A stretch of 52,588 bases of DNA, the filler included, from Circinaria calcarea (Eukaryota): NCBI GenBank assembly GCA_051942165.1. It is 2 parts of 2 records of this genome, joined end to end, with 100 filler letters (N's around TTAATTAATTAA, not from the genome) between each part and the next. Parts side by side here need not be neighbours in the genome. Positions count along the whole stretch, not along the records: positions 1 to 26,262 come from JAVECS010000082.1; 1 more part is not named here. One strand, written 5' to 3'. Made by a program: the position numbers and the translations under genes. The notes under the pieces are model-generated. The model was not told the DNA's origin. It did no database searches and saw only the letters and a list, made by a program, of their open reading frames with translations. Below are positions 1 through 52,588 of the stretch, piece after piece; the first letter of the stretch is position 1; every line of letters begins with the position of its first letter.

Positions 1-2128
1 TCGACGTTCAGACCCAAAGAGACGAGCTTGTGGATACGCTCGGCAAATCCGGCGGGCTCGTCAATGGTGAAACCGGAGACCAGCAGGGAAGTCTCGAAGA
101 GAAGCTGGGTGATGGACTTGACCGTACGGTCATTCTCCCCGTCGGCTTCGACCTTCTTCTTCAACTCCTTGATGATGGGAGACTTTGGGGAAATCTCAAA
201 GGTCTTCTTCGACGACATGTATGAGCTCATCGATGTGTCCCGAAGAGCCTGAGCCTTCATGATGCGCTCCATGTTGGCGGACCAACCGAATTGGCCAGTA
301 CGGATAGCACAAGGAGCACCGACAAGCTTGTGGCTGACAATGACCTTCTCAACCTTCTCACCCAAAACGTTCTTGAGAGCTTTGGCAAGACCCTCGTACT
401 CCTTCTCCTCTGCTTCGCGCTCTTTCTTTTCCTCCTCCGTCTCCTCAAGCTCAAAGTCCTTGGTAATGTCCACAAGCTTCTTGCCGTCGAACTCCTTGAG
501 CTGCGTCATTGCGTACTCATCGATAGGGTCGACCAAGAAGAGGACTTCAAAGTCCTTTTGCTTCAAGGAGTCGAGGAACGGTGACTTCTGGACGGCCTTG
601 AGAGATTCACCGGTGATGTAGTACATGTTCTTTTGATGCTCGGGCATACGGGTCACGTAGTCAGCAAGCGAAGTGGTCTCGTCACCGGACTTGGTAGAGT
701 TGAAACGAAGTAATTTGGCGAGTGCTTGACGGTTCTGCGAATCCTCATGGATGCCGAGCTTGATGTTCTTGCTGAAGGCAGAGTAGAATTTATCAAATTG
801 TTCGCGGTCTTCGGCAATCTCGTTGAACAGCTCAAGGGTCTTCTTCACAAGGTTCTTTTTGATGACCTTCATAATCTTGTTTTGCTGCAAGGTCTCACGT
901 GATAGGTTCAGGGGTAAATCTTCAGAGTCAACAACACCTTTAACGAAGCTGAGCCATTCGGGGATAAGGTCGGTAGCGTCATCGGTAATGAAGACACGAC
1001 GGACGTAGAGCTTGATATTGTTCTTCGTCTTCTTGGTCTCGAAAAGATCAAAGGGTGCACGCTTCGGAACGAACAGAATGGCGCGGAACTCAAGCTGACC
1101 CTCAACGGAGAAATGCTTGACTGCTAAATGATCTTCCCAATCACTAGATGTTTGTTAGCAACGACAACTTAATAATCTATAGAAACGTAAACGTACTTTG
1201 ACAGGGATTTGTAGAACGCGCCATACTCTTCAGCAGTGATATCGGAGGGATTTCGGGTCCAGATCGGCTTAGTCTTGTTGAGTTCTTCCTCCTCGACCTT
1301 GCTCTCTTTGACTTTTTTCGTCTTCTTTTTCTTCTCCTTTTCCTCTTCTTCGTCGTCGTCGACCTCCTCAATCTTCGCTTTCTTTTCGCCATCCTCTTCT
1401 GCCTCCTCCTCAGCATCCTCATCAGGGACATCTTTCTCAGTCTCTTTGACGACGTGGAGATAAATAGGGTAGGAAATGAACTCCGAGTGCTTCTTGACGA
1501 CTTCCTTAATCTTGCTCTCATTTAGGTAGTCGGTCTGCTCATCCTTCAAGTAAAGGATCATCTTCGTACCACGGCCGAGCGGCTCACCCTCCTCGTCTTG
1601 CGTCAAGGTGAAGGTACCACCAGCACTCGATTCCCAGATATACTGCTCGTCATCGTTGTGTTTTGATATGACTGTGACCTTGTCGGCAACAAGGTATGCT
1701 GAGTAGAAGCCGACACCGAATTGACCAATCATGGAGATATCGGCCCCAGCAGTGAGGGCCTCCATGAATTGTTTTGTACCGGAGCGAGCAATGGTACCCA
1801 GGTTATTGACGAGATCCTAAACTTCATCTCAACATATATACAGGCGCAAGTGATGGAATGCACTTACAGCTTTGGTCATACCAATACCAGTGTCACGGAT
1901 GGTGAGAGTCTTGTTTACTTTGTCAGGGATAATGTCAATACGTAGATCCTTGCCCGAGTCAAGCTTGCTTGGGTCCGAGAGAGCTTCATATCGAATCTTA
2001 TCGAGAGCATCCGACGAGTTCGAAATGAGTTCTCGCAGGAAGATCTCCTTGTTTGAGTAGACGGTGTTGATGATCAAGGACAACAGCTGAGAGATCTCAG
2101 CCTGAAATTCGAAGGTTTCGCCAGGCAT
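1..2128 (-). CDS. HSP90: Heat shock protein 90, 3' end outside window; exons 2128-1868, 1816-1197, 1143-<1
   Basis: [52 protein letters not shown], charged linker and KPIWTRNP are diagnostic. Removing GT-AG introns 1817-1867 and 1144-1196 restores MTKA/DLVNNLG and KSLSN/DWEDH. Confidence 0.99.
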
Positions 2129-2149
2129 GATGGTGTGCGGTATGAGAAT

Positions 2150-2296
2150 CTAGTAAATCGAGTCAGTGTGGAATCTCCAAGCAGATGTCCAATGCAGATT
2201 TAAGACGTAACAAGGTGCAAGCTTGCATTTGTTTGCAGCTCGACCAGGCTGAAGTCGCGCCCACGAAGGAATGAAGAGATGATTGATCACACTTAC
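2150..2296 (-). other. Putative 5'-UTR intron of HSP90
   Basis: On the minus strand: GTAAGT donor at 2296, CTGAC branch site near 2162-2166, and TAG acceptor at 2150, 21 nt before the ATG. Confidence 0.7.
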
Positions 2297-2416
2297 AAAT
2301 GGAGATGTTGGAGTGAGATACAAAAGTGAGCACGAGTGACCACCGTTGTCGTCAAGGTGAAGGGTGTACAGAGGATAAGTTGTGTTTGGGTATGAAGTTC
2401 TTCGAAGGGTCGAAAG

Positions 2417-2564
2417 TTTATATAGAGCTCTCGCGAGCAGAATAGTTTATCAAGGCGGCGCTAAGGGCGCTACGGTCACCCAAAGAAACGCATGGAAGCT
2501 TTCTGCTCGATTCCACCAATTTCCATGAGTGAATGAATTATGCCAAACACCTGTAATCACGTGA
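2417..2564 (-). promoter_or_regulatory. HSP90 promoter: TATA box, step-type heat shock element and E-box
   Basis: TATATAAA on the minus strand at 2417-2424; TTC-N7-TTC-N7-TTC at 2501-2523; palindromic TCACGTGA at 2557-2564. Confidence 0.6.
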
Positions 2565-2838
2565 ACTCAACCCGCTCCATCAGGATTATTACACAGTATA
2601 CCAAGTACACGCTGCGATGGATGGGAATGGTGGCGCAGGATTGTTCTCGAAGAAGATAAGCATAGGAGTGACCCAGTTCACTACATAGTCGAAACTGATG
2701 TCGAAAAAGGCCTGGCTGGATCAATGCTCCCACCGCACATTCACCCATGGTATTAGGCATTCCCTCATCTTGACGCCAGCATAATGCCCCAGTCGCCTCT
2801 CACCCTGTCACCATTATCCATAGTCGGCGTAAGATCAC

Positions 2839-5150
2839 TCAATTCCCCCCAAACCAGCCACTTGTCCAACCACCCAGCCCATCGCCAACTCCCAAACCCC
2901 AGCTCCTGGCGATCCATACTGCAACAGCTCCAAGAACACCAAAGCTTCCAACCAATTGAAACGCCATCCATCCACGTTGCTTCATCGTCTCATTCCACCT
3001 GATGATTCCAAGGGGGTCCACCGGGTTGGCCAATCGACGGTACGGCATGCTCGCAATGCTACAGTCTCTCAAGGACACCATGGCGTTTTCGGGTACGGAA
3101 TTCTGCCCTATGGTTCTGTGAGACAGAATCATGGCTTCGTCCTGCGTATAGTGGTTAAGTTTCTCGGTGAGCCAGACCACTTGCTCGCCGCGAGCAAGAG
3201 CTTCATATCGTGCACGCTCATTCCGCAAGCTTCTCTGAAGGTCACCAGCCCAATTAGCAAGGTGGAATTCGGCTAGTTTCTCCTCCCGGTAGATGTGGTC
3301 AGCAACTTTAGCCTGAAGATATGATGATGGACTGTGCGGATGAGAAACTAGAATCCCAGACGCAGTTGACAAGGACGATACCATCGATGAAGAGGTGGAT
3401 GGTGATGTAAGTATACGGCTTAGATGGGGTGGTACAGATCCTCGCAAGGAGACCGTTCTTGGTATACCATGCTTTGTTTCCCGCCATTGCACAATCTTCT
3501 TTGCAGCGGCATACCTTAACCAGGACATGTTTTCCTTGTTAAAGACGTGCTCCATGAATGTGACCAGCTCGGACGATACGAGTGGCCGGACGTATTCTGG
3601 CGACATTAGCAGGCTAGCGTCCATGTTATCCTCGTCATTTGAAGGAGCCGAGCAAACAGTGTATGGCCAATGTAGAGCCGCATCACCGGAGGGAAAGGTG
3701 AAAGGCTTCAGTCCTTCGTTGCATGTACTGTCCAATATTGAGGATTTGAGTGCTTGAACGTCAGAATTTGATAAGGTGTCAGACTTCGCAATGAGTGGAA
3801 TAACATTGATGACTCGGGATAGTCGTTTCATGAACTTGATGTCTGATGGATTTAGATCTGGTGGACCAGCTGTCAGCACAGGCAGATCTGCCAAAGAAGA
3901 CGATCGCTCACGTCGCGTAATGAGATAGAAAACTACGTCCACTTGAAAGCCACCTTTTCCCCCAAGTATACTAAGAAGATCTCCATCACTCATATTGCCT
4001 AGGGAAGTAGTCTTTGCCATTTGTGTTTCGATGTACTCCATCACAGATTCAATGGTATCTGATACAGAAGTACCGTGGCGATACCCGGGCGTATCGACAA
4101 AACATAAGTTCCTTTCCAGAACAATATCACCCGAGCTCTTTCTTCTTCGTAGAATCTTACTCTCGTCCAACTCTGACCACCACGAAGGATATGCCTTGGT
4201 ACTTGCGTACACTTCAGTGATGTGTTTTGTAGAGCCAGAGTAGACTTGATCTTTCTTCTCCTTCGATTGTGTCGAGGGCAAGGGGCGAAGAGATGAGGTA
4301 GTGGATGTTAAGGGGTCAACGTGCACAATGTCTTCGCAAATCTGGACTATTGATTTGATGAGTGATGTCTTTCCGACACCTGTTTGATAATCAGCGGGCA
4401 GATACCAGGAAGCAACACAGCCTTAATCATACCAGAACCTCCGGCAAGCAGTATCTTTAGCCTACCCATATCTCTACCCCGTTCAGTAAAAGGCCTGCGA
4501 CTCGGCATTCTGATACTTGGCATAATCAATTGTGGAGCAGTTTCTTGAGTAACTGACGGACCGTCAATATCTTCGTCACCGCTCGAGGTGACTGCCTGGC
4601 TGCTACCATCACCCATGGATTCTTCATCTGAATGGCGCAAGGATCTGGTCGAGGTAGACTTAGGGCTACCGGGCAATGATAACCCGTGCGTCAGTGAGGC
4701 AATTGAAACGGGTGTCGAGGGTTGAGAGACGCCAGACGGGCTCTGACGGTGTCGTCGTGAACGAGGAGGTGATGAGCTTGCGCTACTGATGGCGGAAGCT
4801 TCCTCTAAGCTATCTAAAGACGCATCTCGATGGCAGCGAGATTTGTCCTTGATAGTAGAGCGCCGCCTCCTCTCCGTCCCATGTTCGATGGGAGATTTGT
4901 CCTCCTCTTCATCGTCAGCTTGGGGGCCAATCCGCTCGATAGTTTCCTCTAAGCTCTGAACGCCAAAGTTACTGTCACTGCTTGCGCGAGATGATATCAC
5001 TTCTGGTCCTTCCAGCATGCTTTCGCTAGCGATGAAGAAGCTTGTTGGTGCGCCATGTCCCAGGGATGCTGTAGGTGTGGTACCCTCTGAGGTCGCAAAG
5101 CTAGCCTTACGAGAGCGTGTCGAGGGGTCGCCGCCCGCTGGGGGGCGCAT
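2839..5150 (-). CDS. Septin-like P-loop GTPase with Ser-rich N-terminus and C-terminal hydrophobic tail; exons 5150-4433, 4379-3912, 3857-2839
   Basis: Removing intron 4380-4432 creates G1 GGSGVGKT. G3 DTPG and septin-type G4 IPLIAKSD are present. A second in-frame intron lies at 3858-3911 (GTGAGC..CTGAC..CAG). C-terminal WMAFQLVGSFGVLGAVAVWIA is hydrophobic. Confidence 0.85.
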
Positions 5151-6235
5151 CGCCGCTGGTAAGCAATATGTATATATGTCCTGAACAAGTAGCCAGGGTG
5201 TCGTTCTGTGGCCTCCTGATCTGAGCTTTGGGCATTTGTAGGTCGGTATTGGATGACGCAGTGACGCCTCTCCTCAAGGTGGGGTCAGGAGGCGGACATC
5301 GTCGATATCGCCGAGTCGGAAGTCCAGTCTCCTTGTAAGCGTCCGCCTGCCCTCTGTCGAGGAGATGGATATTAGGTAGACATCGATAACCCTAAGGCTT
5401 CGTTTATCCACGATGGAGGGTGTGTGTAACATAAAACACCCGAGCTAAGGCAGAGCGTCGTCTTCCTGCATGGCCTTGGCATTCCAACCAGTCGTCTACT
5501 GGAGGACTGCACGTGATGGGACGAACATGGCCAAGTACCTTTTAGGGAATTACTTTGCGGCATATCGTGGTTTTGTAACGGCAGCATCAAGGTTTGATGG
5601 GAGGCGATGGACCGCATTTGGTATAGGATGGGCCCTTACAGACCATTGCGATAAAATGGAGTTAATTTGTTTAAATCTGGCTGTCTCTTTGAATATGATA
5701 CATGTAGGGCATAACGCAAAGGAGCAACTAAGTATATGTACCTGCAGCAAGATTCCATCAACCCGCCAACCTGGAGAGCCACTGAGCTCGTTGATTTCTC
5801 ACCGCATTAGTAGCGAGCGGAAAACATTGAAAGACAAGATGCTCGAGCATCCCCTAGATGAAGGGAAGGGCGCCCCCCCGCATCGAACGTTGATCTGCTC
5901 TGCAGCCCGATCCTGATCTGAGCAATCACACTAGCGATGGAGATTAGGTTCATAACATAAGGCATGGCGATCGTGAATGCAGCAATTGGCAATTTGCCAC
6001 AGCAGTCGCTATGCTAGATTCGGAAGATAGGAGCAAAAGACTAGAGTATATGCCAGACCGTCTGAACTTTTCCACTGGCCGTATCACGGCCGCAACGAAT
6101 CAGACCAAAACAGATACACAGAAGAGTGTGGCGATCGCAGCGCAGACCTAAGGGGTGTGGAAGGTAGAGAGCATGATTGAGAGAGTGACGGACGTGGTGC
6201 CGGCTCCAAAGTGGGTAGCAGTCCTTAAACTCCGA

Positions 6236-8122
6236 TTACGCGGCTTGCGGTTGACCGCGACCTCTTGGTGTAAGATTACCTCCTCTTCCGCGGGGAACAT
6301 ATCCACCACGACCACCGTCCTTTGGATAGCCGCCACGACCTTGACTGCCGGGACGACCGCCATCCGGAGCACCACGGCCGCCACGCATCCCACCTCTGCC
6401 ACCAAAGCCCCCACCATATGCGTTGGGGCGGGGTCGACGTTCTTCGACAAAAATCTGCTCACCCCCGATCACGTGGGGATTAGCAGCAACGGCAGCATTG
6501 TAACCCGCAGCGTCAGAAAACTCAACAAACGCGCAGTTCTGTTCAAAGTATTAATATATCTCTTGCAGGATCAGGGGTGCAAATATACCTTTTGTCGGCT
6601 GACGTCGAAATATGCAAGTTTACCATAAGAAAGCAATGTAGACTTTAGCAAAGACGCGTCCACCCTTTCAGTCACGTTCTTCACATAGCCGAGTACGTTC
6701 TCCTTATCACCAACGCCCGAAAGTGACTGTTGACGGCTTTGTCTCTTTGCGTTGTCTTGTCCAGCAGTCTGCCATCCCGCACCTGGGCTTTGCGGTGGCT
6801 GAATAGGTGCATCATCACTCGGAGGACTAGGTGGAGGACCGTGAGAAGAGGCAGCAGCAGCAGCTGGAGGTGCGGCTTTAGGTTGAGAAGGAGCAGGAGA
6901 AGGCGTCGACGTAGAGCTGGGTACTGCTGGTGTCGCAGTCTTTGCGGCTACCAAGTTTGCCCACGTTTTGGGTGCAGCTGGCTTGGGTGGTGCCGCAGGG
7001 GTTGACGCTTGGGCTGGAGTAGCCTTGGTTGGCTTGGGAGGAGAGGCTACAGGGGTCGGTTCAGGGTCCTTGGGTTCCTCTGGTTCTTCAACGGTAGCAG
7101 CCGATTCTGCTTCGGCCTCTTTTACGTCACTCGTTTCCTGGGTGAGTTCCATTGGAGTAGGAGGTCTGTCCTCAACCGGTTGCGGCTCATCTGCTTCGGG
7201 AACGTTAGCCCCGTTAGTGGTGGCCGGTTCGGAAGGGATGTCTTCGGTCGCAACCTCGGGAAGCTGCTCTTCCAGCTTTTTGTCGACTTGCTGAGCATCC
7301 TGCTCTTGCATGACCACGTCGTCAGAGCTCGTTAGTGTCTTGGTCTCGGTCTCGGTCTCAGGCGCAGGCGCAGGCATGCTCGCAGATTCAGTATCAGGGG
7401 CTACCTCGTTCTCAACCTCTTCCTCCTCATCCTCGCTGATATATCGGAAGATGTCATTCAGTACAAAGTATCCATTTGGTTGCTCGGCTAGCACGAAAGT
7501 TTGGACAAATTTCCGATGGGGTGCTGCTTTGTTCGACATTTCGCCAATAACTTGAACAACGATGTTTTTGAAAGACTCCTGCGAGTCAACATTGGATACG
7601 CGAACCTTGCAATCCTGGATATCAAGCTCCTTGATTCGTTCATTGATAGCCTAGACATGATTAGTCTCAACTCAACTTGTGTTGACTAGACGTTGCTTAC
7701 ACGTTGGCCGACAGAGACGGACACTTTTTCGGCTTCAACGCCTGATACGAATTGGGATCTTTTGGCGTAGAAGAGCTGTGCGTATATTAGCCTCTTATAT
7801 CACTTTCCTTGCCGACAACTTGACCGCGAATGAAAATGTCACTTACATGTAGCTTATCCGGGCTTCTACTCAAAGTGGTATAGTACTGTTCGACGAAGTA
7901 CCAGCCAACTTCGTCTTTTGGGACATTGCTGCTGCCCTCGGCAGCACCAGATGAGTTGTTGTCTGCTGAAGCCACGGCCCCATTGGTAGGACCGGATCCA
8001 TTGGTGCCAGCAGCGGTTGCGTTGTTGGCATTATGCGAAGACGGCTGTGCTTCACTGGTGCCAAAGGACTGCTGGGGTCCGTAGTTGCCATTGACAGGCA
8101 TGGAAGCTGCATCGGCGGCCAT
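6236..8122 (-). CDS. nxt3: NTF2-RRM-RGG protein (G3BP/Bre5/Nxt3-like; stress granule / Ubp3 cofactor family); exons 8122-7847, 7775-7701, 7650-6589, 6538-6236
   Basis: NTF2 motifs EVGWYFVEQYYTTLSRSPDKLHLFY and KFVQTFVLAEQPNGYFVLNDIFRY; KTWANLVA; RRM NCAFVEF...IFVEERR; RGG tail. All three introns are canonical. Confidence 0.93.
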
Positions 8123-8232
8123 AGTTTGATTAATTAGTCAAGCGCGTCTGTGGTCGTGTAGTGAAGAGGAACAGAAGTTCGGAGGGACGCAAGGCAATGC
8201 CGCAATATTATACAAGTAGCTGAGTTTGAAAC

Positions 8233-8306
8233 CTGGAGAAAGGCATCGCATTAGCTCGATGCTGAAGGATGAAAGATATCTCCTCCGAGGTGCAGATGCA
8301 GCTTAC
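8233..8306 (-). other. Putative 5'-UTR intron of the NTF2-RRM gene
   Basis: GTAAGC donor at 8306, CTAAT branch near 8250-8254, CAG acceptor at 8233. A TATATAAA lies upstream at 8520-8527 on the minus strand. Confidence 0.55.
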
Positions 8307-8370
8307 ACCCAACGAATCCGCTATACCGAGATCTCCTTAACAGAGCCGAATGCCGTGTGATGCGGGACGG

Positions 8371-8386
8371 GTAAGTAAGTAAGTAA
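8371..8386. repeat. (GTAA)4 microsatellite
   Basis: gtaagtaagtaagtaa read directly from the sequence. Confidence 0.85.
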
Positions 8387-9312
8387 ATGACTTTGACTTC
8401 GAACTGCGGCTCTGAACTGGATTGTAGGCTCGTGTCGAAAGAAGACAAGTGACGTGCGGGGGAAGAAAAACGCTGAGGGTGGGTGGAGTGTTGGCGTAAA
8501 CAAGGCGTCGATAGAAGGATTTATATATGGACTGAATGAACAATGGTATTAAAGTGGGTATCACAGGATTATGGTGATGGGAAGCGTTAGGTAAAGCTTT
8601 TGTTTTTGTGGGGAGGAGTCGAAGAGGATCGGGCACAGAACCTCAAATAAATTTTTGGAGAAAATCCGGCAGGAAAATCGGTTCCGGGAGCACCATACGG
8701 TAAGGTCACTTGATATCATCTGTGCATGCACGGAATTGTGATTTCACCCCAGCGGAATGGTACGTGAAATCCAACATCTTTACAAACCACTTCTGGCTGA
8801 TAAGAGTCTCAGTTACGCTTCGTAGCGCTGACCGATTGGAGACCGGGAAGGAGCAATTACTCTGGTGGAGGATGGGTCGGATAAGGTGTCTATTAGTAGT
8901 GGTCTCCATCTCTATGGCTTTGGTCTACGCACAGTCTCTGTCGTCATGTTTCAGATTAAATGTATTAATACAAGATCAGAGGCCTTGTCGTGTAGACTTG
9001 AAACGACCATCGAGCTTCTTGGTATCAAACCTCACTAGACTGTATCAACAAGAAATGAGAAGGAAGAATGGAGACTAGACCGCAATGCAAGAGCCGTCGA
9101 CAGTTGAAGTGTACACAGAGAATAGCCAAGCAGTTAAAAGGGTATCGCAGTGTACATGAAGCCACACTTCGGCAGGCAAGCAGGTCGACCAAAACGTAAT
9201 CCACGCGCCCATGCTCTCCCAAAAGAATCCAAGCAACTGTATACCAAACCAAAGGGAGCTGCTCTCGACTTGTTATTGACAAGACCAATTATCTCCCCGA
9301 CGCTCGCTCCCA

Positions 9313-9786
9313 TTACGCAACGCTATTTACCCTATCCAAAGCCGGCTTCTCGCTCAATACCCTCGGCCGTAAAATGGCATCTTGCGATGTCATTCTCCTG
9401 TCCAACGCTCTCTCGACCTTCGCGCCTAGGGCCAGCTTACTCAAGTTATCACTCTTTTCTGCAGAAGGTTGGTATCGTTGCTGCTGCAAGCGTTTGCTAT
9501 CCAGACGTTCCAAGCCCTGCGCCCATTCCTTAATCTCCTGTAGGCGGGGGTCACTACTCGTGGCTGATGAGTTGATGGTGTTTACGGTTGCTGCTATAGA
9601 TGATACTCCGCTGTAGGTAGAAAAGCGTTTCGATGTGCGCTGCGAGATGAGCTGCGGGACAGTAGAGTTAGTCAGGGGCGCGTGAGGAAGAAGGAAACAT
9701 ATAGCATGGTAAAGGGTGAAAAGGAAGCCAGCATCGAAGAAAGAAGGAAGAGATTGTCCGGCGTGCGCACTTACAGAGGGAGCCAT
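9313..9786 (-). CDS. Small uncharacterised fungal protein (~116 aa); exons 9786-9775 and 9651-9313 (alternative in-frame ATG at 9819)
   Basis: ATG GCT CCC TCT|GTAAGT...CTAAC...CAG defines a 123-nt intron. The helical C-terminal part (LERLDSKRLQQQRY...LSKLALGAKVERALDRRMTSQDA) looks like a real protein and resembles conserved fungal hypothetical proteins. Confidence 0.75.
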   Translation of the reverse strand: MAPSVSAHAGQSLPSFFDAGFLFTLYHAICFLLPHAPLTNSTVPQLISQRTSKRFSTYSGVSSIAATVNTINSSATSSDPRLQEIKEWAQGLERLDSKRLQQQRYQPSAEKSDNLSKLALGAKVERALDRRMTSQDAILRPRVLSEKPALDRVNSVA

Positions 9787-11018
9787 GATCGGTCGCGATG
9801 ATTCCAACGATCGAACCATAGTTGCGAGAGACTCGGGCGATGGCAACGAGCGCGATTGTGGAGTCAGTCCAAGACCCTTTGTGGATTGATAATTCAACGT
9901 GCGTGACGAACGCCTCACTGTCGAGTAGAGGACTAGGATTGGCCTCGAGGGTAGTGCCCCTGATCGTCGACGGACTTGCGGTCTTGACGTAGGAGGGTGA
10001 GGGTGAGGGTCGTCAAGGAATCTGAGTCGGTAACGATCAGTTCAGTAGTATGCTGGTAGCGTAGAGTAGAAATTAAATTGCATCAACGATGGTCTGTGGG
10101 ACGGAATGCGGGAATGGAATGCCGTCGTACTCGGTGCCTGGGAGAAGTCCGCCTTGCCAGATAAGTGGAAAGCCTTTTCTTGTGTATAGTCGAGAGTTTC
10201 CAGCAGAATGGTCAACAGTCGGAAGTATCGTAGATTAGTCGGTGTACAAGTAATACTGCCAATGAAGGAGACCCTCCCTCCACCATCAGCCCAACTCCTC
10301 AGTACAACAGTTTCAGTTTGAGCCTACCGCATCCACGTGTAATAGTGGTCCCCACCACGAGTTGACAGGGAATCCAGATTAAGCTTTTATTTCTCGTGTC
10401 CAATCCGATTGTCAAGCTCGCACGCCTCTTCGTTTGGGAAAAGTCCGCTAGACCTGGCCGGACCCATATGGTAGCGTAAAGGCTTTGTAATACCTCCGTA
10501 CGGTGTGCAACCCTCAAGCATCATCTCCCACAATCCTCTACCGATGGAGACATGATACAAGCATAGCATGTGAATCTTTGGACTCGTCTCAAGTGCTTTA
10601 TCTCAACTGCCCATACAAACGTATCGACTGAACAATTCCTACGGATACCTGCCTCGATCCACTCGTTTGTACACCGGCAGCGCGATACATTGACCGCAGG
10701 AACCCTGAGCATTCGATTAGTGCAGCCAAGAGGGAATCCTCCATCTGCACGCTACCACTTGAAACCGTGACTATCGAGGACCACGCACCCCACCTTCAAG
10801 GACAGGAATTGTAATGGCTCCCGTGGCTTGACCACATATCCGGATTAGGATTGTTGGAAATCACAACGTCACAAGTGCTGCTGGTTTATGTGCTTTTACC
10901 GGGATTCAAATATCTACGCCGTCGTTGCCCATCGCACACTCGTGGTGTCACTGCAAGAGGGAGGAAATTCCTTCCATGCATTAGCTATTCGAAGCCCAAG
11001 AGGCCGATTACAGGGAAG

Positions 11019-12773
11019 ATGCCGAAGAAAAAACAGTTCCTCAAAGTCAACAGGAAAAAAAGCGCTCACACTCCAACGGTGGGTGACTCGTCCCGGGTCA
11101 TTCTATTGACACACGCCAAGTTGGTCTGACAGTTCTCCAGGAACCGCAATCGGCAGAGGAGTTCCTCGTAGGTAAATGTTCCCGAGGTAGCGCCAATACT
11201 CGAGGCGTGTTCACGGCTAATCACCGAGTAGCTGGGGTAGACCTCGAGGAGGCCGGGGAAAAGTGGCGAGGAGGGGATGCGGAAAAGGCGACACGCTTTT
11301 TCGTACGTGCGACGGAAACCTACGAAGCTGGTTTGCAAAGGTTTCCGCAATCCTTTGACCTCGCGTATAACAAGTAACAGGGAGTGGCCTCTCTCTCGAT
11401 CTTGCATTTCTAATCGTTTCCAGGGCACGGATCCAATACGACCTCACTCAGCAGCCAAGATTATTACAACAGCTCCCCGCATCCCTAATCGAGTTGTTGC
11501 AGCTAGCACTCCAGTCCCATCGATATGCCTTGAATCTAGGACCGGAGAATGCTGACGTGAACTTGTAAGGGAACGATCTGCTCAGCCGTGCCGTCTGCGG
11601 CCTCGGCGGCATCGTTTATTCAGGACATTTTGTGTAGACTAATATCTTACTAGTAACACTGCACAGGTGCTGACGAGTGTAGCCGAGTTTATAAGCGAAG
11701 GTAGTGCATCGTATGCGAACAAGCATGAAAGCCTCCAACTGCTCCAAGAAGCCCTGGAGCTGTTTCAACGCTGTCTAGAGCTGCAACTGACTCAGTTTAC
11801 CCAAGCCGAAGATGAAGCGCGTGTGATGACAACAACAGTGACAGAGGATCAAGGACTGCCCCTGTCAGCCGGCAACTCAACATCTAACATCGCCGGGCAG
11901 GAGCAATGGGCATCTATTGTGGAGCCTATTACGAAAAGTAACTTACTTGATACGGTTATAGCTCAAATTCACACCTTGACAGATATGTGCGGTCTCATGG
12001 CCAACGAGAATAATAATGGAGGGCTCCCGTGGATTGAGGAACGGTCTCGAGACATACTACAAAATAAACTCGCAGAATATGCAACCGCGAGTGGTAGGAC
12101 GACCGAAGCATCTATGGCGAGAGCCAACTTTATATGTGCTTATGTCGATGCAAGTTTTCGAGTCGGAGGTATTGACCTATCCACGTATGAACAAGAAGTG
12201 GACAACGCCTTTAGCATGTCCGACCTTGTCAATTCCGCTCGGGGTCTATGTGACCGGGCCGATGCTCTGCTGGCCTTGTGTTCCAGTGTACGTGCTACCG
12301 TGGCGTATGCCGAACTGCAAGAGGTGGATGCTAATCGACTGAATATAATTCAATGGAAAGCTCTCTCCCGAGCATTGTCTGATTTGAAGGCCGCATCAAC
12401 CTTACCGGATGCGCAGAATTTGTCGCTAATACACATGAGACGGGGTGATTGTGAGCTCTTAAGATATCGTCTAGGGGAGGTTCCTATATCGTATGAGCCC
12501 GCCCGGTCCAATGCAGCAATGCTGTTGAGAAACGCCGAGGTCTATTACCGTGGCGCTGCTGGTGCAGCCTTAGCAGATAGGTCTCAAAGTGCAGAATTCG
12601 AAGCACGATTGAAAGGGTCTGCCGTATCTATGTTAGGGGCAAACTCGGAGGAGCTCTCCGCAATGGTCAATAATGACAACGAGGAGGCACTACTGGTGAT
12701 GGAAGAGATGAGAGACGAGGGTCTAATTGCAGATCAGTTCTTTCAAACTGTCAGAAAGGGAGCCTCGAAGTAG
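11019..12773 (+). CDS. TPR-like helical protein (resembles fungal UPF0656 family), 497 aa; exons 11019-11078, 11141-11171, 11232-11373, 11424-11564, 11654-12773
   Basis: Four GT-AG introns join into a 1,494-nt frame: MPKKKQFLK...GVDLEEAGEKWRGGDAEKATRFF...FPQSFDLAYNKARIQY...NADVNFNTAQVLTSVAE. The family name is from recall, not a search. Confidence 0.8.
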
Positions 12774-13410
12774 ACAGACTATTCGAACTGCCCTTCATCA
12801 TGTTGGGTTTTAAGGTCCGAGAGCGGTTAGACAAGAAATGACGGTCATGTACCACGCGCATTTATCTTACGAAAGCTACTGTGACGAAAGTGATGGATAA
12901 AACGTCTACTTGTCGTATGCCGGCAACCGTCTGTTGTAGATATATAGTAGATGATTTTCTGCTCGAACAACCCTTGATGCTCTAGTAGGTTAGGGTTAGC
13001 TCCGTTCCTTAACGAATACCTTAACAGGCTTACCGATATCTGAAGTCGCGTGAGCCGTTTGAACAGGGATGCTTTTATATTACTAGTCCTACCGAGCATA
13101 ATTATATTGCCATCTACTTACAACGTCATTGCAGACAATTCCACGACATCTACAGGATCACACCCTTCATGTCACTCCCGTGAGGCTGGTTACCGTCTGC
13201 TTACATCTTCTCCCCTGGACCACCGCAGAGACATCCCCTAGTCTGCTCTGAAGGCAGACCTTCAAGCTTCACCCATGACTCGGTAGCACCCTTTTTGACT
13301 GGAACGCAACTCATCCAGACCTCGACCGAGGGTACTGCCTCCTGTCTACCGCTGATTGAAGTCCGCTCCCTACCAATTCTCCTGTCTCGTTCTGTGAGGC
13401 AGGAGGGAGA

Positions 13411-16400
13411 ATGGATGCTCAGGTATTTCTCCCTGTACTCGGCTTGGCTGACTAACTACGATCATTCACCTACGGAAAATGTGAGGGCTAAGGTGGTGCT
13501 CTTTACAGGTAGAGAATGCTATCGAGATAGCCTGGAACCCGAGATCTGAACAGAGCCTTAAGGCTCAAGCAATCGAATTCCTCAATCAACTTCGGTCCGA
13601 GCCACAAGGATGGCAGGTGTGCCTGTCCCTCGCGACACGAGAGCCGAAAGCAGCGGAAATCATCCGTCATGTGGCGCTGGAGGTGGTCAACGATGCAATA
13701 CAAAGTCGCCAAATTGACTCCCAAGGATTGATCTTTGTGAGGGACAGCCTAATGACTTATACACGAAACACTTATCGAGATGGACAAGGGAACACAACTC
13801 AAGACCCTTTCACTGTACGGAATAAGATTATCCAGCTATTGACCAATTTATTTACAGTACTGTATGCTTCAGAATGGGTAACTTTCTTCGACGACCTCAT
13901 GGCCTTGACTTATACGGGCAGCCCTTCGATACGGGATAACGCCCCTGGAATCAAGATTTACCTCAGGGTCTTGATATCCATCCATGATGAGATTGCAGAC
14001 GTTCTAGTTCCACGCTCTCCCGAAGAACATCTTCGTGACACTAATCTGAAGGATTTGGTAAGGCAAAGAGATGCGAAAAAGATTTCACAATCGTGGCAGG
14101 AGATCTTGCTACAGTGGAAATCGGGCGAGAGGGCGATTGTAGAGCTCTGTCTGAACACGATCGGAAGGTGGGCCATCTGGACAGACCTTTCCTTGGTTGT
14201 CAACAACGATGTACTCCAGGTGCTTTTTGAGCTTGTCAGCTCTCCACCACCTGAAAAAGACGGTGTTTACGGTCCTAGTTTGCGAGACTATGCGCTGAAC
14301 ACTTTCACTGAGATCCTTGCTAAAAAAATGAAGCCCAGTGATAAGCTAGAACTAATTTCAGTCCTTAGAATCAACGAGATTGTTGCTCGACTTGTCACGA
14401 GCAGTTCCCTTCATGAAATGCGTCCGACGTCGAATTACGATACTGATCTTGCAGAGACCGTAGCGAAGCTAGTTAATAACACTGTTTACGATTTGGTCAA
14501 TATATTGGATACTGCAAGTGATGAGTCGACGTTAGTAAGAGCCAACGGCCAACTCAAGGTCTTTTTGCCCTACGTCTTACGCTTCTTCTCGGATGAATAT
14601 GACGAGATTTGCTCCAGTGTTATCCCCTGTCTAACGGATTTGCTCACTTATCTTCGTAAAAACGTGCAGTCTGATGCAGATTACCCTTCAATGCTACCGC
14701 CTATACTCCAGGCCATTGTCGCCAAGATGAGATATGACGAGACTTCGTCGTGGGGAAACGAAGATGCACAAACGGACGAAGCGGAGTTTCAAGACCTTCG
14801 GAAGCGCTTGCAAGTACTACAGCAAGCTGTCGCCGCCGTTGATGAATCGCTGTATATTGACACAATCAGCACGATTGTCAGCACATCCTTGGACAAGTTT
14901 CAGAATCAAAGAGGTCAGGTCGATTGGCGGGACATTGACCTAGCAATGCACGAGTTGTTCCTCTTTGGGGAGCTTGCAGTTAAAAACGGCGGTCTGTACA
15001 GCAAAACCAAGCCTGTGTCTCCCGCGGCGGAGCGGCTGATTGGCTTGATGTTCAAATTGGTAGAGTCAGGTAAGATGAACATACAAGGCGCTGTGATAAA
15101 CACTGACGGAGAGATAGATGTGGCGAGCTTCTCACATCCATCAATCCAATTGCAATATATGGAGACTTGCGTGCGGTACAGTACATTCTTCGAGGCCAAC
15201 CCACACGTCATACCCAAAGTTCTGGAGAACTTTGTCCGCTTTGTTCACCACGACCACGTCAAAGTCAGAACCCGCTCCTGGTACCTGTTTCATCGGTTTG
15301 TCAAACATCTCCGACAGCAGTTGGGAAATATCGCCCAGACCGTAGTCCAGGCTCTAGCAGATTTGCTTCCAATTAAAGCCGAATTACCCGAGGAGAGTTC
15401 TGACAACGATGACATGTCTTCGGATGAAAATGATCAGTCGGCGGATGCTACTTTCAACAGCCAATTATATCTTTACGAAGCGATTGGCTGTATCTGCTCT
15501 ACTCACGCTGTACCTGTAGAGAACCAAGTCATCTTTGTGAAGTCGGTTATGAATCCGCTATTCGCGGATCTAGAAGCCCACCTCAGTCCGGCAAGGGGAG
15601 GAGACGAGCGAGCGGTATTACAGATTCACCACCTTATCATGGCGCTTGGGACTTTCGCACGTGGCTTCTCCGACTGGACGCCTGCTAACACATCATCGAC
15701 ATCAGCTCTACCTGCAAAAGCTGTTTCCGAGGAGTTTGCAAAGACTGCGGAAGCTATCCTGGTCGCGTTGGAATCGCTGAGTGCTTCTGTCGAGATCCGA
15801 ACCGCCGCGAGGTATTCTTTCTCCCGTCTGATTGGCTTGATCGGAAACCGTATTTTACCTCAACTACCTCGGTGGATTGACGGCCTCCTGTCGCAGACAT
15901 ATTCCAAGGACGAGATGGCTCTGTTTTTGGGACTGATCGATCAGGTTGTTTACGGCTTCAAGTCGGAGATATTCGACATTCTCAACACCCTTCTAACTCC
16001 GTTTCTTCAGCGGGTTTTTTCTGGCATTGCTGAACCCACTTCGGGCACCGACGACGAGATCCAGCTTGCTGAGCTAAAACGCGAATATCTTGGCTTTCTA
16101 CAAGTTATTCTAAACAACGATCTCGGATCAGTGCTTGTCAGTACATGTATGTGTTTCCTAGAAAATATCGGGATAAGCTGGCTCACTAACGTCATTCAGC
16201 CAATCAACCAACATTTGAGACGGTTATCTCTACCATCGAACACTTTGCCAAAGATATTACCGACTTCCCTACGGCGAAACTAGCATTTTCGGTATTGACT
16301 CGTATGACACTTGTCTGGGGAGGGCCAGATCTCCCTAGCCAGACGTCTTCGACTCCGGATGGAGCTACCCCAGCATCCCAACCAACTCTTCTTGGATTTG

Positions 16401-16757
16401 ATCGTTTTATGATTGAGCGATTCTCTCCTCTCTGCTGGGCTCTACCCAGCAACAGCGAGTTTAACCCCAAAGACGCCCAGGGAAAGCAGGTTCTAAGTGA
16501 GGCGGCTGGCCTGCAAAAGGCCATCTACTCCAAGACGGGTCAAGAATACTTGACTTGGTTGAGGAACGTGGAGTTGAGGGGTATGGGCATGTCAGACTCG
16601 GCCATTGATGAGTTTCTACAAACATTATGTAATTCCGACCTGAAAAGGTGGCGACAATATTTTCAGGTAAGCGCTCCTATTCCATATATCGCGTCGAAGG
16701 TAATTTTCCAGATGTTGACCTTCACCGTAGGCATTGGTCCAAAGGAGCAATCGATGA
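13411..16757 (+). CDS. LOS1: Exportin-T (tRNA nuclear export receptor); exons 13411-13422, 13509-15069, 15118-16146, 16200-16666, 16731-16757
   Basis: [13 protein letters not shown]...[62 protein letters not shown]-repeat importin-beta family protein with canonical introns. Confidence 0.93.
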
Positions 16758-17330
16758 CATTACGATCCCCGATCCGACGATCATGGAATTGTCGAAGCAA
16801 GAAGCGAGAGTGAGCATTTGCATGTTCTTTTCCTGGCGTTTAAGATACCTATCTCCGTTTGAGCATCTACTAGGGGTTTTGCAAGTACTGATGGAATCTG
16901 GGCAGGGCGGGCGCTGTTTAGCATGGTTGCCATTCTGGCTGGAAATGTTTTTAGATGGAAAACTCCTACTTTAGGAGCATTGTAGTCGGAGAAAAGGACA
17001 TGGCTTGTTGAGCCAGCGAGGGGTGGAGTGCTTTTGCTTGAAAGGTCATGAATCTGAGAACAAAATTTCCTCCTACTCCTTCCCTACAGCTCACTACCGA
17101 TAACCCAACCCCCAGTAACCCATCTGACCCCCACGTAAGGAATTTCCATGCTCGTCAATCTTACCAGGACTCACCAGACATGGCCTCGCTCCTCGCTTTT
17201 TAACCCTTTTCCACTCCAGATCCGAGAGGACTGGACTGCCTGAGTCCCCATGTTCCAGTCAAAGTCCGGCCTGGAAGGACCAAAAACATCCTATACATCC
17301 CTCCACCCTGCTCCTTGCCCCTGCACTTGT

Positions 17331-17381
17331 ACTCTCACTCACTCACTCACTCACTCACTCACTCACGGCCATGGCCATGGC
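17331..17381. repeat. (ACTC)n microsatellite followed by GGCCAT repeats
   Basis: actctcactcactcactcactcactcactcactcac followed by ggccatggccatggc. Confidence 0.9.
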
Positions 17382-17874
17382 TACTACAGTAACAGTTTCT
17401 TCCAAACGGGCAGGCGCGCAGACGACCAATTCTCTACCCTTCACCGTGGAACTGACTGGCTCGACTGGCTGTTTCACTGGGAAGGGAGATTGGAGGGCAG
17501 AGTAAGTATAGAGGGTAGAGTAGAGCTGACTTGGGATGATTTTGTGGGTGGGATGGGGGGGGGAACATGGGGTGGATTTCACTTTTGCAGGAGGAGGCGC
17601 GGGAAGAGGACGATTGGAGCAGAGTAGTATTGTCTACAAGTTCGTTTTTTTTTCAATTCTAGCTATCAAATCTGCCCGACAGGCACATTCCTCAGTTCAA
17701 ACAAAGAGGGGTGTGTGATTTCTCCATTCGTATTGCACGCCGCTGGGAGTTCACAGATCCTTCCTTTTTCGTATCGCATCATATCACATCGAACCCAAAT
17801 TCCCGCTCCTCTCACCGATATCACCATCCGTGCAATGCTCAGAAGGCTCCAGGCTCGGGTCCGGTTCAAAAGGC

Positions 17875-20800
17875 TCAAGGCAGATAAGCCCCACCCGCAA
17901 CGACCAGGTTCATCCTCGTGAAGCGAACCTTGTACACGGGGCTCTTCTTGGTCGGGAACGCGCTGATCTGATCCGGAGTCACCACGACCTCCTTGCCCTT
18001 CTTCTTCTTCGCGCCCCCCGCACCCGAGACGCCAACCCCCTGCGCGGCGCTCTGCCCGCCTCCGTCAATCTTGACCCCGGCTCCGCCTTCGCCGATAATC
18101 CTACCCTGCTCGGGCGCCTCAGCTGGGAGAACGACGTCCCAGAGGCGGACGGTGCCGTCGGCGCCGCCGGACACGAGGACGGTGGATTCGACGCTGAAGC
18201 TGAGGGACCAGATACCGCCTTTGGCGTGGCCGCGCATGCGTTTGATGAGCCTCCCCGGCGCGAGATCCCACAAGATGATTGTCCCGGCATCGTCGGCGGA
18301 AGCAAGGATCTTTCCACTCGGGCTGCAGGCCATGCTCGTGATGTTGCTGGTATGACCGGTGAACATGCGGACCGGGTAGCCGTTGGTGACGGCCCACATT
18401 CTCACAATCTTGTCGCAGCTGCCTGTAAAGACGTAGGCGCTGTTGGGGTGGAAGGCGACGACATCGACGTCTTGGTCGTGGCCGACAAACATACGTAGAT
18501 ATCCGATCGATTCGGTACTCCACAGGCGAGCGGTCTTGTCAAGAGAACCGGTGAGGAAGTAATGCCCAAAAGGACCCCAGGTAATGTCCCAGACCATTCC
18601 GTCGTGGCCTTTGTAAACGACGAGGCACTGCCAATTGTCAAGGGACCAGAGGCGGATAGTTTTGTCCCCAGAGCATGAGAGGAGAGCTTGTGTGTTGGTA
18701 GGGATGATGCTGGAATAGCCAATCGGAACGGAATCATTCGGGGCAATTGATGGGGAGAATGAGACTCCGTACACAGGTGCCGAATGCCCAATGAGTCGGC
18801 GAGATGTTGGCGGCTGCGTACCTTTCTCATGAGGCATGTTTGATACAAGTGGCTTGCCGTCGAGGCTCCAGACCCGAATGTAGGAATCCGAGGTTCCGGC
18901 CGCTACTAGGAGGTTGTCTTGGGAAAAGTCGAGACAATTGATGCTAGAAATCAGATATAAGTAAAGCCGTTGTTCATCCTGGAGGCACGTTCACTTACCT
19001 ATCGTAGGTGTTGTGGAAGGTAAACATCACAACACTAACTCCGGGACCCACTCCTCCAGTTCGGCCTTCAATCTTAAAGCGATCACGGTTCTCCTTTACC
19101 TTCTGTACTTCCATGGCCACATCCCTGGCGCTTGAGGCCGGCAGAGGCAAGTCGAGGCGACTAGGTGCGTCCTCACTCTCTTCACGCTTGATATGTTGCT
19201 CGAAATGCTCAAGGAGCGAAAGTTGACCTTCGGAGGGTGGGTTCTTTGCATCTTCTTCCTCAAGTTCTCCTCGCACATCTCCGAGCAGCTCAGGCTCCAT
19301 TGGCAACGGTCCGAGTTTGAGTCTCGTCAACACGTTAGAGCCGGCATTTCCGACAACATTCGCGGATCCCGGGTTGTGACCTGGAATACCTTCGTCTTCA
19401 GCTGGGAAATCTTCTTTAGTCTTGGCACGACCAAGCATCTTCGCGAGGCTATGCTGATCGTCCGCAGCACGGTCAACAGTGACAATGCTGAGATAAGTCT
19501 GTAGAATAAAGACGATTATCGCGCCTCCTTCTTTGTGTTTTGCCTCCAAGAACTGAATCAGGTTGAAGAAGGCCACGGTCTGCATGGACAGTCGGTACTT
19601 TGAACCACGATAGATCTGAGCAATGGGATTCTCTAGCACATATGCCCGCCGATTGATCGGCCCCAACGCTCGCAGATCGTTTTCATGTTCATCTTCGAAC
19701 ATATGCTTGAAGGCGTTAAAGAATCTCTGGGCCTCAACTCCCTGGTCCGCGTAATTGATTTCGAGGAAAGAGTAGATAAACACTGGCCAGAGCAAGCGGC
19801 GCAGCTCGGACTGTTTCCCAAGTCAGATCTAGCTTGTATATTCGGTCTTACGACTGACCTTGTAGATATCCAGATTTTCCTCAATCCATTTCTCCAGTAG
19901 TCCTGTAGGATTCAATTAGTATCTAAGAATAAAGCTTTCGAGCGCCATGGAAGGCTTACTGAAAGCTCTGCCATACTTCAGTTCAGCGTCTTCTTCAGTC
20001 CTCGTAATGTTGAGGGGCCCTTCCACATCTTGGTTTGCTGACTCGGCACGTAGCGTGGCTTCTGTACGGCTATAGCCCTTCTTGGAAAGGTACTCAATAA
20101 CCTGATACAGGGTGTTAGCGGGAAAGAGACTCATTGTTGCTCTGATAACGCGTTAGGATGTTTGAAGGATGTAGAATGTGTGAAATAAGCCTGGCACAGA
20201 GGATAGTGTAAAGCTTTGAACTCTTTGAAAAGGACAAAGAATTACAAGAGGTGTTGACTGTTACTGAAGCAGTACTTCAAAGGGAGGAGATCAAACTGCT
20301 TAAAGGTTTCTTGACAGATTCTGTAGGTGTTGAGACAACAGGTCACGAGAGGGTGTAGGTTTCAATAAGGCCGATAATATATCCGGTAACCGAAAGGACA
20401 GTAACGGAATTCAGTTTGGTTTGTCATGAACTGCAAGCGAGTTCAGCTCGTTTACCTGTAGTAGTTGCTTGTCCTCTCTATTTTCCTCATGGTGGTCACT
20501 AGGACCATCCAAACCACTGCTGTCGAAAGGATGAGAAAAGGCTTGTACGGCCTCGGTATCGACGCGAGGTTTTGCTTGGCCTGCTAAGTTTTTCTATTTA
20601 ACCCAAAGTCAGCGACGAAGTGCTTATACTGATGGTTTCTGCAGGTAATTGGGCTGTACCTTAATGCGTTTGTAACGATTCTTAAGGGTGGTCGGGTACG
20701 CAAAGTTGTTGCCAGTGGCTTCCTTCCACATTTCTTCAATCTCCTTCCCAGGGCGCTTCTCTTCCACCATATCAATCAGTTTCTGGTCTATTTCATCAAC

Positions 20801-21493
20801 ATCTGCCCAAGATTTGGGCATGAGTTTGTGTTTTGTTGCAGCGATACCACCAGCAGAAGATGATGATGGCGCAACACGCGGTCCTCCGGCCTGCTCAGCT
20901 CCAAAGATTGCACCTTGCGCATTGCCAGGCACACTTGAATGGCGGTCTGCCATCTCGACTTGCTTGTTCTTTTGATATTGATTGGTCAAAAAGTGGCTAG
21001 AATCTTGACAGCTTGACGAGTTACGGTTTACCTTATGTTTTGTATTCGCGCCATTACCGAAATAATCTAAGCGACGCAGACTGAGTCCAGGGAGCTAGAG
21101 CATTATCCAAGTAGCCACCACGTCCACTACGTTTGCCTTTTTTCAGAAGAGCAGGTCTCGGGTAATCATCACAAGCAGCATTGCATTCTAGCTCTTATGT
21201 TTTTCCACGTTCAGATATGCATGAGTGAGTAGTGATGAGAAAATGGCCTTGACAAGATTACTAGAGTAATGCTCGGGAAAATCGATTGCTAAATTCTAAG
21301 AGATTTTGAGCCTTACTATCTGATTAAGATTCTGCTGCGAAAGAGCCCCATTTTGACTGCTACCCGCAGCATTTCCTCCCAACGCACCTTCGCCGGGCCT
21401 CGACTGTGGCATTGCCATTATTCCGTTGACTGTTCCATTACTGGTCGTCCGCGCTGCAGGATTCCCAGCATTACTAGGTGGTGGCCCAGACAT
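17875..21493 (-). CDS. TAF5: TFIID/SAGA subunit TAF5 (LisH, NTD2, WD40); exons 21493-21317, 20101-19960, 19902-19859, 19810-18999, 18943-17875
   Basis: Splicing gives the LisH motif QQNLNQI/VIEYLSKKGYSRTEATLRAES. NTD2 WIEENLDIYK/SELRRLLWPVFIYSFL, WD40 repeats (GHDQDVDVVAFHPNSAYVFTGSCDK) and C-terminal FPTKKSPVYKVRFTRMNL are present. Confidence 0.96.
20411..21094 (-). CDS. Myb/SANT-like helical-domain coding cassette nested in TAF5 intron 1 (separate gene or alternative exons)
   Basis: The frame is open from 21094 to 20627, with an ATG at 20953. It encodes KSWADVDEIDQKLIDMVEEKRPGKEIEEMWKEATGNNFAYPTTLKNRYKRIK. A putative intron 20594-20659 continues the frame to KNLAGQAK...EDKQLLQ and a stop at 20411. 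Confidence 0.6.
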
Positions 21494-21872
21494 GCTTAGA
21501 TCATCAATCCTCTATTCCAACCAACCGTATCTTATGAAATTCCTAGCCATGGGCTGTCTCCTTTATAGTTAATATATGTCAGAAAAAATAAGTCAAACCC
21601 CGGACGTAAGACGTCGAATGTCTATGGAACTTAAGCACGGATCAAGGAGACCCACAGATTGCCGCCCTACCCGTTGATAGCCGCTGGTAGCGATGTTTCG
21701 CTTATCTACTGTCGCGCTTGCATTCTCATGTAGAGTCGATTAAGTCAGAACACTTCCGTATCGTAATTGTCCAATCGCCCTCAGACAATTTTTAATTGCA
21801 TTTCAAAGCTTCCAGCTGTATCATCAACTGGTAAATCACGGCTGGGTTTGAAAGCTAAAAAGAATATCCGTG
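21494..21872. promoter_or_regulatory. Short bidirectional promoter shared by TAF5 and MED11
   Basis: Only 379 nt separate the two divergent start codons. Confidence 0.65.
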
Positions 21873-22534
21873 ATGACTCTTACAAATGTAAACCGTGAAT
21901 TTAGCAGCAGTGACCGTATTAGACAGCTGAACGACATTGATGGAGTAGTCTTTAGATCCTGACAAACTTCCTTGCTCAATGCTAATCTTAAGAACAGGAT
22001 GTGGTGAGGTTATTACACTCCGCTGGCCTCGCCGTGAATGCTCTTATTAATGCATCAACCGGAGAAGACAATGAACCAAGGGGGCCATCTTCAGTGGCAT
22101 CACATCGAGCTTCATTCACCGAGGCAACATCCGAGTATTTTTCATGCTTATCATCAATCGACGTCGGACTACGTCGACAGATCTATGCGCTTGAAGAGGC
22201 AAAGATAATCTCAACGGAGAAAGCAGTCAAGGAAAGTCAATCGAAACTAGGGGTGCCTATAGCATTGTCAGCTGCCAGTGGTATAGCAAGTAATGCGTCT
22301 AGCCTACAACCAAACAAAGAGAGAGTTGGGTTGGGAGGCGGAAGGTTAGGCTCGTTGGATGTTGGCTGGCTCAACAGCAGGAATGATAGAGTTGGTAAGG
22401 AAATGGAGGCAGAATTGTGGTCGAAGGCCGAAGACTTAGTCCGACATCTGGAGCATGAAAGAGAGAAGGAGGAGGTCAAGGGAACTGGTTTTGACACGGG
22501 ACGGGATCGACAGGTCTCAGATGATAGTGCTTGA
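21873..22534 (+). CDS. MED11: Mediator subunit Med11; exons 21873-21944, 21998-22534
   Basis: DRIRQLNDIDG/DVVRLLHSAGLAV...YFSCLSSIDVGLRRQIYALEEA and LGSLDVGWLNSRND match the fungal Med11 pattern. Confidence 0.88.
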
Positions 22535-23473
22535 AGGAGCCGATCTTAAGAAGCTTGCCCTGTGTTACTTGAAACAGGCTTAATTGACCGGTTTTGGGAT
22601 ACTACTGAGCCGCAGGCAATATCTTTCTGAACCCCAAGTGAGTTGCTCCTTAGTGGTTGAAACTACGCGTCAAAGATTGAACAAGAATATTCAGGGGTCT
22701 CGTTAGCAAAGCCTACCATGGCTATTGCAGATCTCATGCTCGGAACAGAAAGCAAGTTCACGGTCCTGTTTCTTGTATATTATTCCCTAAGCTCCTGTCA
22801 AGGTGCTGAGTAGAATATCTATTCTCGAAGACGGTATTAAGGTAGACAGGGCTGCAATATCTAGAAGCAGATGAGAGTAGTGTCAGACAGTCGGCCGTTA
22901 TAATGGGTCTGCCATGCAGTGATTTTTACTCTAACCGTCCATGAACTGACTGGAACACTAAGTATAACGATTCAGCATTGTTAGACTGCTTATAGGCCTC
23001 ATCGCCAGTAATAGACCAAAGCCCTAAAGTTGATAGACATATTGCCATTACCTACCATGTGAGGCTGTACCCGAACTAATACTAAAGTAAGGGTAGTACT
23101 CCCCAGCCTGTAGATATGATAAAATCATCAGTAAGTACATTGGAAGTCGGGAGCTCCTACCTTATACCATAGTATTTATAGACTTCTAAAGTTAAATTTT
23201 AAAGAAACAGGATCATGAAAAGAGACAATCAACCAAAATTCCAAGGGTACAGTTCTCAAACAGATACACTCCGATTTATGACTTCGGCAAGTAGAGAGTG
23301 TAATAGGTTGATTTAATGTTTATGAGCCCCCCCCCAATCCTCAGCTACAGTTTCAGCCACCAAGCGAGAGAGCTAGATAACCAGGGTCCACGATGTCGAT
23401 GTATCCTCCATCACCACTGACCACCGTCAAAAGCCTTGACATTAGCCCTATTGTTCCCCATCTGCTCGATATA

Positions 23474-25563
23474 ATGGATGCCGAAGACTCACCATGGGGT
23501 GGTAAGCAACAAAATAGCAGCCAAATGGAAAACGCCAGCACCCCAGCTTATTTAGCGTATCAGATGTACCCTCGCGATCAAGCTCGCACAGCAATCTTCC
23601 CAGTGCTGCCGGATCAGAAGAGCCAGGTACGGATATGAAAGATGCCAAAGGCAGCCTTCTAACAGTATTGCAGAATCACCATCTAAAAACAAACCACCAC
23701 CCTCCTCGCTCTCCGCATCTTCAGCTCCCCGCTCTCCTGTGGGTCGAGGGCCTAGGACACCGCGGACACCTCGCCGCGTAGAGGCACATCCGACAAGATT
23801 AGAAGCTATAGATGACTCTCTGGGACCTCTCGGTCCATTGGGAGACAATGCACCCATACAATCCGAACCGCCTCCAGCTCCCCCATTGAAAGAGCAATCG
23901 CTACCCTCACGTCATGTTCGACAAACACCTTCACCTTCAGACTCACGGATGAGTAGTAGTATGATGGATTCGGTGGATCTGGGAGACTCGGTGAATTCAA
24001 CTGGATCAAGGCCAAGATATCCGCCCGTGGTACAACCGCCGCCCGCCGGAGCGGAGAACCCACGGAGGCAGACGCAGCCAAGTATCAGTATTGAACAGGC
24101 AGCGAAACCAACCTTTGACATTACCGTTGGCGATCCCCATAAGGTCGGAGATCTAGCGAGTAGCCATATCGTTTATCAAGTGCGGACAAAGGTAATACCT
24201 TTCATTTACCCATATTGATTTTTACTCTATACTGACGGAGTATAAAGACAACCTCGAAAGCATATAAGCAATCAGAGTTCGCCGTCAGCAGGCGATATCG
24301 AGACTTTCTATGGCTCTACAATTCATTACACAATAATAACCCGGGAGTTGTCGTTCCCCCTCCACCAGAGAAGCAAGCGGTCGGTCGTTTCGATAGCAAC
24401 TTCGTCGAATCCCGGCGCTCGGCTCTGGAAAGGATGCTCAATAAAACGGCCAGTCACCCTATATTGCAGCACGATGGTGATTTGAAGATCTTTCTAGAAA
24501 GTGATGCCTTCAACATGGACGTTAAGCACAGGGAGCACAAAGAGCCCGGTTTGGGCGAAAGCAAAGGCATGTTCAGCTCTATGGGGTTCGGTGTCGCAAG
24601 CGGGGGAAAATTCATAGAGCACGATGACTGGTTTCACGATCGAAAAATCTACCTCGATGCTCTAGAGAATCAACTAAAGGCCTTGCTCAAAGCCATTGAC
24701 ACGGTCGTCACGCAAAGAAAAGCTCTTGCTGAAGCAGCCGGTGACTTTTCCGCATCTCTACATGCCCTTGCCACAGTTGAACTATCCCCTTCATTATCCA
24801 ACCCACTAGAAGGTCTTTCAGACTTACAACTCCGTATACGCGAGCTCTACGAACGCCAGGCTCAACAGGACGTCCTCACGCTTGGTATCACCGTCGACGA
24901 ATATATTCGCCTCATCTCTTCCATTAAAATGGCCTTCTCTCAACGGCAGAAATCCTTCCACGCCTGGCAACACGCTGACGGGGAACTCTCAAAGCGGAAA
25001 AATACGTTGGAGAAAATGCTACGGCAGGGAAAGACTCAACAGGATCGATTGAATCAGCTGCAGGCTGATGTTGGAGATGGAGAGAGGAGATGTCATCAAG
25101 CAAGGCTGCTGTTCGAAGATATGGGAAGGTTAATGAGAGGCGAGTTGGAGAGGTTCGAAAGGGAGAAGGTTGAGGATTTTAAGAGCGGGGTAGAAACGTT
25201 TCTGGAAGGTGCCGTGGAAGCGCAGAAGGAGGTAAACTCTATCTTCCCCTTTTCCCCTCAACTTCCTGTCTCTCCCTACTCAGCTTCTTCTATCAGAGAA
25301 TATGTACTGACAGAATATCAATCTAGCTAATCGAACTCTGGGAAACCTTCCTCATGCAACTTGACGCCGATGAAGACGATGAACCCTTTTTCAAACCAGC
25401 AGTCGTCCAGACCGAACCCCTGATTCCCAAGTCAAAGCGGGAAGCACAACAGCAACAGCAGCCGGACATGGGAGGTCCACAAACCACGGTGGCACCCCGA
25501 GATGGACAAAGTCACGCGGAAGCCGAAGCAGCTGCGACGGCGACGGTGGAGCAGGAGCAGTAA
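23474..25563 (+). CDS. VPS5: Retromer sorting nexin Vps5 (PX-BAR); exons 23474-23501, 23564-23626, 23674-24191, 24248-25231, 25327-25563
   Basis: PX domain: ITVGDPHKVGDLASSHIVYQVRTK/TTS...RRYRDFLWLY...PPPPEKQAVGRF. BAR domain ends ELERFEREKVEDFK...AQKE/LIELWETF. Confidence 0.95.
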
Positions 25564-25566
25564 TCG

Positions 25567-25620
25567 AGGGGGAACTCGGGAGGGAACTCGGGAGGAAACT
25601 CGGGGGGGAAGACTCGGGGT
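25567..25620 (+). repeat. Imperfect 12-14 bp tandem repeat (GG(G/A)(A)ACTCGGG-like) x4 just after the VPS5 stop
   Basis: gggggaactcggg agggaactcggg aggaaactcggg ggggaagactcgggg read directly from the sequence. Confidence 0.8.
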
Positions 25621-26262
25621 GCTTTATATTAAATAGGATAGGGAGATGGATGGGAATTGCCTTCGATGCATCGCGCGCGCCTTCCGGCCAGCTAGGAAGG
25701 AAGCTGTGCATAAGGTTGCCTGTGTCCTTTCTGTGTCCTTTTTGTGTCGTACTGGAGGAGTAAGAAGTATGATAGGTAGGGCATCGATTAAATCCCAGAA
25801 AAGCGACTTTCTGTGTTTCTCTCCTATTGGATCAAGCGAGACCCTTGTCTAAATTTTGCGGTATTTGGTACGGGTCTCCCCCACCCCATGCAAGGAAAGA
25901 AAATGGGGGCAATGTAAAGACTTACATTGACATGTGCAAGTAAACCCGGAGGGAGGGAAGAACAAATTGCGTTATAGAGCGAGTTTCGTTCTCGTCTGAT
26001 GTTGTCTTTTCGGAACAATGTGGTGGGAAATGTCAGTTGATTTTATCTCTTTCTTTCCTTTCCTCTTTTTTTTTTAAAAAAAAATAAATAAAATAAATAG
26101 AAATAGTACCCACAAGGTACCCATACTCCCCACGTACGGTTTATCATATACAGTCGCTATGGAATCCTCACTCCGCCGCCTGCCGCCCGAGTGACAATGG
26201 CAACTCAATTTCAAAAATAAAAAGACCACACCATTGCTTCCCTCTATACCACTATATAGCCC

Positions 26263-26362
26263 NNNNNNNNNNNNNNNNNNNNNNNNNNNNNNNNNNNNNN
26301 NNNNNNTTAATTAATTAANNNNNNNNNNNNNNNNNNNNNNNNNNNNNNNNNNNNNNNNNNNN
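26263..26362. other. Assembly gap / artificial contig linker
   Basis: Exactly 44 N + TTAATTAATTAA (stops in all six frames) + 44 N = 100 nt. Confidence 0.97.
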
Positions 26363-29300
26363 AAATCTGATGGCGACGGAAGTGCCGCTCGGGGGTTGAC
26401 CGTGAAGCTGGTGATTGTGTGGCATAGTGCATTCAGGACTTGCTCGGCAAAGGCAGGGGTGATTGCGCTGTGGGGAGCGTAGATCAAGCAGACCTCAACG
26501 TTGTCGGCATCCTTTGGAGTGGAGAGAACGGTGAAATCCGCAAAGTCTTCTTGCGAAGCAACAGCCCCAACACTGTAATCATTGTCGCCTATACGTAAAC
26601 CAGTGCTTTGTGACATACTTTGATGCTGCACCACGGTGGAGAAATTGGTCCAGTCGGGCCAGTCGGTGCACTGCTTGATGATTTCTCGGAAGCCCAGGGA
26701 CTCGAATGGCATGTTGGTAACCTGTTGGTCTTGAATGTGCCGTAGGAGATCGAGAACAGTCCATGTGGACCGGAATCTGATCCTCACAGGGACCATATTG
26801 ACGCACGGTCCGATGATGTTTTCTACCCCACGCACGTCTGAATTGCGGCCACTGATAACATGGCCAAATACTATGTCCGACTGAGCTGACATTTGAGCCA
26901 AAACGAGAGACCAAGCCGCCTTGACAACGGTCGCGGGGGTTATGTTTACCGAAGCGAGAGATTTCATAGCAACGGTTTTCTTCAAAATTGTGGTAGTACC
27001 TTCGGACCTGTTATAGTTTGGTCGGTCGCGGTGTATGACATTAGTCATCGATGAGCCCTTGAGAAGCTTCTGCCAATGACTGTAATGGTCATGGGTGATT
27101 CTTCCTGCCGATTTACTGACGAAAGTTGAGAAAGATGGCGTCGCCGGCACAGCTTCTCCTTGATATCCTGCCTGTAAAGCATCGAGAATTGCAGGGAAAC
27201 ACACACCGTCATATTGCGCATGCGAGAGGCGAATAAAGATTCGGTGATGCTGACTGTTCTTCTGCTTTGCAACCGTAAACTGTACGTACGACTCTCCTAG
27301 TCTTGGACAGTGTTGACGGTTGCTCCTGTGAAGGCCAATGGCAAACTCAGCCAGATCCTGTTCTGTCTCGTAGACAAGGAACTCCGGCTCAAGCTGCCGA
27401 AGCACCACTTGAAGGTATCGATCCCCATAAGGAATAAAGACAGTGCGCAGGATATCGAAGGCTTGAACGAGCTGGAATGCACTCTGCTTCAGTCGTCTTA
27501 AGTCCAGCGGACCTTTCCCATCAAGGTAGAAATAGTTCAGCATCCATCTGGACTCCAAGAGCGCGCCCGTAATCGCCAAGGACTGGAAATCAGTGACCGG
27601 CAGTACATCTACAATGCCACCCCTGAAGACGTGAACGTTGGGGCAAACGTAATTCTGGAGGAATGCATCAACGCTCGGAACATCGAGAAGCGAGAAGCAT
27701 TCGTATGTATCGTCGGTTACTGTATGGCAAGTCCTCACCGAGCTGGAATCGGAGAAAGCCATTTCATGGTCTGTAAAGTCAAATTCTGGTTCCTTTGTGG
27801 AGTGAACAGCTTTGGCCAAGGCTCCGAAGGTTGGATTACGGAAAACATCAGCCACGCTCATGGCTAGGCCTTCTTCACGTGCTGCACCTACCATTGTCAT
27901 GGCAATAATCGAGTCTCCGCCGAGTTGAAAGAAGCTATCATCGTTGCCTATATCATATTCGCCGAGGCCAAGCGACTCGGTCCAAAGTGAACGAAGAGTG
28001 TTTATCACGAAGCTTGTCGCTTCCGGATCGCCTATGGATTTTGCCCTCAGAAGTTTTGCCTCGCTAAATTCCCTTTCGATACGGCGATCATTCGACTCGA
28101 GGACTTGGCTAACAATAGCGGCAGTCGGATGGCCAGCGATAGTTGAGTTGCCGTCGGAATTGTATCGTACCAAAGTACCCTCCCTGAATAACTGCTCGAT
28201 AATTTCCTTCGTACATTCACGAATGACGCTTCGCAGCATGTCAGGCTGTAAGATAGCTTGATCGCGGCCCTGATCGTGGGCGCTGAAGAGTCCCAATTGC
28301 GAGATAGTCTGGTCCGGCTGATCAATAACCTCGCCAAACAAATCGGATAACCTGTTGGCTAGTTTTTGCGCTTGGCTATCTGACAGAATATCTGTCCAAT
28401 ACCTAATTACAACACCTTCATCGTTCTGCGCTGTGTTGATGTTGAGTGTTATGGCATACTGCAGTGAGAATTAGTCGGTGCACTGGCATAAGTGGTGATG
28501 AAGGGTAGGTGACTTTGCTTACCTCGCTCGGGTCATGGGATGCTATAGACTCATATGTGATAGTAGTTTGTTCCGAATCGCCAGAAGTTTGGGAATTCTG
28601 AATGGACACTGCAGTATTGAACAAGCCTTTCCTTGAAATGTTCAGCTCGTGCTGAACCTTAGCCAGAGAGCAGTGCTGATGTGGTAGACTTTGGAGATAG
28701 TCTTCCTGTGCCGTCTGGAACAACTTTGTAAGAGACATGGCCGGTGAGAATTTGAAACGATAGACCAGCATATTAATAAACACTCCTACGGTTTCTCGGA
28801 TTCCGTCGATAGGAGCATCACGGCCTGACGTCAAGTACCCGAAACAAACATCGTCCATTCCTGTATAACTTCGTAGAACCAGAGCCCACGCGGCGAGCAT
28901 AATGTTAGATAGCGTAACTTGGGTTTTCTTGCATAAGCTTTGCAGCTCGGAAAATCGACTGAACTTCATCTCAACGTGGCCAAGTTGCTTCTTCATCGTG
29001 GTAGTATTATCGAGAGACGGAAAGTGACAGGGTTTTGCTTTCTCTAGGTACGCTTTCCAGAAGTTGACACTGACGCTAGGCGGCTGACCATTGACAAATT
29101 TGATATAATTGCTATACAATGGCCCTGGTTCAGAGGGTAGTTGACCATCGTACGCCCTCGCTAGATCTTGGACAAGCACAGCGGTTGACGCACCATCTGT
29201 GACTGCATGATTCATCTCAATCTTGAGAAAGACCTTTCCTTCCGGTGTCTCGCTCACGGTGAGTTGATGAGGAAGTCGCGGTCCTTCTTCATAACCCGTT

Positions 29301-32300
29301 CTCTCGAGAGTGATACCATTCAGCTTGTTCACCACCTCCGATTCCTCGCATTGTATCAATTTTGCTTTGGAATTTGCGTTTTTCAAGACAATTTGATCAA
29401 AATTACCGCCTGGGTAGACGCTATCGACGAACACTGTTCTTAGTGCGGCATGCCGGTCAACCACTTTCTGCCATGCCTTTACCATACGTTGTCCGCTTAT
29501 TCGATTCCCACCAGGGACAGGCTTGACTTCGAGAATGGTGTGAAAAAGATAGCTCCCGGGATCCTTCAGTTGACTGAGTAATATACCTTCCTGCATTGGC
29601 GAGCAGGGGTAGATATCCTCCACCTCGTTGAAATTGGATATATCGGCGGCTGGTAATGTCTTACTCACTAATCTGCGTAAACCGTCGTAGGATAGTGGCA
29701 TAAGAGGGAGATCGCTGAGAGTGGGCTCTGGGTCTTTGCTTCCCAGTTTCCTCACGCTTTCTTCCAGCACGCGTAGGGATTCAGCAATCCACCGTCGAAT
29801 CTGAGGCTGACGCTGCATATGTTTGTTGTACATGAAGGAGAACTGGATCCCTTCCTCCAAGACAGCGACGGAAATCTCGAAGATTGCGAGCCGCGAGGTC
29901 TCTGGCCCAACGTCTGCTGTCATTTGGGCTTCCTCTTCGTTCCTATCACGATCGATATTCTTCAGCAGTGAATCGTCCCGTCCGACTTGTTGCATTCGGC
30001 CAAGGTAATTGAAGACGATTTCCATAGGCATGTGATCATTGCACTGTGACTTGCCTTGTTCCGTTAAATAGCGGTGCGCGAAATAAGGTCTGCCATTGAA
30101 TGGCACTCTGCGACGGACGTCCTTTATCCGGCGCACGCTGTCCACGACATCATCTACTTCCTTGTCGACCGGGATATGCACCGGGCAAAGTGTTGTAAAC
30201 CATCCCACAGTCCTTGATAGATTGATGGAACTGTCCCAAGGCTCGCGTCCGTGTCCTTCGTTGAACAAGGTTGGCATTTCACGATCGATAAAAATGCGAC
30301 TGAAGGAGTGGGCTATCGTGGACAAAAAGAGATCGATAGGCTCAGTTCGTAGCACCTGGTGGCAATCCCCGAGGGCTAGTGCGGTGACAGCCTTGCTCAC
30401 CATAAAGGTATCACATTTCACATCTCCGTAAGCATTGTTCCGATTTTCCATGCCCCAGTAATGCAAATCGGCGGGCACAAACTTGAAGGGTAAGACAGGC
30501 TCCCTCTTACCATCCACTCGTTTGGCATTTTCCGATTGGGCTACACACCACGACTGGAAAGATAACGGTTTATCAACTGTCAATCTTCCCGACGTCAGAA
30601 GTGTCTCTAGATCTTGCAGGATGTTCAGCCACGACACCATGTCGACGACAAGATGGTGTGCAATCAGGGACAACACCTGCCCTTCACCCTCAAAATCGAA
30701 TAGGTCTACGGCGAACAAGGGCCCGGTTCGGACATCTAGACTTAGTTGGCTGTGCCCAATGAGTGGGTCCATATCCTTGGGTTTGTTCACACGGTGCCTT
30801 CGGCAAAGGTAAGAAGACCTGGTGTCCTGGGTAATGCGCTGTTGCCAGACACCGAGATGGTTCTTGCTGAAGCGTGCTCGAAGCATCGAGTGCTGATCCA
30901 CTATAGCTTCGATTGCACGAGTAAGGTCCTCCACCTGCGTCCTCTTGGTGATGCGTAGCAGGAAACTCTGGTTGAACCGATCACCTTGTTCCTGGTCGCG
31001 GCTGCAATCGAAGAACAACTGCTGAATTGGGGATAGATCAAACATTTCATCGACCTTTTCGACATGCATCACTGTTTCGCATTTGTTCGAGTGAGATTCG
31101 GAATCGATCGTCTGTACGAGCTGAGATATCGACTTGCTTCGGAGGACCTCATGCATAGAGAGGGTAATCTTCTCCTCGCGACATCGCGACATGACTTGCA
31201 TTGCGGTGATCGAGTCCCCGCCAAGAGCAAGAAACGACTGATTAACACTGACCTTTTCAATGGGTATGTTGAGCACGTGAGACCAAATCTGTCTCAGAAG
31301 CTTTCCTGTGGTGGTGTCTGGTACCGTGAAGTCGTCCTGATTATTAGCGCCCATGGCTTGCGCAAAGGTTTTTTCATCGATGTTTTCCACCCAGCTTTCA
31401 ACTTTCTTCTTATCCAGCTTGCCCGAAACTAGAAGGGGAACTGAGTCGACCGGCAACCATATTGTGGGAACCATAAAGTGGGGTAGTTGATTTGACAGGA
31501 TTTGTTGTATCTCGTTCACCGTTCTTTCCGTTACCCCAGTTTTTGAATCGTCAATCAATGTGCATGGGCTCGTTGCAATAGCCAGCGGCCCAGGTGCCAC
31601 ATCACTCAAGGATAGCACTGCCACCAAGCGCTGCTTGCAGTGACCAAGTTTCGGCAACACCACTACTACATGGCGGATTTGCGGATATGTCTCTAAACGA
31701 TGCTCGATTTCCCCAAGTTCAATCCGTTGGCCATGGAGCTTCACTTGCTTGTCCTTTCGACCAATGTATGCCAAGCTTCCATCATCGTAATACCGTACCA
31801 GGTCCCCAGTTTTATACATGCGTCGCTGGGCTTGCTTCCCGTCTCGGAAGGCTTTGGCCCACGCCGGGTTCTCAATGAATGCATCCGACGTCTTCTTTTC
31901 GTCGTTGAGGTACCCTCGCGCTAGAATCGGTCCCTCTAGCAGTAATTCACCCACACTGCCTACAGGAGAGAGACGATCATGGTCGACAGGATCCACAATC
32001 CAGGCGTGTGCGGCATCATGAGCTCGACCGATCTTAAACGGGTCCTTGTTATCTGAGACGCTCGAGTTCACCACCGCGAAAACAGAGCATTCTGCCGGGC
32101 CATAACCATTTACGAGTATTACCTTCTCGGCCCATTTCTTGATAATCTCGGTAGACATTGCCTCCCCACCGCAAACAAGCACTTCCAGAGACGGAACGCT
32201 CAGCGGCTCGATGATGTTTGCAATCGATGGCGTCAGAAAGGTCCAAGTAACCTTCATGCGGTCGAGGGCACCCGCGACATCACTAAGCCGTTCCCTGTCA

Positions 32301-35300
32301 CTAGGAATACATACACATGCACCACACGTCAGGGTGCTCAATACCTCCATGACACCGGCGTCGAAGGTGTAGGAAGCGAATTGGAAGACACGAGAAGATG
32401 GCTTCATGAACATGGCACGCCTGAAAGCCGCGGAGCTGGTGCAGAAGCCTTGGTGCTCAAGCAAGACACCTTTGGGCGTCCCCGTACTTCCTGAGGTATA
32501 GATAACACAGGCGGTACTTCTGGTTGTCACACCTGATGACAGCTGGACAGAATGATCAGGTAAAGAAAGACGAGTAAACATATTCTTGTCGACGGAGAAT
32601 ACCCTTTCTACCATGCCAGCGTAGCGGTCTTCGTATTGAGGAGAACAGAGAAGTAAGGTGGCTCTGGTATCTAATATAATTCCTGCATGTCGGGACATCG
32701 GGTGTGCAGGGTCTAGCGGAACGAAAGCCCCACCGGCCAAGAGGACTCCCAACATCGTGATCGCGGACCATGCAGACTTCTCCAGGCAGACTGGTATCAG
32801 CACCTCTGGCCCGACGCCTTGCTTCACCAAGTGACACGCAAGTTGTGTTGCATATTGCCTGACCTCCTGGTAAGTAAAGTCTCCATCCCAAGCACAGATA
32901 GCTGGGGCTTCAGGCCGTGCCACGGCCTGTTGTAGAAAGAGATCATGGATACATTGGTCCACAAGAGCCGGCTTGGGACGATTCCACTCTCGAATCGAGT
33001 CGATATCCTCTGGACTGCATACTTCAACCTTGCTTAGCTTGCTGTTGGTGCCCTTGGATGCGACGCATAGCTGTTTAGCCACGGAACTGAATTGATATAA
33101 TAGCCGCTGCACCTGCCAAGTAGAGATGATGTTCTCATCGTAGTGAGTAATAGTTTCTAGCTGGCCTTCACTAACGCTGCATTCGATAACGAGCGGATAT
33201 GTGAAGAAATTCGCCTCCGCTCCGGCGTTGAGCGGGTGCCACAGCCGTTCCTGAACCTTCTCTTCACCAACTTGGATCACCAGTAAGTTTTGGAAATCAC
33301 AAGCGGCCGAGGTATCATTACCAAGTCGCTTGATATGCTGTAATCCTGCATGCTGAAATGGAATAGTATCGGCTGCCCCTTGATGTACTCCCTTTAAGAA
33401 GTTTGTGACGGTCAAGCCACGGTCTACATGTATCCGTGTGGGCACAGTTGTCAAGGTTGGCCCTAGTATATCTGTAATACCGGGAACGGGAACATCGCGT
33501 CCTGACAAAGTCTCACCAAAGATGACATCGTCGGACCCCGTATAATCCGCTACCACTGTGGCCCATGCGGCTCGAATGATGGTCGGAAAAGTAATGCTCA
33601 TTGCGTTTACGTTCTGAGAGATGCGGGCGGAGTAGGTGAGCATCTGGTTGTTGGGAGGTTGTTCAGAGGCGAACGGTAGAGGTGGCGGGAAATGCGACGG
33701 CGATGCTTCGAGGAACCTTGATCTCCAGAACTCATCCGAAGCGGAAACGTCGGTCTCGCAGAGGTATTTGATAAAGCTGGCGTAAGAACTCTTTGATACG
33801 GTTGACATACCCTCAAAGTAGTTGGTCTCAACCATCTTCAGCATCATTGGCATGCTCCAGCCGTCATATAATGCATGGTGAATCGACCATACAAAATATT
33901 GTTTGTCAGCCTCTTCATCGTACACTATCGTATACTTAGTGAGTGGCCCTCCATTATGTTCGGGAAGACGCATTGTTTGGTCCTTTGTCGACTGTAAATT
34001 CTTTGCCGTATGCCAAACCATAGGCTGCACCTCCAGCACAACCTGTAAGAACTTCAACGACTTCGTATGGACAATACGCGTGCGTAACATCTCCACTTTC
34101 TCAACGGTCTTCTGCCAGGCCGCCTGGAATCGACCAATGTCCAGGCCCGCAGGAAGCTGAAACACATTCCGAGCAACATATGCCCCTGCCTGCTTGAGGG
34201 ACAGTGCGATGAGACCTTCCTGAAGAGAGCTGCATGGATAGGCGTCTTGTACGAGGTCTTTGCTTACACGGCACTGCTCCGCTACCTCGTTAACTATCGG
34301 ATCAATGGACGAGTTATCTTCCAATAGAGTAAATGGTTTCACTGTGAGGTCGGAGTCCTTTTCCAAGGGAGTGCACCTGACGGCCATATCCGACAATTTC
34401 GGATAGCGAAGAATATTCAAGACCGTCAGAGAAATGTGTTCCAAGCGGGCCTCGGTGACGAGTCGCATCGCCATGATTGAGTCACCTCCGATCCTGAAAA
34501 AGTTGTCATCTGCACCAACGGAGCCTGCGGCAAGGTGCAAAACCGTCTCCCATGATCTTTGCAACCTCGTTTCCATTTCCGTCGAGGGCGCACGTCTGTC
34601 GGCAGCGCTTGTAAGCTTGTAGAGTAAAACGTCTTCTGGTGGAAGCTTGTGAACCATGGCTCGTAGCCGTTGGCGATCGAGCTTTCCAGCGCTAGTCCAA
34701 GGCATTTTTGTGACCGGGATATAGAGAGTCGGGACCATATATGCGGGCAGAGCCCCCTTGAGAGCGGTCTCTAGCGATTTGCTGATTGATCGAGTGCTAC
34801 TCGACATTGGTAGTAATATATCGTCAACAGTGGACTCACTAGAGCTATAAGGGATCACTGGTTCGCCATTATCAGGAATGAGCTGAGAACTGTCCATTGG
34901 AGGGCAGAAGAAAACAGCAAGTGTTTTGGTTGCAACACGACTCTCGGGGGAGACTAAGTCGACAGCAGATTGCGTTTCATCTGGCAGGTTGACCTTGACA
35001 TGGTGCTCGATTTCGCCCAACTCAACGCGTTGCCCATTTAGTTTGATCTGTGTGTCTTTACGGCCAAGGTAAATTATTGAGCCGTCGGAATTGTATCTCA
35101 CCAGGTCGCCTGTCTTGTACATGCGTTCTTCCTCACCGCCAGTAATTTGGAGATTACCATCTCGCCTCCAGGCTGGAGTGCCAATAAACGCATCTCTAGT
35201 TTTCTGTGCATTATTCAGATATCCTCTTGCAACAATTCGTCCTTCCACAACGAGCTCCCCAATGCTGCCCACCGGCATCAGTCGATTATGGTTGTAGGGA

Positions 35301-38300
35301 TCCACGATCCAAGAACGGCTCCCAACCGCACGACCAATGTCCGCTGGTTCTGCATTGATTTGATTGCCCTGCTCATCCACCTTGATACTTGTTGTCGCAA
35401 CAACAGCACATTCGCTAGGGCCATAGGCATTGACAAGACACGTCTTGCCAGCCCATTTCGAAATGTGACCTTCCGACATGGCCTCACCTCCCGTTACTAA
35501 CACTTTCAAGCTAGGTACACTGCCTGGCTTTAAAATGCTTGCAACCGAAGGAGTGAGCAACGCCCAGGTGACTGCCATGCGCTTGATTCCCCGCGAGATG
35601 TCATTCATTCGTTCTTGGTCACTTGGTACGCAGACACAGCCACCAGTTATCAAAGTCGTTAAGATTTCCATGATACTAGCATCAAAGGTATAGGATGCAA
35701 ACTGCAGTACCCGAGATGTAGAGTGCATATTCATTGCTTTGCTGTGAGCCGTAGCACCGGTAGAGAATGCCGCGTGTTCGATTATCGTACCTTTGGGTAG
35801 ACCTGTCGTCCCCGAGGTAAAAATTATGTAGGCTGCGTTATCGGGAGTTACTGTTGCCCGTGAAAGCGCACTCTGCTCTCTGGATAGCAGGTTAATTGTC
35901 TTACTGCTGACAGTAACGGTCTTCGCTGCGGTTGATGTGAACTTCTTTTCGTATTGTGGTGAGCAGAGCACAACCTTCGCCTTGACACTATCTATGAGGT
36001 AATTAAGTCGACTCTCAGGGTGGGACGGGTCAAGAGGGACAAAAGCGCCTCCAGCCTTCAATACACCGAGCATTGCGACAATGGTCCAAGCTGACTTCTC
36101 GAAGCACAGCGGGACGTATGTCTCTGGCCCAATGTTGAGTGTTAAAAGATGGTTCGCTAGCCGCGACGCAGACTCGTTAAGCTGTTTGTAGGTAAATTTG
36201 GCATCCCATGCGGATATTGCGGGAGTTGATGATGGCCGCGTCCGGGCGTGCTGCTCAAAAATCTCGTGTACGCATCTATCAACGGTTTCCGGAAGCTTAG
36301 TATTCCAGCCAACTATCTGCCGCCTACAGTGGTCACTGAGAAGGCTGAGTTCCCCGATGGTCTGACCAAGGTCGTGATGGTGGATGATATTGCTTAGAAT
36401 GTGATCGAAGGTGCTAGCCATGTTATGCGCCTGCGCATCGGAGAGCTTGTCTGTCCAGTAACAGAACTGTACCTCGGCGCTCGAGTCCCAAACTTCGACA
36501 TTAACCGTTATGTCGTACTCACTTGGGTCGGTTGCATCGAGGACATCAAACGAGAGCGGACCCGTTGCCATGTCTTTGGACACGGAGCGTTTCTGGAAGG
36601 AATAAGCCGTGTTGAAGAGCGAGGTTCCAGAAAGCTGTAATTCGTGCTGTACATCCGCCAATGAAACATGCTGATGAGTCATGCCACCGATGAAGTCGGT
36701 TTGGATTTGCTTCAAGACGTGGCTGAGTTGAAGGCAATCGGCGACGCTTACCCGGCACGTTAGCATATTGATAAATACTCCAATGGCATCCTGGATCCCA
36801 GGAACGGGAATATCTCGCCCGGCTGTCAAATAGCCAAAGCATACATCATCTGAGCCAGTATAAGAGTGTAAAACCAAAGCCCAGGCAAGCTGCAATACAT
36901 TAGAAAGGGTCACACCATTTCTCGTACAAAAAGACTGCAACTCTGACGCATGTGTTAGCTTCTGATCAAGGGATCGCAAATCCTTGGTGTCTTTGGAGCC
37001 GTCATTGAGAGCAGGGAAATTGCAAGGTTCAATATCCGCTAGATATGCCTTCCAGTATTTGACGTCTACATCTCGAGACATGTCTTGCATATGCGCAATG
37101 TAGTTACTGTAGAGTGGCGTTGCCTCGGTCCTTGACAACACACCTTCGTACGCGTGGGCGAGATCGCGGAAAAGTATAGGCATTGATGTACCATCCGAGA
37201 TAGCATGACTCATTTCGAGTATGCAGAATACTCGACCATCGACAGTCTTGCAGATTGTCAGGCGATGAGGTGGTTGATTATCAGTGCAGTCGATTGAAGG
37301 TTGATCGGTAAGTACGTCTAGGACTTCCGTATCATCACATTCCAGCCATGCGATCCTTGCTGTCCCGTGTTTGAGCACAACTTGATCCATCATGCCCTCC
37401 TGGAATACACTTTCAATAAATACAGTCCTTAGCGTTGAGTGCCGTTGAACAACTGCTTGCCATGCCACGGCCAGTCGTTTAATATCGACATGCTGACCGG
37501 CCCCAGTGGCCCGAACCTCAAAATTGGCGCGATATGCGTAGTATTCTGGATTTCTGATTTGGGTGTAGAGTATTCCCTGTTGTACCGGAGAGCAAGGATA
37601 TATATTCTCCAACTCTTTGATATTGGAAACTCCCGTCTGTGGTAATAGGTCATTAAGCTTCGCCAGACCATCATAGGACAGTGGCAAGAGGGGGAAGTCG
37701 CTCATTGTTGGTTCAGGTCTCATTTGCGCTAATCGCCCGACTGCTTCTTGGAGTAGCCTCTGGCATTCGACAGCCCATTGTCGAATGCTGGCTTGACGTT
37801 TCATATGTTGATTATAGCTGAAAGTAAATTTGACGCTTCCACTGGTCACGGATGCTGAGATTTCAAACAGCGAAAAGCGCGGTACGTCTGGGCCTATGTC
37901 GGATTTGGTGTTCACCGAATCGAGCAAGAGGTCGTCTATTGGCTGGAGAAATGCATCGTGTCGTTCGAACTGCTGGGTTTGGCCAAGGTAGTTGAACGTC
38001 ACCTCCATCGGCCAATGACTGGAGAAACGCTCTTGACCTTCTGCGGTCAGAAGGCGGTATGCAAAGTATGGCCGGCCTTTCCCAGGAACTCGTCTACGAA
38101 GATCTTTGACCCACCGAACGACATTCAGCACTTCATCGTCGCCCAGAGGTATACTGGGCATGTACACCGGGCACATTGTCGTAAACCAGCCAACGGTCTG
38201 AGACAAGTCGAGCTTAGGGTCCCATGGTTCACGACCGTGACCCTCGGTGTAGACGGCTGGGGTCGAGATTCGGTCTGGAAAAACACGGCGGAATGACTCC

Positions 38301-41300
38301 ATTATGGCGGCCAAGAAAACATCGACAGGATCAGTCCCAAGTGCTTCATGACATGTGCCAAGTACAAGCAAGGTGGTTTTAGCATCAAGCTCAAAACTCT
38401 CGTTGACGACATCACCGTGTACATTGGCCGCGCCAGCCATACCCCAGTAGTCCAGGTCGGCGACAGGCACCTCGTCATTTCGAAGGACTCTCTGGGCCGT
38501 TTCTTGGTGGATCTGTTCAGCTTGGAGGCGACACCAGATCTGGAAGGGTAATGAGCTCGGAGTCTTCAACCCTCCTGACTCCAGGAAATCCTCAAGGTCT
38601 TGCAAGATGATTCGCCATGACACGACGTCAACCACAAGATGATGCGCAACGATTGAGATTAGCTGACACCCATTATTTGATGCTTCGAATAAATCAATCG
38701 CAAAGACCGGGCCATATTGGATGTCGAGATTTTTTTGGCTGTCCTCTATCGAGGACGATATCTCTTCGGTTGCCGTTCTCTCGCTGTGAGCACGAATACG
38801 GTAGGACCCTGGAATATCCTGCGTGATCCGCTGCCGCCATGTGCCAGCTTCGCTTTTGGTGTAGCGCGCGCGCAGCATCGAATGTGAATTGACAATTGCA
38901 TTGACGGCGCCTATCAGCTCGCTAACTTTGGTTTCATGCTTCAGACGGAGGAAGACGCTCTGGTTGAACTGAGCCCAGTTGTCGCCCATGCATTGAAAGT
39001 AGAGTTGCTGGATCGGAGAAAGATCAAAATCCTTCTCAATCTCCTCCGCTTGGTAGGACACCATCTCTGGCAGAGTCACCCGCAAAGCGAGCTGGGGAAT
39101 AGACTTGCTCTGCATGATGTCTTGAACAGTTACACCCAGGTTCGTGGATCGGCATCGTGCCATGACCTGCAAGGCCGACATAGAGTCGCCACCAAGATGT
39201 AAGAACGATGAATTGAATGCAATCTTCTCCGCTGGTAAGTTAAGTACGTGGCCCCATATAGATTGCATCTGCAGCTCGACCGCAGTGGCCTCCCTATCCA
39301 TCGTGTTGGCCGCAGCTTCGACGTCGGAAATTTGACGATAGACGTCGTCGCTCATGTTTTCGACCCATCTGATGACTTGCCTACGATCCAACTTACCCGA
39401 GGGTAGCAAAGGGAGCTTCTGCAACACCAGCCATTTTGACGGCACCATGTACGCCGGCAGATGACTCCCGACGCGCTCGCGTATCGCCGAGAGATAAGAT
39501 GATACTACTTCTCGACCAACAATTTGCATACCTTCCGAAGCCTGTTTTGGCTTTGCCAGCACGTGTAACGAAAGAACTGCGATCAATCGTTTCTTGCAGC
39601 ATCCTGACGCTGGAATAGCTGCTATGGCGTGCTGGATAACAGGATCCATCCCAAGGCGGTGTTCAACCTCGGTCAGCTCAAGCCGTTGTCCATGTAACTT
39701 GACCTGGGTATCCTTACGTCCAAGGAATATCATAGAACCGTCAGCAGTGTACTTCGCAAGATCTCCTGTCTTGTACATGCGTCTGCCCTGTACATCACTC
39801 GAACTGTAACGCTTAGCCCATTTTGGCGCGTCAACAAACGCTTCAGCCGTGGTCTGCGCATTGTTCAAATATCCACGTGCGAGAATCGGCCCTTCCAAGA
39901 TGAGCTCACCCACAGAACCAATAGGCACCAGCCGGCTGTGGTCGCGTGGATCAGCTATCCAACATCGCCCTCCTACTGCTCGGCCCATGTTAGATGGACC
40001 TGCTTTGAGAGACACGTGAGGATTGACTGTAGCTATTACGGCTCCTTCGCTGGGGCCGTAAGCGTTCATTAGGTGAACGTTACCTGACCATGTCGAAATA
40101 TGGCCTTCAGACATAGCCTCGCCACCCAAAACCAAGGTTTCTAGTCGTGGTACAGCAGACGGATGAATAAGTTGGACAAACGAAGGAGTCAAGAGGGCCC
40201 AGTTTACGTCCATTTCGTTGATCACGTTGGTAATGTTGTTCAGACGCATCTCGTCGCTGGGAACGCAAATGCAGCCGCCGAACAATAGTGTTGTTAGAAT
40301 TTCCATAATGCTGGCATCGAAGGTATAGGAAGCAAATTGCAGGACGCGGGATGATTGCATCTGCATGATCGAGCCATGCGCCGTGGCGCTTGTACAGAAA
40401 GCTAGATGTTCCACAACGACCCCTTTAGGCTTCCCTGTCGTTCCTGATGTGAAGATAATGTACGCTGCACTGTTAGTTGCACAATGAGGTAGTGGACCTC
40501 TACGCAAAGGAATTTGATCTATCATTTGACCATCAATTGGAATTGCATGAGTGACGATAGTTTGACAAAGCTCCAGATATCGAGGGGAGCAGAGGACAAC
40601 GTTGGCTTCGAGAACGTCCACAATGTCGCGAAGACGAGTACCAGGGTCAGCAGGATTCAAAGGCACAAAGGCACCGCCGGATTTCAGAACAGCTAACATG
40701 GCTACGACTGTCCATGCCGATTTCTCAAAGCAGAGGGGTACGGCTATGTCGTGGCCGATCCCCAATGCGACAAGATGAGATGCCAGGCGCGTTGCGAGCT
40801 CGTCCAGCTCTCGGTATGTGAAAGAAACATCCCAGGAGCAAACAGCAGGTTTCGTTTCTTCCAATCTCGAGACCTGCTCCTGTATGAGGTGGTGAATACA
40901 CTTGTCGATGACTTTAAACGGTTCGCTGTTCCAAGATGATATGGTACTTTGGTCTTCGGGACTTAAGATCTCCATCTCACCTAGACTTTCGTTGTCTGCT
41001 TCTCTCGAGCTCAGACGCTTCAAGACGAATTCGAACTGGCTGAGTACTCGCTCCGTCTGCCAAGTAGGTATAACATCCTCATCATAGTGGGCGTCAAATT
41101 CCACATGCTCGTCACCAATGTAACACGATATCATCAATGGGTATGTATAAAAGTTTGTTCCGGCCATTTCGTTGTTTTGCATATCCCAGAAGCTGTCAGA
41201 GGACTGCTTACTACCATTATTGATGGCTATCAGATTCTGAGCTTCGCAGGCTGTGGCCGTATCAGAACTCAAACGCTTGATGTTTTGAAGTCCAGCGTAC

Positions 41301-44300
41301 TGAAAGGGCATCGCCTCTGCCGACCGTGCTTGAACTTCTTCTAAGTACTGCGCGATGCTGTGGCCACGATTAACAATCAGCCTCGTGGGCAAGGTGGAAA
41401 GCGTAGGTCCTATCATGTCGGCAATGCCAGACACAGGAGCATCACGCCCAGTCACTGTTTCGCAGAACACAACGTCGTCGGAACCGGAATATGCGGCGAC
41501 TACCAAGGCCCAGGCAGCTCGGATTGTTGATGCCACGGTGATTTCCGATCCAGCTTGACGAGAAATGCGTGCGCTATGGGTCAATAGGCTACTGGCGCGG
41601 GCCTGGTAGGCCGGGCTGGGTAGTCGAGGAAATTGTACGGACGTCACCTCAGACAGCCTTGACCGCCAGAATTCATCAGACTCGGTGGTGTCGGTCTCGG
41701 TGAGGTACTTGATGAATGTTGAGTATGCAGGGCCGCTAGCTAAGTCTGCGGCATTCGAGCTACTATAGCAAGCCTTGACTTTGTCGAGGACCAATGGCAA
41801 ACACCAGCCATCGTACAGGGCGTGATGAATGGTCCAGACCAAGTGAGGAAAGTTTGTACCTTCTCCGACAATTGTATATCGGGTAAGGACTCCACCGTCA
41901 TATGCGGGTAGCTGTCGCTCATTTTCTAACAGCCCTCGCAGATCAGCTACGGTGTGCCACGTTACCGGTTCCTGGACGACAACTTGGAGGAACCCTCGAT
42001 CTTTGGTGTATATAATGCGGGTTCGCAATACCGTTTCTGCTTGCACGACCTTCTCCCAGGCCACTCGAAACTTGTCAATGTCCATGTTTGAGGGGAGGCG
42101 ATAAATCATTTGAGCTACGTAGGCACCTGGTTCTTTGATCGAAAGTGCCATGAGACCCTCTTGCATCGACGTACACGGATAGATATTCAAAATTGACTTG
42201 GCGCTGATCCGACACTGGGACGCCACCTCTTCTGTCAGCTGCCTAACTGATCCGACATCCTTCAAAAGTGAAAATGGTTTGTCCTCTACTTGAACCTCTT
42301 TAGAGACGCCAGTAGCGCTGGCCATTAGTGATAATTTCGACTTTTGAAAAATGGTTGCTACGGTGAGAAGAATGCCCATGGAGCGAGCAGCAGTCACAAG
42401 ACGCATGGCCCCAATCGAATCCCCACCAAGCTTAAAGAAACTGTCATCTGCCCCGACAGCATTCTCTTCGAGGTTTAAAATGGATTCCCAAATCTTCGCT
42501 AACGTCCTTTCCATGGCTGTGGATGGTGCTTGGCCGCTCTTACAGGCAAGTCTGTAAGTAGTTGTTTGATCATCTGGGATAGACTGAGCGATGGTGCGAA
42601 GCCTACGTCGGTTTAGCTTTCCAGAAGAGGTCAAACGCATCCTGACAATCGGAAGCCACACTGTCGGGACCATATAAGCTGGTATCGCACCAGTTAGAGC
42701 GACTTCCAAGGCTTTTGCAGTTGTGTGAAAGGCCTCAGACATTGGCATTACCATGCCATCTTCGCTGGCATCAGGTACTGAGCCATCGGGCTGAAGACAC
42801 ACAAAGGCGGCCAGCGCCCTCTTAGTCGTCTGGCTGCCACCTAAGACAACCAACTCCACAGCCGACTGAGCGTCGGTTGGCAGGTTGCGTTCGACATGAT
42901 GTTCAATCTCTCCGAGCTCGATACGTTGCCCATTCAGTTTGACTTGAGTGTCTTTCCGTCCGAGATACATTAACGTACCATCAGAATCATATCGTACAAG
43001 ATCACCTGTTTTATACATTCGCCGCTTGGATCCTCGCACATCCGATATTTCGGCAGCCCATGCCGGGTCCTCGATGAATGATTTCCTTGTCTTTTCGGGG
43101 TCGTTGAGATAGCCTCGAGACACAATAGGACCTTCCACAAGAAGTTCACCTATGCAGCCCACGGGTACGAGGCGGTCATGATTAGACGGACTGACAACCC
43201 ACGAGACGCTACCAATGGCACGTCCGATGTTGGTTGCTTTACCCGGTTTCGCTATTTCTCCACTGTAAGTACAATTGATTGAGCACTCGGATGGACCATA
43301 GCAACAGTGAAGTGACACTGCTTCGCCCCATATCTCAGTGACTCTCTTTGTCACTGCCTCGCCACCCAAGGCCAATCGCTTGAGCGTCGGAACTTCGAAT
43401 GGCTGGAGGAAAGTGGCAACGGTAGGCGTAATGTCCATAAAGTTAACTTCAAGTTTGTTGACTACCTCCGCTAGATTGTTTAGTCGTTCGTGATCTGATG
43501 GGACGCACACGCAGCCTCCACGCATCAGGGTGGTGAATATTTCTGCGAGACTGTTGTCGAACGTATAGGAGGCAAATTGCAAAACCCTTGAGTCTGCTTC
43601 ATAGCCTAGCAGAGGCCCGTGAGCCTTTGCACTCGTTGTGATTCCGCGATGCTCTAATACGACACCCTTCGGATTTCCAGTACTCCCTGACGTGTAAATA
43701 ATGAAGCAGGCGTTGCTTGGCTTTACACCTGTGAAATTATCGCCTACATGAGATGGAAGCTGGTTCAGAAACGACGCCTCGACGGTGACGACCCGAGAAA
43801 CGAAGCTGTTGAATATGTTGGCATACTTTGGCGCAGCAAGAACTATCTGGGCCCGTGTGTCTTTGGCTCGCATCTCAAGAGCACTCTTAGGATGTGTTGC
43901 ATCAAGCGGCACACATGCGCCGCCAGCTTTCAGAACGGCTAGCATCGCTACGATGGTGAATGCCGACTTATCAAAACAAATGAGGACAAAATTTTCAGGT
44001 TTCACGCCCATCTCGACCAAGTGATGTGCCAGTCTGGTTGCTGCCTGGTCAAGCTCAGCGTAGCTAAAGTTGGCATCCCAGGAGCAAATCGCCTCCGCAC
44101 CTGGTTTCATTTGGGTTTGCAGCTTAATTATATCGTGCACACATTCGTCTACAACCTCTGGCATCTGGCTGTTCCAGCCTCGAATTTGTTGTCGGTTGCG
44201 CTGGCTAAGGTTATCCAATTCCCCAAGTACCTGTCCAGAGTGGTGGAGGATGTTCCGTAGTGACTGAGTAAATGTGCTGGCAACATTGGCCGCTTGCTCG

Positions 44301-47300
44301 TCAGACAAACAGTCGGTCCAATAAGCCAAATCAATAGCCATGTCGGTGTCTCCGGCCTCAATGTTGATCGAGACATTATATTCATCGGGGTCATATGTCG
44401 GTGCACATTCAACGAATGTAATTGGCGGCTCCTCGGGTCCTGTGGACGGTGGGAGCTTTCGGTATGACAATGCCGTGTTAAAAAGTGCCGTTGCAGATAA
44501 GTGCAACGCATGTTGGACTTCTGCTAAGGGGGCGTGCCGGTAAGGTAAACTGTCCAAATAGTCTTGTTGCACCTTGGACATGATTTCCTCAAGGCGGGCT
44601 GTCTCTACCATGTTGACGCGGCAAACCAACATATTGATGAATGGGCCGACTGCATCCTGAGCCCCATCAATGGGAGCATCCCTTGCCGAAGTTATATAAC
44701 CAAAGCAAACCTCCTCAGAATCAGTGTAACATCGAAGCGTCAAGGCCCAGGCAGTATGAATAGCGTTGGAAAACGTTACACCCTGTGCGTCACAGAACTT
44801 TTGCAACTCAAAGAGCTCTTTGAAGTTCACTCTCACGTACTTGAGCTGCTTTATCGTAGAGTCTCCGTCGTTCAGGACGGGGAAATGACACGGTTCCACA
44901 TTAGCCAGGTAAGACTTCCAATGTTCAATCCCTGGCTGCAGCGGCTGGCTCTGGAGGTAAGAAATGTAGTCACTGTACAGTGGGCCTGGGCCCGCGCTTA
45001 ATTTCCCTTCATAGGCGAGCGCGAGATCTCGAAAGAGAATCGACAACGACGTCCCGTCCATAATGACGTGACTGATTTCTAGCCTGCAGAACACCTTTCC
45101 GCTGGACGACGTGCAAATGGTGAACCGGTGTAACAACTGTCGGGCATCATCGTAACCAGGTGGCTGCTGCTCGCTGAGCCGGTTGATAGCATCAGTGTCA
45201 CTGTCACAGTCCTGCTGCAACAGGTTCGCAGTCACATTTTTCAGAACGATCTGGTCGTAAAGAGCATCTTGCTGGCTCACACTCTCTATGAAAATGGTTC
45301 GAAGCAAGGCGTGCCGATCGACAACCTTCTGCCATGCATCTGCCAGCCGCTGGCTGTCAGCTCGGCCTTCATGTCTCAACTTTACTTCATGGACCGTATA
45401 GGCAGCGTAAAATGCCGAGTCCTTAATCATACTGACGAGGAGGCCCTGTTGAATCGGCGAACATGGGTAGGCATCCTCCACTAAGTCAATGCTTGATATG
45501 CCCGCCTGCGGCAGTCTTTCAGCCTTCATCAGATCGAGACGATCATAGGTCAATGAGAGCAGCGGAAAATCGCTCAGCGTGGGCTCGGGAGCCATCCGCG
45601 TTAAGCGCTCAACGATCATATGCACCGATTCTTGGCAATTGGAAATCCATCGGCGAATACTGTCTTGATGCTTCATGTGGCGGTTGAAGGTAAAAGAAAA
45701 CCGAAGTGCACCTTGGAGAATGACCGCAGAGATCTCAAAGAACGAAATGCAGGGGGTATGATGCCCGACATCCGCAGCATCTCCAGCTGCTCGGACCTCC
45801 CCGGCTATTCCTTTGGCCGGCGTGAGGAGAGCGCCTTCGCGTTCCAATTGTTGGTATTGACCGAGATAATTGAATGTTAGTTCCAATGGCCAGTGATGTC
45901 CAAACGCTTCTCTTCCCTGAGGAGTGAGCCAACGACTGGCCCAATATGGCCTGCCTTTACTCGGTATTTTGCGTCGAAGGTCCTTGACCAAACGTGTTAT
46001 ATTGATCGGATCATCGGGGTCTGTGGTCGATACGTATACGGGATACATGGTAGTAAACCAACCTACAGTCCTGGACAGATCAATGCTCGAGTCCCAAGCC
46101 TCGCGACCATGACCTTCGGCAAACACGGGCGGAACAGGCCGATCAGTGAACACCCGAGCAAATGAATGGATCAGTGCAGCGATCAATATGTCCGGGATTT
46201 CGGTCCGAAGAGCTTGATGACATTTTGTCATCAGCAGGGAAGTGACCGATGAGTCCATCTCAAATCCCTCGCATGCCAACTCGCCGTAGATATTTGCCCG
46301 AGTGGTCATGCCCCAGTACTCTGCGTCTCCAGTCTGTACATTGTCAATAGGTAGAACCTGGCTGGGGGTAAGGTCTCGGCAGTGCTCTGCCTGTAGTCGA
46401 CACCAAGTTTGAAAGGGCAGCGGTTTTTCAGATACCATCGAAGCTTTTGGGTCCAGCAGTAAGTCCTCTATATCTTGAAGGATGATACGCCAGGAAACCA
46501 GATCAATTACCAGGTGATGTCCAACCATAAACAGTAGCTGAGCTTCCCCGTTGACATCGACGAGATCCGCAGCGAACATGGGACCAGATACCTCATTAAG
46601 ACAAGTTTGGCTGTCAGCAATCTTAGACTCGACTTGGTCCCGCGTATCCACCCGGTAGCTGCGCAAACGATATGATGACGGCACTTCGTTTGTCACGCGC
46701 TGTTGCCATTCATTATTGGGGCCGGTTTGGGAAAATCGAGCTCGCAACATGGAATGACGCTTAACAACCGTCGCAATGGCTTGACGCAAGTCGTCTTCAT
46801 GGATGCTCTGGCTAGTACGAAGAAGGAAACTTTGATTGAAATGGCCCTGTGCATGATTCGGCCGGGAGTAGTACAAGTGCTGTATCGGCGAAAGATCGAA
46901 AGCCTCCTCAATCACCTCGTCGTGATGAGAAGGAGCATTTATCGCTTTCGCAAGTAGTGCCAAATGGGCTATTGACTTACAGCGAATCACATCTTGCACG
47001 GTAAGCCCGATGCCCTTTTTCCTACACCGTCCCATCACTTGCATTGCCGAAATCGAGTCACCGCCCAGGCTCAAAAAGGATTGCTGGAGACCAACTTGAT
47101 CCAGATGCAAGTTCAGGACGTGTGCCCAGACCGATCTCAACTCCTTTTCAGCCTCAGTTGCGGTATGCATCTGATCCTCTGAGGACTCAGTAACCGGATT
47201 CAATCGGCGATACAGATCATCACTCATCTCTTCCACCCACTTTGCTACCCGTTTCCTATCTAATTTTCCAGACTGCAGTCGAGGAATGAATTCAACTACC

Positions 47301-49671
47301 AGCCACATGGATGGTATCATATAGGGAGGGAGACGGTCCGAGAGAGATTCTTTTGCACTGGTTACGCAGGAATCAGCGATTTCTTTCAGTTTCCCTTCAA
47401 GTATTTCAAGGCATCTTCCATTGTGGATAAGGTCCTGGTTTTGTGAGTTGGAAAGCTGTAGCACGGTAATAAGACGGTCTTTACAGTAACCAGATCTTGG
47501 CAATAACACCATCCCATGCTTGATGTTGGGGTTCCGGTTGAGATGATGTTCGATTTCGCCCAATTCAATGCGTTGGCCATGAAATTTAATTTGTGTGTCC
47601 TTCCGCCCGGCGATATGAAAGGTACCGTCAAGATTGTATCGTACCAAGTCCCCCGTCTTATACATTCGGCGTCTTCGTGTGCTGGTACTCTGACCCCGGG
47701 ACCATAATGGATCATTGATGAAGGCTTCAGCTGTCTTTGTTTCTTCTTTATAGTATTCCCTTGAGAGCGTGGGTCCTTCTATCAAAAGCTCTCCCACACA
47801 TCCTATCGGCATCAGTCTATCATGATTGTACCGATCCACAACCCAACAATGAACCCCAACTTGACGCCCGATGTTCAACGGATTTTTCGCCTCGGTCATA
47901 TAAGGATTGACATGGCTCACGACTGCACATTCGGCTGGGCCGTAACAATTAACAAGGTTAATGTGAGACCATGTCCTGATGATAGCCTGAGTCATCGCCT
48001 CGCCCCCAGTTACTAAGGTCTTAAATCCTGGCACATCAGACGGATCGAGAAATTTGACAAAAGTTGGCGTGAGGAGTGCCCAGTTCACACGCATCGCGTT
48101 CATTGCCTCTGTGATGTTATTAAGACGTGCTTCCTCGCTGGGTACGCAGACACATCCACCGAGCGTCAGTGTGGTGAGTATCTCCGTTATACTCACGTCA
48201 AAAGTAGACGCAGCAAATTGCAGGGCTCGTGTTTCCGAAGTCATCAGCATCGCCGGGCCATGAGCCCTGGCACTGGAAACGAAAGCACCGTGTTCTAGGA
48301 GCGCGCCTTTGGGTTCTCCTGTAGTTCCGGAGGTGAATATCATGTAGGCTCTGTTATGAGGTGACGCGCGAGCAACTTGATCACCGGAAGTAGGAGGTAG
48401 CTGCCCGACCATCTCACCATCGACCGGAAGTATATCTTTCGCAGCAGCCGCAAGCATGCCAACATACCGCCGTGAACATAGTATTACTCGGGCCTCGACT
48501 TTACAAGCCAATGCTTGTAAGCGGGGTACGGGATGTGAAGGGTCGAGAGGCACAAAGGCACCTCCAGCCTTCAGCACCGCAAGAATTGCCACAATAGTCC
48601 ACTTGGACTTATCAAAACACAAGGGCACGAACACTTCCGGACCAACACCCAAATCTACCAAACGTTGAGCTAATCGGGATGCGAGTCCAGAAAGCTCGCT
48701 ATACGTAAGGCTACCATCCCAGGCGCATACCGCTTCAGCATTGGGTCTCAAACGAACCTGATCCTGGATAACGTCGTGTATGCACTTTTCCGCATTCTCC
48801 AGCGGGTTCTCATTCCAAGTCAAAACTTGCTTCCGGTTCCGCTCACTAAAGTAATTTAGATCCGCGATATTGACATCTCGCCGTAGAATGATTTCACTCA
48901 ATATTTGGTCGAATGTGCTTGCTAAGTTCATAGCCTGCTCCTTGGACAAATCGGAGCTCCACCAGCCCAAGGATACGCTTAAAGATGTATTTAGAAACGC
49001 AACGTGCACAGAAATACTGCACTATATAACGTATCAGCACTTCGTCTCGACAATCCTAAGACTATGATCAAACGTAATTATCAACTGACCTCTGCAGATT
49101 GAAGTATATTTGATAACCACCATGATAGAGCTTCCTCGTGAGATGTCTCACGATTTAACTCTTTTTGGAGCAACATGGTCGTATTGAAGAGCTGCGCTTT
49201 AGACGAGTTTGATTCTTTGGAGGCCTCCTCTGGCTGATAATAACGGTGCTGACGGCCCCGAACGAAATTATCTTTAACCTCCTCAAGTGTTTTAGCGAGA
49301 GAGGCTGTCTCGTCAAAGTTCATTCGGGCAATTGACATGCCGTCGGACGTCTCTTCCAGCTTCTGCGATCCATCGACTCCACTATCAGATCCAATCTCTT
49401 GGTAGCCAAAGCATACATCTTCTAAGCCAGTGAAACATCGAAGAACCAATGCCCAAGCAGTCTGCAGAATACTGGGCAACGTCTCTTTATCCCTCGTGGC
49501 GAGCTTTTGCAACTCTTTTATATGCCTCAGTTCTACGTTGATCGAAAGAGGTCGCTTGGGACCATCAATTTCGCCATCGAAACGAGGAAATTGGCAAGGT
49601 CCTACGTCGGCTAGATAAGTCGTCCAAAAGCCAGAGGCATCGTTCTCCTGGTGTTTGAAGTTTCCGGCCAT
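26363..49671 (-). CDS. NPS4: Multimodular NRPS, >7,700 aa, 3' truncated by the gap: half-C-A-T-E-C-A-T-C-A-T-E-C-A-T-C-A-T-E-C-T-C; exons 49671-49090, 49021-28523, 28458-<26363
   Basis: Five A domains (TSGT/STG.PKG, YKTGDL). Six GGDS T domains near 47060, 42420, 39190, 34485, 31215 and 27915. Three E domains (HHLVID near 46510; HHLVVD near 38635 and 30650). C domains SHVIMDG, HHALYDG x2, SHAISDG, NHAVTDG and terminal SHAQYDG. Introns at 49022-49089 and 28459-28522. The family assignment rests on architecture. Confidence 0.95.
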
Positions 49672-51763
49672 CTTGACGTCTGTCTCGTCGGAGTTATTGA
49701 CAAGAACTGGGCAAAGGATAGAGATTTAACAGAGTCTGCTCAAAACAGATTGAGGATTAGCGTTCACTCCTTATTATCGTCGGCCTACACTTACTGGTGA
49801 GGAGTCTACGGGTGCTGTAATCAATTAATTGAAGGTTTTGATATTTCTGTATGTGAATGCCCACTGTTGTAAACAATATGATCAAGTTAACCACCAACGC
49901 GTAGGGTCTGTCCGTATTTGCAATCTCTTCGAGCAGCTGATTAGAAGATGACATATCCACCCTACTCTTGCCAATTTCCACTCCCTCTGATACGCTCCAC
50001 TCCATCCAATGTCTGCCCCCATTGTAAATTGAGCCACTTGGCGGCTTAGAGACTGAAACTGGCTAGCTTTGCACCATGAACGAAGTGGCCAGCCATATCC
50101 AAGAAGTAACAGTCATAAAATCCGATCATCTGGACCTGTAGCAAAAGGGCTGCAGCAGCCAATAACAGGTCCACGTTCTCAGCTCCGAGGAATGTGGACG
50201 CGGTTCAGGTTTAGGAACTTCGTGGCCCAAGCTAGTAGCGGTATCCCATTGCCCCAGAAAGTCAGTTCCATGAGCTCATGCATCCCGAATAAGGGTATGG
50301 TTCTTTGAATCTGGCGTACGTCCTGCAGCCCGATCTGCGAGATGCAAGGGCTGAAGCGTATCGTCATTTTCTGGGCCCATAGCAGCTCTCCGCTTCCTGT
50401 CTCCCTTGTCCCGAGTACTGGCCCATATGCGCAGACGCCGTGTTGACGTCGGTTAAAATTTCTGAAATTGGTCCCTCCGATCATGGCTCATGGCACCTGC
50501 AGCACACAAACACGAGTTGAACCCCAGCCGGTGAGAAACAGGCTGCCAAATGGCCCACGATCCCCCTGTCTAGCCCGCTAGTAGATGCGAAGTCGTTTAG
50601 GCGTCGTGGCGGGCTGTCGCTTCAAGCTTGATGAGTGGATTTTTTCCATGCTCCGTGGCAAGGAAAGCCTCCCCCCCCCCCGAGCCACCGCCCTCTCGCT
50701 GCCGCCGCTGTTCAGGCTGCATCGGACCCGGTAGGAGATGGTGCATAGCAAGTTGCCTTTGCCGACCCTTCGGCGGAGGAGCGCAGCAGTCTCCGGGTGG
50801 CGTTCCTTAGATACGGTATGGAGTAGTCTAGAATACGTCAGGGAACTCGATTGACTCAAGACGGTCAAGTCGACTTCCATCCATGGCCAATTGGCCCGCA
50901 AGTGGATCGTGGACGGAATGACAAGTGCACCTTTGGCGCCACGAGGAATACTTGATGTGTCCATGTTCTCTCGACTAGCGTGGCATCCAGAAGCGCCAGG
51001 GTCGAGACACGGGTTCATCCGTGCATCCTGCGTCAGAAACGGCGCTGCTTCTTCTAATCTCCCGGCCATGCGGTGGCTAAGCCCGAACGAGCGGCCAGGC
51101 TGGTGTGACAGCGAAAGGCGCGCTGGATCGGCATGAGATCTCTCCCAGGGGCATGGAACCCGTCCCGAGTGCGTGTTCTAAAAATGCAACGGTCGCATGG
51201 ATGCTTTTTCGGCCATCCCTGTCTCACATCCCCGTGTCTGCAGATTGCTACCCCGGACTCGGCTAATGGTGCCTGCCCGGGATTTTCCAAGGAGAGGCCG
51301 ATGCCCAACCGTCTACTCGCGCCTATGATGTCAGCTCGACTGCTTTCGCTCCCCAAACTGGTGGAGACTGGCTCTCCACCACCTCCACTTCCACTTCCAC
51401 TCCCATACCTGGCCGCGTCGAGCACATGTGCGCGGCCGAATCCGAAACGGGCGACGAGTCAGCCCCGAGGATCAGTCAACACGATGTCGATGGCGAGCCC
51501 TGGACGCATTACTGGATGACAGACACTACCACCAGTCCTCTGGCCTTGGCGCTCCTCGTCCGGAGCTGCTTTGCCTTGGGTGCCATGCAGCGGACGCCTG
51601 GCTGAAGGACGGGCATCGCTTCTGCGTATAACAGGCCTTTGCCAAACGAACCCATGCTTCATGCACTATTCCCATCCGCTTGGGACTCGTTGGCTCCCCG
51701 ATTCTCTACACTGCCGGATACTGTCGAACACCGTTCGTTTCGTAGGTCAGGACAATTGCTGCA
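49672..51763. promoter_or_regulatory. Divergent intergenic region between NRPS and ABC transporter
   Basis: 2.1 kb between head-to-head ATGs, with no convincing protein-coding ORF. Confidence 0.6.
49736..49794 (-). other. Possible 5'-UTR intron of the NRPS
   Basis: GTAAGT donor at 49794, CTAAT branch near 49757, CAG acceptor at 49736. The downstream leader has an in-frame TAA, so it is non-coding. Confidence 0.45.
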
Positions 51764-52588
51764 ATGGCCTCACCTCTGTGCGCCCACGTCGACGACACCT
51801 TTGGCCCACACGCAGTCAACTGTCGCGGCAACTTTGACTTCACCCTGCTGTTCGAGGAGAGCATCCTCGCCATCTCTCCGCTTGCCCTATTGCTGCTTGT
51901 CGCCCCCTTCCGCATCTTTCACTTGCTCAAGAAAAGGGTCAAAGTTTCTTCGAGTCCACTGTTGCCTCTGAAGTTGGTACGTGGTCATGTTCAGCCCCAC
52001 GTCCAGGTCTCCACGGTTGAGAGCGCGTTGACACGTGGATACTGATATCTCCTGTTCGTTATAAAGGTTTCGTTCGCCATCTTTGGAGCTTTGCAACTGG
52101 CACTTCTGGTTCTTTGGGCGAAGCCATCGGCGACCAGAACACGGGCATCCATTCCTACAGCTGTGCTAGCGCTCGTTGGATCTCTGGTCCTCTGTCTGTT
52201 GTCTTATGTAGAACATGTGCGCTCGGTTCAACCGTCCACGATCCTCAATGTCTATCTCTTCTTTTCCCTCCTTTTCGACGTTACAAGGACGAGGACCCTG
52301 TGGTTGCAGCGGTACAACCACGAGATTGCCATTGTCCTTACCGTTGCTGTTGTCATCAAAACTGTCATTCTTGTGCTCGAAGCCTCGGAGAAGAGACGCA
52401 TCTTACTACCTAAGTACCAATCTTATCCACCCGAGGCAACAAGTGGGATTTTCAGCCGGTTCTTTTTCTGGTGGCAGATTCCTCTCTTTCGGACAGGATT
52501 CTCAAAGGCACTGTCCGTGGACGATCTCTTCAAACTCGACAGACACTTAGCATCCGAATTCTTGCAAGGTTTGATGCAATCTGCATGG
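51764..52588 (+). CDS. ABCC/MRP-type ABC transporter, N-terminal TMD0 region, runs off the window; exons 51764-51976, 52067->52588
   Basis: DDTFGP...CRGNFDFTLLFEESIL, LSYVEHVRSVQPSTILNVYLFFSLLFD...RTLW and PPEATSGIFSRFFFWWQIPLFRTG...DDLF are typical N-terminal motifs of fungal ABCC transporters. Confidence 0.92.

Follow-up and report, generated by a model that had tools for sequence, protein, structure and literature searches.

A putative small DUF7626-like gene lying on the same strand within the long first intron of TAF5 in Circinaria calcarea

Nested intronic protein-coding genes have been described in Drosophila (PMC5174743, PMC3814207), and the excerpted text of the first of these reports gives, as their typical origin, a short young duplicate inside a long host intron. 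Measured against those excerpts, the locus described here is similar in that a short gene, apparently a young duplicate, sits entirely inside a long host intron. It differs in its host, which belongs to a compact fungal genome where the remaining TAF5 introns that were mapped measure about 50 nt, and in the orientation of the nested gene, which is on the same strand as its host. No description of a nested gene in TAF5 or in Lecanoromycetes was found in the full-text literature, with the TAF5 matches judged from the title and the start of the abstract. In compact fungal genomes, spliceosomal introns rarely harbor a gene on the same strand, and standard predictors miss such genes. The stretch of DNA analyzed here, which we call the window, comprises 52,588 nucleotides of Circinaria calcarea (assembly GCA_051942165.1), filler included. 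We think it probable that TAF5 intron 1 in this window wholly contains a small, two-exon, same-strand protein-coding gene, the parts of which are collected in Table 1.

The host gene has the TAF5 architecture of a LisH motif, TFIID NTD2, and a WD40 propeller (TFIID_NTD2, E 5.5e-30; WD40, E 3.3e-54). Its NTD2 exon is 67-70% identical to the lichen TAF5 proteins P0004-P0008 in a longer-length search and 82% identical to P0141, its best near-length hit. Exon 1 ends in phase 0, and its splice to exon 2 rebuilds the conserved start of the LisH motif, ...SQQNLNQI/VIEYLSKKGY (the slash marks the junction here and below), in the reading found in the uninterrupted TAF5 N-termini of Thelocarpon, Chaenotheca, Rasamsonia, Histoplasma, and Aspergillus fumigatus. 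Because the junction agrees with the N-termini of these five fungi, we assign exon 1 to TAF5, and the same conserved junction fixes the borders of intron 1. The Pfam LisH hits on exon 2 are weak and leave out the beginning of the profile, starting at its positions 7-11; the first part of the motif thus belongs to exon 1. The coordinates and length that the initial annotation gave for intron 1 are confirmed by this junction, and its description of the intron as oversized relative to others holds within TAF5, where the comparison is with the three other mapped introns (57, 48, and 55 nt). Several public lichen TAF5 models begin at an ATG in intron 1 and leave out the conserved exon 1.

Table 1. 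Coordinates of TAF5 and putative nested-gene features, in positions of the window
Feature	Position (strand)	Details	Basis
TAF5 exon 1, distal	21317..21493 (-)	59 codons, MSGPPPS...SQQNLNQI; followed by donor GTAAGG	translation
TAF5 intron 1	20102..21316 (-)	1,215 nt; GTAAGG ... branch CTAAC at 20118 ... TATCAG	
Nested gene, coding exon 1	20660..20953 (-)	98 codons from ATG 20953; protein P0001	
DUF7626-like three-helix domain	20660..20821 (-)	P0001 residues about 45-98	phmmer and AlphaFold
Nested gene, predicted intron	20594..20659 (-)	66 nt; GTACAG ... GCTGAC ... TAG; phase 0	sequence
Nested gene, coding exon 2	20411..20593 (-)	60 codons and TGA stop; acidic low-complexity tail; P0002	
Proximal in-frame ATG (20134-20132) and 10 codons into exon 2	20102..20134 (-)	MSLFPANTLYQ/VIEYL; possible alternative TAF5 start	
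TAF5 exon 2	19960..20101 (-)	carries LisH motif VIEYLSKKGYSRTEATLRAES...	

Intron 1 contains a same-strand frame that is open from 21094 to 20624, 156 codons with the stop included, and that has an ATG at 20953. This frame had been reported before, together with an intron-like segment (20659-20594, GTACAG..GCTGAC..TAG) that carries the frame on to 20411, and we recovered both. The resulting CDS (20953-20411) lies completely within intron 1 (21316-20102), as is the case for a nested intronic gene, and its predicted product has 158 aa (98 + 60). Neither exon has a frameshift or an internal stop, and no more coding exons are apparent in any frame 3' of 20411. In frame, the codon-usage score per codon is 0.215 for coding exon 1, versus 0.015 and -0.061 out of frame, and 0.229 for coding exon 2, versus 0.063 and -0.023. 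Both values are at par with those of TAF5 exons 2 and 4 (0.222 and 0.227) and exceed 0.166, the 95th percentile for a set of 106 small ORFs from the window. A start at 20953 fits the absence of frame-specific codon usage in the 47 in-frame codons 5' of the ATG (0.097 vs 0.083). Taken simply as an ORF, the frame is no more than moderately unusual, with a frame of at least 156 codons present in 96 of 5000 dinucleotide shuffles of intron 1 on either strand (about 2%) and in 61 of 5000 on the sense strand. A chance open frame in non-coding intron sequence would be in keeping with these counts, and also with a word-index protein search at near lengths, which found no homologue of P0001. It is the homology and the codon usage that mark the frame as more than chance: the homologues described below, the relationship to DUF7626 at the level of the domain, and the frame-specific codon usage refute the chance reading, which we regard as extremely improbable.

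An exhaustive HMMER search with P0001 returned 13 homologues at E ≤ 1e-3, so the check by protein homology that had been proposed for the nested peptide came out in its favor. The best match, P0124 (E 1e-15), is 50% identical (50.6% when recomputed) across residues 14-98, and P0126 is 68% identical across residues 1-56; both appear to be ortholog-like relatives of P0001. The conservation extends over the non-domain N-terminal part, which is disordered and includes the conserved stretch GAEQxGGP..AP..S.AG.IA..K.K, as well as over the domain. A homologue search with P0002 found none. The site of the predicted intron appears to be typical of the family, the members of which appear to be interrupted there too. 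In P0124, P0127, and P0134, which are unspliced ORF calls, V or VR comes directly after NRYxR[IVL][KR] as the frame runs off, which is what a GT donor at a shared site would give, and the spliced window reading RIK/KNL resembles the family pattern RIKxNL. The predicted donor, GTACAG, is without the usual G at position +5. Taken together, the homologues, the family-typical intron site, and the coding-type codon usage support the nested frame as real, conserved coding sequence.

In ENA, P0141 (TAF5, 82%) has a single contig, 15,497 nt long, and so does P0124; these equal contigs from the same source most likely link the nested ortholog to TAF5 in the closest relative, a linkage taken solely from the equal length of 15,497 nt. 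When P0001, P0002, P0124, P0126, and P0127 were searched by tblastn against 80 related TAF5 loci (NTD2 identity up to 72%, up to 10 kb searched on either side), there were no hits, which suggests that the arrangement is young or narrowly distributed; on this check, the ORF proposed by the initial annotation did not reappear. In a metagenome scan with the nested-ORF alignment A2, 370 stretches matched the pattern, and none was confirmed. The absence from the 80 loci is consistent with another reading, in which the ORF is decaying after a DUF7626 gene was duplicated in part at the DNA level and the fragment landed in a long tolerant intron; it would be non-functional, its frame and codon bias being leftovers. 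P0001 lacks the C-terminal part present in the spliced Xylographa model P0129, with no further family homology downstream, and carries G70 where the family has a near-invariant second (middle) tryptophan. This truncation, the missing tryptophan, and the weak donor fit a truncated, possibly decaying copy and count against a functional nested gene, and P0001 has no direct Pfam hit. However, an alignable open frame is kept in two other organisms (50% and 68%), non-domain part included, where neutral intron DNA is largely unalignable. In a pair of related lineages (L001 and L010) with a TAF5 identity of 87%, the intron DNA can be aligned only in patches of 67-80%; set against this, the 50.6% identity of the nested protein at 82% TAF5 identity points to constraint on the nested protein. 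Given also a codon-usage signal as strong as that of the TAF5 exons and two exons free of frameshifts and stops, we judge decay to be an unlikely account of the ORF.

The domain encoded by coding exon 1 is related to DUF7626 (PF24625), a family of which we found no mention in the full-text literature. DUF7626 proteins such as P0129 (Xylographa opegraphella MCJ1282181.1) and P0125 (cf. Caloplaca KAL8713727.1, with five repeats), which like the window protein are of lichen-type ascomycete origin, have in common with P0001 a motif of about 50 residues, SW..(3)..D..L..(14-15)..I...W...TG......TL.NRY.R.K, and several members also appear to have a phase-0 interruption directly after it. The window protein is much shorter than these proteins (158 aa vs 250-1,000), is without their basic N-terminal region and C-terminal part, and has a G for one conserved W. 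In phmmer, residues 51-97 of P0001 align to residues 304-349 of P0125, where Pfam places DUF7626 at 306-347, above its cut-off, and residues 37-98 align to residues 423-486 of P0132 (DUF7626 at 443-488); for P0125, the E-value over the whole library is 2.9e-10. Among the 13 homologues, only P0125 (35.5 bits) passes the Pfam gathering score of 27 bits; the DUF7626 matches of P0128, P0129, P0130, P0132, and P0135 are sub-threshold, and P0001 itself matches no Pfam family at E ≤ 1, Myb and SANT included. By transitive homology, at a level below Pfam's own threshold, the P0001 domain is DUF7626-like.

The AlphaFold model of P0001 has helices at residues 49-64, 69-80, and 87-97, with a pLDDT of about 71-75 in the core and 57.9 overall. 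In its length of about 50 residues, its three predicted helices, and its conserved aromatics, the unit recalls Myb/SANT domains (PF00249, PF13921), to whose repeats the initial annotation had likened the sequence pattern. A Myb/SANT identity is not established: P0001 differs in having no Myb/SANT profile hit, as noted above, and the fold matches are non-discriminating. The proposed Foldseek check of the model against the PDB gave nothing at E ≤ 0.001 (best E 4.6), the top Z of a wide VIA-align search was 5.0, a value at which many unrelated small helical domains tied, and solved-structure sequence searches with A1, P0129, and P0125 gave no meaningful hit. In Myb repeats, the aromatics or tryptophans are regularly spaced by 18-20 residues, whereas W49, W76, and Y94 of P0001 are 27 and 18 residues apart. 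Sub-threshold hits to Myb_DNA-bind_6 or Myb_DNA-binding occur in relatives only (E 0.013-0.071), among them a Myb_DNA-bind_6 match in the expected register at residues 100-123 of P0132 (E 0.013). The ESM Atlas neighbors of P0129 are Ascomycota "Myb-like" clusters (score 0.89), which we treat as a lead only, and the best score for residues 40-98 of P0001 (0.81) is uninformative.

A TAF5 exon 1 homologous to that of the window was found in 29/80 related loci, and an intron at the codon position of intron 1 in 73 of 75. The length of 16 related introns ranges from 435 to 1,903 nt, and none contains a DUF7626 ORF; since these introns are long without it, the nested cassette does not explain the size of intron 1, and reading the oversized intron as a sign of such a cassette put the emphasis in the wrong place. 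Similarity between the window intron and the 16 related introns was absent in both blastn and tblastx. The L001 and L010 lineages have an ORF of ~400 codons on the same strand in TAF5 intron 1 that is unrelated to the DUF7626 ORF, and a further locus (L020) has a 269-codon frame fused in phase to TAF5 exon 2. P0139 and P0140, from the intronic ORFs of relatives, are not significantly similar to either P0001 or the DUF7626 family and match no Pfam family. A mobile element or RNA gene in the window segment was considered and rejected; the only repeats at positions 19800-21800 are one direct and one inverted pair, each of 12 nt, with no terminal repeats, and the nested segment has no tRNA genes and two Rfam matches, both far below their gathering scores.

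The relatives also bear on how transcripts of the locus may start. In 34 of 52 distinct related intron ends, the last 15 codons before exon 2 include an in-frame ATG from which the frame stays open to the splice site, versus 2/52 and 14/52 in the other two frames. These counts favor a reading in which intron 1 separates two alternative first exons of TAF5, with a proximal promoter and ATG 20134 giving a short isoform; the DUF7626 gene would then be a small gene like any other, with the distal exon 1 on one side and the proximal TAF5 promoter on the other. In lichen-type relatives the ATG falls within the motif ATGGAxGCTAAC, with M at codon -8 or -9, and the public gene models of Alectoria, Xylographa, Ptychographa, Lecanora, and Sclerophora begin exactly at it. 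However, GCTAAC within this motif is the branch site, so its conservation is partly related to splicing; predictors take any available ATG; and the distal exon 1 is itself strongly conserved, with 53/60 residues identical between the L001 and L010 peptides (counted by hand). We hold this reading tentatively, as a possibility that is compatible with the nested-gene explanation.

It is also conceivable that the TAF5 locus makes the DUF7626 protein as an alternative product. In that case, transcripts of the distal promoter would splice exon 1 to an in-frame acceptor just 5' of ATG 20953, for which ...TTTTTGACC...CAAAAG/AAC is a candidate, or would end inside intron 1, and TAF5-driven RNA would be the source of the protein, which might carry the 59 residues of the TAF5 N-terminus as a fusion. 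The 47 codons that are open 5' of the ATG are bounded by a TAG usable as an acceptor and include several in-frame AG sites, and the phase-0 end of TAF5 exon 1 would suit such a fusion. P0124 has an I at the position of the window's start M, and the two to three residues before the start (Q-V/A-E) are conserved in P0126. Counting against this reading, the same 47 codons are without frame-specific codon usage, and the L001 and L010 intronic ORFs have their own conserved ATG 4 codons after a stop, with no AG before the ATG in L010. On balance we doubt that it applies here.

We therefore return to a small gene wholly inside intron 1 as the probable explanation. The gene is most likely a shortened, fast-evolving offshoot of the fungal DUF7626 family, the full members of which combine a basic N-terminal region with the domain and with more sequence C-terminal to it, and it may have settled in a TAF5 intron that was already long in the clade. 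Its product would consist of a disordered N-terminal part, one DUF7626-type three-helix domain, and an acidic tail. We infer that its transcript has a start of its own within intron 1 and ends short of TAF5 exon 2, and that the product may be a nuclear adaptor associated with DNA or chromatin, a guess based on the helix-turn-helix-like fold and on the combination of the DUF7626 domain with an ASXH domain in relatives. Of the nested regulatory gene in the initial annotation, the coding sequence within a genuine TAF5 intron stands, and the regulatory function is conjecture. With the two on the same strand, TAF5 transcription would have to read through the nested poly(A) site, which is an awkward arrangement.

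The DUF7626 gene in the TAF5 intron is a curiosity and not a new kind of system. A broader proposal, to which we give little credence, is that TAF5 intron 1 in lichen-forming ascomycetes is a long-lived tolerant slot between distal and proximal starts that has repeatedly gained or given rise to lineage-specific same-strand ORFs (the DUF7626 mini-gene, those of L001/L010, and that of L020), their expression being coupled to an essential TFIID/SAGA subunit by shared transcription and by the choice of splicing or termination. The locus bears on annotation, in that several public lichen models omit the conserved TAF5 exon 1. If the nested gene is expressed, either TAF5 transcription reads through its termination signals or both products share transcripts, and either case would be a tractable example of interference or coupling between host and nested gene at an essential transcription-factor locus. 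For the uncharacterized DUF7626 family, P0001 offers a minimal single-domain member that is convenient for structural and binding studies.

TAF5 is encoded on the minus strand at 17.9-21.5 kb, where the large exons match Pfam TFIID_NTD2 (E 5.5e-30) and WD40 repeats (E 3.3e-54). The exon that starts at 20101 carries a weak Pfam LisH match beginning at profile positions 7-11, and the start of the motif must therefore be located elsewhere. Joined to exon 1, this exon gives the N-terminus of full-length TAF5 (...SQQNLN[QS]IVI[ED]YL), as in the proteins of Thelocarpon, Chaenotheca, Rasamsonia, Histoplasma, and A. fumigatus. Because the junction rebuilds this N-terminus, intron 1 is real, and the oversized intron described in the initial annotation is thereby confirmed; the three introns after it in TAF5 measure 57, 48, and 55 nt. 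The top TAF5 matches come from lichen-forming ascomycetes, e.g., Lasallia, Xylographa, and Alectoria, with 67-70% identity in the exon coding TFIID_NTD2 (the NTD2 exon). A 180-codon open frame at 21992-22534 (+) is oriented divergently to TAF5 exon 1 at a distance of about 500 nt. Near 21565, on the TAF5 side, lies a TATAAA-like box, and a bidirectional promoter region may be shared here.

Features of TAF5 intron 1 and its flanks, with per-codon codon-usage scores
Feature	Position	Strand	Score in frame	Score in other frames	Details
TAF5 exon 1	21493-21317	minus			59 codons, end ...SQQNLNQI, then GTAAGG
TAF5 intron 1	21316-20102	minus			1,215 nt; CTAAC branch site at 20118; TATCAG acceptor
Intronic open frame	21094-20624	minus, as TAF5			156 codons, ATG at 20953
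In-frame codons upstream of ATG		minus	0.097	0.083, -0.004	47 codons
Nested coding exon 1	20953-20660	minus	0.215	0.015, -0.061	
Predicted nested-gene intron	20659-20594	minus			66 nt; GTACAG, GCTGAC, TAG; phase 0
Nested coding exon 2	20593-20411	minus	0.229	0.063, -0.023	60 further codons joined in phase 0
Proximal in-frame ATG	20134 (region 20102-20134)	minus			MSLFPANTLYQ, then VIEYL
TAF5 exon 2	from 20101	minus	0.222	0.037, -0.120	VIEYLSKKGYSRTEATLRAES
TAF5 exon 4		minus	0.227	-0.035, -0.106	

Within intron 1, the same-strand open frame and its extension to 20411 through an intron-like segment, both reported initially, are indeed present in the sequence. As a bare ORF, the frame is only mildly unusual, its length being reached in 96 of 5000 dinucleotide shuffles when either strand counts and in 61 of them when only the sense strand does. 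The codon-usage score was trained on the 12 longest ORFs of the window and has a 95th percentile of 0.166 among small window ORFs (n=106); by this score, the codons upstream of the nested ATG have no frame preference. Three homologues called as unspliced ORFs (P0124, P0127, and P0134) exit the family alignment with V or VR straight after NRYxR[IVL][KR], as expected from read-through of a GT donor at the position of GTACAG in the window, and the spliced window reads RIK joined to KNL, the DUF7626-family pattern RIKxNL. Three features depart from a fully canonical gene: the donor has no G at position +5, the exon 1 product (P0001) has G at the family's middle tryptophan, and nothing resembling the C-terminal part of the Xylographa homologue P0129 lies downstream of the nested ORF. 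A rival reading is thus a decaying gene fragment.

P0001 matched no Pfam family at E<=1, and a word-index protein search found nothing at near lengths. An exhaustive HMMER search of 1.84 billion representatives returned 13 proteins at E<=1e-3. Two of these look like orthologs of the nested ORF: P0124 (111 aa, E 1e-15, 50.6% identity) and P0126 (76 aa, 67.9% identity across 56 residues), which has SWADVDELD as its last residues and is probably cut there by its contig end. Their conservation spans both the domain and a non-domain stretch, GAEQxGGP..AP..S.AG.IA..K.K..PKSWADVD. The remaining homologues, 120-1,018 aa long and from lichen-type fungi, share the motif SW.....D..L...(K/R)....W..I...W...TG......TLPNRY.RIK. 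This motif is Pfam DUF7626 in P0125, above cut-off, and falls below threshold in five others; P0132 and P0135 have an ASXH domain in addition. Residues 51-97 of P0001 align (phmmer) to exactly the Pfam-assigned DUF7626 stretch of P0125, and matches of family proteins in the window are confined to 20989-20618. A full-text literature search found no description of DUF7626.

The domain had been likened to Myb/SANT repeats, which is plausible. In favor, a related repeat of P0132 gives a sub-threshold Myb_DNA-bind_6 match in the right register (E 0.013), and the ESM Atlas places P0129 next to Ascomycota 'Myb-like' clusters (score 0.89), a lead only. P0001 itself has no Pfam match, and Foldseek found nothing in the PDB at E<=0.001 with its AlphaFold2 model. 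That model, from an 11-sequence alignment, has a disordered N-terminus and predicted helices at 49-64, 69-80, and 87-97 (pLDDT about 71-75 in the core, mean 57.9). In VIA-align, numerous small domains, helical or HTH DNA-binding, tied at Z 4-5, and solved-structure sequence searches with DUF7626-family queries gave no meaningful match.

The best near-length match of the window NTD2 exon is P0141 (82% identity), from a single ENA contig of 15,497 nt. Since P0124 likewise comes from one ENA contig of 15,497 nt, it is most likely that in the nearest relative available the nested-ORF ortholog and TAF5 are on the same contig. The nested protein thus keeps its 50.6% identity at the divergence level at which the NTD2 exon is 82% identical, whereas the intron DNA of two related loci with 87% NTD2 identity (L001/L010) is alignable in patches only, which argues for purifying selection on the nested protein.

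A metagenome scan with the TAF5 alignment gave 80 related loci, and a homology search found no DUF7626 ORF in any of them. The acceptor lies directly 5' of V[IL][ED]YL in 73 of 75 loci and the sequence is uninterrupted in two (L043, L069), so that the intron position is ancient. Exon 1 was located in 29 of the 80, with intron 1 lengths of 1,900-1,903 nt (L001-L007, L074), 1,770 (L010), 1,517-1,539 (L008, L014, L015, L016), 1,483 (L017-L019), 1,382 (L020), 1,052 (L022), 949 (L021), 856 and 820 (L023, L039), 702 and 690 (L009, L011-L013), 562 (L056), and 435-447 (L059, L073, L075). Because these relatives have a long intron 1 without the DUF7626 ORF, the long intron is older than the cassette. 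No DNA or tblastx similarity was detectable between the window intron and the related ones.

Some of these introns hold other ORFs. In L001-L007 and L074, an ORF on the TAF5 strand (P0139; L001:1603-2874 (+)) encodes 423 aa from its ATG, and in L010 a homologous one (P0140; L010:2739-3935 (+)) encodes 398 aa from ATG; the two products are 31% identical (E 1e-38), belong to no Pfam family, and resemble neither P0001 nor the DUF7626 family. Within the near-identical L001-L007 population, dN/dS is about 0.5-1.3 from 16-21 changes, and the ORF diverges by about 1.6% versus 0.4-0.7% for the flanking intron, the opposite of a constrained gene within a neutral intron. In L020, 269 codons at the intron 3' end (8899-9705 (+)) are open in phase with TAF5 exon 2, with the first M 238 codons upstream; this frame has no homologue among the other 79 loci or in the window.

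An in-frame ATG lies within 12 codons (7-11 observed) 5' of exon 2 in 13 of 16 lichen-type intron ends, the window counted, versus 1 and 6 in the other two frames, and 7-15 codons upstream and open to the splice site in 34 of all 52 distinct intron ends, versus 2 and 14. The branch site makes up part of the lichen-type consensus, ATGGAxGCTAAC; despite this partial overlap, the recurrence suggests a conserved proximal TAF5 start inside intron 1, and hence a short isoform transcribed from there. Several public lichen TAF5 models (P0004-P0007, P0016, P0019) lack the conserved exon 1 (MSG...QQNLNxI) and begin at an intron-1 ATG with a short odd peptide, then QVIEYL; either exon 1 was missed owing to the long intron or these models reflect the proximal start. 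The nested ORF could accordingly be a gene situated between two alternative TAF5 first exons, or, as a further rival, a TAF5-driven alternative product.

The nested sequence almost certainly codes for protein and is under selection, and an independently expressed nested gene, whose independent expression we infer, is most likely the correct reading. Full-text searching found no description of a nested gene in TAF5 or in Lecanoromycetes. Short duplicates that sit inside long introns are already known (PMC5174743), and the nested ORF resembles them in being short, apparently a duplicate, and enclosed by a long intron.
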